Assembly: GCA_963667255.1 (NCBI GenBank)
Contig: OY762940.1
Coordinates: 159,485-223,484, forward strand
Direction: 5' to 3'
Length of the DNA: 64,000 nucleotides
Source of the DNA: Candidatus Cloacimonadota bacterium
Lineage (GTDB): Bacteria > Cloacimonadota > Cloacimonadia > G963667145
Shown: positions 1 through 64,000 of the stretch, piece after piece
How the letters are laid out: every line of letters starts with the position of its first letter
Position numbering within the stretch: position 1 is the stretch's first letter
Notes under the pieces: model-generated
What the model was told of the DNA's origin: nothing
Seen by the model: the letters and a program-made list of their open reading frames with translations, nothing else
The model's database searches: none
Translations under genes and position numbers: made by a program

Positions 1-891
1 ATAAAGACCTTTAGATATCGAAATTGAAGAAATTCTATCTGTTATCAGGGTAAAAAAAGAGAAAATAAAAACAAAAATAACAAAAACATGGCTTATTATT
101 CTTACAATAAATGAAAAATTTGCACCATAATTTTGCAAAAATAGCCAAAGAACATCTTTCCCGTAGCTACAGATAGAACTCCGAGGAGTTATCGCTCTAA
201 TTAGTAAAAGATCTGAATACGATATAAAAAAATAAAGCAAAGACAAAGACAAAATTGATATTAAAAATAATACACTTTTCCCCCTCTTTAGTTTTAAAAA
301 AATTGTGACAGCAAAAATAGGGAATAATTTCAAAGCAACTCCCAATAAAATTAAAATAGCCGATATTTTATAAAATTTTTGAATTAATGATACCGATAAA
401 ATTACAATAAAAAATATTATCAAATCAATGTTCCCCCTTTCAATCCCTAAGAGTACTGCTGGAGATAAAATAGCAAAAAAAATCGCACCAACAGTTTTAT
501 TATTAGCTCTTGAAAGTATAATAAAAATACCGCAAAAAAACAAAATTATTGAAACTAAGCCAAAAAAAAAGGTATGTTCAGTATTCAAACCAAAATATGA
601 CAAACAAAGCCAAGTTCTTGGATAATTGTAAGGTATTTGATCAAGGAAAACACAATTTTTAGGCATAGGGTCAAAACCTAAAGCAAAAGTTTCTACACCA
701 TGAGTAATTACTTTAGAATCAGCAAAATAACAAGAGGCAACAGGAACATTCCATAATCTCCAAGTTTTATTATAACCATAGAATTTAAACATAAAAGAAA
801 AAAAAACTATCAATACTAAAAAAAATAATATTACTTTTTTCTTAGGTCCCATATCTAAAATTTTATTATAACAATTCCCAAATAGTCTCAC
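1..891 (-). CDS. Polytopic membrane protein, GT87/DUF2029-like glycosyltransferase (runs off the window edge)
   Basis: Manually translated on the minus strand from GTG 891 (or ATG 852): ...PYNYPRTWLCL...LSPAVLLGIERGNIDLIIF...; very hydrophobic; not in the ORF track because no stop is reached in the window. Confidence 0.6.
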   Translation of the reverse strand, partial: MRLFGNCYNKILDMGPKKKVILFFLVLIVFFSFMFKFYGYNKTWRLWNVPVASCYFADSKVITHGVETFALGFDPMPKNCVFLDQIPYNYPRTWLCLSYFGLNTEHTFFFGLVSIILFFCGIFIILSRANNKTVGAIFFAILSPAVLLGIERGNIDLIIFFIVILSVSLIQKFYKISAILILLGVALKLFPIFAVTIFLKLKRGKSVLFLISILSLSLLYFFISYSDLLLIRAITPRSSICSYGKDVLWLFLQNYGANFSFIVRIISHVFVIFVFIFSFFTLITDRISSISISKGLY

Positions 892-906
892 CTAAATCTC
901 CATTTT

Positions 907-1539
907 TCATTTTTTATACTCTATCGCCTTCTTTGGACAATCGAACACACATTCCATACATTTCAAACAATCTTTGTTATTTATTTCCAACGCATCTATA
1001 TTTATCAAATTCAGCGGGCATTTTTTTTCGCACAGTTTGCATTTGATGCATTTCTCTTCATCGATAAGCAAAACCTTTTTGCTCAATTTTATCGAGCTCG
1101 TCAAAGTGCCAATCGGGCAAAAACTGCACCAAGTTCTTCTCCCAAAAATTATCGCCAAAACTATCCCCAGAGCAGTCGTTATCACACACATCAGCCAAAA
1201 AGTTTTTCCCCAGTGATAAATATTGCCGATATTCTGCGACAAGCGAAAACCCATAAAGCCCATCAGAAGCACAAAAATAGTCCAGCGAAAGCATTTGTTT
1301 TGAGTGTAAGTCAAAGCGAATTTTTTGTTCAAACTGATTTTGTCGAAAATTCTGTCAAAAAAAGCTCCTCGCGGACAAAAATTGCCACAGAAAAATCGAC
1401 CCTTAAACGAGCTGAACAAAATCGCCGAAATCATCACGATGGGAACGGAAAACCCCAAAAGCGGATAGCGATGACCGAAACAAATCACCACCACTACTAC
1501 CCACAACAAAATTCCCTGAAAAAATTTTCTTTTTTGCAT
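907..1539 (-). CDS. Membrane 4Fe-4S binding protein (NapH/MauN-like polyferredoxin)
   Basis: GRFFCGNFCP and RRTWCSFCP motifs, TM helices, two C-terminal CxxCxxCxxxCP motifs. Confidence 0.85.
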   Translation of the reverse strand: MQKRKFFQGILLWVVVVVICFGHRYPLLGFSVPIVMISAILFSSFKGRFFCGNFCPRGAFFDRIFDKISLNKKFALTYTQNKCFRWTIFVLLMGFMGFRLSQNIGNIYHWGKTFWLMCVITTALGIVLAIIFGRRTWCSFCPIGTLTSSIKLSKKVLLIDEEKCIKCKLCEKKCPLNLINIDALEINNKDCLKCMECVFDCPKKAIEYKK

Positions 1540-1817
1540 AAATATCTAACCCCCAAAACTTTTCCCAAAACAAAATATCGACCATAATATGTAAACAGAT
1601 TTTCTCAATATTTCCCCAAAAAGAAACCCTTTTTTTATAAGAGCTAAATATTGGGTAAGTTAGTCCAAAAGTCAAATAGAAATCGAACACGACTGTTTTA
1701 ATTTTATCACGGAAAAAAGAGAATTTGTTTGACTGCTAATTAATAGGTTTTTTTTTGATTTAGCGTTGTCTCTCGCTGATTGGAGAGGGGAATCGATTTT
1801 AATTTAAGGGATTTATT

Positions 1818-2765
1818 ATGGATAAGATTTGGGTTAACGATTTGCACACTCACTTGGGTGATGCCGATGTAGTTTCTTCCTTTTTGGTTTGCGAAAAAAA
1901 CCTGCGTGAGGGCAAAAGAGGCTCGTATCTTCGGATGCGTCTTTCGGACAAAACTGGTGAAGTGGTGGCAAATGTGTGGAGCAATGCTCCAGCTTTGGAA
2001 AAGTTGTTTGAAAAGGGAGATGTGGTAAAGGTAAAAGGGGTAGTAGCCGAGTATCGTGACCAAATACAATTCACTGTGAACAAACTGCGAAAAATGGGCG
2101 AAGACGAATACGATTTGGGAGACTATATGCGGAGCTCGGAAAAAAATTCTAACGCTCTTTTGGAGGAGTTATACGGGTTTATACAAAAAGTGGAAGATGA
2201 ACAGATTAAGGTTTTGCTTACCAACATCTTTGAGAATCAGGAGTTTTTGGCAAAATTCAAGAAATGTCCTGCCGCAAAAAATTGGCATCACAACTATCTT
2301 GGCGGACTCTTGGAACACACTGTCAGCGTAACCAAGATTTGTGATTTTGCCGGCGAGATGTATCCAGTAAACAAGGATATTTTGTTGGCAGGCTCGCTTT
2401 TGCATGACATCGGCAAGGTTTTTGAATACGAAGTTACTTCCGTTATCGATTTTACGGATGAAGGCAGATTGGTAGGTCATCTGTGCATTGGAGACGATTT
2501 TGTGGTGCAAAAAGCCAGCGAGATTGCCGATTTCGATGCCAAGATTTTGATGAAAATTCGCCATATGATTTTGTCGCATCACGGAGAGATGGAAAAAGGT
2601 GCTGCTCGACTTCCGCAAACCTTGGAGGCGATGATTTTGCACTATGCGGACAATATGGATGCTCAAGCTGTGGGCATTTCTCAATTGATAAATGCGGTGC
2701 AAAAATCTGATGCCAAATGGACGGAGTATAACGCAATTCACAACAGGTATTTTTACATCGGTTAG
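1818..2765 (+). CDS. yhaM: OB-fold + HD domain 3'-5' exoribonuclease YhaM/Cbf1
   Basis: N-terminal OB fold (LSDKTG), HHNYLGGLLEHT, LLHDIGK, ILSHHG, LHYADNMDA. Confidence 0.9.
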   Translation: MDKIWVNDLHTHLGDADVVSSFLVCEKNLREGKRGSYLRMRLSDKTGEVVANVWSNAPALEKLFEKGDVVKVKGVVAEYRDQIQFTVNKLRKMGEDEYDLGDYMRSSEKNSNALLEELYGFIQKVEDEQIKVLLTNIFENQEFLAKFKKCPAAKNWHHNYLGGLLEHTVSVTKICDFAGEMYPVNKDILLAGSLLHDIGKVFEYEVTSVIDFTDEGRLVGHLCIGDDFVVQKASEIADFDAKILMKIRHMILSHHGEMEKGAARLPQTLEAMILHYADNMDAQAVGISQLINAVQKSDAKWTEYNAIHNRYFYIG

Positions 2766-2771
2766 CAGCCT

Positions 2772-3563
2772 ATGTTTCAAGTGGCAATGCTTTATTCCGG
2801 AAGCAAGGGCAATGCTTGCCTTGTCAAGACCGATAAGACGAAACTCGTAGTGGATATAGGATTTAGCGGGAAAAGGTTTTTGCAATCGTTGTCGGAGTTG
2901 TCTTTGGATTGCAAGAAATTGGACGCCGTGGTAGTTTCGCACGAACACTCCGATCACATTGCAGCCGTGGGGATAGTCGCCAGAAAACTGAATTTGCCAG
3001 TTTATCTCACGGAGAGGACTTATGCGAGTTGCAAAGAGAGATTGGGCAGGTTGCCTAGAGGAGTCAAATATTTTGTTTCCGGCAAAAAATTTGAGATTGG
3101 CGATGTGGATATAGACCCTTTTACCAGTAGCCACGACGCTGTTGACCCTTGCAATTTTGTCTTTACCAAACAGGAAGATTTGGCGGAGAGGAAGCTGGCT
3201 CTTGCCACGGACAACGGCTATATTTCCAAGATTTTGTTGCACAAACTCAAGGATTGCACTACGCTTATTTTGGAGTCGAATCACGACAAAAATATTTTGC
3301 TCACCTCGGGGAACTATCCTTGGGAGTTGGTGCAGAGGATTAATAGCAGAGTTGGGCATCTATCCAACGAAGAAGCAGCGGGAGTGCTGTCGCAGGTGGT
3401 TCACACACGACTGAAAAGGGTGATATTGGCACATCTGTCTGCGGAGAACAATTTGCCTGAACTGGCATTGTCTTCTGCCAGAGATGTTTTGAAAATTTTC
3501 GGTAATAGTGCCGAGGTTGTTTTGGCGAGACAAGAGAAATCGACTAAACTTTTGGATATTTAA
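2772..3563 (+). CDS. MBL-fold metallo-hydrolase, YycJ/WalJ family
   Basis: SGSKGN, SHEHSDH, SHDA, ESNHD, GHLSN, LAHLS motifs. Confidence 0.9.
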   Translation: MFQVAMLYSGSKGNACLVKTDKTKLVVDIGFSGKRFLQSLSELSLDCKKLDAVVVSHEHSDHIAAVGIVARKLNLPVYLTERTYASCKERLGRLPRGVKYFVSGKKFEIGDVDIDPFTSSHDAVDPCNFVFTKQEDLAERKLALATDNGYISKILLHKLKDCTTLILESNHDKNILLTSGNYPWELVQRINSRVGHLSNEEAAGVLSQVVHTRLKRVILAHLSAENNLPELALSSARDVLKIFGNSAEVVLARQEKSTKLLDI

Positions 3564-3565
3564 GT

Positions 3566-4228
3566 ATGGAAATATTGAGAGCAGAAAAAATTTATAAATC
3601 CTACGAGGATGGAAATTCTCGTTTGCAGGTGCTGAACGGACTTGATTTGGTAGTTCACCAAGGGGAAACAACCATTATCACTGGAGAATCGGGCTGTGGG
3701 AAATCAACTCTTTTGCATATTTTGGGCAATTTGGATAGTCCGGATAGTGGTAGTGTTTTGTATAAAGGCAGACCTGTGGAAGACGGGAACAGGCTCCGTA
3801 ACGAGTTTCTGGGGTTTGTCTTTCAGTCGCACTATCTTTTGCAGGAGTTTACCGTTTTGGAGAATGTTGCAATGCCGGCGTTCATCAAGACAAAGGATAT
3901 GGCTCATAGCAAAAAAGAGGCACTGGAGATTTTGAAGATTTTGGGCTTGGAAGAAAAAAAAGATGCTTTCCCTGCGAATTTGTCTGGTGGTCAGTCTCAG
4001 CGGGTCGCTGTTGGGCGGGCGATAGTGAATAGACCGCATTTGATTTTGGCGGACGAGCCTTCTGGCAGTTTGGATAGCAAAAACAAGGATAATCTTGTTA
4101 ATATATTTTTGCAGTTATGTGAAAAGTTTGAGTTGGCTTTTGTAATCGTGACCCACAATTTGGAACTTGCGGACAAGATGGACAAACATTATGTTCTTTC
4201 TGACGGGATGTTAAGTTTACAGAAATGA
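3566..4228 (+). CDS. lolD: Lipoprotein-releasing ABC transporter ATP-binding protein
   Basis: Walker A GESGCGKS, LSGGQ signature, ILADEP, GFVFQSHYLL. Confidence 0.85.
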   Translation: MEILRAEKIYKSYEDGNSRLQVLNGLDLVVHQGETTIITGESGCGKSTLLHILGNLDSPDSGSVLYKGRPVEDGNRLRNEFLGFVFQSHYLLQEFTVLENVAMPAFIKTKDMAHSKKEALEILKILGLEEKKDAFPANLSGGQSQRVAVGRAIVNRPHLILADEPSGSLDSKNKDNLVNIFLQLCEKFELAFVIVTHNLELADKMDKHYVLSDGMLSLQK

Positions 4229-7200
4229 AATCTAAAAAGTGGCTGTTTATTGCGATAGCTATCTTATTGATAATCAACGGGATATACTATTTGCTCACCA
4301 ATATCATCGGGATTGATAATTTCATCAAAGACAGGTTGGAAGCGTCCCTCTCTTCTCGCACTGATTCCAAAGTAAGTTTGGAAAGAATCGATTACAACGA
4401 CAAAAAGGTTACAATCTTCGGGATTCACAGTGAAAATAAAAATTATTCTCTGAAAATTGAAAGCGTTACTTTGGAATACAATTTGCTGTTTTTGCCTTTT
4501 TACAAGGTTTTGCCACGGCGAACATTTAGCAAAATCTTGTTTTATCATCCGAGCTTTGTCCTCAAAAAAGGGGTCAATTTTCAGGGTAACAATCTCGGGA
4601 AATTGGATTTTGAAAAGGTTTTGTCTTCTTTGCCCAATTTTTCTGTAGTCGAGGGTAATTGCAGTTTTGAGATAGAGAAAGAGGACAAATTTTTGCTCAA
4701 AGATAAATTTGATGTTTTTTCCTGTAGCTTCGCGATGGACGAAAACAATAAAGCGACCTCCGAGGTTTATATTGCCTCGGATTCCCGCAAGCTAAATTGC
4801 AATTTGGCTTTTACTAATAACGAAATCGACTCAATTAATCTGCAGATAGATAGCTTTTCTTTGCCCAATTTAACACTTCATGGACTGGATTCTCTTCGGT
4901 TTGTTTTGGATGGCAGATTGGTAGGGAGCAAGAGCAAATTCAGTTCCGATTTGCGTTTGAGAGATTTTTCGGCAAAGGGTAAGCACTTCAATTTGTCGTT
5001 GCCAAAATTGGAATTGCTGGGGAACGAAGAGTATTTAAATTTCAATCTTCACGATGGTAAATTGTTCGGCATTCCGTTCGGGTTTGAAACTGCGTTTTCT
5101 CATTTTTTGCAAAGCGATGTGGAGATGTTCGGGAGCATTACCGTAAGCGACAGGCTGAAAATAGAGCAGTTTTCGGCAAAAAGAACAAAAAAGAAGAACA
5201 AAGAAGTTTGGGATATAACCAATGTTTTGTGTCTGGAGAACGAATTTTGTGGGAGCTTGGTTTATGGCACTGACGGGGTTTCGTTTGAATTGCAAGACAC
5301 TTCTTTCACTCTGAAAAAGGACGATTTCTACCTTAACAGTCCGCTGGGAATTTTCGCTTCTTGGAGTAGCAGTTCGGGATTTAAGGCGAATTTTTCCGGA
5401 GACAGCCTTGTTGTTAGTAGCAAGAATTTCATTTTTGACGAAGCGAAGTTGTCGGGAACTTTGGTGAAAGACACTTTCGGAGTGCTTTTTACCAAGAGAG
5501 ACAGTCTGATTCGAGTTGAATTTGCCGGTTCGTTCTTCTCCGATAGTTGCTCCGTTTCGCTTGAGACTCAGCAGTTTAATCCTAATTTGCTTTTGAAAAA
5601 TAAGATGAAGAATTTGCCTATGTGTCGGGTATCCTCCGAGGGAGAGTTGCGAAACAAGATTTTAAATTCCAAGATAGATATTTTTTTGGACGACCCGTAT
5701 TATGGGCTTGTGAGCGGTTCGTTCGGGTCTGATTTTTCTTACGACTTTTCACAAGGGCAACTTAGTGCGGGGCTTCGCAGTTACAAAGCGACTTTCAATT
5801 ACAATCTTTTTGATTTGGATATGAGTTTAGCGGGAAGTTTCGACAGTTTGAATATTTCTAATTTGTTGATTAACGCGAGAGTTAGGGGAAATTTTCTATT
5901 GCGAAGCGACAAGAAATACGCTTTTTCAGGAAGCTTTGTTGCGGACTCTCTGGAGCTCGCCAAGTGGCAGAAATATTTTAGCAAGCAATTTTTGTCCGAG
6001 GAACTTGGCGGAATTTTGAATGCGAAGTTTGTTTTGAACGAAAAGGGGAAAGTAAATTTTGATTTGCAAACAGAAGGATTTCGCTATGGCAATTGGCAAG
6101 GGTTTGACAGCAAGGTGTCTCTAGAGGGCAAGGTGGATTCCCTCCTTGTAAAAGAGGCGTTTGTGGTTAGTGGTGCTGACACTGTGGTCAAGGCGACCGG
6201 AGATTTTCTTGTTGATTCGCTGATGACGGTTAGTGGTATTTTCGATATAAATAATCTGAATTTGGCAAATTTGCAATCAAATAACAAGATTTGGAATGGG
6301 ATTATTTCGGGGAAAGTTGTGATGAACGATTTGGGGCAATTGCCTACTTTCGTCGGGAGTTTGCATTGTAGCGATTTTGCTTACAAAAACATCAAATTTA
6401 CCGATGTCAATTTGAGATTGCGACAAGAGAAAAAGAGTCTGATTTTTGAAAAAGGGGCTTGTATCTTCGAGTCCAAAAAAGAGAAATTGGAGTTGCAAGG
6501 AGAGTTGGGTTACAATCTTCTGAACGGCTCTGTTTACCCTTCCGATAAGATTTTGCAACTCTATTTTCAAGGAGATTTCTTGAATGTTTTGGCACAATTT
6601 GTTCCCGGGATGAAAAGCACTTCCTCAGATTCCCGCTTGGCTCTGAATATGCGAATGTCGGACGAGGGATTTAAGATAGAAGAGGGCATTTTTGCCTTGA
6701 AAAACGGGAAAGTTGTGATGTCTGGTCAAAAGGAGAAGCTCAAAAATGTGGAAGCTGAAATGAGGATTGTGAATGATAGCTTGTTCGTGGAGAAGATACA
6801 GGGCAAAATAGGAGACGGAAAGTTGAATATTAGCAACGGTTTCCCTAATCCCAAAACAGAGTTGATAATTGGCAATCTCAATTTAGGGACAGTTTACTTT
6901 TGGACGAGCGATGGCGAAGTCACTTGGCACTATCCCGACTATATGGACGACGATGCTGTCGGGAGTGTCGAGATTACGGGAATAGACTCTCCGAAAGGTT
7001 TCGTGCAAGGTCCGGCTGACGATATGCTGATAAGTTTTGAGTTGCGGGCTTCCGATTGGCAAGGGATGTTTCCCAAAAAATCCAAAAACCTGCTAAAATT
7101 AATTCAAGGCACTTTTGAGATGTCTAAACACAAAGATGGGAAAGATTTTCCGTTTTCTATGGATTTACTTTTGACGATAGGCGACAACGCTTATTACAAG

Positions 7201-8058
7201 ACATATCCGATGGACTTTTTGGTTGAGCCCGGAGGCTATTTGAGATTTCATTACGAAAAAGATGAAAAGTGGGAATTGACGGACGGGAATCTCAGTTCGG
7301 TGAGTGGAGATATGGAACTTTTTTCGGGAGTGTTTAGTGTGAAGACTGTTAAGTTGAAATTGTCTCAGAGCAATTCGTTTTTTGATTTGTCGGGCACATT
7401 TGAGGCTACGGCGATTGACGGGAACACGGTCTCTCTGAAAGTGAAAGTTATTGATAGGAATGTTTTTAGCCTTATTGACAATCTTGAATATGAGTTGTCC
7501 AGTTCCGACAGAAACTTGACCTCGGAGTTGCAGATTATCTCCTCTCTGAGCTATGACCTCTCCGAGGAGGAGAGCGGACTCTCGGGGAAAACCAGCCCTG
7601 TGGTCGGTGCTCAAGCGATGGAGTTATTGGGCGGAGCTGTGCAATCGCAGGTTTTAGACCCCTTTATCTCTCCGGTGGAGAATAGGTTACAAAGATTTTT
7701 GCGATTGGATTTGTTTCGGATTAAGTTTAATATCGTGCAAAATCTTTTGGAAGATTACGATGAACAGCAAAGCCTTACCAGCTCGGAAGAGAATAGTAGC
7801 AGTCGCAATGTTTTGCTGAATAAAATGAAGGTTATGTTTGGCAAGAGTCTTACAAATCGGTTGTTCTTTGTGTCGGAGATTAACTTGGAAGAGCCCGATG
7901 ACCCTTTGATGGAGGAGAAAGATTTGCTTTTAAATCAAAAAATCGGCTTCAAATATATTTTCCCGCACAACTTCCGCTTCCAATACGATTACAATTTTAG
8001 CGAAGATGCCGAGAATAATAGCTATGAAATCAATCTGAAAAAATCTATAGATTTCTAA
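4225..8058 (+). CDS. Large AsmA/TamB-like envelope protein
   Basis: 1277 aa, N-terminal TM anchor, beta-rich repetitive body, C-terminal ...YEINLKKSIDF typical of TamB-like proteins. Confidence 0.55.
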   Translation: MKSKKWLFIAIAILLIINGIYYLLTNIIGIDNFIKDRLEASLSSRTDSKVSLERIDYNDKKVTIFGIHSENKNYSLKIESVTLEYNLLFLPFYKVLPRRTFSKILFYHPSFVLKKGVNFQGNNLGKLDFEKVLSSLPNFSVVEGNCSFEIEKEDKFLLKDKFDVFSCSFAMDENNKATSEVYIASDSRKLNCNLAFTNNEIDSINLQIDSFSLPNLTLHGLDSLRFVLDGRLVGSKSKFSSDLRLRDFSAKGKHFNLSLPKLELLGNEEYLNFNLHDGKLFGIPFGFETAFSHFLQSDVEMFGSITVSDRLKIEQFSAKRTKKKNKEVWDITNVLCLENEFCGSLVYGTDGVSFELQDTSFTLKKDDFYLNSPLGIFASWSSSSGFKANFSGDSLVVSSKNFIFDEAKLSGTLVKDTFGVLFTKRDSLIRVEFAGSFFSDSCSVSLETQQFNPNLLLKNKMKNLPMCRVSSEGELRNKILNSKIDIFLDDPYYGLVSGSFGSDFSYDFSQGQLSAGLRSYKATFNYNLFDLDMSLAGSFDSLNISNLLINARVRGNFLLRSDKKYAFSGSFVADSLELAKWQKYFSKQFLSEELGGILNAKFVLNEKGKVNFDLQTEGFRYGNWQGFDSKVSLEGKVDSLLVKEAFVVSGADTVVKATGDFLVDSLMTVSGIFDINNLNLANLQSNNKIWNGIISGKVVMNDLGQLPTFVGSLHCSDFAYKNIKFTDVNLRLRQEKKSLIFEKGACIFESKKEKLELQGELGYNLLNGSVYPSDKILQLYFQGDFLNVLAQFVPGMKSTSSDSRLALNMRMSDEGFKIEEGIFALKNGKVVMSGQKEKLKNVEAEMRIVNDSLFVEKIQGKIGDGKLNISNGFPNPKTELIIGNLNLGTVYFWTSDGEVTWHYPDYMDDDAVGSVEITGIDSPKGFVQGPADDMLISFELRASDWQGMFPKKSKNLLKLIQGTFEMSKHKDGKDFPFSMDLLLTIGDNAYYKTYPMDFLVEPGGYLRFHYEKDEKWELTDGNLSSVSGDMELFSGVFSVKTVKLKLSQSNSFFDLSGTFEATAIDGNTVSLKVKVIDRNVFSLIDNLEYELSSSDRNLTSELQIISSLSYDLSEEESGLSGKTSPVVGAQAMELLGGAVQSQVLDPFISPVENRLQRFLRLDLFRIKFNIVQNLLEDYDEQQSLTSSEENSSSRNVLLNKMKVMFGKSLTNRLFFVSEINLEEPDDPLMEEKDLLLNQKIGFKYIFPHNFRFQYDYNFSEDAENNSYEINLKKSIDF

Positions 8059-8060
8059 AA

Positions 8061-10388
8061 ATGAAGGCTCCGTTATTTTTGCCTTTCCTTGCCTTGCTCT
8101 TGGGAATAGCTTTCGGGCAAATATTTTCTTGGGGTCTGTATTTCATCATCTTTGTTTTGCTCAATGTCCTTTTGGGATATTACACTCGAAAACCGATTTT
8201 CACTCTCATGGCGATTTTTTTCTTGGGCTCTCTATTAATCCAAAAAAATAGCAATCCCAGACATATAAAGAACTATCTCCAAGTGCCGATAGTTCAGCCG
8301 ATTACGGGCGAGATAGTTTCCGAGGTGACATATAGCAAAATCAGAGAACGCTACAGCTTTGTTTTGTCTTTGGAGAGAGTAGCAGGAGTGGAAACTGAGG
8401 GCTTGGTGAGGTTCGCCACAGAGCAGGCAGGACTAAGATACGGGCAGGTTGTGGAGTGTGTCGCAGAGCTCAAAACACCGGAAGGAGCGGTTAATCCATC
8501 GGGGTTTGACTATGCACAGCGTTTGGCACAGCAAGACATTTATGTCCTTGGCACTAACAAAACTCTATTTACTGTGGTTGAGCAACGAGGAAACATCTTT
8601 TGGCAAGCTGTTTACAGTGCTCGACAGTGGCTGCTGGATAGGATGGAAGCCCGCTACGGAGAGTATGCAGAGTTTTTGCAAACGATATTGCTTGGCAAAA
8701 AGATGGAAGATTTGGAACTGCGAGAACGGTTTACCAAAGCAGGCGTATCCCACATTTTGGCGATTAGCGGATTGCATATAGGCGTGATTTCGCTGATTGT
8801 TTTTTTGTTACTTCGACTATTTATCCCCAGAATTTGGATAGTGAGATTGGTAACTGTTTTGTTTCTGGTCTTTTATGCTGCTCTATGCGGTTTTACGCCG
8901 TCTGTCACCAGAGCAGTTTTGATGATTAGTTTGGGCTTATGGGCGATGCACTTGGAAAGATGCTTGGTTTTGGACAACATCGTAGCGGCTGCGGGCATCA
9001 TCATCCTAATAGTCAAACCCGTGTATGCTCTATCGATTAGTTTTCAGTTGTCATTCGTTGCGGTGTTGGTGCTAGCGAAGTTAGTGCCCAAAGTCCGCTT
9101 AAAATTCATCTTGTTGGGCGAGCAAAATCAATCACCATTCTTTCATAAATCTTTGTCACTTGCGATAAATTCAATGATGTGCTCATCCGTGCTGTGTTTG
9201 GCGATGACGCCTATAACCCTGTTCTATTTCAACCAGATAAATTTCAACGGTGTGTTTGCCAATCTGCTTTGTGTGCCGTTGGTCAGCGTCATTGTTCCTC
9301 TTAGCTTTGTGTGCTTATTTACACCGATTTTTTATGTGGAATACAGTTTGGCTCTCCAAGCGTTATTGGACTTGCTCTTTTGGTTCGTAAAAATCTTCGC
9401 TGGTTTCCCTTTTCATTATGGCAATGTCAGCAGTTCGTTTTTTTTGCCGGTGCTTATGAGTCTCATCTTTGCTTTTGTAGCTGTGTATTTAGGGAAAAGA
9501 TGGAAGAAGCTAAAGCTGGCGATAGCTTTCTTGTTGATTGCGATTTTGCCTTGGGGATATTTCATCCTTCCACGAGAGAGAAATCTGAGGATTACTTTTT
9601 TCGATTGCGGGCTTGGGGATATGACGCTCATTTCTACGCCAAACGGCAAAAACATTTTTGTGGATGTCGGACCTCCCGATTTTGTGCGGAGTTTCAGGAA
9701 AACTGCGTTGCCATATCTGGCGGACAAGGGGATAAAAAACATCGATTTTTTGGTGATAACTCACGCCCATAATGACCATTTCGGTGGTGTGTGGCATGCG
9801 TTCAATGAGCTGAATATTAAGAAAGTCGTTGTGACTAAGAACTTCACCAAGAGCAAGATTTGGAAGCGATTTGCGGATGCTGTGAATGCGGAGGGCAGTG
9901 AGCTTGTGGTTTTGCAGGATACAGGGAAATTGTATCAGGAAGCGGATTTGTTTATCAATGTGGTGCATCCGGCGAAAGACTTTTGGGATGCCGATATCAA
10001 CAATATGTCCATCGTTTTGCGACTGGATTATATGGAGTTTTCGGCTCTCTTGACGGGCGATTTGGAGAAAGAGGGAGAGGAGTTCATCTTGCCATTGTTC
10101 GATTTGGATTGTGATTTGCTCAAGGTCGGTCATCATGGGAGCAAGTCCTCCAGCACCAAGCCTTTTATCAAGGAGGTGAGCCCCGAGTATGCGTTTATTT
10201 TTACTTCTGTGAAAAATCGGTTTCATTTCCCGCACAATAAGACTTTGCGGGCTTACGATTTTTTGGGAGACAATCTATTCATCACCGGAGAGAGCGGTGC
10301 TATCGAGATTTCTACCGATGGGCATTCCGCACATTTCAAGACTTATAAGAGCAAGAGGGAGTTTACCGATTTTACTTTGGATGAGTAA
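8061..10388 (+). CDS. comEC: DNA internalization competence protein ComEC/Rec2
   Basis: NPSGFDY, GVSHILAISGLHIG, PSVTRA, SFQLSF; C-terminal MBL domain THAHNDH, LKVGHHGS. Confidence 0.95.
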   Translation: MKAPLFLPFLALLLGIAFGQIFSWGLYFIIFVLLNVLLGYYTRKPIFTLMAIFFLGSLLIQKNSNPRHIKNYLQVPIVQPITGEIVSEVTYSKIRERYSFVLSLERVAGVETEGLVRFATEQAGLRYGQVVECVAELKTPEGAVNPSGFDYAQRLAQQDIYVLGTNKTLFTVVEQRGNIFWQAVYSARQWLLDRMEARYGEYAEFLQTILLGKKMEDLELRERFTKAGVSHILAISGLHIGVISLIVFLLLRLFIPRIWIVRLVTVLFLVFYAALCGFTPSVTRAVLMISLGLWAMHLERCLVLDNIVAAAGIIILIVKPVYALSISFQLSFVAVLVLAKLVPKVRLKFILLGEQNQSPFFHKSLSLAINSMMCSSVLCLAMTPITLFYFNQINFNGVFANLLCVPLVSVIVPLSFVCLFTPIFYVEYSLALQALLDLLFWFVKIFAGFPFHYGNVSSSFFLPVLMSLIFAFVAVYLGKRWKKLKLAIAFLLIAILPWGYFILPRERNLRITFFDCGLGDMTLISTPNGKNIFVDVGPPDFVRSFRKTALPYLADKGIKNIDFLVITHAHNDHFGGVWHAFNELNIKKVVVTKNFTKSKIWKRFADAVNAEGSELVVLQDTGKLYQEADLFINVVHPAKDFWDADINNMSIVLRLDYMEFSALLTGDLEKEGEEFILPLFDLDCDLLKVGHHGSKSSSTKPFIKEVSPEYAFIFTSVKNRFHFPHNKTLRAYDFLGDNLFITGESGAIEISTDGHSAHFKTYKSKREFTDFTLDE

Positions 10389-10775
10389 GGGCTGTTTGGG
10401 CTGCTTGCTCCTCTCCCTCATACCCGTGGAAACGGGTATCCATTCTTGTTTTCGTGCTTAGTCCTCTTACTTGCTCTCCAAAAAAATTATCCATTATCAC
10501 TTATTAATTATCAATTGCACTTGCACTTGTGCCAGTATCCATTCTTGGCTCGTTTCTCTGACCACATCTGACCACTAAAATGTAGCCTCTAAGATTAACT
10601 TTATTTGTATGCATTCCCAAGCCTGTCAAGCATAATGAAATTGTGCTTGGCTGGAGCTTGGGAACGAGGAGGGTATGGGCTTCTTGCTGTTCTTCGTCCT
10701 CTTACTTGCTCTCTCCGAAAAAATTATCCATTATCACTTATTAATTATCAATTGCTCTTGCACTTGTGCAAGTGC
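10389..10775. repeat. Intergenic hairpin mosaic 1
   Basis: ATACCCGTGGAAACGGGTAT at 10420-10439, ATTATCA/ATTATCC heptamers, TGACCAC module, expanded REP at 10607-10668; near-identical to ~18810-19110. Confidence 0.85.
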
Positions 10776-11686
10776 AAACATTTCTCTGCAAAATCCAAGG
10801 CGGCTCCCATGCTCCCCGCATCAGCCAGATTCTTCCCTGCGATGTCGTAACCCGTTCCGTGGTCAACAGATGTGCGAACAAACGGCAACCCCAAAGTCGT
10901 GTTGACGCCCTGCCCCTTGGAGAGCATCTTAAACGGCACTAACCCTTGGTCGTGATAGGCGGAGATAATCATTTGGTATTTCTGGGCGTGATAAGCGAAA
11001 AAAGTATCAGCGGGAAAAGGTCCGTCAATCGTGATGCTCTCCGCACACTCCAGCTCACTCAGCCAAATTCTTATCTCCTCATCGACAGTGCCAAAAGCCC
11101 CTTTTTCCCCAGCGTGCGGATTGACAGCAAGCATAGCGAACCTCGGATTGTGCAAAATCTTCCTCGTCTGCCGATAAATAACCCGTATCTTCTCCTTGAA
11201 AAAATCCTCGCTCATGCTCCTCTCTATCGCCGACAATGGCAGATGTGTAGTGAGCAAAGCCAGATTGAAATGCGGTCCGAAGAAACTCATGGCAAACTCG
11301 TTGGTGTTTCCGGCAAAAAATTCCGTGTGCCCAATGAAGTCGGGCATGCTGAGTTGGATAGCCTCTTTGCTGATAGGAGCAGTAACGACGGCATCTATCG
11401 CCTTTTGGTCGGCGACAACCTGTTGCAAAATCCGCAAGCTGTAAGCCCCCGAAGACTTGCTGGGAACGCCCATAGTGCAGTTCGGCACTCCGAAGTCCAA
11501 ATGGTAGAGCTTCCCCGAGGTGTTCGCTTGGGAGATATTCACGATTTTTTCGACTTCCAAATCGGGAGTTTGCCCGTAGATGACATAGGCGACATCGGGG
11601 TGCAACTTGCGAGATTTGAACGCTTTCTCGATGACCTCCAAGCCAATGCCGGCGGGGTCTCCCTGAGTGATGACGATTTTTTTCAT
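10748..11686 (-). CDS. pdxA: 4-hydroxythreonine-4-phosphate dehydrogenase
   Basis: GDPAGIG, TAPISK, GHTEF, NPHAGE, GPFPADT, YHDQG, RTSVDHGT. Confidence 0.95.
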   Translation of the reverse strand: MKKIVITQGDPAGIGLEVIEKAFKSRKLHPDVAYVIYGQTPDLEVEKIVNISQANTSGKLYHLDFGVPNCTMGVPSKSSGAYSLRILQQVVADQKAIDAVVTAPISKEAIQLSMPDFIGHTEFFAGNTNEFAMSFFGPHFNLALLTTHLPLSAIERSMSEDFFKEKIRVIYRQTRKILHNPRFAMLAVNPHAGEKGAFGTVDEEIRIWLSELECAESITIDGPFPADTFFAYHAQKYQMIISAYHDQGLVPFKMLSKGQGVNTTLGLPFVRTSVDHGTGYDIAGKNLADAGSMGAALDFAEKCLHLHKCKSN

Positions 11687-12846
11687 GTGAGGATATTTTT
11701 CACTTCCATATTCTTTATTCGCCTCAGCGACCAGTTAATCGCCAAGTAGATTATCAGATTGCTCACGATAAAAATCAGCAAGAACGAATGCCAATTGAAC
11801 GAGGACTGGATGTTGGAAATCAGATACACGCTCTGGTCGAGGAGGTAGATTGTTTGCTTGGAGAGGATGTATCCGCCGAGGTAGCCGAGCAGTTGACCGA
11901 GGACTATGCCGATAATGGCGATGAAGAGGATTTTGAGGAGAAAGAATTTCCTGATAACTCGGTGGCTCAGCCCGAATGAGCGAAAAATCCCGATTTCCTC
12001 TTTTCGCGAGATGATGAACACCAAGACATTGTTGACCACGCCGAACGAAGCGACTATCACCAGCAGCGACAGCACGAGGAAGAGCATAAATTTCTGGAAT
12101 TGGAGGAAGTTGAAAAACTGTCGGTTGTAAGCGTCCCAAGGCTCTACGCCGTAAAATTCTCGTTGCAATCTCGCCACCATCTTGTCCAAATCGTGCGGAT
12201 TTTTCAGCCGAAGCCCCGTGCAGATAGTGGGATTTTTCTCCGCAAACACTTGAGTAAATTCGTCCATCGGCAAAAAAGCGGTATTTTCATCGTGTTGCGA
12301 GAAACCGCTGAAGTAGATGCCGACGACGGTAAACGGCTTCTTCTCGTAAAAAATCCCCATAGGCGTGAACTTGGGCGTGAACGAAGAGCTGAGGAAAATC
12401 TTGTCGCCGACTCTCGCCTGCAACTCATCAGCCAGAGATTTGCCAAGCACAATCTGCTCGGGTGCGGTAAACTCGCCGGTTCCACCTTGGATAAAATCGT
12501 CGTAAGCAAATGGGACTTTGTGCGGAATAATCCCCTGCACCAAGCAAGATTTGCTGTATTCGCCCGAGGTCAACAAAGCTCCCGCATAGCCGACTTCGGA
12601 ATATTCGGCGATTTCGGGGAACTTGGAGAGGTCGAGATTGCTTTCGTAAATGGTAATCTCGGGGGCGATATTGGAGAAAAGTTGCTTGAGGGCTTTTTGG
12701 TAACCGTCGAAGATGCTCATAGCACAGGTCAGCACGGCTACGGACAACAAGATGCCCACCATCATGAAGCCGAAATCGAAGTTCAGCCATTTCTTGTGCT
12801 TTAGGTCGAAGTAATCTCTTATCAGGTAGAGGACGATTTTATTCAT
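11683..12846 (-). CDS. LolC/E-family ABC transporter permease
   Basis: N-terminal TM, MacB-like periplasmic domain, FtsX-type C-terminus (RKEEIGIFRSFG, VYLIS). Confidence 0.85.
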   Translation of the reverse strand: MNKIVLYLIRDYFDLKHKKWLNFDFGFMMVGILLSVAVLTCAMSIFDGYQKALKQLFSNIAPEITIYESNLDLSKFPEIAEYSEVGYAGALLTSGEYSKSCLVQGIIPHKVPFAYDDFIQGGTGEFTAPEQIVLGKSLADELQARVGDKIFLSSSFTPKFTPMGIFYEKKPFTVVGIYFSGFSQHDENTAFLPMDEFTQVFAEKNPTICTGLRLKNPHDLDKMVARLQREFYGVEPWDAYNRQFFNFLQFQKFMLFLVLSLLVIVASFGVVNNVLVFIISRKEEIGIFRSFGLSHRVIRKFFLLKILFIAIIGIVLGQLLGYLGGYILSKQTIYLLDQSVYLISNIQSSFNWHSFLLIFIVSNLIIYLAINWSLRRIKNMEVKNILT

Positions 12847-12899
12847 AAGAGCTGTTTGGATTTTTGGATTTATTGTGTCAATAATTTAGCAAAGCAATT

Positions 12900-13640
12900 G
12901 GCAATTAGCGGTTGAGATGCCCTCATACTCACGGAAGCAACTGCTGACTCCCCAGCCCCCCTGAGCAAAACAAAAAAAACACTGGCGAGTTACCAACTCG
13001 TCAGTGCTCCGCAATTATTCATTATTCATTTTTCATTTTTATTTATTATCTATTCCTCTCCCTGCTCCTCTCAGTCTTTTCTCTTTCTTATTCGTTCTCT
13101 TACAGAGGGTCTCCTCTTTACTTTTTGACCGCTCAAAAAGAAAGAGGAGGGAAAGAAAAAACCGCTCTGACCACATAGTAGCAGTCGCTGCGAGTCGCCA
13201 GTATAGAAACAAGTCCAGCGTGCTCCCGTGTCCTCTTTAAGCGTTGTTATCTGTTTGGATTTGCTTTGCAGATAACAGATAGATATTTAAGACTGCTCCT
13301 AAAGGCGTTCAGAGTTTTACCATCTCAGCCCACCAAGCAACTGCTCTGTTCCTGTGCCAAAACTCAAACGACAGCTCGGCGTAGCCAAGCACAATTCTTT
13401 CATCTCGTTCCCAAGCTCCAGCCAAGCACAATTTCATTATGCTTGACAGACTTGGGAATGCATACGGGAAGAAACAACTGCTGACTCCCCAGTCCCCCTG
13501 AGCAAAACAAAAAAAAACACTGGCGAGTTACCAACTCGCGTGCTCCGCAATTATTCATTATTCATTTTTTTTTTTTTATTTATTCCTCTCCCTGCTCCTC
13601 TCCCCAATAATTATCAATTATCAATTATCCATTACACTCC
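12900..13640. repeat. Intergenic hairpin mosaic 2
   Basis: Two copies of GCAACTGCTGACTCCC...CACTGGCGAGTTACCAACTCG (~12937, ~13475), hairpin 13111-13149, expanded REP 13404-13465, heptamers. Confidence 0.85.
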
Positions 13641-13644
13641 TAAC

Positions 13645-16600
13645 CTATGGATAATTACTCAGTGTCACATCGGTAGCGACACAATTATTAACAGTGCCAC
13701 TACTCTTCAAACCAACAGTGGTTGACCTATCAGAAGGAGCCTTAACAATTCCATTAGTAGCAATGAGATCAGATACAGTAACACTTACAAGCTGTCCTAT
13801 CAAACCACCTGCGACCCTAGTGGTGGCGGTAACATTAAGCCGAGTAATCGAGGAATTAGAAAAAGGTTGTTGACAATACCCGAAGAATCCCCCAGCGCAT
13901 TCGGCAGCTGTGACAACGGCACTGTCCACCGTGCAAGAGGTAACCTGAGCAGTTGCATGATAGGCAGATCCTACCAACCCTCCAGCATACTTGTTCGTAG
14001 CTGTAACAGTCACATAGTAGGCTGTATCACTGCTCAATGCTCCAGTGTTATATCCAATAAATCCGCCTACATATCTAAAACCCGTAGCGGTTACACTGTC
14101 AACTCTGCTATTAGACACAGCTCCCTCATTTTTTCCAATCAAACCACCTGCGTCTGCTTCCGATATCGAGGCACTTTTAACTACTATCCGAGTAGCCGAG
14201 CACAAACTAATTGCCGATAGATTATGCCCGATGAGTCCGCCAACAGTGTTATTAGCTGTGACAGAGGCACTGTCCACCGTGCAGGAGGTAATATTTCCTG
14301 TCTTACTACCGCCGAGCAAACCGCCGACACATTGCCAACCCTTAGCGGTTACACTGTCAACCCTGCTATTAGAAACAACTCCAGTGTTATATCCGAGCAA
14401 GCCACCTGCGTATGCATTATCTGATGCTATTTTAGCTTCAACCACTACCCGAGTAGCCGAGCACAAACTAATTGCCGATGCATTATTCCCGATGAGTCCG
14501 CCGGCATAGTTGCCCGTAGCTGTGACAGTGGCACTGTCCACCTTGCAGGATGTAATCGCTCCTGTCTGACTATAGCCGAGCAAGCCACCGACATATTGAT
14601 CACCCGTAGCGGTTACACTGTCAACCCTGCTATTAGAAACAGCTCCAGTGTTATATCCGAGCAATCCGCCGACATAGTTCTTCGTAACTGTGACTGTCGT
14701 GTTGGATGCAGTATCTTTGGTCAATATTCCAAAGTTCTTGCCGATGAGTCCGCCGGTATGGCTATAACCTTTAACGGTTGCATTGTCAACCCTGCTATAA
14801 GATACATTTTTTTCATTATATCCGAGCAAGCCTCCTACAGTACCCGCGTTATCAGCGGTAGAGGTAACTACTATCCGAGTAGCCGAGCACGAACTAATTT
14901 CCGAGTCATTATACCCAATGAGTCCGCCAACAGTGTTATTAGCTGTGACAGAGGCACTGTCCACCGTGCAGGAGGTAATATTTCCTGTCTTACTACCGCC
15001 GAGCAAACCGCCGACACATTGCCAACCCTTAGCGGTTACACTGTCAACCCTGCTATTAGAAACAACTCCAGTGTTATATCCGAGCAAGCCACCTGCGTAT
15101 GCATTACCTGATGCTATTTTAGCTTCAACTACTACCCGAGTAGCCAAGCACGAACTAATTGTCGATGCATTATTCCCGATGAGTCCACCTGCGTATTGAT
15201 TCGTAGCTGTGACAGAGGCACTGTCCACCGTGCAAGAGGTAACAGAAGCTGCCACACCGATATATCCGACCAAACCGCCGGCACTGGTGTCCGTAACTGT
15301 AACTCGCACACTATCAACCCTGCATCCGTTAAGAATAGCAGAGGCACTACCAATAGTCCCGACCAAACCACCGGCATTTTTTAGAGCATTCACAGTCAGG
15401 TTTGACCCAGAGCTATTTGTGATAGATTTCTCAGTTTGCCCAACCAATCCTCCCACTGCTTCGTTCCCAGATACAGTCACCTCTCTCACCAAGCAAATGT
15501 CGATAGTTGCATTATTATACCCTACGAGTCCACCAGTATATGAAGTAGCTGTGACTGTCGTGTTGGATGCGGTATCTCTGGTCAAAGTTCCAGTGTTATT
15601 ACCAATAAAACCACCGACATGTTGATAACCCGTAGCGGTTACATTGTCAACATTGCTATGGGAAACAGCTCCAGTGTTCTTTCCGACCAAACCACCTGCG
15701 TATAGATTGCTTGAGGCATTGCCAACGCTAACCACTATCCGAGTAGCCGAGCATGTATCAATTTTCGATTCATTATGCCCGATGAGTCCGCCAGCATAGC
15801 TGGTCGTAGCTGTGACAGAGGCACTGTCCACCGTGCAGGAAGTAATATCTCCTGTCGCACTATAGCCGAGTAAACCGCCTGCTCTGTCGTTCGTAGCTGT
15901 GACTCGCACATAAGATGCGGTATCTCTGGTCAAAGCTCCAGTGTTATATCCAATAAATCCGCCTACAAACGCATAACCCGTAGCAGTTACACTGTCAACT
16001 TTGCTACCAGACACAGTTCCAGTGTTCTTTCCGAGCAAGCCTCCTACAACACCCGCGTTATTGTTAACTTTTACTACTACCCGAGTAGCCGAGCACGAAT
16101 TAATTGTCGATTCATTATTCCCGATGAGTCCACCTGCGTGTTGATTCATAGCTGTGACAGAGGCACTGTCCACCGTGCAGGAAGTAATCGCTCCTGTTTT
16201 ACTATAGCCGAGCAAACCACCGACATATTGATAACCCGTAGCGATTACAGTGTCAACTTTGCTATTAGATACAGCACCAGTATTATATCCGAGCAAACCA
16301 CCTGCGTATTGATTGCCTGTGGCATTGCCAACGCTAACCACTACCCGAGTAGCCGAGCACAAACTAATTGCCGATGCATTATTCCCGATGAGTCCGCCGG
16401 CATAGCTGCCCGTAGCTGTGACTCGCACATAAGATGCGGTGTCGCTGGTCAATATTCCACTGCTCATACCGATAAATCCGCCGATAAATTGATTACCCGT
16501 AGCGGTTACAGTGTCAACTTTGCTATTAGATACAGCTCCAGTGTTATGTCCGAGCAGACCACCTGCGTATTGACCGCCACAGCCAACCACTACCCGAGTA

Positions 16601-18300
16601 GCCGAGCACGAATTAATTGTCGATTCATTCTTCCCGATGAGTCCACCGGCATGGCTGGTCGTAGCTGTGACAGAGGCACTGTCCACCGTGCAGGAGGTAA
16701 CAGAAGTTACCTGACTGATATGTCCGACCAAACCTCCGGCATAGCTGGTCGTAGCTGTGACTCGCACACTATCAACCCTGCATCCGCTAAGAATAACAGA
16801 AGAACTATTAATAACCCCGACCAAACCACCTGCATTATTACCAGCTTTCACAGTCAGGTTTGACCCAGAGCTATTTGTGATAGATTTCTCAGTTTTCCCA
16901 ACCAGTCCTCCCACTATTTCGTTCATAGCTGTGGCAGTTATCCCTCTCACCAAGCAATTGTCGATAGTTCCACCACTATACCCTACGAGTCCACCAACAT
17001 AGCTGGTCGTAGCTGTGACAGTCGTGTTGGAGGCGGTATCTCTGGTCAAAGCTCCAGAGTTATAACCAATAAATCCGCCTACAAACGCATAACCCGCAGC
17101 GGTTACACTGTCAACTTTGCTATAAGATACAGCTCCAGTGTTCTTTCCGAGCAAGCCTCCTACAATACCCGCGTTTTCGTTAACTTTAGCTACTATCCGA
17201 GTAGCCGAGCAGGAGTCAATTTTCGATTCATTATTCCCGATGAGTCCACCTGCGCATTGATTCACAGCTGTGACAGAGGCACTGTCCACCGTGCAGGATG
17301 TAATATTTCCTGTCTGACTACCGCCGAGCAAACCACCGACATCTCGATAACCCGTAGCGATTACAGTGTCAACTTTGCTATTAGATACAGCACCAGTATT
17401 AAATCCGAGCAAACCACCTGCGTATTGACTGCCTGTGGCATTGCCAACGCTAACCACTACCCGAGTAGCCGAGCAGGAGTCAATTTTCGAGGAACTCCCC
17501 CCGATGAGTCCACCGGCATTGCTGCCCGTAGCTGTGACATTTATTCCTATCACCGAGGATCTTTCCACAGTCCCCGCTGAATACCCGATCAAACCACCTA
17601 TATTGTTCACACCGGCAATTGCAATAGATGCCTCAGTAGAAGGTCTGACATGGCAGTTCCGCACCACTCCACCACTCGGGAGACTATCCACCAAAATTCC
17701 CCTATTGCTACCAGTAGTAGTAGTAACAATTTTCTTTATCTCAAGAGTAAGATTGAGGACAGTATCTATATCGTGAAAAAATCCGTAGCTACTACTGATG
17801 TTGGGATGATTTTTAAGACTAACATTAGAAATGGTATGTCCACCACCGTCAAACACCTTGATGCCACTAAAGGAATAAATAGTATCTGTCAGATTTATAT
17901 CACTCTTCAGAGTCACTTTATACGGTTTATACTTCCCAAATAAAGCCTTAAATTCATCATTGCTATTAATAGTCAGCTCCACACTAAGAGGGATGTAAGT
18001 CTCCTGACCTGACCGCTGATATGGGAGAGCCTTGCTACCGGCGGGGCGTAGCCACGGAGTGCCCTTGCTACCGGTGGTGCTGGTATTAATCCCCCAGCCT
18101 AAACCATTCCAAAAAGCATCTGACTGCAACTCATCTTTCGTCTTGGGAGAACCATTTTGAGCAGCAGCCAGCAGAGCGTTGCCAGTCGGCACGGCACTGC
18201 TACGGTAAAGAGACTCTATGTCTATATCCACCGCAAAAGCGGATAAGAAACAGACACTCAAACATATTAAACTGAAAATCTTTTTTAAATTCACGGACAT
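13645..18300 (-). CDS. Large secreted GLUG-motif repeat protein A (~1550 aa)
   Basis: Signal peptide (KKIFSLICLSVCFLSAFA), FDGGGHTISN cap, dozens of (A/V)GG(L/F)(I/L/V)G repeats; GGAGGAG RBS favours a start at 18300 or GTG 18294. Confidence 0.85.
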   Translation of the reverse strand: MSVNLKKIFSLICLSVCFLSAFAVDIDIESLYRSSAVPTGNALLAAAQNGSPKTKDELQSDAFWNGLGWGINTSTTGSKGTPWLRPAGSKALPYQRSGQETYIPLSVELTINSNDEFKALFGKYKPYKVTLKSDINLTDTIYSFSGIKVFDGGGHTISNVSLKNHPNISSSYGFFHDIDTVLNLTLEIKKIVTTTTGSNRGILVDSLPSGGVVRNCHVRPSTEASIAIAGVNNIGGLIGYSAGTVERSSVIGINVTATGSNAGGLIGGSSSKIDSCSATRVVVSVGNATGSQYAGGLLGFNTGAVSNSKVDTVIATGYRDVGGLLGGSQTGNITSCTVDSASVTAVNQCAGGLIGNNESKIDSCSATRIVAKVNENAGIVGGLLGKNTGAVSYSKVDSVTAAGYAFVGGFIGYNSGALTRDTASNTTVTATTSYVGGLVGYSGGTIDNCLVRGITATAMNEIVGGLVGKTEKSITNSSGSNLTVKAGNNAGGLVGVINSSSVILSGCRVDSVRVTATTSYAGGLVGHISQVTSVTSCTVDSASVTATTSHAGGLIGKNESTINSCSATRVVVGCGGQYAGGLLGHNTGAVSNSKVDTVTATGNQFIGGFIGMSSGILTSDTASYVRVTATGSYAGGLIGNNASAISLCSATRVVVSVGNATGNQYAGGLLGYNTGAVSNSKVDTVIATGYQYVGGLLGYSKTGAITSCTVDSASVTAMNQHAGGLIGNNESTINSCSATRVVVKVNNNAGVVGGLLGKNTGTVSGSKVDSVTATGYAFVGGFIGYNTGALTRDTASYVRVTATNDRAGGLLGYSATGDITSCTVDSASVTATTSYAGGLIGHNESKIDTCSATRIVVSVGNASSNLYAGGLVGKNTGAVSHSNVDNVTATGYQHVGGFIGNNTGTLTRDTASNTTVTATSYTGGLVGYNNATIDICLVREVTVSGNEAVGGLVGQTEKSITNSSGSNLTVNALKNAGGLVGTIGSASAILNGCRVDSVRVTVTDTSAGGLVGYIGVAASVTSCTVDSASVTATNQYAGGLIGNNASTISSCLATRVVVEAKIASGNAYAGGLLGYNTGVVSNSRVDSVTAKGWQCVGGLLGGSKTGNITSCTVDSASVTANNTVGGLIGYNDSEISSCSATRIVVTSTADNAGTVGGLLGYNEKNVSYSRVDNATVKGYSHTGGLIGKNFGILTKDTASNTTVTVTKNYVGGLLGYNTGAVSNSRVDSVTATGDQYVGGLLGYSQTGAITSCKVDSATVTATGNYAGGLIGNNASAISLCSATRVVVEAKIASDNAYAGGLLGYNTGVVSNSRVDSVTAKGWQCVGGLLGGSKTGNITSCTVDSASVTANNTVGGLIGHNLSAISLCSATRIVVKSASISEADAGGLIGKNEGAVSNSRVDSVTATGFRYVGGFIGYNTGALSSDTAYYVTVTATNKYAGGLVGSAYHATAQVTSCTVDSAVVTAAECAGGFFGYCQQPFSNSSITRLNVTATTRVAGGLIGQLVSVTVSDLIATNGIVKAPSDRSTTVGLKSSGTVNNCVATDVTLSNYP

Positions 18301-18424
18301 CTCCTCCATTGAAACGGACACTATAACCGCAAGGAAGTAAGGTCGGTAAAAAAGTCAACAAATTTTTATAGATGTTTATTTCAGTGCAAGTTGAGCTATG
18401 TGATTTGTATGGTTTTTGGGGATT

Positions 18425-19362
18425 TTGGGGGATTTTGTTCTCGTTCCTCTCTCCCCCTCATACCCGTGGAAACGGGTATCCATTCTCGTTTTCGTGCTTC
18501 GTCCTCTCACCTGCTCTCTCCGAAAAAATTATCCATTATCAATTATCACTTGTCAATTGCACTTTGGGAATGCATACGGGAAGAAACAACTGCTGATGTT
18601 CCGTCCACTCCCCTTCTGGATTCCCGCCTACGCGGGAATGAGGGGGGAGGTGTGGGAATGAGGAGGGTGGTGCAGGAATGAGGTGAGGAGGGACGGAACA
18701 AAAAAAGCACTGGCGAGTTCCCAACTCGTCAGTGCTCCGCAATTATTCATTATTCATTCTTATCTTTTATTTACTCTTCTCCCTGCTCCTCTTCGTCCTC
18801 TCGCTTGCTCTCTCCAAAAAAATTATCCATTATCACTTATTAATTATCAATTGCACTTGCACTTGTGCGGGTATCCATTCTTGGCTCGTTCCTCTGACCA
18901 CATCTGACCACTAAAATGTAGCCTCTAAGATTAACTTTATTTGTATGCATTCCCAAGCCTGTCAAGCATAATGAAATTGTGCTTGGCTGGAGCTTGGGAA
19001 CGAGGAGGGTATGGGCTTCTTGCTGTTCTTCGTCCCCTCGCTTGCTCCTCTCCAAAAAAATTATCCATTATCACTTATTAATTATCAATTGCTCTTGCAC
19101 TTGTGCGGGTATCCATTCTTGTTTTCGTGCTTCGTCCTCTTACTTGCTCCTCTCCAAAAAAATTATCCATTATCAATTATCACTTGTCAATTGCACTTGT
19201 GCGATGTGTCCCAATCCACTCCCCTTCTGGATTCCCGCCTACGCGGGAATGAGGGGGGAGGTGTGGGAATGAGGGCGGGTGTGCGGGAACGAGGTGAGGC
19301 GAGAAGAACAAAAAAAATAGACGAATGCGTTTCGCAATCGTCTATTTTATCAATCAATTATC
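18425..19362. repeat. Intergenic hairpin mosaic 3 (largest)
   Basis: dRS3-like palindromes at 18460, 18620, 19231; expanded REP 18943-19004; CACTGGC hairpin; heptamer runs; G-rich 20-mer repeats. Confidence 0.9.
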
Positions 19363-22300
19363 AATTCCATTGATACACATCACGCACCAAGTAGATGCTA
19401 TCAATGTTGTTAGAAGGAACATGCCAATTAGGATGATTTTTGATACCGCTCTCGCCCAGAGTATTGTAAAAAGAGCCTGCATTTGGGATTACGGGAACAG
19501 TTGTATTATTAACATCATTAAGCCGCCAAATATAAGGAATGGGATGCCCTCTCTCTATCATGCCACCGTTAATATCCCCAATATTCCCGCTGGTATATCC
19601 ATCGTAATAGCTACAGTTACTCAATGTGGAGACAGTGTTTGTGCCTATCCCCGCAATATATCCGGTTGACATATCACCAAAAAACCGAGTCGTATGGTTC
19701 AGTTCCTCTTTAGAATAATATGACTGAGTGTTCAAGCTATATCCTGAATTTACATAACCAATGGCAACACTATCTAAAGTAATACTCTGCTGTATATAAC
19801 CAAATAAACCTCCTACACTTGTATAATTGTAACTTGCCGAACCACTATAATTAAAGACATACAAAGCCAATCTTTTCCCCACTATTTTGTCGGCATGTCC
19901 TACCATCGTGCCGACAGCTCCCTGATTCCAAAAATCTATCACATAAGGCACATTATTAGTAGCAGACCTAACAGTCATATAAGGATTCTTAACATAGATA
20001 TCCTCCAAGGTAATTGTTTGACCGGAATTAGAACCAGCTTCTACAACTGTTTTACTTATCAAAAAACCAAAGCGCACATTCCTACCCTCTAAAAAAGCCT
20101 CTCGATGATAATTAGGCTTATCTATCATCAGTCGTTTAATCGTGAGACTAGTATAAACAGCAGTGAAAAATCCTTCGGTATATTCTATTGGCAAATCTCC
20201 CATCTTTTGGCAATAACCCTCTATGCTGTGCCCGTGCCCATCGAAGCAGGAAGGACTTGTGTTCATAATATCAAACCAGATTGCAGAGGAACTAATATTG
20301 GGATCAGCTTCCTTATTCAAATCGACAGCCCAAAATTCAGTATCGCCAGTTCCGTTATCAGCTCTCAACAAAATGTCGGTGTAGAGGTCAACTTTCGTGC
20401 TTGTAATTTTCGCATAGACCCTTTTATTGGTTGCGTCATAATTACAGAAGAATTGTGGAGTAAACATCATCACATTCGAGGTATAGATATAGACCTCGCC
20501 CGACCTGTTTGCGTTTGCTATTTGCTTGGCTTCATACTCAAATCCTCGCTCACTGCCTATGCTACCGAGCGAGCTACTGTTTGCTATGGCCAGCTTGGGA
20601 TAGTAGTCAGTGGTTACATTGCTGGTGTTCCAGCCGTTGCCACTCGTAAATCCTAAGGTATTCCAAATATTAGCTGTATTGCACACAGGCGAAACAGAAG
20701 GATAGATATTACCGGCATACAGGTTCGCTCCATTTTTCAGGTTAGCACCAACATTTCCAGTGCTTCTGTAAATGTCTGTTCCCCAGTTGACCCCAAATCG
20801 CTTGTGATAATACTTAAAATAGGTCTCCACCCAGCCGTAGTTGTTGGAGAGATTTCCACCATTAGCAGCTATCCTCCCAAAATAAGAACTTTTTTTAGGG
20901 TATGCTGCCTTCAAGTCATAATATTTTATCATAGCTACACAGTTACTCACTGTGCCATAATAATTATCCCCAACTATTCCAGCTATGCAACCCGTGCTAG
21001 CATTGGTGTTAGTGCTTTTGATAATAGACCCTGTAACCAAACAGCGGGTTACAGCTCCCTTGGATAGTGCAGCTATACCTCCAATGGTAACAACTGCAGA
21101 GAGTGTCGCCTGCGAGACAGAGCAATCGCTGACATTCGCATTATTGTATCCCATGAGTCCACCTGCGTATTGATTCGTAGCTGTGACAATGGCACTGTTC
21201 ACACAGCATTTGGAGATAGTTGTTGCATCAGTATATCCTACCAAACCGCCGACATATTGATTACCCGTAGCGGTTACAGTGTCAACTTTGCTATTAGATA
21301 CAGCTCCAGTGTTATGTCCGAGCAGACCACCTGCGTATTGACCGCCACAGCCAACCACTACCCGAGTAGCCGAGCACGAATTAATTGTCGATTCATTCTT
21401 CCCGATGAGTCCACCGGCATGGCTGGTCGTAGCTGTGACAGAGGCACTGTCCACCGTGCAGGAGGTAACAGAAGTTACCTGACTGATATGTCCGACCAAA
21501 CCTCCGGCATAGCTGGTCGTAGCTGTGACTCGCACACTATCAACCCTGCATCCGCTAAGAATAACAGAAGAACTATTAATAACCCCGACCAAACCACCTG
21601 CATTATTACCAGCTTTCACAGTCAGGTTTGACCCAGAGCTATTTGTGATAGATTTCTCAGTTTTCCCAACCAGTCCTCCCACTATTTCGTTCATAGCTGT
21701 GGCAGTTATCCCTCTCACCAAGCAATTGTCGATAGTTCCACCACTATACCCTACGAGTCCACCAACATAGCTGGTCGTAGCTGTGACAGTCGTGTTGGAG
21801 GCGGTATCTCTGGTCAAAGCTCCAGAGTTATAACCAATAAATCCGCCGATATATTGAGAACCCGTAGCGGTTACGGTGTCAACTTTGCTCTCAGATACAG
21901 CACCAGTATTATATCCGAGCAAACCGCCTACATTTCCCCTGTGGTTAACTTTTACTACTACCCGAGTAGCCGAGCACGAATTAATTTTCGAGGCATTATT
22001 CCCGATGAGTCCGCCGGCGTATTGATTACTAGCTGTGACAGAAGCACTGTCCACCGTGCAGGAGGTAATATTTCCTGTATTACTACTATACCCGAGCAAA
22101 CCACCGACATATCGATAACCCGTAGCGGTTACACTGTCAACTCTGCTATGGGAAACAGCTCCCGTATTCATCCCGAGCAAACCACCTGCGTATTCACTGA
22201 CCACAGCCAACCACTACCCGAGTAGCCGAGCACGAATCAATTTTCGCTGTATTATACCCGACGAGCCCGCCGGCATATTGGGAATTAGCTGTGACAGAGA

Positions 22301-23147
22301 CACTGTCCACAGAGCAATTAGTAATACTGGCGGCAGTCCCATCACATTTTCCTGCCAAACCACCCGCATAGCTTACGGTGGTTGTGATATTTACACTCGA
22401 CACCGAGCAACTATCAATAGTCCCTGAATAAAGCCCTACCAAGCCACCCACATTATCCTTCCCCGATATAGTGGCTATAGATGTGCCATTGCTCACTACA
22501 TGACAATTCCTAATCGTGGCACCAGCGGGCAAATAACCTACCAAAGCACCAAAATTGCTGTAACTACCCTCTCCGATGCTGTTGATTTTCAGAGTAAGAT
22601 TATTAATAGTATCGGTGACAGTCGCCAAAAGTCCTACATGCTGATACTCACCTTTGATAGAAAAGTTGGAGATAGTGTGTCCATTCCCAAAGAACGCTAC
22701 AACATTGAACAGGGGAGGCAAAGAATCTCCACCGAAATTTAAATTATTAGTCAAATTTATGGTAATTTTGTATCCGTAGAGTCCCAAGATATTTTTGTAG
22801 TCCTCTGTGGAGGCGACGGTAACAGTCATATCAAGAAACGGAGAGTAACCTTGCTGACCAGAGCGTTGTATGGGAATAGCTGTTCCCACCTTGAGCCACG
22901 GACTACCCGCAGTGCCACTGGTAGCGGGGTCCCAGTTGATGCCATTATCATTATTCCAAAAATTAGCATTCTGCAAATCCGATTGTGTGGTGGTTTGTCC
23001 GTTTTTGTCGTTGAGAGCTGCCAGCATCGCACTGCCTGTAGGCAGAGCACCGCTATTTAGTGCCGATTGCACAGATAATCCCACTGCTAAAATACCCGAG
23101 AAACACGCTAACAATATTCCCGTAAATAAAATTTTTCTACTCTTCAT
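19361..23147 (-). pseudogene. GLUG-motif repeat protein B, split by a +1 frameshift at ~22200 (ORFs 22194-23147 and 19361-22210)
   Basis: Signal peptide MKSRKILFTGILLACFSGILA and N-terminal domain paralogous to protein A; removing the extra base at 22200 restores VGCGSEYAGGLLG, matching sister repeats VGCGGQYAGGLLG. Confidence 0.75.
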
Positions 23148-23244
23148 AATTACAACTTCTCCAAATGTATACAACTACGACCAAAGAATAAACAAAACAA
23201 AACAAGTCAATTGAAAATAAATAAACTATTTGTTTTCATTATCT

Positions 23245-23512
23245 TCATGCTCCATGCTCCTCTATTTCCTCATCCCCGTGGAAACAGGTATCCATTCTCG
23301 TTTTCGAGCTTTGTTCTCTTACTTGCTCCTCTCCAAAAATTATCCATTATCAATTATCACTTATCAATTATTTTGCATACGGGAAAAAGCAACTGCTCTG
23401 TTCCCTACCCTGCCCCATCTGGATTCTTGTTTTCGTGCTCAGTCCTCTTCCCTACTCTCCGAAAAAATTATCCATTATCAATTATTAATTATCAATTATT
23501 TTGTGCTTGACC
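23245..23512. repeat. Intergenic hairpin mosaic 4
   Basis: ATCCCCGTGGAAACAGGTAT at 23272, heptamer runs, half-REP TGCATACGGGAA, TTTTGTGCTTGACC end. Confidence 0.8.
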
Positions 23513-23566
23513 AAAAACCCCGAATTAAACAAACTCAATCAAAATACAACACTAAAGAGGTCGAAG

Positions 23567-24487
23567 ATGAAAATAGGAATATTGGGAACCGGTGGCGTAG
23601 GAGGATATTTCGGAGCAAAACTCGCCACAGCAGGACATCAAGTAAAATTTTTGGCAAGAGGTCAACACCTTGCCAACATCCAAAAAAACGGGCTGATTGT
23701 AAAAAGCGTGAAAGGCGATATGCACCTCAATCCCGCTGATGCCAGCCAAAACCTACAAGATTTTGCCGACTGCCAGCTCATCATATTCACCTGCAAATCT
23801 TGGCAAGTCGAACCGCTCTCCAAGGAACTCAAACCCTATCTGAACAAAAACGCTCTGCTCTTGCCCCTGCAAAACGGCGTGCTGGCTGCGGAAGAGATTT
23901 GTAGGCACTTCCCCAAAGAGAACATCCTCAACGGACTCTGTGTTATTTTTTCCAAAATTACCGCTGCTGGCGAAATCACGCATATGGGCTTAGAGCCGAT
24001 TATCAAGTTCGGAGAGTTGGACAAGACTCGTTCGGAAAGGAGCTTGGACATAGAAAAAATGTTTTTGCAAGCCGACATCCAAGCCACGCTCAGCAACGAC
24101 ATCGCCGTGGATTTGTGGCTCAAATTCGTCGTCATCTGTCTCGGTGTATACGGTGCCACCATGAACGCCACTTACGGCGAACTGCGGGAACTCCCCGAGA
24201 CCAGAGCGATTTTGCAAGAAACATTGCAAGAGATTTACACGATTGGCAAAGCCAAGAATATCAATCTTCCCGATGACACTGTCGAGCGAAGTATGAAAGC
24301 CGTCGATTCCTATCCCGCTGATGTTCGCTCATCTCTGGCTCGGGACATCCTTGAGGGGAAATCTTCGGAAATAGAATATCAGACCGGCTGTGTCGTGAAA
24401 TTTGGAAAAGAACTCGGCATCAAAACACCTTACAATCAGGCAGCTTACGCAGCGGTGAAAATGATGATGAAGAAAAATAATCTATAG
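23567..24487 (+). CDS. panE: 2-dehydropantoate 2-reductase
   Basis: GTGGVGGYFG, LQNG, LWLKF, SSLARD...SEIE. Confidence 0.9.
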   Translation: MKIGILGTGGVGGYFGAKLATAGHQVKFLARGQHLANIQKNGLIVKSVKGDMHLNPADASQNLQDFADCQLIIFTCKSWQVEPLSKELKPYLNKNALLLPLQNGVLAAEEICRHFPKENILNGLCVIFSKITAAGEITHMGLEPIIKFGELDKTRSERSLDIEKMFLQADIQATLSNDIAVDLWLKFVVICLGVYGATMNATYGELRELPETRAILQETLQEIYTIGKAKNINLPDDTVERSMKAVDSYPADVRSSLARDILEGKSSEIEYQTGCVVKFGKELGIKTPYNQAAYAAVKMMMKKNNL

Positions 24488-24514
24488 AATTGAATTTTGG
24501 GTATTGAAGCCGAT

Positions 24515-25414
24515 ATGACAAAAGACAATAGTAGGAAGCCTTTGATTCTCGGCTCTCTCTATGCCATGATTGCCACCTTCCTTTGGGCAGGCAACCTCAC
24601 TATCTCTCGTGGCATCAGTGCCCATATTTCTCCCATTTCACTCTCTTTGATTAGATGGAGTATAGCCAGCATAGTTTTATTGCCTTTTGGTATCAAGACT
24701 CTGCTCAAACAATGGACAATCATTAAAAGCAATATGCTCTACCTATTTGTTACAGCTTTTTTGGGAATTGCTCTTTTCAACACCTTGGTCTATACAGCGG
24801 GCAAAACTACTACCGCTATAAATCTTTCCATCATATCCCTCACATTCCCCATTTTCATATTGATATTCTCTGCCCTTTTCTACCATGAAAAAATAAATGC
24901 TCAAAGAACCATCGGACTCATCTTAGTAATCATCGGCACTATTTATCTGACCACCAAAGGAAATCTTCAAACAATTTTTACAAATAAGCCGGTAATCGGA
25001 GATTTGCTAATGCTACTGGCATCAATCGTTTTCGCTACCTACAGCATCTTCCTAAAAAATAAGCCAAAAAAACTGGAACTCATTTCACTACAACTACTAA
25101 CTTTTCTCCTCGGGACTATCATTCTGCTTCCTATCTACTTATTGCAAAGTAATCAGAACCTTATTATCCCTTTGAGTTTTAACATGCTTGGGATTTACGC
25201 CTATGTAAGCATCTTCGCTTCGGTAATAGCTTTTGTCTCTTGGAATGCCTCTATATCGCTGATAGGAGCTACCAAAGCAAGCATCATCTACTACATTATT
25301 CCTATATTCAGTTCGATTTTGGCTTTCTTATTTTTGAACGAAAAAATTGTCTTCTATCAATTTATTTGTTTTGGACTAATTCTGGTTGGCATCTTATTAG
25401 CTCGTAAAGATTAA
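24515..25414 (+). CDS. EamA/DMT family transporter
   Basis: About 10 TM helices, LWAGN, two EamA repeats ending HEKI and NEKI. Confidence 0.85.
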   Translation: MTKDNSRKPLILGSLYAMIATFLWAGNLTISRGISAHISPISLSLIRWSIASIVLLPFGIKTLLKQWTIIKSNMLYLFVTAFLGIALFNTLVYTAGKTTTAINLSIISLTFPIFILIFSALFYHEKINAQRTIGLILVIIGTIYLTTKGNLQTIFTNKPVIGDLLMLLASIVFATYSIFLKNKPKKLELISLQLLTFLLGTIILLPIYLLQSNQNLIIPLSFNMLGIYAYVSIFASVIAFVSWNASISLIGATKASIIYYIIPIFSSILAFLFLNEKIVFYQFICFGLILVGILLARKD

Positions 25415-25490
25415 CAATTCGCATAATCCTACGAAACAAAGACTAATATTTTAATCTCAGTCAACCTCGCTACAAATTGGCAATAAACAA

Positions 25491-25985
25491 CTAACCAATC
25501 TCTTGCGGCACATCAACCGTCAGCACGCAGAACACCTGCATCCCCAGACCTTTGCCAAACTCTGTCAAACCCTCTCCGGTGGTCGCTGTCAGTCCGATTT
25601 GCTCTACGCCGATTCCCAAAATTTTCGCCAAAGACACTCTCAACTCTCCGATTCTGCACTCCAGCTTGGGCTTCAGAGCCTCGATGGAAACCGACAGATG
25701 AACAATCTTGCCCTTGAGATTTCCCAAATCTTCCAAAGCAACCTTGAGATATTCCACACTATCGGTAATCCCCAACTTGCACATCTTGTCGGCGACTTTG
25801 CCCAAAATATTTCGCCCCGTAATCCCCGAAATCGCATTAGTCACCGCATGTAGCACGACATCGCCGTCACTATTGGCGACAAAACTCATCTCCTCGCTAA
25901 AACAAATCCCACACAGAAACAAGCCTTTGCCCGTGTTCTCCAAATCAAAACGGTGACTGTCCTGCCCTATCGCAACTTTAATCAT
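25491..25985 (-). CDS. ispF: 2-C-methyl-D-erythritol 2,4-cyclodiphosphate synthase
   Basis: IGQDSHRF, SDGDVVLHA, ATTGEGL. Confidence 0.9.
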   Translation of the reverse strand: MIKVAIGQDSHRFDLENTGKGLFLCGICFSEEMSFVANSDGDVVLHAVTNAISGITGRNILGKVADKMCKLGITDSVEYLKVALEDLGNLKGKIVHLSVSIEALKPKLECRIGELRVSLAKILGIGVEQIGLTATTGEGLTEFGKGLGMQVFCVLTVDVPQEIG

Positions 25986-26827
25986 TTTACCATTCCTTTC
26001 ACAAGCCGTATTTGCTCTACATAATCGCAAGATTTGGCGGGTGTTTCCAAGATAAGCGGTTTCCCGTGTCTATAGGCAAAATCCACTACAGCACCAATTC
26101 CTGCCAAACCGATTTTCCCCACTCCCAAATCTTCGTGCCTGTCCACTCTGCTACCCACTTCCTTTTTGGCATCGTTGAGGTGGAAGCAAACCAATCTGTC
26201 CAAGCCAAACCTCTTCTCAAAATCTGCCAACCAATCTTCCACACCCTGCTCAGTTCGCAAATCGTATCCCGCAGCGAAAGCGTGACAGGTATCCAAGCAA
26301 AATCCTATCCGCTGATGGCACTCCAATTCCCGAAACAGCTCATCCAACTCATCCAACCGAAAACCAATCTCACTCCCCTGACCTGCGGTGTTCTCCAAAA
26401 CAATCTTCACTTCCTCGTGAGTGCGGTGCAAAACATAAGTCAGATTTTCTTTGATGTTTTTGAAAGCCTCCGCTTTGGCAAACTCCAAATATTTCCCGAT
26501 ATGTAGCACAATTCCCACTCCACCGAGAGCAAAAATTTTGTTCATATCGTCTATCAAACTGTCCGCAACGAAACGGAAATCGCTCAGAGGTTTGGCAAAA
26601 TTCAAAAGGTAAGAACAATGCCCGATAAGGAAAATCCCCTTCTCTTGCAGCTTGCTCCTCACAGTCAAAGCATCCTCCTCGCTCAAATCTTTCACATATC
26701 GATAACTTCGCGGACTTTTCAAAAAAATTTGCACAGCGTTTCCGCCCAAATCTTCCACAATCTCCACAGCGTTCAAAAAACTCTTGGCAATAGAACTGTG
26801 CACACCAATCTGCAAAATATTTTCCAT
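25982..26827 (-). CDS. nfo: Endonuclease IV (AP endonuclease)
   Basis: GVHSS, LENTAGQG, CLDTCH, HLNDAK, DRHE, ILETP. Confidence 0.95.
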   Translation of the reverse strand: MENILQIGVHSSIAKSFLNAVEIVEDLGGNAVQIFLKSPRSYRYVKDLSEEDALTVRSKLQEKGIFLIGHCSYLLNFAKPLSDFRFVADSLIDDMNKIFALGGVGIVLHIGKYLEFAKAEAFKNIKENLTYVLHRTHEEVKIVLENTAGQGSEIGFRLDELDELFRELECHQRIGFCLDTCHAFAAGYDLRTEQGVEDWLADFEKRFGLDRLVCFHLNDAKKEVGSRVDRHEDLGVGKIGLAGIGAVVDFAYRHGKPLILETPAKSCDYVEQIRLVKGMVK

Positions 26828-26995
26828 CTTTCTCCTCTAATTTAACATTACAGGTTTAAAACATTTGCCCGTAAAACTTGTCAAGTTCTTTGACTTGCAC
26901 ATCTTTCTTTTAAATCCTTGACTTACAAACAAAACTATAATCCATTGAACGAGGCGTGTTCGCAAGCGACCAAAAACTTTCGGTTAGGTAAGAAT

Positions 26996-27634
26996 ATGAA
27001 AATACTACATCTTTCTGATATTCACGGGAAAGTGGAAAACTTCCAATTCATAGAAGATTTGTTGCAAAACAGCGACTTGATCATTATCAGTGGCGACCTG
27101 ACGCACATGGGCAAGGAAACAGCTATGGCGAATATTCTTCACTTCTTGCCTCTATATAAAACACTGGCTCTGTTGGGAAATTGCGACTACCCCTCAACGC
27201 TAAAAACCTTGCAAAAAGCGGACATCTCCATTGATGGACAATGCACGACTATAAGAGGCTACAAAATCTGTGGTTACGGTGGCTCACTACCGACTCCGAT
27301 TGACACTCCCAATATGCATCCCGAAGAAGAGTTTTTGCATGTTCTGGACTCCTTTTCCGCTGTTGACATTCTGGTGACACATCAGCCGCCATACGGCACG
27401 AAAGCCGATTTACTGCCCACCGGCGAGCATGTCGGGAGCAAAAACATCACGGAATACATCGGCACTTACCAGCCGAAACTCGCTCTCTGCGGACATATGC
27501 ACGAAGCCCAATCCGTCAGCAAAATCGGCGAAACCTTCGTTGTAAATTCGGGTGCTTTGGCTCTCGGGAATTACGCTCTAATAACTCTAACCGACGATAA
27601 AATCGACATTAAATTGGGTAATATCTCATCATGA
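26996..27634 (+). CDS. Metallophosphoesterase (Icc-like)
   Basis: SDIHG, GDLT, GNCD, HQPP, CGHMHE. Confidence 0.9.
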   Translation: MKILHLSDIHGKVENFQFIEDLLQNSDLIIISGDLTHMGKETAMANILHFLPLYKTLALLGNCDYPSTLKTLQKADISIDGQCTTIRGYKICGYGGSLPTPIDTPNMHPEEEFLHVLDSFSAVDILVTHQPPYGTKADLLPTGEHVGSKNITEYIGTYQPKLALCGHMHEAQSVSKIGETFVVNSGALALGNYALITLTDDKIDIKLGNISS

Positions 27635-28968
27635 TAAAGAATCTCGATAGACAAACCATCCTTGAGCTTCTGGAGACAGGACAAATTGCCCGACTGCACT
27701 CGTATCTGCAAGATTCTCACCCGGGAGACATCGCCGCTATCATCAACGACTTGCCCTACGATGAGCAATATAAACTTTTCAGTCAACTGAAGGTAGGGAT
27801 TGCCGCAAATGTTATGCCGGAATTGCACCAAGAGATACAAGAGCAATTTCTGCAAAAGATAAATCCTGCCAAATTAGCCGGAATACTGGGCGAAATGGAC
27901 AGCGATGATGCGACAGACATCCTCAGCGGGATTGAGGACGAGCAAGAGCAAAAATCGATTTTGGAGAGACTGGATTTTGACGACAAGCAATCCATCAAAA
28001 AGCTCCTGACTTACGATGAAAACACTGCCGGCGGTATCATGCAGTCGGAGGTCGCTCAAGTTCCCAAGAACTTCACCAAAGCCCAAGTCGTTCAGTATAT
28101 TAAAGAAAACTATGATGAAATCGATAATCTCGCCTATATTTTCGTCGTCAATGAGGACTGTGTTTTGGAAGGAAAATTGGACACCTACGCACTTCTCATC
28201 ATGGACGACAACCAAACCATCGGGCAAGCTATGCAAACAGACATCATCTCTACGACCACGAGCACCGACCAAGAAAAAGTCGCTCACCTCTTCCGTAAAT
28301 ACGACCTCTATGCCATTCCTGTTGTTGACAGCCAAAATCACCTCTTGGGTCGGATTACCGTTGACGATGTTATTGATGTCATCGATGACGAAGCCTCGGA
28401 AGATGTTTATAAAATGATGGGGTTGGAAAACGAAGACAAAGTTTTCTCCTCACCGCTTGACTCTTTCGGCAAAAGGATTCCTTGGCTTCTGCTAAACCTC
28501 TTCACAGCTATTTTGGTCTCCAGTGTGGTAGGAATCTTCGAGGGAGTCATCAAAAGCTGGGCGTTCCTTGCCGTGCTAATGCCCATAGTCGCAGGACTCG
28601 GAGGAAACTCAGGAGCACAAACCCTCACGGTAATCATTCGCGGTATCGCCATGGGCGAGCTGACCACCAACAACTCCATCAAAGCACTTCGCAAAGAGGT
28701 CATCGTCAGCATCTGCAACGGCATCGCCATCGGCTCCGTCGCCGCTCTGATAGCTTGGCTCTACAAAAGCAACATAATGCTCGGTGTCGTCCTCGGAGGC
28801 GGTCTAATCTGCAATATGCTGATAGCCGGCACAGTGGGAGCCTTAGTCCCCTTACTCCTCAAAAAATTCAAATTAGACCCCGCTCTCGGCTCTAACATCA
28901 TCGTCACCATGCTCACCGACATGGGCGGATTTGCGAGTTTCCTAGGACTTGCAGCCATCCTCCTGTAG
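27631..28968 (+). CDS. mgtE: Magnesium transporter MgtE
   Basis: TAGGIM, CBS pair, GRITVDDVID, RIPWLL, GGNSGAQ, DPALGS, TD. Confidence 0.95.
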   Translation: MIKNLDRQTILELLETGQIARLHSYLQDSHPGDIAAIINDLPYDEQYKLFSQLKVGIAANVMPELHQEIQEQFLQKINPAKLAGILGEMDSDDATDILSGIEDEQEQKSILERLDFDDKQSIKKLLTYDENTAGGIMQSEVAQVPKNFTKAQVVQYIKENYDEIDNLAYIFVVNEDCVLEGKLDTYALLIMDDNQTIGQAMQTDIISTTTSTDQEKVAHLFRKYDLYAIPVVDSQNHLLGRITVDDVIDVIDDEASEDVYKMMGLENEDKVFSSPLDSFGKRIPWLLLNLFTAILVSSVVGIFEGVIKSWAFLAVLMPIVAGLGGNSGAQTLTVIIRGIAMGELTTNNSIKALRKEVIVSICNGIAIGSVAALIAWLYKSNIMLGVVLGGGLICNMLIAGTVGALVPLLLKKFKLDPALGSNIIVTMLTDMGGFASFLGLAAILL

Positions 28969-28978
28969 AAATTTCATT

Positions 28979-30226
28979 GTGATAGAGCACAACGGCAAAA
29001 TCTGGGATTTAATCGTCATCGGAGCAGGAGCTTCTGGACTAATGGCAGCAGGCAAAGCCTCCCGCTTGGGACACTCCGTCCTGATACTGGAAAAGATGCC
29101 CAAAATTGCCCGAAAAGTAAGAATCACTGGGAAAGGCAGATGCAACCTCACCAACACAAAATCGTGGACTGAATTTGAAAATAGCATCTTCCCTAAGCCC
29201 AATTTCTTCAAAAAAGCGTTCTTCAATTTTGACAACCTCAAAACCATCGATTTATTTGAAAAAACCCTAAGCGTGCCACTGAAAGTGGAGCGGGACAAAA
29301 GAGTTTTCCCCGTGTCCGACAAATCTTCCGAAATCATAAAAGCGTTGGATTTGTGGGCAAAACAGGCTAAAATAGTCTGCAATTGCTCGGTAACTTCCGT
29401 GGAAATAATTGGCGACAATATCAACCGCATCATCTGCTCCCAAGATGGCAAAGCCGTCTCCTACCAAGCTCATAATTATCTCCTTGCCACAGGCGGTCTG
29501 AGTTACCCCACCACAGGTAGCACCGGAGACGGTCTCTCCTTGGCACAATCGATGGGGCACACTGTAAACCCCTGCTTGCCATCCCTCGTGCCACTCATCA
29601 GCCCCGATGTCAAAAATCTGCAAGGGTTAGCGTTGAAAAACACAACCGCAACTCTCTTGAAAGAAAACAAAAAGATGCAAGAAGAGTTTGGCGAACTGCT
29701 GTTTACGCACAACGGACTCTCGGGACCAACCATCCTCACACTTAGCCGACTGGCAGTTATCCTTTTGCAGCAAAACGAGAACACCTCTATCTCTCTAGAT
29801 TTGAAGCCATCTCTTGCCGTTGAACAATTGTCTCAAAGAATTTCACGAGAAATCTCCACAGCTCCCGACAAGCAAATAAACACTTTTCTGAAAAATTACC
29901 TGCCACTTAGACTAATTCCCTGCATAATCGACAGATTGGGCGTAAATCCACAATCTAAAATTTCGTCTCTGAATATCACGAAAAAATTAGCCCTTCTTCT
30001 GAAAAATCTGAATTTTACAATTGTTGGACATTGTGGATTTGAACAAGCGATAATCACTCAGGGAGGCATCCCCACTGCTGAAATCGACAGCAAAAGTATG
30101 CGTTCCAAATTAATTAACAACCTCTATCTATCGGGCGAGATAATCGACTTGGACGCTTACACCGGAGGGTTTAATCTGCAAATAGCGTTCTCTACAGGAT
30201 ACTTGGCAGGAGAGTTGAAGAAATAA
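28979..30226 (+). CDS. HI0933/BaiN-family flavoprotein
   Basis: GAGASG, ITGKGRCNLTN, ATGGLSYPTTGSTGDG, TGGFNLQIAFSTG. Confidence 0.9.
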   Translation: MIEHNGKIWDLIVIGAGASGLMAAGKASRLGHSVLILEKMPKIARKVRITGKGRCNLTNTKSWTEFENSIFPKPNFFKKAFFNFDNLKTIDLFEKTLSVPLKVERDKRVFPVSDKSSEIIKALDLWAKQAKIVCNCSVTSVEIIGDNINRIICSQDGKAVSYQAHNYLLATGGLSYPTTGSTGDGLSLAQSMGHTVNPCLPSLVPLISPDVKNLQGLALKNTTATLLKENKKMQEEFGELLFTHNGLSGPTILTLSRLAVILLQQNENTSISLDLKPSLAVEQLSQRISREISTAPDKQINTFLKNYLPLRLIPCIIDRLGVNPQSKISSLNITKKLALLLKNLNFTIVGHCGFEQAIITQGGIPTAEIDSKSMRSKLINNLYLSGEIIDLDAYTGGFNLQIAFSTGYLAGELKK

Positions 30227-30246
30227 GAAACAACCTCTCTTCTTAA

Positions 30247-31224
30247 TCAACTTTTCTTACGAAAAAACGACAAAGAAATTATAAGCTCTTTTCTGAAAAT
30301 TTTGAGAATCAACAATCCCAATAATATCGAATAAACAACAACCATAGTATGAGAAAAAAGTATCAAAGCAGCCACGGTATTGGTCGCAATTCCGAACATT
30401 CCACTAAAAATTATGAGAGCAGTTATTTCGTTAGAGCCGATTTGCCCGGGAGGGGAAGGCACTGCGTAAGACAAAAACAGCAGGGAGTAACCCAGAAACA
30501 GAATATCCAATGGCATAACATAGTTAAGAGCCAAAGTCACAAAATAAAAAGCCAAGCAATTACAAAATAATGCCAAAACAGAAAGGAAAAACATTTTAAC
30601 AAAAAGAGGAAGCGTAAATTTAATCCTTCTAATTCCTGCTACGAAACGGATAAACATTCCCAAGAGTTTCCGCAATTTTTTGTTGTGCCACCTTTTTCTG
30701 AGTGCAATTACCATCTTTACCCTAAAAGAAACAAATATCAAAAAAAGAAACCCAGCCAACAAAATGCCGACCAGAAAATAGATTATGTAATAAACCTCAA
30801 CACTTACATCATAGCGAACAAAAGGCAAAAAACACAGAATAACAAAAATCGGCATCAAATCAAAAAGTTTATCAATAAATGCGGTAGGTAACACCCTTGA
30901 CAATGGGACATTATAGCTTTTCTTGATGTAATTGCACTTTACAATTTCCGCAATTCTAATAGGAATCAAAAAGTCTATTACAGAAGCCATCGCATAAGTT
31001 TTCAAGACTTCCCAACGCCTGACGGGAACTAATCTCTTTAGCAAAAAACTCCAACGACTACCGCGTATACAGGTGGTCGAAAAAGATACTAAGAAGAATA
31101 AAGGCAGATACCAATAATTTATATTTTCATAATGGGCAAGGGTTTCCGAGAAATCAAAAAACTTGAAACTGAGCACCAACAATCCTACGCCAATTATAAA
31201 AAGAACAGACAATTTTTTAATCAT
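30247..31224 (-). CDS. Lysylphosphatidylglycerol-synthase TM domain / flippase-like protein (UPF0104)
   Basis: RGSRW, LIPIRIAE, DKLFDL, PSPPGQIG pattern; hydrophobic. Confidence 0.75.
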   Translation of the reverse strand: MIKKLSVLFIIGVGLLVLSFKFFDFSETLAHYENINYWYLPLFFLVSFSTTCIRGSRWSFLLKRLVPVRRWEVLKTYAMASVIDFLIPIRIAEIVKCNYIKKSYNVPLSRVLPTAFIDKLFDLMPIFVILCFLPFVRYDVSVEVYYIIYFLVGILLAGFLFLIFVSFRVKMVIALRKRWHNKKLRKLLGMFIRFVAGIRRIKFTLPLFVKMFFLSVLALFCNCLAFYFVTLALNYVMPLDILFLGYSLLFLSYAVPSPPGQIGSNEITALIIFSGMFGIATNTVAALILFSHTMVVVYSILLGLLILKIFRKELIISLSFFRKKS

Positions 31225-31272
31225 GGAGCTAAGAAAGAAATAACCCGATAAGAAGCAACAATTTTCAACAAG

Positions 31273-31299
31273 AAAAAAGCCACTTCGCTAAAAGTGGCT
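31273..31299 (-). terminator. Rho-independent terminator of the ribosomal superoperon
   Basis: AGCCACTT-N6-AAGTGGCT hairpin followed by a T-run on the minus strand, just after rplQ. Confidence 0.75.
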
Positions 31300-31326
31300 G
31301 TAAATAATTCAAAATAACTTTGAAAA

Positions 31327-31776
31327 TTAACTCTCTACAACTTCTTCCGTTTCCTTAGCCAAATCCTCAAGTTTTACCTCTTTTTCAGCAGGTTCGGGAG
31401 TAGCAACAGCGGAAACTTCCTTTTCCTCTACAAATTCGATAATCACCAACGGTGCGGCATCGCCTTTGCGAAATCCGGCTTTTATTATTCTAGTATATCC
31501 ACCGTCAACGCTTTTGTATCTCGGAGCAATCTCATCAAAAAGCTTTTTAACCAAACTACGGTCGCCCAATACACTGTAAGCCAAACGACGATGATGAACT
31601 TCACCCTTTTTCCCGTAAGTAATGACTCTCTCAGCCAAACTTCTCATCTCTTTAGCCTTAGCCTCTGTAGTAGTGATGCGCTCCGATATTATCAAAGACT
31701 TCACCAAGTTTCTCAACAACGCTTTACGATGTCCGGCTTCTCTGCCAAACTTGCGTCCTTCTTTTCTATGTCTCAT
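31327..31776 (-). CDS. rplQ: 50S ribosomal protein L17
   Basis: MRHRKEGRKFGR...GGYTRIIK. Confidence 0.98.
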   Translation of the reverse strand: MRHRKEGRKFGREAGHRKALLRNLVKSLIISERITTTEAKAKEMRSLAERVITYGKKGEVHHRRLAYSVLGDRSLVKKLFDEIAPRYKSVDGGYTRIIKAGFRKGDAAPLVIIEFVEEKEVSAVATPEPAEKEVKLEDLAKETEEVVES

Positions 31777-31784
31777 AATATCTA

Positions 31785-32798
31785 CTACCTTTTTAAAATT
31801 TTATTTCTTGCTTCCAATATCTCAGCTTCCACTTTCTCCAAATTCATGCCCAAAGACATATCCAAATCAGAAAGAAGTTTTTTGATTTCGTCCAAAGACT
31901 TTTTACCAAAATTGCGATATCTAAGCATTTGATTTTCGGTTTTGCTTACCAAATCTCTAACAGTCTCTATCTTGGCAGCAAGCAAACAGTTGCTGGATCT
32001 TACAGACAGCTCCATCTCGTTGACACTGGTATCCAGAAGTCTCTCAATCCTCTCCAGACGAGGGTCCATTTCCAGTTTTTCCACATATTCAGGTTCCACC
32101 TCAAATCTAACCATCTTATCGTAAAAATCTCTCAGCAATTTGCTAGCGGTGAAAAATGCTTCTTTAGGGTCTAAGCTCCCGTCAGTTGTCACTTCCAAGA
32201 CCAATTTGTCGTAATCGATTTTCTTGCCGACTCTTTCGTTTTCTACAGAGAAAGCCACATTTTTGACAGGATTGAACAAAGAATCCACAGCGATGAAGCC
32301 GACAGGCAATTCAGATTTGTCATGCTCTTCGGAAGGAACATACCCACGATTGACACCAATAATAATCTTGCAATTAATCTCATGTCCATCTTGAGTAATC
32401 TCAAAAAGTTCCAAATCTTTATTGATAATCTCCACACCTGATTTCAAAGTAATGTCTTTAGCTGTTACCATTCCGACCTTTTTGACATTCAACTCCAAAG
32501 TAACATCTTCCAAAAATTTGGACTTGATAGCCAAGCGTTTAAGTCGCAAAATAAAGTCAACATAATCGGTATTAGTGCCCGGGATTCCTGTAAATTCATG
32601 GTGCAATCCATCAATCATCACAAATTTAACAGCAGCCCCTTGCATAGAAGAGAGTAGCACCCTACGAACAGTATTACCGACAGTTGTCCCGTATCCGGGC
32701 TCCATAGGGCTGACACTTACCTTCACATAAGTACTACTATAAGTGGATTCGTCTATTTCCACCTTGGTAGGATTTTGAATAGGAATTATTAAACTCAT
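31785..32798 (-). CDS. rpoA: RNA polymerase alpha subunit
   Basis: GNTVRRVLLSS, ELSVRSSNCL, RNFGKKSL. Confidence 0.98.
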   Translation of the reverse strand: MSLIIPIQNPTKVEIDESTYSSTYVKVSVSPMEPGYGTTVGNTVRRVLLSSMQGAAVKFVMIDGLHHEFTGIPGTNTDYVDFILRLKRLAIKSKFLEDVTLELNVKKVGMVTAKDITLKSGVEIINKDLELFEITQDGHEINCKIIIGVNRGYVPSEEHDKSELPVGFIAVDSLFNPVKNVAFSVENERVGKKIDYDKLVLEVTTDGSLDPKEAFFTASKLLRDFYDKMVRFEVEPEYVEKLEMDPRLERIERLLDTSVNEMELSVRSSNCLLAAKIETVRDLVSKTENQMLRYRNFGKKSLDEIKKLLSDLDMSLGMNLEKVEAEILEARNKILKR

Positions 32799-32813
32799 CG
32801 CACCTTCCCTACA

Positions 32814-33428
32814 TTATTTAGAATAGAATTCGACAATCAAACGATCATCAACATTCACAGGTATTTGATCTCTATTCGGGATAGCCAAAACTTCACCCTT
32901 CAAGCTCTTCTTGTCAAAAGACAACCAAGCAAAACTATCCACGGCACTGTTTCCGATATTATCCAAGAAAACTTGCATATTTTTGCTCTTATCTTTCACT
33001 TGGATGATATCTCCTTGCTTACATTGATAAGAAGGGATGTTCACTCTTTTGCCGTTCACAGTGATGTGAGCATGAGTCACCAACTGACGAGACTGCATCC
33101 TCGTAGCTGCCAATCCAAGTCTGAAAACAACACTGTCCAATCTCAACTCCAAAAGTCGAAAAAGATTTTCGCCGGTTACACCGCTTTGTCTTGCAGCTTT
33201 TTTGAAATAGTTACGGAACTGCTTTTCCATGAGGCAATAAATCATTCTAGCTTTTTGCTTCTCATCCAAATGCAAGCCGTAATCACTCTTTCTCTTCTTA
33301 AAGCCTTGGCTATGCTCACCCGGAGCGTAACCTTTTTTCTTCAAAATTTTATCATATTTGGGAGCTTCAAATATATTCTCCCCGAATTTTCTGCAAATTC
33401 TCGCTTTAGGACCTGTATATCTAGCCAT
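32814..33428 (-). CDS. rpsD: 30S ribosomal protein S4
   Basis: MARYTGP...LELRLD...IVEFYSK. Confidence 0.98.
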   Translation of the reverse strand: MARYTGPKARICRKFGENIFEAPKYDKILKKKGYAPGEHSQGFKKRKSDYGLHLDEKQKARMIYCLMEKQFRNYFKKAARQSGVTGENLFRLLELRLDSVVFRLGLAATRMQSRQLVTHAHITVNGKRVNIPSYQCKQGDIIQVKDKSKNMQVFLDNIGNSAVDSFAWLSFDKKSLKGEVLAIPNRDQIPVNVDDRLIVEFYSK

Positions 33429-33438
33429 CTATCTCTCC

Positions 33439-33819
33439 CTATATCCTTCTTTGTTTAGGCGGTCTGCAACCATTATGAGGCACCGGAGTAACATCCTTAA
33501 TCATAGTGATTTGCAATCCAGCAGCATTCAGAGCTCTAATAGCAGCTTCTCTACCACCACCGGGACCTTTCACAATCACACCAACTCTGGAAATACCAAG
33601 TTCAACAGCCAATTCACCCATTTTTTTCCCAGCCAACTGAGCAGCAAAAGAGGTATTCTTCTTGGAGCCGTGATAACCGATATCACCGCCACTAGACCAA
33701 TCGATAGTATTTCCAGACTTGTCGGCCAAGGTCACAATCGTATTATTAAAACTGGAATGAATATTAACCATTCCTTCACTAATATTCAGTTTTTTCTTTT
33801 TCTTCACATTCTTAGCCAT
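33439..33819 (-). CDS. rpsK: 30S ribosomal protein S11
   Basis: SSFNNTI...[14 protein letters not shown]. Confidence 0.98.
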
Positions 33820-33825
33820 CTTCTA

Positions 33826-34179
33826 CTACCTCTTTTTCCTTCTCTTTTTGCGAGTCATAGCATTATTCTTAGTATTTTGACCTCTGCAAGGCAAACCTCT
33901 TTTGTGACGCAAACCGCGATAAGAGCCATTACCCATCAGTCTCTTTATGTCCATTACATTTCTGGTTCTAAGCTCACCCTCTACAATATAATGACCTTGT
34001 ATTTCCTCTCTAATCCGTTTTTCATCTTCGATAGAGAGGTCTTTTACTCTTATGCTTTCATCAATCGCAAGATCACTAAGAATCTTTTTAGAATAAGTTT
34101 TACCTATCCCAAAGATATAGGTCAACGCTATCTCCAATCTTTTGTCTTTAGGGAGTTCAACTCCTACTATATTAGCCAA
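33826..34179 (-). CDS. rpsM: 30S ribosomal protein S13
   Basis: ALTYIFGIG...YRGLRH..GLPCRGQ; TTG start. Confidence 0.97.
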
Positions 34180-34187
34180 ATCTCCTC

Positions 34188-34301
34188 CTAACCTTGTCTT
34201 TGCTTATGTTTGGGATTAGAGCAAATCACTCTAACCACACCTTTACGAACCACAATCTTGCAGTCCTTACAAATCTTCTTTACAGATGCTTTAACTTTCA
34301 T
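34188..34301 (-). CDS. rpmJ: 50S ribosomal protein L36
   Basis: Manually translated [37 protein letters not shown]; below the ORF-track cutoff. Confidence 0.97.
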
Positions 34302-34314
34302 CATTAACTCCAAA

Positions 34315-34533
34315 CTACTTATACCTATAAATTATTCTGCCTTTGGACAAATCATAAGGAGAAATCTCTAATTTCAACTTATCTCCCGTCAAAATTCGAA
34401 TATAGTGCATTCTCATCTTTCCCGACAAATGAGCAACAATCTCATGCCCATTCTCCAACTTAACCCTAAACTTCGTCCCAGGCAAAATCTCAACAACTTC
34501 ACCATCTATTTCTATATTATCCACTTTAGCCAT
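34315..34533 (-). CDS. infA: Translation initiation factor IF-1
   Basis: FRVKLENGH...[14 protein letters not shown]...SPYDL. Confidence 0.98.
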
Positions 34534-34544
34534 ACATGCCTCTA

Positions 34545-35303
34545 TTAACCGACCGTCAAAATCTCCGCCTCATCATCAGTAACGAGTATCGTATACTCAA
34601 AATGAGCCGAACGACTATTATCAGCCACCACACATTCCCAACCATTCTCGACAATCCTATTGGTGCCACGATTGAACATCGGCTCTATCGCCAATGTCAT
34701 TCCCGAACGCAAACGAACTCCAGTGCCTTTTCTCCCATCATTTGGAACGGCAGGATCTTCGTGAAGATTTTTCCCAATCCCATGTCCTGTCAGATTATCC
34801 GCCGGATAAAAACCGTTCTTTTTGGCGATAGCACCAATAGCAGCGGACAAATCACCCAAACGATTACCATTTCTTGCCAAAGCCACCGCTGTGTCAAGTG
34901 CTTCCTTGGTAATTTTCATCAATTTTTTATCTTCAGCGGAAATTTCCCCAACTGCATAAGTTTTAGCTCCATCTCCATAGTAACCGTTCAAATAGGTGCC
35001 CACATCAACACCAATAATATCGCCGTCTTGCAAAACAACTTTCTTGGAAGGAATCCCATGAACAATCACGGAATTTACCGAAGTGCAAACCTCTCCAGGA
35101 AAAGGTGGCAACCCAGGAACACTATAACCTTTGAAAGCCGGTCTAGCACCTCTATCCAAAATAAATTTCTTTGACTCTTCGTTAATCTCCCAAGTGGAGA
35201 TACCAGGCTTTATTATCCCGTCCAGATAGTCGAGCAAATCCCCGACAATTCGGTTAGCTGCTCTCATCTTTTCGATTTCGACAGAATTTTTAATAAAAAT
35301 CAC
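34545..35303 (-). CDS. map: Methionine aminopeptidase type I
   Basis: SVN..IVHGIP, DVG, GHGIG..LHEDP, AIEPM, SAHFE. Confidence 0.97.
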
Positions 35304-36622
35304 TTAGCCCTTCTGCCTCTAATCTTGCCATGTTTCATAAATCCGTCGTAGTGTCGGGAAATAAGCTGACCTTCCAATTGTTGCAAAATATCCAAAGCAA
35401 CTCCCACAACAATGATGAGACTCGTTCCCCCGAAATAAAGAGGAGAGTTCGTATAGTCTATCAAATATTGAGGGACAACAGCTATCAGAGCAAAAAATAC
35501 CGCACCGGGCAATGTAATCCGAGCAATAACACTATTCAAATATTCTGCTGTGCTCTTGCCAGGCTTCTTACCAGGGATAAATCCGCCGAACTTCTTCATA
35601 TTGTTCGCCATTTCGATAGGATTGAGCACTATAGCCGTATAAAAATACGCAAAAAACACAATCAACATAACATACAAAATCGTGTAAGTGTATGCCCCAG
35701 GCGACAAAGAAGCCGAAATCGCATTCATAAAAGCGTTCTCTTTGAAAAAAGCGGCAATCGTCTTGGGGAACATTATCACGGCTTGGGCAAAAATGATAGG
35801 AATCACACCAGCAGTATTGACCTTGAGTGGAATGTGCGAGGACTGTCCGCCATATATCTTGCGACCGACAATTCTCTTGGCATATTGCACGACAATCTTT
35901 CTCTCGGCTTGAGTAACATACACTACCAAGCCGGTTACGATTATCATTGTAGCCAAGATAATCACAACATTCAGAGTCGGCATAGAGCCGGCATAAACCA
36001 TCTTCGCCATATTATAAAAGCCAACTGGATAGCGAACAACAATACCGGCAAAAATAATCAGAGAGATACCGTTGCCGATTCCGCGGTCGGTAATCCTCTC
36101 GCCAAGCCACATGATAATCATCGTGCCCGTAAGCAAAGTAGTCACAGCTGCAATCGTAAACATCATACCACTATTGGGGACAACAGCTTGACCAGCCGAG
36201 GTATACAAATTTTGCAAGAATATGGCAATACCTACGGAGTTGAACGCACCGACAATTAATGTCCCGTATCTAGTATATTGAGTAATCTTGCGTTGCCCCT
36301 CTGCTCCCTCATGCTTCAACTTCTCAAAAAATGGGAAGACTCCGCCCAAGAGCTGCATCACGATAGAAGCGGTGATATAGGGCATAATACCCAAAGCGAA
36401 AATGGAAGCTCTCTGAAAATTGCCACCAACGAACATATCAAACATTCCAAAAAGAGTGCCATCTCCACCTCTAGTGGTAAAAAACTCCTGCAAAGCACTG
36501 GTATCAATTCCCGGGACAGGTATGTAACCGCCCAATCTGTATAGAACCAAAATAAAAGCAGTAAAAAGAACTTTATTCTTTAATTCGGCAATCTTGAAGA
36601 CATTTAATAAATTCTTAAGCAA
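35300..36622 (-). CDS. secY: Preprotein translocase SecY
   Basis: SIFALGIMPYITASI, GIGNGIS, FGGTSLIIVVGV. Confidence 0.98.
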   Translation of the reverse strand: MLKNLLNVFKIAELKNKVLFTAFILVLYRLGGYIPVPGIDTSALQEFFTTRGGDGTLFGMFDMFVGGNFQRASIFALGIMPYITASIVMQLLGGVFPFFEKLKHEGAEGQRKITQYTRYGTLIVGAFNSVGIAIFLQNLYTSAGQAVVPNSGMMFTIAAVTTLLTGTMIIMWLGERITDRGIGNGISLIIFAGIVVRYPVGFYNMAKMVYAGSMPTLNVVIILATMIIVTGLVVYVTQAERKIVVQYAKRIVGRKIYGGQSSHIPLKVNTAGVIPIIFAQAVIMFPKTIAAFFKENAFMNAISASLSPGAYTYTILYVMLIVFFAYFYTAIVLNPIEMANNMKKFGGFIPGKKPGKSTAEYLNSVIARITLPGAVFFALIAVVPQYLIDYTNSPLYFGGTSLIIVVGVALDILQQLEGQLISRHYDGFMKHGKIRGRRAK

Positions 36623-36623
36623 T

Positions 36624-37061
36624 TTAAATCTCCTTTACACTACCACCGCAAGACTCGATAAGTTTTTTTGCGTTAGCAGAGAATTTATTAGCCTCAATAT
36701 TAAGAACAGCTTTGAAATCTTCAACACCAGAAGCCAAAACCTTTACAGGCAACAACTTCTTGGGGATTAATCCCTTTTCTTCCATCAAAGCCACATCAAT
36801 ATCAGATTGTCCAAGAGCAACCAAAGAACCCAAGTTGATAATACGATACTCTTTTCTATTGATACTGGTAAACCCTCTCTTGGGTAAACGACGTTGCAAC
36901 GGCATCTGACCACCCTCAAACCAAGCAGGAATGTTTCCACCGGCTCTTGATTTTTGTCCGTTAAATCCTCTACCGCCTGTTTTACCAAGTCCGGAACCGG
37001 GACCTTTACCTTTTCTTTTCTTATTCTTCAAGGCAGGTTTATTTAGATTAGATAAATTCAT
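36624..37061 (-). CDS. rplO: 50S ribosomal protein L15
   Basis: GSGLGKTGGRG, FEGGQMPL.RRLPKRGF. Confidence 0.98.
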   Translation of the reverse strand: MNLSNLNKPALKNKKRKGKGPGSGLGKTGGRGFNGQKSRAGGNIPAWFEGGQMPLQRRLPKRGFTSINRKEYRIINLGSLVALGQSDIDVALMEEKGLIPKKLLPVKVLASGVEDFKAVLNIEANKFSANAKKLIESCGGSVKEI

Positions 37062-37076
37062 TATTCCACCCCTATC

Positions 37077-37259
37077 TTAAACTTCTTCTACACGCAATAG
37101 ATAACCAACTTTATTAATCATCCCACGGATAACAGCAGTATCTTCATGCACTTTAGTTCTATTTATCTTACCGAGACCCAGAGCCTTGATAGCCCCCTTA
37201 ACATCGTCTCTTCTTTTGATAGTACTACGAATTTGAGTAACTTTTAATTTCTTAGCCAT
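37077..37259 (-). CDS. rpmD: 50S ribosomal protein L30
   Basis: LKVTQIRS...ALGL...RGMINKV. Confidence 0.97.
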   Translation of the reverse strand: MAKKLKVTQIRSTIKRRDDVKGAIKALGLGKINRTKVHEDTAVIRGMINKVGYLLRVEEV

Positions 37260-37780
37260 TATTTACTCCCCTTGGTAAGTTCATCGACGCTTTTACCGCG
37301 AAGTTTGGCTACATCTTGAATAGTTCTGAGTTGTTTCAGTCCATCGATAGTCGCCTTGGCAACATTGACAGCCGTGTTAGAACCCAAAGACTTGGTCAAA
37401 ATGTTTTGCACTCCAGCAGCCTCCAAGACAGCACGAGCAGGACCTCCGGCAATAATTCCTGTTCCATCGGAAGCCGGCTTGAGCATCACTTTGCTCGCCT
37501 TAAATCTACCGATAATTTCGTGAGGAATAGTGCCATTCACGATAGGAACACTAAACATAGCAGCAGCCGCATTGTCTTTAGCTTTGCTGATAGCATCGGT
37601 AATCTCGTTAGCTTTGCCACTGGCAAACCCCAACTTCCCGTTCTTATCTCCAACGACCATAGCAGCGTTAAAGCTGAAGTTTCTACCACCCTTTACCACT
37701 TTGGCAACTCTGGCGGTGGACACTATCTTTTCTACTTCAAATCCGCTTTTGATCGGTTTTTCGTTCTTTTGCTTTTTCAA
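37259..37780 (-). CDS. rpsE: 30S ribosomal protein S5
   Basis: [23 protein letters not shown]. Confidence 0.98.
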
Positions 37781-37789
37781 AATATCTCC

Positions 37790-38161
37790 TTATAGTGCCA
37801 AACCGGCTTCTCTAACGCCATCTACCACAGCCTTCACGCGACCATGATATTTGTAACCGTTTCTGTCCACACATACAGCCTTAATTTTAGCAGCTTTAGC
37901 TTTTTCACCTAACATCTTCCCTACTTGAAAGCTCTTTTCGCTTTTATCTCCCTCAAACTTAGCACCCTTTTCCAAAGTAGAACAAGCTACCAATGTCTTC
38001 CCGCTCTCGTCATCTATCATTTGAGCATAAATATTGTTCAAAGACCTGTAAATAACAAGACGAGGTCTCTCATTAGTGCCTTTTACTTTTTGAATATAAG
38101 CCTTTTTTCTTCTAAGTCTTGAGGCGGTTTTTACAAAACTCTTACACGATTTTTTTCTCAT
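37790..38161 (-). CDS. rplR: 50S ribosomal protein L18
   Basis: RPRLVIYRS, DRNGYKYHGRV. Confidence 0.97.
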   Translation of the reverse strand: MRKKSCKSFVKTASRLRRKKAYIQKVKGTNERPRLVIYRSLNNIYAQMIDDESGKTLVACSTLEKGAKFEGDKSEKSFQVGKMLGEKAKAAKIKAVCVDRNGYKYHGRVKAVVDGVREAGLAL

Positions 38162-38178
38162 TGTTAACTCCTCAACCC

Positions 38179-38736
38179 TTATTCAGCCTTTTTACCTTGT
38201 TTAATCTTCACAAATTCACCCTTGTATCTGATACCTTTGCCTTTGTAATTCTCAGGCGGTCTGATTTTGCGAATTTGGTCGGAAAACTTGCCAACCTCTT
38301 CTTTGTTAATGCCGGAGATAGTAACTTCAACATTAACAGCAAGAGCTTGCTTACCTTCAGGAGCCTTGGCTTCAACCTTCAGATGAGATGGCACTTCCAC
38401 TACCACTTCGTGAGAGAAGCCGAGACTGCATCTAAGCCAACGCCCTTGCACCTTAGCGTTAAAACCGGTCCCAATAAACTGCAAAGTCTTGCTAAAACCG
38501 GCACTCACGCCTATAACCATATTGTTTAATAAAGCCCTTGTCATCCCGTGAATAGCTTTCAAAGAGTCAGCCTTTCTGGACACAACAAGCACTCCATCTT
38601 CATTTTTTACACTAATTCCAGGCAAAAGAGCGTAAGAAAGTTCCCCGAGAGGACCCTTTACAGCAACATCACTACCCTTGATGTTGACTTCTACTTTTTC
38701 CGGTAAACTAATTGGTAGGTCACCTATTCTAGACAT
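38179..38736 (-). CDS. rplF: 50S ribosomal protein L6
   Basis: MSRIG...VKGPLGEL...RPPENYKGKGIRY. Confidence 0.98.
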   Translation of the reverse strand: MSRIGDLPISLPEKVEVNIKGSDVAVKGPLGELSYALLPGISVKNEDGVLVVSRKADSLKAIHGMTRALLNNMVIGVSAGFSKTLQFIGTGFNAKVQGRWLRCSLGFSHEVVVEVPSHLKVEAKAPEGKQALAVNVEVTISGINKEEVGKFSDQIRKIRPPENYKGKGIRYKGEFVKIKQGKKAE

Positions 38737-38748
38737 TCTGTTCTCCTC

Positions 38749-39162
38749 CTACCAAACCTTGCAAACATACTCGCCGCCAATGTTTTTGCTTTTGGCATCT
38801 CTGTCTATCATCACACCCTGAGAGGTCGAAATAATCGCACACCCCAAGTTGTTGTAAACAGTCGGCAAGTTCTTTGCACTTACATATACCCTCATACCAG
38901 GGGTACTAATTCTTTGGATACCTCTTAATACAGGGATTTCATCCTTAGTATATCTGAGCACCAAAGACAATTGTTTTCTTACTCTTTTTTGTGAAACATC
39001 CCTGTCCAAAATTTCGTAAGATTCTACGAAATTCTCTTGGTCGAGCAGTTTCACAATTCCTTCCACAAGTTTGCAATGGTCAACAAAAACAGTTTTGTGC
39101 TTAGCGAGATATGCATTTCTGATTTTTGTCAAAGCATTAGCAATAGGATCTGACACACTCAT
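38749..39162 (-). CDS. rpsH: 30S ribosomal protein S8
   Basis: DPIANALTKIRNA...RISTPG.RVY...STSQG...GGE. Confidence 0.97.
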   Translation of the reverse strand: MSVSDPIANALTKIRNAYLAKHKTVFVDHCKLVEGIVKLLDQENFVESYEILDRDVSQKRVRKQLSLVLRYTKDEIPVLRGIQRISTPGMRVYVSAKNLPTVYNNLGCAIISTSQGVMIDRDAKSKNIGGEYVCKVW

Positions 39163-39183
39163 TTATAAACTCCTTAATTTCTT

Positions 39184-39369
39184 CTACCAGCTAGATTTGG
39201 TAACACCCGGGATTTCGCCATTGGAAGCCAATTTGCGGAAACAAAGCCTGCAAATTCCAAAATCTCTGATATATCCCCTAGGGCGACCGCATTGCTTACA
39301 ACGATTATACTCTCTAACTTTAAATTTTTGAGATCTCTTTTGTTTAGCAATCATCGATTTTTTAGCCAT
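39184..39369 (-). CDS. rpsN: 30S ribosomal protein S14 (Zn-binding type)
   Basis: RCKQCGR...CRLCFR...PGVTKSSW. Confidence 0.98.
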
Positions 39370-39377
39370 AATTACCC

Positions 39378-39914
39378 CTAATTTTTCTTGAACGGAAATC
39401 CCAAGCCACTAAGTAACTTGAAAGCACCTTCATTGTTCTTAGAACTGGTACAAACCACGATACTAAGACCTCTTACACTATCAATTTTGTCATAATCAAT
39501 CTCAGGGAAAATAACTTGTTCTTGCAAACCAAGAGCATAATTACCTCTTCCATCAAACGATTTTGCGGAAATACCATTAAAGTCCTTCAGCTTAGGCAAC
39601 ACTATGGATACGAGTTTATCAATAAACTCAAACATAACTTCACCACGCAAAGTAACCTTACATCCAATAGGCATTCCTTCTCTCAATTTGAAATTGGAAA
39701 TAGACTTTTTCGCTTTGGTTATCATAGGCTTTCTACCGGTAATAATTGTCAAATCTTTAACCGCACCATCCAAAAGAGCTTTGTTTTGAGTAGCTTCGCC
39801 CACTCCCATATTCAAAACCACTTTCTCAAGTTTAGGAACTTGACAAATATTCTTGTATTCCTTCTTGAGCGAAGGCACTATTTCATTCAAATATTTCTCT
39901 TGTAATCTATTCAT
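39378..39914 (-). CDS. rplE: 50S ribosomal protein L5
   Basis: NMGVGEA, FKLREG, FDGRGNY, IFPEI. Confidence 0.98.
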
Positions 39915-39928
39915 CGATCAGCTCCCGA

Positions 39929-40246
39929 TTATAACTCTTCACCGGATTTTTTGCAAACCCGAGTTCTTTTATCGCCAATCAATTTGTAAATCGGCTTGGT
40001 TACATCTTTAAGTTTTTGATTGAAAAGCATAACATTGGAAGCGTCGATAGAGCCCTCTATCTCCACTATTCCACCTTGAGGATTGTTTTGATCAGGTCTT
40101 ACATGCTTCTTTTTCAAATTAACTTTTTCTATTATCACTCTGCCTTTTTTGCGGTCAACAGCCAAGATTTTCCCTTTAGCACCCTTGGAAGAGCCGGCAA
40201 TCACAACCACAAAATCATCTTTTTTCAATCTGACTTTCTTTTCCAT
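39929..40246 (-). CDS. rplX: 50S ribosomal protein L24
   Basis: VVVIAG..KG..GK, GGIVEIE. Confidence 0.97.
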   Translation of the reverse strand: MEKKVRLKKDDFVVVIAGSSKGAKGKILAVDRKKGRVIIEKVNLKKKHVRPDQNNPQGGIVEIEGSIDASNVMLFNQKLKDVTKPIYKLIGDKRTRVCKKSGEEL

Positions 40247-40255
40247 TACTCCCCC

Positions 40256-40624
40256 TTACAACACTTCCGGAGCCAAAGATATAATCTTGGAATATCCATG
40301 CTCTCTCAGCTCTCTGGAAACCGGACCAAATACACGAGTTCCTACAGGCTCTCCGGCATCGTTGACTATCACTACGGCATTATCGGAAAATCTGATATAG
40401 GAACCGTCTTGCCTTCTAACAGCTTTCTTGGTTCTAACTATCAACCCTTTAGCCACGGCTTTTTTCTTGATTCTACCACCGGGCAAAGCTTTTTTGACAG
40501 CGATAACAATAATATCTCCAACAGTAGCGTATCTCTTCTTGGAACCACCGAGCACCTTGATGCATTCGGCTAATTTAGCTCCTGAATTATCTGCTACCAC
40601 TAGATTTGTTTGCATTTGTATCAT
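40256..40624 (-). CDS. rplN: 50S ribosomal protein L14
   Basis: VADNSGAK...GTRVFGPV...SLAPEVL. Confidence 0.98.
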
Positions 40625-40635
40625 AATCTTAAGTC

Positions 40636-40887
40636 CTATTTACTTTCTTCCAAAACTTTATCCAAAACCCATTTTTTGGTTTTGCTAAAAGGCTTGGACT
40701 CTCTGATAGCAACAACATCGCCAAATTTGCAAATATTGTTCTCATCATGAGCCTTAACCTTTTTGTGTTTTCTTACCATCTTCTTGTATAAGGGATGAGC
40801 AAACTTTCTCTCAATCTCCACAACGATAGTTTTATCCATCTTGTCGGAAACCACCTTGCCAACCCTTGACAATCTTCTACTAAACAT
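40636..40887 (-). CDS. rpsQ: 30S ribosomal protein S17
   Basis: [11 protein letters not shown]...HPLYKK...AHDE. Confidence 0.98.
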
Positions 40888-41086
40888 TTGCTTCCCCTAT
40901 TCTTGCTCTTTCATTGACTATAGTCATAATACGAGCAATATCTTTTCTTGCCCATTTGAAAGCCGAAGGAGTTTCCAATTTCCCCATTGCTTGGGAAAAT
41001 CTCAAATCGAAAAGTTTCTCTTCCAACTTGTTCAAATTATCTTGCAATTCGCTATCGCTCATTTGACGAATTTCAGCAATTTTCAT
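40880..41086 (-). CDS. rpmC: 50S ribosomal protein L29
   Basis: LFDLRF...RKDIARI.T; operon position. Confidence 0.95.
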
Positions 41087-41502
41087 ATTCTCACCTCTCC
41101 TCTGTAAACCATCTCAGTCCTGATAGGCAACTTCTTTCCAGCTTTGGAGATAGCTTCTCTTGCCAAAGCCTCATCTTCTATCTCCAGCTCAAACAAGACT
41201 CTTCCCGGTTTGACTACAGCTACCCAATACTCAGGTTCACCCTTACCTTTACCCATACGAGTTTCAGCAGCAGTTTGAGTATATGGTTTATCTGGGAAAA
41301 TACGAATATGCACTTTACCCGTTCTTTTCAAAGTTCTGGTCAAAACTACACGCACAGCCTCAATTTGACGAGCAGTAATCCAGCCACAACCTTGAGCAAG
41401 CAAACCAAAATTGCCGAAACTTACTTCGCTGCCTCGCTTGGCAAGACCACGCATTCGACCTCTCTGTTGCTTCCTAAATTTTGTTCTCTTTGGTGCTAAC
41501 AT
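41083..41502 (-). CDS. rplP: 50S ribosomal protein L16
   Basis: [11 protein letters not shown]...RMGKGKG. Confidence 0.98.
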
Positions 41503-41518
41503 TATCTTAACTCCTTAA

Positions 41519-42166
41519 TTAATTGAGGATATCGCCTTTGTATATCCAAACTTTAATACCGATAATTCCGTAAGTTGTATTGGCCTCTACCAAAGCGTAA
41601 TCGATGTCGGCACGGAGAGTGTGCAAAGGTGTAGAACCTTCGGTATATCTCTCTGTCCTCGCCATCTCCGCTCCGCCCAATCTTCCCGAACATTGAATCT
41701 TGATACCAACAGCTCCGTCTCTTTTGGCATTTCTGATAGCAAACTTCATCACTCTTCTAAAAGAGACTCTGTTTTGCAATTGTCTGGCAATCTCTTGACC
41801 AACAAGCTGAGCATCACACCACATCTTTTTCACTTCGTTCACATTCACGAAGACAGAAATTTTCCTGTCTCTTTTCTTGTTGAGAAGCATAGAAATCTCA
41901 TCACGCAAAAGCTCAATTTCCGCACCTTTCTTACCAATCACCTGACCGGGTCTGGCGGTATAGATATCCACTGTGAGTTGTGAGCTCTTACGATAAATCT
42001 TAATCTTGGAAATCATCGCTGTGGCAAGTCTGCTCTTGAGGTATCTTTTTACCATCAAATCTTCTTGCAAATTGTCGATATACTCTTTACCGGTAGCGAA
42101 CCAAATAGAATCGGATTCTTTGTTGATGCCTAAACGCAAACCAATTGGATTAACTTTTTGTCCCAT
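41519..42166 (-). CDS. rpsC: 30S ribosomal protein S3
   Basis: MGQKVNPIGLRLG...GRLGGAEMAR...PLHTLRADIDY. Confidence 0.98.
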   Translation of the reverse strand: MGQKVNPIGLRLGINKESDSIWFATGKEYIDNLQEDLMVKRYLKSRLATAMISKIKIYRKSSQLTVDIYTARPGQVIGKKGAEIELLRDEISMLLNKKRDRKISVFVNVNEVKKMWCDAQLVGQEIARQLQNRVSFRRVMKFAIRNAKRDGAVGIKIQCSGRLGGAEMARTERYTEGSTPLHTLRADIDYALVEANTTYGIIGIKVWIYKGDILN

Positions 42167-42167
42167 T

Positions 42168-42524
42168 CTATTCTCCTTCCTTGCTGATATTTTTCACAAA
42201 CAAATATATGTGACAGCTTCTTTTCAAAATCGTGGTTGCTCTCCCTTGAGCTCTTGGTCTAAATCTCTTGGCTGTGCGACCCTCGTTGGCATAAATTTGA
42301 GAGACAACCAAATCAGCATCGTTAGTGCCGGCAGCCAAATCTTTTGCATTAGCAACCGCAGAGTTGAGCAATTTATACATTTGCTTAGCTACTTTTTGCT
42401 TAGACAAAAACAAAATCTTTTGAGCTTCCGTAACCGACTTGCCTCTTACCAACTCTATTACCAATCGAGCCTTACGAGCCGAACCTTTATAATCTTTTAA
42501 TATAGCTTTATATTCCATAATCAC
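42168..42524 (-). CDS. rplV: 50S ribosomal protein L22
   Basis: SARKARLV...SAVANA...PRAQGRA. Confidence 0.97.
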   Translation of the reverse strand: MIMEYKAILKDYKGSARKARLVIELVRGKSVTEAQKILFLSKQKVAKQMYKLLNSAVANAKDLAAGTNDADLVVSQIYANEGRTAKRFRPRAQGRATTILKRSCHIYLFVKNISKEGE

Positions 42525-42787
42525 TATCCTCTATTCGTGTGAGCCCTAAAAGTTCTGGTATGAGAAAACTCGCCGAACTTGTGACCTACCAAATCTTCCG
42601 AAACGAATACCGGAATAAATTTTCTGCCGTTATGCACAGCGAATGTATATCCGATGAAATCCGGAATAATGGTGGATCTTCTTGACCAAGTCTTGATTAC
42701 GGACTTCTTTCCGTCTTTCTTCATTTGCTCAACTTTCTTGAGCAAGTGTTCATCCACGAAAGGTCCTTTTTTTACTGAGCGAGCCAT
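42524..42787 (-). CDS. rpsS: 30S ribosomal protein S19
   Basis: [10 protein letters not shown]...KTWSRRS...GHKFGEF. Confidence 0.98.
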
Positions 42788-43626
42788 TATTTCCCACCTT
42801 TTCTTTTCTTAGCTTTCACTATAAACTTATCAGAATATTTTTTATTCTTACGAGTTTTGCCACCTTTGGCAAGCACACCCCATGGAGATCTCGGATGACC
42901 ACCACCGGAAGTTTTACCTTCGCCACCACCCATCGGGTGATCTACAGGGTTCATAGCCACACCACGCACTTTCGGTCTTCTGCCGAGCCATCTGGAACGA
43001 CCAGCTTTACCAAGTTGCAATGTATTTCTCTCCACATTACCCACTTGACCGATAGTCGCATAGCAACCCTCTCTAACCAAATGGACATCGCCTGATGGCA
43101 TTTTCAAGTGAATATATCCGTTGTCTTTGGCAACTACCTGCACATAAGAACCAGCTGACCGAGCCAACTGACCGCCTCTGCCGGGAGCAAACTCAACATT
43201 GTGCACCAATGTACCAAGTGGAATATCCTTGAGAGGAAGAGCGTTACCAACTGCGATAGGAGCACCGTCTCCGGCAACAATCTTTTGACCTACTTCGATG
43301 CCCAATGGTGCGATAATATAGCGTTTCTCTCCATCTACATAGTGCAAAAGACAAATCCTTGCTGTTCTGTTCGGATCATACTCCACAGTAGCCACAACAG
43401 CCTCTATGCCTCTCTTGTTTCTCTTAAAATCGATAATTCTATACTTTCTCTTGTGACCGCCACCCCTTCTCCTCATCGTAACTCGCCCTTGGTTGTTTCT
43501 ACCTGCTTTTTTGGGCAAGGGAGCCAAAAGGCTCTTTTCCGGAGTAGAAGTGGTAATCTCTTCAAAAGTATATCCAGTCTTAAACCTTAAAGAAGGTGTA
43601 ACTGGATTATATTTTCTAATTCCCAT
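42787..43626 (-). CDS. rplB: 50S ribosomal protein L2
   Basis: [20 protein letters not shown]. Confidence 0.98.
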
Positions 43627-43640
43627 ATCTCCAAAATCCT

Positions 43641-43943
43641 CTAAACTTCAAATTCAGGGAACGATTCCCCAGCTTGCAAAGTAACAATAGCTTTTTTCCA
43701 ATCAGCTCTTTTACCGGCAAATCTACCCATAGTTTTGGTCTTCCCCTGTTGGTTGATTGTGTTCACATTCTTCACCTTAACAGAGAAAATCTTTTCCAAA
43801 GCTTTCTTAATCTCTATCTTATTGGCGGCTCTGCTTACCTTGAAAACATACGACTTCTCGTTTCTGGCATTCTCTACCATCAACTCCGAAGATTTCTCGG
43901 TAATATGAGGAGCAATAATTATTTGTCTATCTGACTTTCTCAT
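43641..43943 (-). CDS. rplW: 50S ribosomal protein L23
   Basis: ITEKS...ANKIEIK...WKKAIVTL. Confidence 0.97.
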
Positions 43944-44569
43944 GATCCAAAAACCTCTATAACTTTCTTCAGCCCACTCTCGGTAATAAGCATATTGTCA
44001 GCATTCAGCACCTGATAAGCATAAAGAGTATCCGCTCTGTCCGTAGCTACATCGACAATATTGGAAAAAGATTTAATCAAGTTGGCATCACTGCTGTCAA
44101 AAATCACCAATTTCTTTCTGCCATTTCCCAATCCTGCTACAATCTCTTTGGCTTTTTTGGTAGATGGAGCATCAAATTTGATATCCTCAATAACAAGCAA
44201 ACCCTCTTTTTTTACCAAATCGCTCAAAGCCAATTTCAAAGCCAATCTCTTTAATTTCTTAGGCACTCTCACAGTCCAATCTTTTGGTTGCGGACCAAAA
44301 GCTCTACCACCGCCACGCCTTACTGGAGTTTTGCAGTCACCAGGACGAGCATTACCCGTTCCTTTTTGACGGAACAACTTCTTAGTGCTACCCGTCACTG
44401 CCGCTCTGTTCTTCACGCTGGAGGTGCCTTGTCTTTGGTTGGCAAGATAAGCTTTCACCACCTCGTAAATCACAATATCGGCACCTTCGCACTCCTTGGC
44501 GAAAAGTTCATCAGGCAGAGAAACAACTCCGTTTTCAGAACCGTCCAATTTGTATTTTTTTATTTCCAT
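43940..44569 (-). CDS. rplD: 50S ribosomal protein L4
   Basis: RQGT...RQKGTGNAR...GGGRAFGP. Confidence 0.98.
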   Translation of the reverse strand: MEIKKYKLDGSENGVVSLPDELFAKECEGADIVIYEVVKAYLANQRQGTSSVKNRAAVTGSTKKLFRQKGTGNARPGDCKTPVRRGGGRAFGPQPKDWTVRVPKKLKRLALKLALSDLVKKEGLLVIEDIKFDAPSTKKAKEIVAGLGNGRKKLVIFDSSDANLIKSFSNIVDVATDRADTLYAYQVLNADNMLITESGLKKVIEVFGS

Positions 44570-44585
44570 TATACTTAAAGTTCTC

Positions 44586-45200
44586 CTATCCTAACTTCTT
44601 CAGCAAGACAACACTGTTTCTGTGACCGGGAACTGCACCTCTGATGAAAATCAAATTTCTCTCTTTATCAATTTTCACAATCTCAAGATTCTTCGCAGTA
44701 ACCCTAGAGTTTCCATAATGTCCTGGAAGTTTTTTGCCCTTGAATACACGAGAAGGGGTAGCACACAAACCGATAGAACCAGGACCACGATAACTTTCGT
44801 GAACACCGTGAGTAGCCTTCATTCCGCTAAAGTTGTGTCTCTTCATCACACCGGTAAAGCCTCTACCCTTGCTGGTGCCAATCACATTTACAATCTCGTT
44901 GACATTGAATAAATCCACAGACAATTCTTCCAAGCCTTCCAATTCAGCATCGGAACCAACAGAAAACTCTCTCAACACCTTGTAACAATCATCTTTGAAA
45001 TGACCTTGCAAAGCTTTAGAGACATTTTTTGTAGATTTTTGCTCGAAACCGACTTGCACCGCAGAATAACCGTCAACAGCTTTGGTCTTCTTTTGCACGA
45101 CCTTGCACGGACCGGCTTGCACCACAGTAACGGGAATTACTCTTGCATCTTCGTCAAAAATCTGACTCATGCCGATTTTCTTTCCAACTATTCCTAACAT
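44586..45200 (-). CDS. rplC: 50S ribosomal protein L3
   Basis: GKKIGMSQ...SKGRGFTGVMKR. Confidence 0.98.
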   Translation of the reverse strand: MLGIVGKKIGMSQIFDEDARVIPVTVVQAGPCKVVQKKTKAVDGYSAVQVGFEQKSTKNVSKALQGHFKDDCYKVLREFSVGSDAELEGLEELSVDLFNVNEIVNVIGTSKGRGFTGVMKRHNFSGMKATHGVHESYRGPGSIGLCATPSRVFKGKKLPGHYGNSRVTAKNLEIVKIDKERNLIFIRGAVPGHRNSVVLLKKLG

Positions 45201-45212
45201 TTTGCCAACCCC

Positions 45213-45521
45213 CTAAGCCTTAACCTCTACATGTACACCTGAAGGCAAGCTGATTTTTTTCAACGCATTCGTAGTGTTGGAAGTAGGATTTTCTATATCA
45301 ATTATTCTTTTGTGAATAAGCATCTGAAATTGCTCTTGCGATTTCTTATTCACATGAGGCGAACGAAGCACAGTATATACGGTCTTTTCGGTAGGCAGAG
45401 GAACAGGACCAACAACTTTGGCTCCCGTGCTCTTTACGCTGTTAACCAACTCACCAACCGAAGCGTCCAATAGTCTGTGGTCATAAGCCTTCATTTTTAT
45501 TCTAATTTTATTAGTTTTCAT
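45213..45521 (-). CDS. rpsJ: 30S ribosomal protein S10
   Basis: GPVPLPT...RSPHVNK. Confidence 0.98.
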
Positions 45522-45540
45522 TAATGTACCTTAATTTAAA

Positions 45541-46728
45541 TTACTCTTGAATCTCAGCTATTACTCCGGCACCAATAGTTCTACCACCTTCACGGATAGC
45601 AAATCTAAGACCTTTGTCCATAGCGATAGGCACTATCAACTCTCCGTTAATCTTCACATTGTCGCCTGGCATTACCATCTCTACGCCTTCGGGCAAAGTA
45701 AGAGTGCCGGTAACATCGGTAGTTCTAAAATAGAATTGAGGACGATATCCAGAGAAGAAAGGTTTGTGACGACCACCTTCGTCAGCTTTGAGCACATAAA
45801 CCTCACCAACGAATTTTTTGTGCGGAGTGATGCTCTTGGGAGCAGCCAACACCATGCCTCTGTCAATTTCGTCTTTTTTGATACCACGAAGAAGCACGCC
45901 AACATTGTCGCCAGCTTCAGCACTATCCAAGATTTTGCGGAACATCTCCACACCTGTGCAGACAACTTCGATGGTGTCTTTGATACCGACTCTTTCCAAC
46001 TTGTCGTTAATCTTGAGAGTGCCAGTCTCTACACGACCTGTGGCAACTGTGCCACGACCGGAGATAGAGAACACATCCTCAACAGGCAACAAGAAAGGCT
46101 TGTCCAAATCGTGGATAGGGTCAGGAATATAAGAATCGAGTGTATCAACCAATTTTTCGATAGCAGCAATACCTTCAGGGTCATCTTCAAGAGCCTTAAG
46201 AGCAGAGCCTTGAATGAAAGGAATGTCATCGCCAGGGAATTTGTAAGAGGTCAAAAGCTCTCTAACTTCCATCTCCACGAGTTCCAACAATTCAGCATCG
46301 TCCACAAGGTCACATTTATTAAGGAACACAACCATTGCAGGCACACCAACTTGGTAAGCCAAAAGAATGTGCTCACGAGTTTGAGGCATTGGACCGTCAG
46401 CAGCAGAAACAACGAGAATAGCACCGTCCATTTGGGCAGCACCAGTAATCATATTTTTGATGTAGTCGGCGTGACCAGGGCAGTCAACATGAGCATAATG
46501 TCTGGCTGTAGACTCATACTCCACATGAGCAGTAGAGATAGTAATACCTCTTTCTCTCTCTTCCGGAGCGTTATCGATAGAGCCAAAATCAGTATATTTG
46601 GCTTGTCCTTTAGCTGCAAGCACCTTGGTAATAGCAGCAGTAAGGGTAGTTTTACCATGGTCAACATGACCGATGGTCCCCACATTCACATGGGGTTTCG
46701 TTCTGACAAATTTTTCCTTTGCCATCAT
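45541..46728 (-). CDS. tuf: Elongation factor Tu
   Basis: [27 protein letters not shown]; true start may be the second ATG (46725). Confidence 0.99.
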
Positions 46729-46976
46729 TTCCTCCTAAAGATCAAAAGTCCCCTTTATTGTAGGCGATTATCCGCCTCAGGACTTACTTTTTATTTCAAC
46801 GAAAAGCTAACATTTAACAACCAGTTATAGTGTCAACTACTTTTTTGTTCCTGTAAAAACACAAGATAATTTCCTGCCAATTTCCGAAAAAATTTAACTT
46901 TTTTGTTTGCTCAAAATTTTGTATGCAAAAATTTGGAAGAGATTGTTAATTTTCTATGAAAAAACTGGAGGACGCA

Positions 46977-47753
46977 ATGCCAAACATTATGCAAAACAAA
47001 AAAGGTATCGTGCTGGGAGTGGCGAACAACAAAAGCATCGCTTGGCAGATAGCCAAAAAGCTGAAAGAAGAGGGTGCCACAATCGGCTATACATATCAAG
47101 ATGAGGTATCCAGCAAAAAGGCTTTGTCCTTGTTTGAACAAAACGAGGTTGCTTTTGCCTGCAAACTCGATGTTTGCGATGAAAAAGATTTTGCGAAACT
47201 GAACGAAAATATAGAAGAGCATTTCGAGGGGAAATTGGATTTTGTGGTTCACTCCATCGCTGGTGGTCCGGCTCTTGAAGATTTGCAAGGAGATTTTTAC
47301 GATGTTTCCCGCGAAAACTTTTTGAAGACGATGGAAATCAGTGCGTTCTCGTTCGTGGCTATCATGAAGAGTGTCGCTCCGTATATGAAGGCTGCTGGCA
47401 ACAGCTCGGCGATTTGCATGAGCTATCTCGGTGCACAGCGGGCTATCCCCAACTATAATGTGATGGGTGTCGCCAAAGCCACTCTGGAAGCGTGTGCTCG
47501 CTATATGGCAAGCGACTTGGGCAAAGATGGCATCCGCGTGAATGTCGTTTCGCCTGGACCCGTGCTCACTCGTGCCGCCTCTGCCATAGGTGGTTTCCGC
47601 CAAATGCTAAAGGAGTGTGCAGAACTTACTCCTCTGAGGAAGTTGACCGATACGGAAGATGTCGCCTCGGCTGCCCTCTATCTGCTCTCGGATTTGTCGG
47701 CAGGGACGACCGGACAGACGCTCTATGTTGATGGTGGGTATAATATTAAGTAA
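46977..47753 (+). CDS. fabI: Enoyl-ACP reductase FabI
   Basis: GVANNKSIAW, YNVMGVAKATLE, TGQTLYVDGG; GGAGG RBS. Confidence 0.93.
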   Translation: MPNIMQNKKGIVLGVANNKSIAWQIAKKLKEEGATIGYTYQDEVSSKKALSLFEQNEVAFACKLDVCDEKDFAKLNENIEEHFEGKLDFVVHSIAGGPALEDLQGDFYDVSRENFLKTMEISAFSFVAIMKSVAPYMKAAGNSSAICMSYLGAQRAIPNYNVMGVAKATLEACARYMASDLGKDGIRVNVVSPGPVLTRAASAIGGFRQMLKECAELTPLRKLTDTEDVASAALYLLSDLSAGTTGQTLYVDGGYNIK

Positions 47754-47849
47754 TGTTTGTTCACTTTTCTTTTCACTGGAAAAGAAAACTCTCTATTATC
47801 ATAAAATCGCTAAAAATAGAGTCATGAGCTGTAGTTTGGCTAAGTGATG

Positions 47850-48250
47850 ACAAACAACTGATAGTATCTCAACCTCTCTCAAACTGGGTTCCCGCGTTCG
47901 CGGGAACGAGACAAGAAGAGCAAGAAACCCAAACACCCCGCACCCTCATTCCCGTGAAAACGGGTATTCATTCAGCCCTCGGACTACAGTTTTTTCTGTC
48001 TTTTTTCTTTCTTATTCGTTCTTTTACAGGGGGTCTCTACCTTTTCTTTGACCGTTCAAAGAAAAGGTAGAGAAGAAGGAAAACCGCTCTGACCACTAAA
48101 ATGCAGTCTCTAAGATTAGCTTTATTTTAGTGGTCAGATTAGCGTTCAGAGTTTAGCCACCCAAGCACAAAAGCAAGAAGCATAACTATAAAGAATTGTG
48201 CTTGACCTGCCTATTCTTGATGGGACATCAGCAAGGTAACTAAGCAGTTG
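47850..48250. repeat. Intergenic hairpin mosaic 5
   Basis: Palindromes 47888-47907 and 47948-47967, perfect 17-bp hairpin 48035-48072, TGACCAC hairpin 48088-48138, CAAGCACAA...TTGTGCTTG module. Confidence 0.85.
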
Positions 48251-48340
48251 CTTTGACACTTTCGTGTTTCAAAGCTTTTTGAATAAAAAAAAGATTGAGA
48301 TATGGAAACCCATAGCCCAATCTTTTCAGCAGTTACTGAA

Positions 48341-48862
48341 CTACTCTTTAGTCCACTTACCAGCTAATTTTCCAGAACACAAACCAAATAATCCACCGAC
48401 AGCTATAGATACAGAAATTATAATTAGTGGATTATCCAATCTTCCGCCGAGCATAACTTCGTTGCTCAATTTACCTGGTGTTTGCAAAAGGTAAGCAAAA
48501 GTACTTGCATAACCGAAAAAAGAAGCAGGTATTGTTGCGAGTGATGGGACATTGGCAGCCCAAACTACTATTGCAACTGAAATACCCACCGCGATAGCTC
48601 CCCAAAGCGGTAGACCAAGAGAAGCAGCTAAGGGAACATTGATAATGATAACCGCTGTGAGCCAAGCCATAATTACACCAAAGATTCCACAAACAATAAC
48701 ATTTTTCAATGTTTCACTAGTGCCGCCAAGAGCAAAAAATGCCCCCCAGGCAATAAAAATTGCCCAGATTAACAGAACACTACTGAGTGGTCCTAAAGCC
48801 AAAAAAGTAGCAACACCACCCAAAAGACCAATGCTCAAACCAAGAGCCGTGAGACTTTTCAT
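48341..48862 (-). CDS. DUF1097-family membrane protein
   Basis: Hydrophobic, WAIFIAWGAFFALGG and IPASFFGYASTFA pattern; AGGAGG RBS. Confidence 0.7.
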   Translation of the reverse strand: MKSLTALGLSIGLLGGVATFLALGPLSSVLLIWAIFIAWGAFFALGGTSETLKNVIVCGIFGVIMAWLTAVIIINVPLAASLGLPLWGAIAVGISVAIVVWAANVPSLATIPASFFGYASTFAYLLQTPGKLSNEVMLGGRLDNPLIIISVSIAVGGLFGLCSGKLAGKWTKE

Positions 48863-48994
48863 AATTCCTCCTAGAATTACACCCCCGTAATATCGTGGGT
48901 AATAAAAGTTCATTTTTATGTCAAGGCATTTAATTATTTTATTTAGAATATGTTACCGTGTTCACAAAAAAAAGGCTTAGAACAAGAGAGAGAT

Positions 48995-49062
48995 AAAAAA
49001 ACACTGACGAGTTTACTCAGCCAGTGTTCCGCAATTTTTCATTTTTATTCTTTATTTTTTAA
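48995..49062. repeat. CACTG-hairpin repeat module
   Basis: AACACTGACGAGTTTACTCAGCCAGTGTTCCGCAATTTTTC, near-identical to 56099-56140. Confidence 0.75.
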
Positions 49063-49063
49063 T

Positions 49064-49672
49064 TCAAATCACCTCATCTATCTGCTTCATCAGTTTATCT
49101 GTGTGGTAGAGACTACAGATGATTTTTTGGTAGTGCAATATCTCCTCAAATCCCAGTGTGCGACCGACCCTATCCTTGAGCCACTTCTGTGCGGGCTGAT
49201 AACCACCGATGTAGAACTCCCACGCTGTCAATGGCACTCGGTCGAAATACTGCGTGTCGTTTATCCAGACTTTGCCGATGATCTCGTCGTCCTCTTCGGC
49301 TACCCAGCCTACACTATTGATGGTCATCTTACGCGTGATGAGGTTGTCGCCGCTCTGTGGGTAGGTGGTGATGAGCTCCTCCACGAGTGGACTCTCCAGC
49401 AGGTGCAATGCCCGTATCTCTCCGCCGAGCTTGACCAACTGCCAAAAGTTCGCCTTGTCTGTGGGGTATGGCACTCGCGGAAAGTCTATCTTGAGAAACT
49501 CTTTGTATTTCTCGCGGTAGCTGGGGCTGTGTAGCACGGCATAGATGTAGTCCAGCAAATCTACGGGGGCGAATGTCCCCTGCTCGCCTGTCTGCTCGGG
49601 GACAAACCGCAAACCGACGGAGCGGGCTATCGCTTTTACTATTTCGGGGTTAAGGTTGGGAGTGCGTGTCAT
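49064..49672 (-). CDS. C-terminal fragment of a Type IIG/ISP-like restriction-modification enzyme
   Basis: RTPNLN...DYIYAVLHSPSYREKYKEFLKIDFPRVPYP...WEFYIGGYQPAQKWLKDR, the conserved C-terminus of such enzymes; GC similar to the N-terminal half. Confidence 0.85.
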   Translation of the reverse strand: MTRTPNLNPEIVKAIARSVGLRFVPEQTGEQGTFAPVDLLDYIYAVLHSPSYREKYKEFLKIDFPRVPYPTDKANFWQLVKLGGEIRALHLLESPLVEELITTYPQSGDNLITRKMTINSVGWVAEEDDEIIGKVWINDTQYFDRVPLTAWEFYIGGYQPAQKWLKDRVGRTLGFEEILHYQKIICSLYHTDKLMKQIDEVI

Positions 49673-49767
49673 TTTGTTTCTCTTTTTTTAATAATTTTTT
49701 CTTTTGATTGTAATTTCTCTGGTTCTGTATGCATTTCCCTGTTCTCGCTAATTGCTTGCAGAGCTTT

Positions 49768-50292
49768 TTATTGTGTATGCATTTTCCAATAGAAACATTT
49801 TATATTCTTACTTAATTTTACTGCTTTTTTGTTCCCGTATGCATTCCCAAGCTGGAGCTTGGGAACGAGTGGAATATACTCAATTTTCTCATTAAGCATT
49901 TCCTCTGAAATTATCAACTTCGGCTTAGTCCCCTCTTCCCAAAATTGATAAGAAGTCTCTCTTTTATGAGCCTTTTTATAAAACTCCAATTGTTGCAAAA
50001 TAGTTTTCACATTTTTGGCAATCAAGAAATCGAGTATTTTTTTGGCTGTAAATGACTTAAATTTTTGCAAACTTTTGTTCAAATTATCACTACTCACAAT
50101 AAGGTGCAAATGATTTTCCAAAATAACATAACTATAAATTTTCAAATTGTCGCTTTTCTGTAAATGTTGCAGGCTTTCTATGATGATTTGTTTGGTTTCT
50201 ATTTTTGTGAAAATGGGTGTCCAGCGTAGCACCGTGCAGGTTACAAAGTGGATTGCTTGTTCATCGAATATTTTATAACGACTTCTACCCAT
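49768..50292 (-). pseudogene. REP-associated tyrosine transposase (RAYT, Y1/HUH), 3'-truncated by a REP
   Basis: HFVTCTV, YVILENHLHLI (HUH), FKSFTAK, QFWEEG, KIEYI; the expected HxNP after the Tyr is replaced by REP-encoded PLVPKLQLGNAY. Confidence 0.85.
49837..49869. repeat. REP-A palindrome
   Basis: GTATGCATTCCCAAGCTGGAGCTTGGGAACGAG; copies at 50429, 52744 and 55839. Confidence 0.9.
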
Positions 50293-50302
50293 ATTTTTTC
50301 CT

Positions 50303-50461
50303 CTCGCTCCCAAGCTCCAGCTTGGGAGTGTATACTGGCTTCATTGACAGCTGAGTAATTATTGATATGCCTTGTTTATGCTTGGGAAGCAGATGCCCAT
50401 TCTCATTTTGTGCTTAACCCTATTTCCCGTATGCATTCCCAAGCTGGAGCTTGGGAACGAG
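50303..50461. mobile_element. REPIN-like inverted REP doublet directly upstream of the RAYT
   Basis: REP 50303-50335 and inverted REP 50429-50461 separated by 93 nt. Confidence 0.75.
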
Positions 50462-50528
50462 AGAAATGAAGTCTCAAATGATTAGCCGGATTTATGTGGT
50501 CAAAGGAACGAGGGAAAGCGCATATTTT

Positions 50529-50969
50529 TCACAATCCTAATTGCTTGTTAATTGCCAACAATAATTTCAAAATTACCCCTGATTGAAAGTTAGAAACCAA
50601 AACACCATCACAAAACCTATCATTTCGGACTATTACTGTAATCAATTTACATTTAGTAGGAATATCAATCGATGTATAATCAAAGCTCTCATTTGCAAAA
50701 ATTTTTTTACCTTCATTCCAAGCAAACCATTTAAAAACAACTATAATATTTAACTCATAAACTAATGATAAAAATTTTTCAACGACAGGAGACAGAGCAT
50801 AATAAGGCATTATCTCTTCCCCTTCCTTATCTTTTTGGCAAACCATTTCTCCAAATTTAACTGTTGATTTAATTTCTGGAATCAAATCAAGTAATGGTTG
50901 CCAATGTTTCTTGTCATAAGAATTTATTATATCAATATAATTGCTTTCATCTAATCTTATAATTTTCAT
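50529..50969 (-). CDS. Hypothetical protein, DUF6508-like (copy 1)
   Basis: FKWFAW...KLITVIVRNDRFCDGVL..NFQSG pattern; AT-rich; GGGGGG upstream of ATG 50969. Confidence 0.6.
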   Translation of the reverse strand: MKIIRLDESNYIDIINSYDKKHWQPLLDLIPEIKSTVKFGEMVCQKDKEGEEIMPYYALSPVVEKFLSLVYELNIIVVFKWFAWNEGKKIFANESFDYTSIDIPTKCKLITVIVRNDRFCDGVLVSNFQSGVILKLLLAINKQLGL

Positions 50970-51157
50970 TTTCCCCCCTATATTTAACTTTAATTTGTTC
51001 ACTACTCAAATCAGCCTCTCAATCTCAAGCAATTCTTCTCTCAAGCAGTAGCTGTGTCGCATATGCCAACACAGTGTGCCGATTCTCCTTGCACTCTCCC
51101 CACTGGATTCCCGCCTACGCGGGAATGAGGGCGTGCGTGTCGTGTCGCTTATGCTTG

Positions 51158-51484
51158 TCACACAAACATCTTCTTCATTATTCTATCAACTTCATCGTTA
51201 ATTGTATTTTGTTTCAACACAGAATATTTGCTTGATTTCCCGCAAGTCATACATTTCAAATATTCGTCATCTTCTGGTATATACTCTTCATAAGGCGTAT
51301 CAAAATAGGTTGACTGGCAATAGGGACACTTGATTGATACTTCATAAGATATATTGCCTTTGCCTGTTGCTCTCATTCGCTGTTTGGTCGCTGTGGGTTT
51401 TGTAGCGGATTTGTCACTACGCCTACGGTTGGACTTGGATATGATGACAAAGACCAAAACCAAAAAAATGATAGCAAGAATCAT
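51158..51484 (-). CDS. Small membrane-anchored zinc-ribbon protein (copy 1)
   Basis: N-terminal TM, CPYC...CMTC; GGAGG RBS. Confidence 0.7.
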   Translation of the reverse strand: MILAIIFLVLVFVIISKSNRRRSDKSATKPTATKQRMRATGKGNISYEVSIKCPYCQSTYFDTPYEEYIPEDDEYLKCMTCGKSSKYSVLKQNTINDEVDRIMKKMFV

Positions 51485-51607
51485 CTAAAACCTCCAATGC
51501 TTAATCTATATTTTATTTCCGTATGCATTCCCCTGACCACATAAATGAAGTCTCAAATGATTAGCCGGATTTATGTGGTCAAAGGAACGAGGGAAAGCGC
51601 ATATTTT

Positions 51608-52048
51608 TCACAATCCTAATTGCTTGTTAATTGCCAACAATAATTTCAAAATTACCCCTGATTGAAAGTTAGAAACCAAAACACCATCACAAAACCTATC
51701 ATTTCGGACTATTACTGTAATCAATTTACATTTAGTAGGAATATCAATCGATGTATAATCAAAGCTCTCATTTGCAAAAATTTTTTTACCTTCATTCCAA
51801 GCAAACCATTTAAAAACAACTATAATATTTAACTCATAAACTAATGATAAAAATTTTTCAACGACAGGAGACAGAGCATAATAAGGCATTATCTCTTCCC
51901 CTTCCTTATCTTTTTGGCAAACCATTTCTCCAAATTTAACTGTTGATTTAATTTCTGGAATCAAATCAAGTAATGGTTGCCAATGTTTCTTGTCATAAGA
52001 ATTTATTATATCAATATAATTGCTTTCATCTAATCTTATAATTTTCAT
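51608..52048 (-). CDS. Hypothetical protein, DUF6508-like (copy 2)
   Basis: Translation identical to copy 1. Confidence 0.6.
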   Translation of the reverse strand: MKIIRLDESNYIDIINSYDKKHWQPLLDLIPEIKSTVKFGEMVCQKDKEGEEIMPYYALSPVVEKFLSLVYELNIIVVFKWFAWNEGKKIFANESFDYTSIDIPTKCKLITVIVRNDRFCDGVLVSNFQSGVILKLLLAINKQLGL

Positions 52049-52236
52049 TTTCCCCCCTATATTTAACTTTAATTTGTTCACTACTCAAATCAGCCTCTCA
52101 ATCTCAAGCAATTCTTCTCTCAAGCAGTAGCTGTGTCGCATATGCCAACACAGTGTGCCGATTCTCCTTGCACTCTCCCCACTGGATTCCCGCCTACGCG
52201 GGAATGAGGGCGTGCGTGTCGTGTCGCTTATGCTTG

Positions 52237-52563
52237 TCACACAAACATCTTCTTCATTATTCTATCAACTTCATCGTTAATTGTATTTTGTTTCAACACA
52301 GAATATTTGCTTGATTTCCCGCAAGTCATACATTTCAAATATTCGTCATCTTCTGGTATATACTCTTCATAAGGCGTATCAAAATAGGTTGACTGGCAAT
52401 AGGGACACTTGATTGATACTTCATAAGATATATTGCCTTTGCCTGTTGCTCTCATTCGCTGTTTGGTCGCTGTGCGTCTTACCGCAGATTTGTCACTACG
52501 CCTACGGTTGGACTTGGATATGATGACAAAGACCAAAACCAAAAAAATGATAGCAAGAATCAT
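52237..52563 (-). CDS. Small membrane-anchored zinc-ribbon protein (copy 2)
   Basis: Identical to copy 1 except SAVRRT versus SATKPT. Confidence 0.7.
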   Translation of the reverse strand: MILAIIFLVLVFVIISKSNRRRSDKSAVRRTATKQRMRATGKGNISYEVSIKCPYCQSTYFDTPYEEYIPEDDEYLKCMTCGKSSKYSVLKQNTINDEVDRIMKKMFV

Positions 52564-52599
52564 CTAAAACCTCCAATGCTTAATCTATATTTTATTTCC

Positions 52600-52904
52600 G
52601 TATGCATTCCCCTGACCACATAAATGAAGTCTCAAGTGATTAGCCGTATTTACATGGTTAGAGGAGCGAGTGGGGAAAGTTCATCAATTCCAATTACAAT
52701 ACTTTTTAATTCTTCGGTTTTTACTACTGCTCACTTATTTCCCGTATGCATTCCCAAGCTGGAGCTTGGGAACGAGCAACACTCGCACGATTAGCCGTAT
52801 TTATGTGGTCTGAGGAACGAGTGGCTGGGGTGGAATTATCCATTGCTCTGCCTTGGCAGAGTCAAGCACAAGGCTATTCCATTTCTCCCTGCTTTTGTGC
52901 TTGG
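52600..52904. repeat. Hairpin mosaic at the RM interruption point
   Basis: TGACCAC-in-REP hybrid 52600-52670, REP 52744-52776, half module 52789-52821, CAAGCACAA inverted repeat 52863-52903. Confidence 0.8.
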
Positions 52905-55514
52905 TCAATTATCTCCCTCTTCGTCTATTTGTATTTGCAGGGTTTCTTCTTCGTAGCAATACAAAGGAGCAATACTTTCTCCTCCTTTGTTATCCGACCT
53001 TATATAACCATCAGCTACAATATTTTTAGAAATAAAAACATACAAATCCTTATTTTCTGGCTGTTGCCTCCGAAATACCAACCCCAAATTGTCTCCACTC
53101 AAAAAATGCTTCATCACATTTCCTCTGGGCATACAATGAAATCCTTTGGACTTACCTGTAAAATATGTCCATCTGTCATCAAAAGGTCTGTAAGAAATTT
53201 TACAAATATTTTCTTCTTTTAACTCGGATTTTCGCAAATCATTTTGAGCCAAATCCACTTTCCAATCTCTCACATCTTTACCAAGATTGTATTTTGTTCT
53301 TGCTTCTTCTACATCCAATTGAACAAAATCAGAGATAATTTCCTTAACCTGTTCTTTTGTTTCATGAATAGTAAAATTATCTCTTGCGGTCACTATTCCA
53401 ACGCTATTCACAGGAAACAAATCAGCTACCGAAAACCCTTTTTCGTATTCGCCTTGCAAATCGTTGTCTTTCGGCACAAAAAAGTAGTTCGGCTCTTTGT
53501 ATTCTATATCTTGCCAAGCGATACTGTCCAAGCTGTTCTCTTCCAAGAAGTTGTATTTGTCGTCTCTCCTACCATAGAGGTCGCAGTGACGGACCTTCGC
53601 CAAGCTCTGATTGTCGCCTCTCTTGACCAAAATGTTGATGCTCACTCCCTGCATAATGTCAAAGACATTCTCGTCCTTGCTTCCGTCGGGGCATACCTCT
53701 TTTTTCTTGGCGTTACCGTGCAAATCGAGTGTGTAAATCTCGTCGAAACTTTGCAACAGATTCCAACGCATTCCCCTGAAAGTCGGGTTGTCCAAAAATC
53801 CGTGAGGATTGATAAAAGCCAAAATTCCCTCGCCGTTCTTGTCGATGTAGTGTTGACCGAAGCGAATAAATTTCACATAATCGTCGTTAATCCATTTGGA
53901 GTTCCGCTCTTGCAATTTCACTTTGCCACCCGGCTCTTTTTTGTAATCTTCCATAATGCTCATTATCCAGTCGCCTTTGTTGGCACTTTCGCCACTATAC
54001 GGAGGATTGCCAATGACGCACATCACTGGGGTGTCTCGCTTGATGTGGTTCGCCTCGTTTGCCTCTGTGCTGAGCCATGCGGAGAATATCGTGCCTGTGT
54101 CGGGGTGTTCCTCCTCAAGTGAGTTGGTCAGATAGATGTTGAAGCGTTGATTTTTGTTGGGAATGTAGCCAGTCTCCCCAAGGAGCATATCCAGCTTGAG
54201 ATGTGCCATAGAGTAGCTCGCCATCAGCAGCTCAAAGCCGTTGAGCCGTGGGATAAGATGCTCGTCCACATAGGCACTCCACGCACCTTGCATCGACCGA
54301 AATCGCTTCTCATAGATGAACTTGACCACTTCTGCCAAGAATGTGCCTGTGCCTGTTGCGGGGTCTAAGATTTGCACCTTGTGGACTTCTTTGTCGATTT
54401 GTTTGAAGCCTGTCTTGGAGCGATTGTCCAGCGTTTGTGTGTCCACCTTTATCATGCTTTTGCTGGTGTCGGCTATGCCTGCCGTCAGTCCGAAATCGTC
54501 TCTCAGCACTTTGTCCACTGCTCTCACGATGAACTTGACTACCGGCTCGGGAGTATACCACACGCCTCTGGCTTTCTTGAGTTTTGGGTCGTATTCTCCG
54601 AGGAAGGTCTCGTAAAAATGGATTATCGGGTCTTGCATTTTGGTGGATTTGCCGAAATTCTTCAACAGCTCTTTGATGTTGGTAGCTCTAAACACATCGG
54701 CGAGGTTGTCCACTGTGGTTTTTATCCGCTCGTCTATGTCGGGACCTGCGATGTAACCGAAGAGCCTCCGCAAGAATGGGTTGGATTTGGGTATCAGCTC
54801 GGCTGCTTCATTTCTGCTAAAATCGTCCAAAGTCTTGTCGTGCAGTCGGGCGGCAAACATCCCGTAAGCCAAGGTCTGCGAATAGATGTCGGCGAAATCA
54901 TTGATTTGCAAATCGTGAATGAGAATGTTCTTGAACGCCTGAAACTGACCTTGCAGGGAGCTGTTCTCCATAGTCTGTTCGTCCGCATTGAGAGCCTCTT
55001 CCAAGATGTTTTTCAGGAGTTTAGCTTTGCCCGCCATCATCTTGGCAAGTTTGGCGGGAGACTTTATCGTCTGCCCGATGTATTGGCAAAAGTCTTTGAG
55101 CAAATTCTCAAAGTAAGCGAAATTGTCCGCAAGTGCCACAACTTTGCCGTCCATTATCTCGGCTATGCGTATCTCGTGAGTTAGTTCGCCATTTTGATAG
55201 AACCTAAACCACAGATAGTCGGTGATTATCAGGTTGTCCAGAGCGTTGCGATAGCGGTCAAATTGCTCTTTGTAGCCCTTGGCTGCCAAGTCCTTGCCCA
55301 CATCTTTTGCCTCTATGTAACCGACGGGGATTTTGCCCTTGGTCAGCACATAGTCAGGGTTGCCACAGTCCGTCACATTCGCCGGCTCATTCGTCACTTC
55401 CACACCGGTGGTCAGCCCACGCACCAGCTCTTCCAAATCGCCTCTGTAACTATGCTCTCTGCTGATGCCCGAGGCGTATCGCTTGCTGACTTTCGCTAGA
55501 TAATCACTAATCAT
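52905..55514 (-). CDS. N-terminal part of a Type IIG/ISP-like RM enzyme (nuclease + N6-adenine MTase + TRD)
   Basis: GNPD...YIEAKD (PD-(D/E)xK), RGVWYTP, ILDPATGTGTF (motif I), IGNPPY (motif IV); stops shortly after PLY. Confidence 0.9.
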   Translation of the reverse strand: MISDYLAKVSKRYASGISREHSYRGDLEELVRGLTTGVEVTNEPANVTDCGNPDYVLTKGKIPVGYIEAKDVGKDLAAKGYKEQFDRYRNALDNLIITDYLWFRFYQNGELTHEIRIAEIMDGKVVALADNFAYFENLLKDFCQYIGQTIKSPAKLAKMMAGKAKLLKNILEEALNADEQTMENSSLQGQFQAFKNILIHDLQINDFADIYSQTLAYGMFAARLHDKTLDDFSRNEAAELIPKSNPFLRRLFGYIAGPDIDERIKTTVDNLADVFRATNIKELLKNFGKSTKMQDPIIHFYETFLGEYDPKLKKARGVWYTPEPVVKFIVRAVDKVLRDDFGLTAGIADTSKSMIKVDTQTLDNRSKTGFKQIDKEVHKVQILDPATGTGTFLAEVVKFIYEKRFRSMQGAWSAYVDEHLIPRLNGFELLMASYSMAHLKLDMLLGETGYIPNKNQRFNIYLTNSLEEEHPDTGTIFSAWLSTEANEANHIKRDTPVMCVIGNPPYSGESANKGDWIMSIMEDYKKEPGGKVKLQERNSKWINDDYVKFIRFGQHYIDKNGEGILAFINPHGFLDNPTFRGMRWNLLQSFDEIYTLDLHGNAKKKEVCPDGSKDENVFDIMQGVSINILVKRGDNQSLAKVRHCDLYGRRDDKYNFLEENSLDSIAWQDIEYKEPNYFFVPKDNDLQGEYEKGFSVADLFPVNSVGIVTARDNFTIHETKEQVKEIISDFVQLDVEEARTKYNLGKDVRDWKVDLAQNDLRKSELKEENICKISYRPFDDRWTYFTGKSKGFHCMPRGNVMKHFLSGDNLGLVFRRQQPENKDLYVFISKNIVADGYIRSDNKGGESIAPLYCYEEETLQIQIDEEGDN

Positions 55515-55699
55515 TTTTACCTACTATTTTATGAAATTCTCAAAACTAAAGTTCTACTCTGACAGGTTATGAAACTTCAAGCAAATAAATCAAGCGTTAT
55601 TTAAAATTTTTGCAAAAAACTTAAATAGCAAACTCCTTAATTAAGATTTTGCCGATTTTCTTAATTAGTGGGAAGATTATTTAAGAGTCGCGAGAATAG

Positions 55700-56150
55700 C
55701 CTAACCACAAAAGCACCAAGCAATAGAATAGTCTTGTGTTTGGCTACGCAGTTCAGTCTCTTGAGCCTTTGCAGAGACTAAAAAACAATCTCACTCCCAA
55801 GCTGGAGATTGAGAGTGTATATGTGCTTTCTAATTCCCTTATGCATTCCCAAGCTGGAGCTTGGGAACGAGTAAAAAGTTGTGGTTGGCTGGAAATTGAG
55901 AGGCGAGTTCCTGAAAAGCAACTGATAGTATCTCAACCTCTCCCCAACTGGATTCCCGCTTTCGCAGGAACGAGGCAAGAAGAGCAAGAAGCCCAAACAT
56001 CCCGCACCCTCATACCCGTGAAAACGGGTATCCATTCTTGGCTCATTTCTTAGAAAAAGCAACTGCTGTCTCCCCTGTCCCTCTGAGCGAAAACAAAAAA
56101 CACTGGCGAGTTTACTCAGCCAGTGTTCCGCAATTTTTCATTTTTCATTC
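55700..56150. repeat. Intergenic hairpin mosaic
   Basis: Degenerate REP doublet 55790-55871, palindromes at 55952 and 56012, CACTGGC hairpin 56099-56127; 55918-56035 resembles 47855-47970. Confidence 0.85.
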
Positions 56151-56612
56151 TTATTTTTTATCTAAAAGAAACCTCTCCCACACCCGAAACTTCCCCTTCT
56201 GCTTCTCTGCCAATAAGCCACTCTTCACAAGCGAACTGAACGCAGTCTGCACCACTTCTACTCCTGACTTGTGAAATTTGGAAAAGATTTTTTCCTTGGT
56301 TTTTGGATTCTCACAGAAATCCAAAATCTTCTGCTCCAACCCCTGTGCAACACTAATTTTCTCCGAGCCGACAACGACCAAAGTTTGCCCAAGATTGCAA
56401 CGAACTCCATCTTTTTCGGTAAAAAACTTAACCCCTACACTTTTTAGAAAAGCACGCACTTTCCGCTTGAGAATGCCGTCGCTTCCTCCTGAGCCATAAC
56501 CATGCACCACCACCAGTTCACAGTGCGGAGAGCCGACCAAGCTGTTGTATTTTTGCACCAGAGTCGCCAAGCCTTCTTGCACTGTCAGCCCATGCAAATC
56601 AACTTCCATCAT
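56151..56612 (-). CDS. Small Smr/MutS2-domain protein
   Basis: EVDLHGL...VVHGYGS...GILK...NLGQT. Confidence 0.8.
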   Translation of the reverse strand: MMEVDLHGLTVQEGLATLVQKYNSLVGSPHCELVVVHGYGSGGSDGILKRKVRAFLKSVGVKFFTEKDGVRCNLGQTLVVVGSEKISVAQGLEQKILDFCENPKTKEKIFSKFHKSGVEVVQTAFSSLVKSGLLAEKQKGKFRVWERFLLDKK

Positions 56613-58765
56613 TGCACGAAATAGTCGTAAATATCTTGCTCCCCAGTCAATTGCAAAAGCTTTTCCGATTTGTCCATAGAGTCCACCTTTTGGGCGAGCT
56701 GAGTCATTATCTGGATGTGCGGAGAAGCGTTTTTATTGGAAGAAAGTATCAGCACAAAAATCTTCGTCGGTCTTTTGTCCATCGAACCGGCATCAATATC
56801 TTTTGCGGAAATCCCTATCGCCACTACGCCATACTCCACGGCATCGGTTTTGGCATGCGGAAAACAAGCATAATTGCCAAAAGCGGTAGAAGCTGTATGC
56901 TCCCGTGCCAAGACCGCCTGCAAAGCCAACTCCTTGTTCTTTATCATCCCCGCATCCCCCAAGCAATTCATCATCTCCTCGATGATGCTATCCACATTAT
57001 TGCCCTTCAGATTGGGGATAATCGCCTGCCGACACACAAAATCTTTGAGCTTGATTTTGCTCTTCTCATTCACTACAATCTCTTTGTTGCCGAGAGTCGG
57101 ACGGAGATTTTTTTTCTGAGTGCTCACCTCTCCCTTGAGCAAATTCATCTCTTCCACCAACTGCGTAAGTGCCTCATTGATAAGAGCTTTCACGAAATCG
57201 ATGTTTTCGCTTTGTGTCTCAACCTTGATTTTCCTCGGCATCACCAGCAACTTGATATTAATCAAATCTTTCCTGATGTAATAAAGTTTGTTCTCCAGTC
57301 GCAATGCATGAATAAAAAAGCCTTCGTTCCGAAAAAACTCAATCGTCGTGTCCGCCAAAAAACTGGTAAATTGCTGCGTAGCAAATTTGAACTCCACCAC
57401 TTGCATATTCTCGCCAACGCCTTTTTGCTCAATTCCCACTTTGTCCTTTTCAAACAGATGTCCAATCACGGGCGAAGCGACGGCAGTGCTCAGCAAAACC
57501 AAAATAATGGCACAGCCGAAAATATCGGTGGAGATATATCCACCGGCAAGACCGATGCCAGCCACGATGGTGGTTACCTCTCCGCGAGGGACCATCCCAA
57601 AGCCTATTCGCAAAGCTCCCAGAGGATTGAACCCCAAGAGCAAACTGGGCAACCCGCAACCCAATATCTTGGCGATTATCGCTACAGCAGAGAAAAACAA
57701 TCCGAAGAGCAACACCGAGCTTTCCCCGAAAACCCACACATCGACCATCATTCCCACTACCACGAAAAAAATCGGCACAAACATCACCTTCAGAAGTTCC
57801 ACACTATCCAAAATGGTGAAACTGATGTCCGTCTTGGACAAGGACAACCCCGTAACATACGCCCCGATAATCATCGCCAATCCTGCTTTCTCGAAAATTC
57901 CGGCTACCAAAAGTGCCAACCCGAAAGCCAGCGTAGAGAAAATATAACGATTCTTGAAAAACTTGAGCGTCTTGGAAATTTTATGAGCGAAGACCAGTCC
58001 CAACAACGTAAAGAGAAGCCAAACACCGACAGCTTTTCCGCCTATCAAAAAAACCTTAGTCCAGTTCATCGCAGCACCACTACTCAGCGAGCCGATTATC
58101 CCCAAAACGATGGCGAAAATTATAATGCCCGAAATGTCGTCCAACACTGCGATAGACAATATCGTCACACCCTCGGCAGAGCTTAGCTTCCGCTTTTCCG
58201 AAATTATCCTCGCTGTCGCCCCGATGGAAGTTGCCGTGGACAAAATCCCGAGAAATAAGCAGGTCGGACTCATGAACCCTTTGTCGAAATAGAGCATTCC
58301 GGCGAGAGCAGCCAACCCGAACGAGAAAATAACATCGGCAGCTATGAACAACGAAAATTTGCCAATCAGCTTCTTGATAGAGCCACCGCCAAAGCTCATT
58401 ATCATCTCCAAGTCAGTCTCCAAACCGGCACAAAAAAGCAGAACGATGGAGGCAAAAGTTGAGATGGAATATAGAGCCGGCGAAATGGGGAAGCTCCCAT
58501 CAACGAGCGGAAAAATCCCTTCGGGGAAACCTGCAAATCCCATAGAGCCAAGCAAATACGGTCCAATGACTATTCCGGCACTTATCTCTCCGAGAACAGA
58601 CGGCAATCCTATTTTTTTGAATAAATCTCCGAAAATCTTCGCCGCAAAGATTATCACGCCGATTTGCACTACCAACATCGTGGCTTCCTCGATAGCCCCG
58701 TTCTCCTTAGCGAACACAAGAGAAAAACAACCCAAAAATAAAACTACCGACAACATCTTTTTCAT
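56609..58765 (-). CDS. Cation:proton antiporter (CPA2) fused to a PTS EIIA-like domain
   Basis: PSVLGEI.AG, AGLETD, AVLDD, GMVPRGEV; C-terminal ARE...ST...FPHAK. Confidence 0.9.
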   Translation of the reverse strand: MKKMLSVVLFLGCFSLVFAKENGAIEEATMLVVQIGVIIFAAKIFGDLFKKIGLPSVLGEISAGIVIGPYLLGSMGFAGFPEGIFPLVDGSFPISPALYSISTFASIVLLFCAGLETDLEMIMSFGGGSIKKLIGKFSLFIAADVIFSFGLAALAGMLYFDKGFMSPTCLFLGILSTATSIGATARIISEKRKLSSAEGVTILSIAVLDDISGIIIFAIVLGIIGSLSSGAAMNWTKVFLIGGKAVGVWLLFTLLGLVFAHKISKTLKFFKNRYIFSTLAFGLALLVAGIFEKAGLAMIIGAYVTGLSLSKTDISFTILDSVELLKVMFVPIFFVVVGMMVDVWVFGESSVLLFGLFFSAVAIIAKILGCGLPSLLLGFNPLGALRIGFGMVPRGEVTTIVAGIGLAGGYISTDIFGCAIILVLLSTAVASPVIGHLFEKDKVGIEQKGVGENMQVVEFKFATQQFTSFLADTTIEFFRNEGFFIHALRLENKLYYIRKDLINIKLLVMPRKIKVETQSENIDFVKALINEALTQLVEEMNLLKGEVSTQKKNLRPTLGNKEIVVNEKSKIKLKDFVCRQAIIPNLKGNNVDSIIEEMMNCLGDAGMIKNKELALQAVLAREHTASTAFGNYACFPHAKTDAVEYGVVAIGISAKDIDAGSMDKRPTKIFVLILSSNKNASPHIQIMTQLAQKVDSMDKSEKLLQLTGEQDIYDYFVQ

Positions 58766-58900
58766 ACACAACCTCTTTCCTAAAAAAGCTAACTTGGACA
58801 AGGCATCTATACCGAGTTTTCGTCAACAAGATTAAAAAAAATAAATTAACCAATTTTTATTTGACACGGAAACCATAAATTTGAGATTGGAAAATGTTGA

Positions 58901-58977
<77 letters not shown>

Positions 58978-58985
58978 TTTTTTTT

Positions 58986-59062
58986 GGCGACATAGCTCAG
59001 TTGGTTAGAGCATCGGAATCATAATCCGAGTGTCCGGGGTTCGAGTCCCTGTGTCGCTACCA
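58986..59062 (+). tRNA. tRNA-Met (CAT), probably elongator (Ile2 not excluded)
   Basis: GGCGACA acceptor stem, TCGGA-ATCATAA-TCCGA, GTTCGAG T-loop, CCA. Confidence 0.88.
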
Positions 59063-59074
59063 ATTTTCTGTAGT

Positions 59075-59151
59075 GCGCCAATAGCTCAGCTGGATAGAGC
59101 AACGGCCTTCTAAGCCGTAGGTCTCAGGTTCGAATCCTGATTGGCGTGCCA
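59075..59151 (+). tRNA. tRNA-Arg (TCT)
   Basis: ACGGC-CTTCTAA-GCCGT, GTTCGAATC, CCA. Confidence 0.95.
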
Positions 59152-59168
59152 TTTATTAGTTTAAACTT

Positions 59169-59720
59169 TCACTGCTTAACTTTACAAGTGCCAATACGAA
59201 TTTTCATCGCCATTTTCTTTGAAACTTGCTTTTCGTCGAAATCTTTTTCGCCCAAACATACCATCTCATCATCTTGAAAGCCTATCTTGAATTTAACATC
59301 TGCAACATCTAATAATTCATCCCCAAAACTAACACTTACAACTTTCAATCGTGAAATAGTTCTAAGGATTCTTACATTAAGATAATTGTTACGCAACCTG
59401 TCAGAACGACCTGCATATTTGTCTATTGCCATAGGTCCTGAAGGTAATTTCCCAAGACACCTGTCAGACTCTTGCCCGTAATCAAATTTTACCTTCAACT
59501 CATCAATTTCGATAATTTTGCCTTGTTTATCTCGAAAAAAAGAATCATAAACAACTAAGAATTCGTTAAGAACTTTATCTACGCTATCAGAATATTCTTT
59601 CTGCCAATCAGTTTGTGAATTCCACAATATCTTTAGAAATTTATAAATGAGAAAAAGAATTAAAAGGAAAACAAAACAACAAAAAAAATGATATAAGGCT
59701 ACTTTACTTTGATAATCCAC
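59169..59720 (-). CDS. Hypothetical membrane-anchored protein
   Basis: 183-aa ORF with an N-terminal TM, co-oriented downstream of the NlpD-like gene. Confidence 0.55.
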   Translation of the reverse strand: MDYQSKVALYHFFCCFVFLLILFLIYKFLKILWNSQTDWQKEYSDSVDKVLNEFLVVYDSFFRDKQGKIIEIDELKVKFDYGQESDRCLGKLPSGPMAIDKYAGRSDRLRNNYLNVRILRTISRLKVVSVSFGDELLDVADVKFKIGFQDDEMVCLGEKDFDEKQVSKKMAMKIRIGTCKVKQ

Positions 59721-59729
59721 AAAATATCC

Positions 59730-60839
59730 CTAATTGAAGTTTAAAACTTTTCGCGGATCAACAGCTTTTCCTTTTACCCTATACTCGAAGTGCAATTGCG
59801 GACTATCCACACGACCAGTTTCTCCGAGTTTTGCTATCGGCTGACCTGCTGACACTTTATCGCCACTACGCACCAGATTGGTTTTGTTGTGAGCATAGAC
59901 AGTCATCACAAACTTCTCATGCTCCAGAACTATCACATTGCCATAGCCTCTCTGCTCTCCGGCGAAAATCACTTTGCCCGCCAAAACTGCGTTCACGGGC
60001 TGACCATCCTTGCCAGCTATATCGATGCCTTTATTCATTACGACACCTTGATTGCCAAAATTGGAAACAACTCGTCCACCCTCCACGGGCAAATTGAGCT
60101 TGGAGTGCTGAGGTTTAGCTTGAGAAATTGTTTTGGAGGTAACTCTGGCTACGCTCGGAGCAACTTTGGTAGCTACCCTTTTCGCTGCAATTATCGTTCC
60201 TCCACCTATTCCGGCACTAACGCTCGTCCTCACACTATTCGCTGTTGCCGTAGCAGCCAAACTCTTGACCGCTGACCTTTTGGGAGCAGTGTAAGTTACG
60301 CTTTTCTTGGAAATCTCGGACTCCTTCTTCACCTTGCCGGCAACAAGCCAAACCTTTTGCCCTGTCTGCACCTGCATACTCTCCAACTCGTTGTTCGCTA
60401 CCAAATCCAACACGAAAATCCCATACATCTGCGAAATATCCGCCAAAGTCTCGCCATTTGCCACAATGTGGTATTTTGCAGCGGGCATCTCTCTCTTCGT
60501 AATCATCTTGGGATAAGCTCGCACATTAGGCGTAAAATAGATTTTCTGACCAACAAAAATCTCGTCATCAACTAAATTGTTGTAAAATTTCAACTTGTTT
60601 ACCGGAATTTTGCACGACTTGCTGATTTGGTAGAGATTTTCTCCCCGCTGAACAATGTGATACTCATCCGAGGGCGTGACATAAACGGGATTGCTATAAG
60701 CCTGATTGAGGTCAGCGATGCTCTTCTCATTCTTTGTGGAACTCTCCACAGCCTTGGGATCTTTGTTGTATATAACAGCAGGGGCACACGCCGTCATCAA
60801 AAAGCTAACTAAACAAAATCTCAAAATTCTTTTTGTCAT
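59730..60839 (-). CDS. LysM + M23 domain lipoprotein (NlpD-like)
   Basis: Lipobox LMTAC, two LysM domains, NKGIDI, YAHN, LHFE. Confidence 0.88.
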
Positions 60840-61083
60840 AATTACCTATCTTTACGCATTTTACATCGTCCACTCTGGCAAAAATCGGTCCATTGCTCAA
60901 CTCTTCTTCAAAAAATTTTCGCTGCTCTTCCGTAGCAAAACAAGCTAAAACTTCCACTCTGCCATCCGACAAATTTCTGACATATCCGCATATCCCCAAG
61001 CCGACAGCTTTTTTATACACAAACTTCCTGTAGCCGACTCCCTGCACTCTGCCACTTACAAAATAGCAAAACGATTTTGTCAT
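60805..61083 (-). CDS. acyP: Acylphosphatase
   Basis: [23 protein letters not shown]. Confidence 0.93.
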
Positions 61084-62969
61084 TTATTGAGCTGAAGATT
61101 GTATAAATTTTGATACTGCGGACAAGACTGCAAAAGCTCATCATGCTTGCCAACGCCGACAATCTCGCCACTGTCCATCACCACTATCTTATCAGCGGAA
61201 ATCACCGTGGACAGCCTATGAGCTATCACAAAAACAGTGCGGTCAGCGGTAACTCTGTCAATGGCAGTTTGCACATTTTTTTCCGCAATCGTGTCCAAGG
61301 CGGAAGTCGCCTCATCAAAAATCAAAATCGGCGGGTCGGAAACCACAGCCCGAGCAATACAAATTCTCTGCTTTTGTCCGCCCGAGAGATTTGCACCTTT
61401 GGATGTCAAAACCTGCTGATATCCGTTAGGCAATTTCCCGATAAATTCGTCGGCAAAAGCTGTCTTGGCAGCCTCGACAACCGCTTTTTCATCGACAACT
61501 CCGTGATGTCCGTAAGCAATATTATTGAAAATCGTATCCGAAAAAAGAATGGAATTTTGCGTAACTATCCCGAACAGCGAACGCAACGAACGGAGCGTAA
61601 ATTCGCGAGTGCAAACCCCATCAACGAGGATTTCCCCATCGGAATAATCGTAAAATCTGGGGAGCAAATTTACCAAAGTGGTTTTCCCGCTGCCGGAAGC
61701 ACCCACAAAAGCAACCGTTTCCCCTTTCAACACATCCAGATTAATATTCTTGAGAACTTTGTCTCCGCCCTCGCTATAGACAAAAGACAGGTTTTTGAAC
61801 TCAATCTTTTCTGCAAAATTTTCAACGGCAAGAGCGTTCTTCTTCTCAACGACACCCGTTTCCAAATCCAAAATCGTGAACACTCTATCCAGAGAAACAT
61901 TGGCTTTTTTCAGGTCAGCATAGCATTTGCTAATCACCTTCGTTGGATGAAGCATGGAAGCCACAGCAGCCAAAAATACCATAAAATCGCCGAAAGTAAA
62001 TCCGCCGTTACCTGCCAAAACAGTCGCTCCACCCAAAAGCAAGATTATCACTATCGTCAAAATGGAGTTGACCTCGGACAACGGAGTGTTGATGGTGCTA
62101 TACATAAGCGATTTCAGCTCATATCGCAAATGTGTGGAGTTGATTTCGTTGAATTTTTTCCGCTCTTCCGCCTCTTTGCAAAAAGCTTTCACTATCCACA
62201 CATTTGCCAAAGATTCCTCCACATGAGAAAAAAGGTCGGAAAACTTGGCTTGAATTTTTTGAGAATATTTCTTGATTTTTTTACCAATCAACCCGATTAT
62301 CAAAGGGAAAAGAGGCAAAACAACGATACTAATAAAAAACAGCTTGGCGTTCATAGAGATGGCTAACACCAAGAAAGCCAACACGATAAGACTATTGCGA
62401 ATAATCTCCATCAAAGATGTAATGTAAAGCAGGCTGATGATGTCCACATCGTTCACCATCCGCACCATAGAGTCGCCAACTTTATTCTTGGAAAAAAACA
62501 ACAAAGATTGCCGCATATAGCTTTCGAACATCTTGTCCCGAACATCCCTGATAGTCAGATATTTCAATTTACCAAAGCAAATCTTGTCTCCGTAAAAAAA
62601 GAGATTTTTGGCAAGAATCGCCACAACGGCAAAAGAACCGACAATCATCAAAAGCAGAAAAGGGTCTGTGCTGAGGAGCAAACCTTTTGAAACATCCCAA
62701 AATGGAGCGAAAGCCTCTTCTCCGCTAAAAATTTGCGACAAAGATGGGAAATACTCCAAACAACTTAATACCCCCTGCCAAAAAGATTTCAGGTCGGTTA
62801 TGGTGTTCATCGCTCCGGACTCACGGACAAAGATGAAATCCAAAACAGGCTTCACAAAGGTGATAGACACAGCCGAAAACAGGGAGTATCCCACCATGAA
62901 AATAAACCCGAAAACCAAGAATGTCCAGTGCCTTAGGGCAATTTTGTATAATCGCTTAACATTATTCAT
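61080..62969 (-). CDS. MsbA-like ABC exporter (TMD + NBD)
   Basis: [33 protein letters not shown]. Confidence 0.9.
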
Positions 62970-63731
62970 TTATTTAAACTCACTCAAAAATTTCCACTTT
63001 TTTAGCTCCCGAATCGAACAGTCGTTGGAGATATTGGCAAAAATCGGCGTTATGGAAATTTTATTATTATGCACCGCCTCAATATCGGTTCCGGGGTCTT
63101 CTTGAAAAATCATCTCTTCCACGCCAAAATTGAACTCGATAACCCCGTCGTCCAAGATTTTCCCCTTGCTGAAACTGGTAAATTCACGATGACCAAGCAG
63201 CGTAACAACAACACCCTCCAACTCATCCCGAGTGATTTCCGGCACATTAATGTTCAGAAATTCGCCTTCCTGAATGTAATCCAAAACATTGTTCTGTATC
63301 GCCTGAGCAACGAACTCTGCGGGCAAATCGAAATCCAAACCCTCGAAGCCCAATCTGGAAACGGCAATCGCCTTGTAACCGTGAAAAGTCGCCTCTCTCG
63401 CAGCGGCAACAGTGCCGGAATAATAGATGTCCTCCCCAATGTTCTGACCCTTATTAATCCCCGAAATCACCAAATCGATTTTTTGGTCTGTGAGCAATCT
63501 CTTCTCGGCGAGCAATACACAATCGGCTGGAGTTCCGCTGACTTTGTAACGGTTCTCCTCAACCTTGTAGCAATACAGTGTATCGTGCAGAGTGAGGCTG
63601 TGCGACTTGGCACTTTGCTGAGTCTCGGGAGCCACCACCATAATATTATGCCCATCTCGCTCCAGTCTGCTAATCAGCGTCTGAATGCCAGGAGCATCGT
63701 ATCCGTCATCGTTAGAAACTAAAATATTCAC
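62970..63731 (-). CDS. surE: 5'/3'-nucleotidase SurE
   Basis: ILVSNDDG, GTPADCV, SGIN.G.N, YSGTVAAA. Confidence 0.96.
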   Translation of the reverse strand: MNILVSNDDGYDAPGIQTLISRLERDGHNIMVVAPETQQSAKSHSLTLHDTLYCYKVEENRYKVSGTPADCVLLAEKRLLTDQKIDLVISGINKGQNIGEDIYYSGTVAAAREATFHGYKAIAVSRLGFEGLDFDLPAEFVAQAIQNNVLDYIQEGEFLNINVPEITRDELEGVVVTLLGHREFTSFSKGKILDDGVIEFNFGVEEMIFQEDPGTDIEAVHNNKISITPIFANISNDCSIRELKKWKFLSEFK

Positions 63732-63744
63732 CCTAACTCCTTTA

Positions 63745-64000
63745 TTAATTCCCCAAAAATTTCGGCAACATCAAGGTCAGTTTGGATTTGATTTCGCCAA
63801 AATCGATAGTGCGAAAAGAGTAATCGGAATACAAGCAATCTCCCGCAACCCACACATCGCTGACATCGGAGGCTTGTGCACTGTAAACCAAAAGCGACAC
63901 TATATCGTGCTGTGGGAAAAGATGTGGTTTATCTAAATCCAACAGAATAAAATCCGCCTGTTTGCCGACTTCCAACGACCCAATCTTGTCAGACAAATCC
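63745..64000 (-). CDS. Amidohydrolase C-terminus (MtaD/SsnA-like), partial
   Basis: [11 protein letters not shown]...[17 protein letters not shown]. Confidence 0.8.

Follow-up and report, generated by a model that had tools for sequence, protein, structure and literature searches.

Introduction

The closest described relatives of the enzyme considered here are the DrdV/MmeI Type IIG (IIL) enzymes and the Type ISP enzymes LlaGI and LlaBIII, in which a PD..ExK nuclease, a gamma N6A methylase and a Type_ISP_C domain follow one another in the same order as in the locus that we analysed, found in a window (the whole stretch of DNA under analysis) of 64,000 nucleotides from a Candidatus Cloacimonadota genome, G000. 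In contrast to both groups, the enzyme is here encoded as two chains, with the cut falling within the specificity domain and 0.7-3.2 kb occupied by other genes between them, and compared with Type ISP enzymes that of G000 has no helicase module. Within the gap there is a RAYT, the Y1/HUH transposase of REPs, and the locus resembles REP/RAYT systems (REPtrons, REPIN-RAYT; TnpA-REP of E. coli) in having this gene as a single copy between inverted REPs and further copies of the same REP scattered over the genome. The literature on RAYTs includes their description as single-copy genes with flanking repeats (PMC5581495). Whereas RAYTs are described as mostly vertical and housekeeping-like, the RAYT here lies within a restriction gene at varied chromosomal places; that of G000 is truncated, and there is none in two genomes that have many or some REPs.

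Accessory genes are found in restriction-modification (RM) loci, such as the rlo genes of Campylobacter Type I loci. Such genes and prrC lie between separate hsd genes, whereas in this locus it is the gene of a single-chain enzyme that is divided around them. Among the features given for prrC in EcoprrI (PMC12707154) are variable, unrelated genes within the RM operon, co-transcribed by position, as would be the case here. Integron cassette arrays likewise consist of co-oriented, small, promoter-poor genes with hairpin-forming repeats between them and a content that varies among relatives, but the gap has neither integrase nor attI, its hairpins belong to genome-wide families, some of its cargo genes have no 3' hairpin and its repeated gene pair is a tandem duplication. 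Finally, TnpA-REP genes are found near prochlorosin clusters in picocyanobacteria, where a RAYT has been proposed to drive small-gene diversification, a proposal to which its authors later added, in one note, that there was no strong evidence for or against causation (bioRxiv 10.1101/2020.03.09.984088); the genes and the setting differ from those of the G000 gap.

A Type IIG enzyme divided within its specificity domain

The N-half of this DrdV/MmeI-like Type IIG enzyme (52905..55514, minus strand, 869 aa) encodes the PD..ExK nuclease, the gamma-class N6A methylase (DPATGTGTF, NPPY motifs) and the N-terminal half of Type_ISP_C, the specificity domain, and ends ...IAPLYCYEEETLQIQIDEEGDN*, with the stop 17 aa past PLY. 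The C-half (49064..49672, minus strand, 202 aa) encodes the second half of this domain and opens at its own ATG with MTRTPNLN (MT-RTPNLNPE). The enzyme sequence matched 7lo5, 5ffj and 4xqk, and the halves aligned contiguously to one enzyme without internal loss, as had been anticipated: the N-half and C-half cover positions 1-158 and 166-341 of the 342 of Pfam Type_ISP_C and, end to end, positions 1-885 and 882-1075 of the 1096 of the PADLOC model REase_MTase_IIG (PDLC03610). An unsplit relative (G039), with one 1068-aa frame, reads ...FPLYLY-LDKSEQNLIDDNKD-RTPNLNPE across the junction, so only the junction is missing between the G000 halves. As read from these alignments, the two halves are one member of a gene family, divided at the short PLY/RTPN linker, and the position of the split is within the specificity domain, not between domains.

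The gene is carried by four mutually related congeners only (G000, G001, G003 and G004), and in all four the gene is split at one and the same point, the PLY/RTPN linker, with N-half frames of 861-873 aa in the other three and an identical stop point. Although the C-half gave 47 matches among 232 genomes of the class, stand-alone C-half frames (204-216 aa, from residue 1) accounted for only four of these, all in this genus, G000 included. The first-pass annotation had read the locus as a restriction gene split by the present insert; every part that it named, both halves, cargo and hairpins alike, is in its place in the G000 window, but the split, common to all four gene-carrying congeners, is as old as the genus and was not made by this insert. 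Comparison of the four loci shows a split that arose once, before the divergence of the carrier species, and has since been retained by selection.

By a Nei-Gojobori script applied to these four related genomes, with dS (0.27-2.1 for the halves) partly saturated, dN/dS was 0.06-0.15 for the N-half, apart from the mosaic pair G003-G004 (0.33), and 0.08-0.16 for the C-half; by this measure purifying selection is acting on both halves. Residues D54, E68 and K70 and the motifs DPATGTGTF and NPPY are invariant in the four species. When N-half residues 640-869 were modelled together with the C-half, the complex scored 0.93, against 0.00 for the best control (58 of 80 solved complexes attained that mark, as did 2 of 110 mismatched pairs), with a contact agreement between runs of at least 91% and a partner pLDDT of at least 92. 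The halves are thus modelled as one domain, and, as single-chain relatives have already been solved (DrdV 7lo5, LlaGI, LlaBIII), this pass is to be read as likeness. Taken together, the shared split, dN/dS, invariant motifs and complex model predict that the two-chain enzyme is very likely functional, which bears out the earlier suggestion that a C-half with its own ATG might allow a working two-chain enzyme.

Gap content, duplication and exchange among species

The gap measures 3238, 2131, 1204 and 698 nt in the four species and its content is different in each, in agreement with the variability that the first-pass annotation had looked for among relatives. In G000 a Zn-ribbon gene (copy A, 52237..52563, minus strand, 108 aa), whose ECs_2282-like product has a hydrophobic helix at its N-terminus as well as two CxxC pairs (35.2 bits against NCBIfam ECs_2282, slightly below the cut-off of 37), is followed by a DUF6508 gene (copy A, 51608..52081, minus strand; Pfam E 7e-36), which probably starts at the ATG at 52048 because its relatives are of ~143 aa. 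Both recur on the same strand, as Zn-ribbon copy B (51158..51484, 3 aa differences) and DUF6508 copy B (50529..51002, identical protein). The pair is indeed present twice, as had been noted, but not through a separate capture: comparison of the copies indicates that the second pair is a recent local tandem duplication of 2 x 1,079 bp (50457..52614), with six base differences, all inside 52475-52486. The identity spans from a hairpin loop to ..CATTT, and the copy ends have the 14-nt TTGAGACTTCATTT in common.

The gap of G003 holds a full RAYT and a phrog_23933-like gene of 276 aa, that of G004 a DUF5677 gene and that of G001 a Zn-ribbon gene alone. All gap genes (9/9 across the four species) share the orientation of the enzyme, and from 49672 to 52905 the minus strand has no terminator-like sites. 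The 3' end of the cargo lies 10 nt from the C-half ATG in G001 and overlaps it in G004, with no hairpin between. The 276-aa, DUF5677 and Zn-ribbon genes had no copies outside the gap in the five congeners searched, with the match of the Zn-ribbon gene limited to the G001 gap copy, and DUF6508 gave zero matches among 40 relatives searched.

The N-halves of G003 and G004 are 95-97% alike over nt 1-2100 and 55-64% beyond, whereas past nt 2100 the N-half of G003 is 89% alike to that of G000, and the RAYT regions of G000 and G003 are 91.6% alike over 427 nt. This mosaic shows that a block, consisting of the last ~450 nt of the N-half and the adjoining RAYT gap region, has been exchanged between lineages. 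Local tandem duplications and deletions that, from the aligned loci, end at REP feet or short homologies were also seen: in G004 a 125-bp unit that takes in a REP and the final ~30 nt of the N-half is present in 2.5 copies, and G003 carries pieces of the RAYT 5' end that are bounded by REPs. The expectation that breakpoints would coincide with hairpin feet was borne out on some sides only, with one of the two breakpoints of the G000/G003 indel at a REP foot.

Hairpins, REPs and the RAYT

A hairpin repeat occupies every spacer of the G000 gap. Immediately past the N-half stop lies CAAGCACAA..TTGTGCTTG (52863..52903, minus strand), a 9-mer arm of which occurs 61 times genome-wide, and G001 has a hairpin of the same kind at the matching place. 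It is followed on the minus strand by a long-hairpin left arm fused to a complete REP (52745..52821, the REP at 52745-52776) and by a long hairpin with REP feet (CTCG.TCC .. GGAATGCATACGG) and arms TGACCACATAAAT (52590..52670), previously noted as a TGACCAC/REP hybrid, whose left arm is a diverged copy. The dRS3-like palindrome ATTCCCGC-GTAG-GCGGGAAT (52177..52209, minus strand), of a family of about 20 copies, recurs at 51098..51130 (minus strand), and a complete long hairpin (51511..51591, minus strand) forms the joint of the two duplicated-unit copies. Upstream of the RAYT, a REP doublet is made up of the REP (50430-50461) fused to an orphan long-hairpin left arm (50430..50512, minus strand) and of a REP of a second subtype, inverted relative to its neighbours (50303..50334, plus strand). 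Two degenerate REP foot remnants (..GGAAATGCATAC..; 49723..49787, minus strand) are conserved in G003 upstream of its C-half.

The RAYT (49768..50313, minus strand; probable start ATG at 50292) is the sole one of G000. It scored 66.8 bits against NCBIfam REP_Tyr_transpos, below the cut-off of 80, retains the HLH motif and the EY tyrosine, and aligns to 4er8 through ..EYVHCNPVKRGYV..DW.YSS. About 38 C-terminal residues present in the full-length G003 copy are missing because the frame enters a REP (49838..49869, minus strand) after ..KIEYI. The gene is absent from two of the four loci (G001 and G004).

Of the 19 copies of the 32-nt REP in the genome, five are within the 7.2-kb island that holds the locus, against about 0.09 expected. 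The locus-bearing genomes have 17-19, 37, 45 and 1 copies of the family, and two genomes that lack the locus have none. The gap is the home of this REP family and of the only RAYT of the genus. G004 also has non-coding REP arrays elsewhere, with a period of about 660 bp, and the long hairpin is found at four further loci in G000. By their distribution, the hairpins are members of dispersed genome-wide repeat families (19 REPs, ~20 dRS3-like copies), not the cassette-specific sites for which they had been taken, and the claim that they bound every cargo gene on both sides holds for each spacer of G000 but not at the C-half start in two of the four species.

The island extends between two 83-nt terminator-like repeats of a dispersed family (48986..49068 and 56085..56167, both plus strand, 86% alike), and includes, upstream of the N-half, a further REP doublet (55789-55821, degenerate, and 55840-55871) with a dRS3-like palindrome (55943-55975; overall 55789..55975). 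In G001 the flanking DUF1097 and Smr genes are about 308 bp apart, an empty site for the G000 island. On the G000 sequence, the DNA flanking the locus of G003/G004 has its counterpart at 84-90 kb and that flanking the locus of G001 at 472-487 kb. As N-half, gap and C-half are found at three chromosomal places in the genus, they appear to move as one block, although the different places could reflect rearrangement instead.

Interpretation of the locus

The reading that we consider probable is that of a stably split two-chain Type IIG enzyme in whose operon the gap, rich in REP and RAYT sequence, forms a hot spot for foreign accessory genes, where hot spot describes the pattern and names no mechanism. 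An N-chain with nuclease, methylase and first specificity half and a C-chain with the second half would reassemble into one enzyme. The gap lies inside the operon; the nine gap genes of the four species share one orientation, and it is free of terminator-like sites. Transcription would continue through it into the C-half. Foreign accessory genes (Zn-ribbon and DUF6508, phrog_23933-like, DUF5677, or Zn-ribbon alone) accumulate there, the RM halves supply flanking homology for block exchange between lineages, and duplications and deletions would arise by slippage or unequal exchange at hairpins. In G000 the Zn-ribbon/DUF6508 unit has recently been duplicated in tandem and the C-terminus of the RAYT has been lost.

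The gap genes may instead be functional companions of the enzyme, for example guardians sensing its inhibition, like PrrC in a Type IC locus, with the split kept for shared transcription. The uniform orientation of the nine genes and the coupling of two of them with the start of the C-half (a 10-nt spacing in G001, an overlap in G004) fit this, as do weak PADLOC matches of the Zn-ribbon gene to the candidate defence families PDC-S64 and PDC-M14A (E 3e-4 and 1e-3), the inclusion of DUF5677 in a list of domains enriched near defence systems (PMC12632615) and the mention of PrrC as embedded in an RM locus (PMC12707154); the idea is also compatible with the hot-spot reading. However, the cargo families are mutually unrelated, none is a known defence protein at a convincing PADLOC score, DUF6508 has no solved fold relative and an RM neighbour at 0/78 loci, and the G003 gap holds just a RAYT and one unknown gene, so that we regard companionship as unlikely.

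A RAYT that cuts and rejoins single-stranded DNA at REP feet, thereby inserting, stacking and duplicating hairpin-bounded units as an integron analogue without integrase, appears slightly less likely still. ISCR/IS91 elements, of another HUH family, are thought to pick up adjacent genes by one-ended transposition, which speaks for such capture. Every G000 spacer has a REP or REP-footed hairpin, new joints lie exactly at the CTCGTTCCC foot (the orphan left arm-REP fusion and the RAYT cut at codon ~148), as do the cuts of the G003 RAYT 5' fragments at codons 6 and 14, and the duplicated unit starts and ends within one hairpin, like a circularised cassette; the cargo is foreign, gap-unique and always co-oriented, and the REP family occurs only in locus-bearing genomes. 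Yet in G001 and G004 no hairpin separates the cargo from the C-half ATG, which its 3' end abuts or overlaps, the DUF5677 gene of G004 has no REP of its own at either end, and the hairpins are dispersed (19 REPs, four further long-hairpin loci, about 20 dRS3-like copies). The RAYT is truncated in G000 even though no event there is younger than the duplication, and G001 and G004 lack it; a REP foot is at only one of the two breakpoints of the G000/G003 indel; and a 14-nt microhomology suffices for the duplication. No circular or excised form of a gap unit was seen, and among 78 DUF6508 loci elsewhere a RAYT was nearby at one and the Zn-ribbon gene or RM halves at none.

That a REP/RAYT insertion killed the enzyme, leaving the halves as decaying remnants, would account for the physical interruption of the specificity domain, and reports on REPs include their landing within genes (PMC3733652), but both halves are intact in all four species at a dS of about 1-2 and a dN/dS of about 0.1, stop, start and catalytic motifs are all conserved, and the halves are modelled as one domain, which makes a dead gene highly improbable. 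Misassembly of the repeated pair or of the whole insert, to which near-identical 1.08-kb repeats are prone, can be set aside almost entirely, as the copies are distinguished by six clustered bases, the collapsed unit contig has about twice the depth of its flanks (125.6 against 63-70) in run X1, which may be the source sample, the X1 contigs recur in a second sample (X3), and the split itself is present in three other complete genomes.

The tag of classic REPs is GTAG; in G000, GTAT adjoins the REP stem. The REP 5' foot is the exact position of several new joints, a pattern that an enzyme-driven process would also give.

The restriction enzyme is encoded complete, in two frames

The genome of the window (Candidatus Cloacimonadota bacterium, G000) is a single contig of 1.588 Mb with 39% G+C, and the order of parts described in the first-pass annotation was borne out by the ORF list and the sequence. 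All on the minus strand, these are the ORF for the N-terminal part of a Type IIG restriction-modification enzyme (N-half, 869 aa, 55514..52905), a Zn-ribbon ORF of 108 aa (52563..52237), a DUF6508 ORF (52081..51608), a second Zn-ribbon ORF (51484..51158), a second DUF6508 ORF (51002..50529), a RAYT-like ORF (50313..49768; RAYTs are Y1/HUH transposases of REP hairpin repeats) and the ORF for the remainder of the enzyme (C-half, 202 aa, 49672..49064). A consensus scan detected no terminator-like sites on the minus strand inside the gap between the halves, and Rfam over 48800-56300 gave no match at E <= 0.1, with no intron or known RNA recognised. Within 49064-55514 the G+C content was 46-52% for the restriction gene and 28-33% for the DUF6508 genes, against 39% for the genome, which gives both the restriction unit and its cargo a foreign look, with origins that appear to differ.

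Full-length homologues had been predicted to cover both halves contiguously, and this was found with Pfam, with PADLOC, with an unsplit enzyme from another family (genome G039) and with metagenome contigs. The Pfam domain Type_ISP_C (342 positions) aligned over positions 1-158 to the end of the N-half and over 166-341 to the C-half, and the specificity domain is thus complete; the PADLOC Type IIG model PDLC03610 (1096 positions) was covered over 1-885 by the N-half and over 882-1075 by the C-half. The G039 homologue (1068 aa, 66% identical) reads ...FPLYLY-LDKSEQNLIDDNKD-RTPNLNPE... across the linker, whose edges are PLY and RTPN. A metagenome scan with the C-half alignment returned three loci, 61-66% identical and all unsplit at the linker, with no further split locus among them. 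Solved relatives of the enzyme are DrdV (7lo5), LlaGI and LlaBIII. At the N-terminus a nuclease motif PD..(D/E)xK (..NPDYV..GYIEAKD..) is present, with D54, E68 and K70 invariant in all four species that carry the gene, and Pfam gives a weak HSDR_N match (E 0.002); the gamma-class N6-adenine methylase motifs DPATGTGTF (I) and NPPY (IV) are likewise invariant (Pfam N6_Mtase, E 8.9e-12). Type IIG/IIL enzymes are single polypeptides, whereas two ORFs were found in all four genomes of the genus with the gene, and by its sequence the enzyme is best classed as a two-chain variant of the Type IIG/IIL (DrdV/MmeI-like) family. Type IIG enzymes of the single-chain form are regarded as indivisible, and separate halves are easily called pseudogenes.

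The split is shared by all carriers in the genus and both halves are conserved

The gene was present in three of the five congeners searched (G001, G003 and G004), and in each of these the N-half frame ended at one point, after 861-873 aa, with a separate C-half beginning MTRTPN(L/I)NPE. The tails that follow PLY are similar to one another (..ETQQMEIGEE*, ..DDDQIKIGDK* and ..EETLQIQIDEEGDN*). Among 232 genomes of the class there were 47 C-half matches, most of those outside the genus lying within frames roughly 1000 aa long or longer; stand-alone C-half frames (204-216 aa, beginning at residue 1) accounted for only four of the 47, all from this genus, G000 included. Pairwise Nei-Gojobori dN/dS, calculated with our own script, ranged from 0.06 to 0.15 in the N-half, apart from 0.33 in the mosaic pair G003-G004, and from 0.08 to 0.16 in the C-half, with dS of 0.27-2.1. 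The gene had earlier been described as split by the RAYT and cassette insert, a reading that does not hold, as the same split is found in all four carriers of the genus with both halves under selection.

When N-half residues 640-869 were modelled together with the C-half, the complex scored 0.93 (best control 0.00), a value that 58 of 80 solved complexes and 2 of 110 mismatched pairs attained. The runs had no less than 91% of contacts in common, partner pLDDT was at least 92, and PLY contacted C-half residues 5-6. Because single-chain relatives have been solved, this result indicates that the halves resemble one domain and is not proof of binding. On the evidence of sequence and model, the gene is no transposon casualty, and its two-chain form has been maintained by selection. 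Such upkeep over the lifetime of the genus would mean that the specificity domain can assemble from separate pieces, which would be useful for engineering and annotation.

Two other accounts of the split were set aside. A split intein does not fit a tail of only 17 aa after PLY and a C-half that begins at the extein, and precise excision restoring a single frame is opposed by the stop and start conserved in all four species, with no repeat flanking the gap. Three proteins of other origin (P0123, P0132 and P0206, encoded on contigs of 5-58 kb) are likewise stand-alone C-halves that start at this linker, with MKRTPN.., MQSHIKRTPN.. and MERIPN... A split of this kind may also be present outside the genus, or may have had more than one origin. 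The first codons of the G000 C-half (49655-49672; ATG ACA CGC ACT CCC AAC) resemble the foot of a second REP subtype, ..ACACTCCCAAGC.., and a repeat search paired 49653-49683, at the C-half start, with 55773-55803. The RTPN codons may have mimicked a REP foot for a first inserting agent.

The whole restriction unit probably relocates

In G000 the N-half, gap and C-half form a 7.2-kb island (48956-56168 of the window) bounded by 83-nt repeats. The DUF1097 and Smr genes that flank it lie only about 308 bp apart in G001, and when the flanks of the unit from the other species were mapped on G000, those of G003 and G004 fell at 84-90 kb and those of G001 at 472-487 kb. These positions argue that the whole restriction unit relocates. 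Nucleotide identity of the G000 N-half was 83-86% to G001 and 70-75% to G003 and G004, and for the adjacent fabI region the values were 81% and 73%; with this one housekeeping gene as yardstick, the divergence fits long residence in the genus. The 83-nt direct repeats were considered as a target duplication but are no proof of one, as they are terminator-like, belong to a dispersed family and are missing from the empty site of G001. The intergenic stretches 47800-48300 and 55515-56085 of the window are mosaics of several repeat families with many copies in all five congeners, and for a genome of 1.6 Mb the abundance of nested hairpin repeats in this genus is unusual.

Each species carries different genes at the same linker

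Variable gap content in relatives had been anticipated and was observed, with four different contents at one linker, one per species. The gap, taken from the N-half stop as far as RTPN, is 3238 nt long in G000, 2131 in G003, 1204 in G004 and 698 in G001. The gap of G003 holds three REPs, a complete RAYT of 177 aa, an inverted REP, a gene of 276 aa (phrog_23933, E 3.8e-23) and a further pair of REPs. In that of G004 a unit of 125 bp is present in 2.5 copies, ahead of a DUF5677 gene (323 aa) overlapping the C-half ATG, and in that of G001 there are hairpins together with a Zn-ribbon gene of 120 aa, which shares 45% identity with the G000 one and ends 10 nt before the C-half ATG. All nine gap genes of the four genomes are co-oriented with the enzyme. 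No copy of the 276-aa, DUF5677 or Zn-ribbon genes was found outside the gap in the five congeners, the Zn-ribbon search matching the G001 gap copy only; DUF6508 had no match in the 40 relatives searched, and G000 itself has no copies beyond those in its gap.

The hairpins are dispersed repeats and the RAYT is confined to the gap

The 32-nt REP (..GTATGCA-TTCCCAAGCT-GG-AGCTTGGGAA-CGAG) was found in 19 copies in G000, five of them within the 7.2-kb island (0.09 expected by our own arithmetic). Clustering of REPs around a RAYT is a known pattern. The element first described as a TGACCAC/REP hybrid proved to be a longer hairpin with REP feet, found at four other places in the G000 genome, and the dRS3-like palindrome has about 20 copies there. 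As REP, long hairpin and palindrome all recur elsewhere, the gap hairpins are, on this distribution, genome-wide extragenic repeats and not cassette-specific sites, and the proposal that they serve as cassette sites is not sustained. REP core counts in the congeners were 1 in G001, 0 in G002, 37 in G003, 45 in G004 and 0 in G005, so that among these six genomes the family is restricted to those with the split locus. Elsewhere in G004 there are REP arrays that are non-coding and repeat about every 660 bp, so that units bounded by REPs are amplified generally in the genus. One such stretch (G004:C1:892500-902000) has REPs every ~661 bp over about 3.5 kb, without convincing ORFs, which gives it the look of a tandem array of composite, non-coding repeat units.

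RAYT genes were found in G000 and G003 only, one in each and only within the gap. RAYTs have been described as vertically inherited, domesticated genes. The G003 protein is complete: it has HLH and EYVHCNP.., and its ..EKIEYVHCNPVKRGYVANPEDWIYSS.. segment aligns to E. coli TnpA-REP (4er8) near the ..DYIYINPVKHGWV.. segment of the latter, its tyrosine presumably being the catalytic one. The G000 protein keeps HLH and EY, and its frame passes from ..EKIEYI into a REP (49838-49869) with the loss of about 38 C-terminal residues; its NCBIfam match ends at profile position 128 of 146, with a score of 66.8 against a cut-off of 80. It is flanked by that REP and by an inverted one at 50303-50334, the REP itself being dispersed in the genome. 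In an Adhaeribacter soli contig (L086, 3290-4366) a RAYT-like gene 30% identical to the G000 RAYT lies directly upstream of DUF6508 on the opposite strand, the single such case among 78 DUF6508 loci. The genus's only RAYT is carried inside a relocating restriction unit, and its REP family is confined to genomes that have this unit, which provides a concrete example of a way in which REP systems might spread.

Gap content changes by block exchange and duplication

G003 and G004 are 95-97% identical over nt 1-2100 of the N-half and 55-64% thereafter, while beyond nt 2100 G003 is 89% identical to G000, and over 427 nt of the RAYT region 91.6% identical to it. These shifts in identity indicate that a block comprising the first half of the specificity domain and the adjoining RAYT region of the gap moved between lineages. 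The last ~150 aa of the N-half (nt ~2100-2640), which make up the first half of the specificity domain, occur as two allele types, one in G000 and G003 (L013) and the other in G001, G004 (L015) and the unsplit G039; these types probably correspond to different recognition sequences.

The two 1,079-bp units of G000 differ by six bases, all within 52475-52486. Their identity extends from the loop of one long hairpin to ..CATTT, the point at which a REP foot adjoins the last copy, and slippage could have been mediated by a 14-nt stretch that is shared. Compared with 51396-51407, the six substitutions fall in 12 nt of the Zn-ribbon gene (..SAVRRTA.. versus ..SATKPTA..), a clustered patch that suggests a short conversion tract or clustered mutation and not random drift. 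In sequencing run X1 the collapsed 1,079-bp unit contig had a depth of 125.6, against 63-70 in the flanks. Runs X1, X3 and X4 carry one strain, the joints listed being mostly at other REP loci; in run X5, from a second organism, fragmentary contigs carry RAYT (about 95% alike) and Zn-ribbon (about 90%) sequences beside REP feet, without cover of DUF6508.

Repeated units in G004 and G003 include the last ~30 nt of the N-half and a REP. That breakpoints should coincide with hairpin feet was supported in part. Two fragments of the RAYT 5' end in G003 each end exactly at the CTCGTTCCC foot of the next REP, and of the two breakpoints of the 1,120 bp that G000 lacks relative to G003, one lies at a REP foot; the other lies inside the RAYT coding sequence. 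With its intact RAYT and REP-bounded partial duplications, G003 is a testable system for RAYT-mediated rearrangement.

Comparison with integrons and other systems

A mobile Type IIG gene could serve as both vehicle and safe harbour for the RAYT/REP pair, with RAYT cleavage and joining of single strands at REP feet capturing, stacking and amplifying foreign genes in the gap; were this so, it would be an HUH-nuclease counterpart of the integron, built into a defence gene. We consider this an improbable account. RAYT-driven, integron-like capture agrees with the variable content at a fixed site, the co-orientation of gap genes, the hairpins between the genes of G000, the joints at REP feet and the ends of the duplicated unit within one hairpin. 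However, the cargo of G001 and G004 has no 3' hairpin, the hairpins are genome-wide families, and the RAYT is missing from two loci and truncated in G000, which nevertheless has the youngest duplication; moreover, in 78 DUF6508 loci elsewhere a RAYT was nearby in only one and Zn-ribbon genes or restriction halves in none. Capture by this route is therefore doubtful.

Integrons themselves share with this locus the variation of content among relatives at a fixed site (here four contents), but no IntI tyrosine recombinase was found among the gap ORFs, Pfam on the six ORFs of the unit giving the RAYT only Y1_Tnp, and attC-like sites, one at the 3' side of each cassette, are not seen, the hairpins being dispersed and absent 3' of the G001 and G004 cargo. 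An IS200/IS605 element with passengers is disfavoured, as there are no near-identical whole copies and neither the RAYT nor any cargo gene occurs outside this locus. Placement inside a restriction-modification operon on the same strand, as for PrrC-type embedded genes, was seen for nine of nine gap genes in four genomes.

Overall, the observation made in the first-pass annotation stands and its interpretation is supported in part. What is new is the combination in one mobile unit of known kinds of element: a Type IIG enzyme (here two-chain), a REP/RAYT system and accessory genes embedded in a restriction locus. A limited search of open-access papers turned up no RAYT inside a restriction gene and no stably split Type IIG enzyme.

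Cargo genes

The gene prrC sits within a Type IC locus (PMC12707154), and the cargo may by analogy be companions of the enzyme. One preprint names DUF5677 among the domains enriched near defence systems (PMC12632615). The gap may be viewed as a natural cargo bay in a defence gene, making DUF6508, DUF5677, the small membrane Zn-ribbon protein and the phrog_23933-like protein candidates for defence-linked functions. DUF6508 is distributed patchily across many phyla; its structure model (pLDDT 89.6) had no PDB match at E <= 0.001, and its context at 78 genome loci held no conserved partner, none of the 62 upstream ORFs being a small double-CxxC protein. The N-terminus of the Zn-ribbon protein is hydrophobic, and in PADLOC the protein gave weak matches to candidate defence families.
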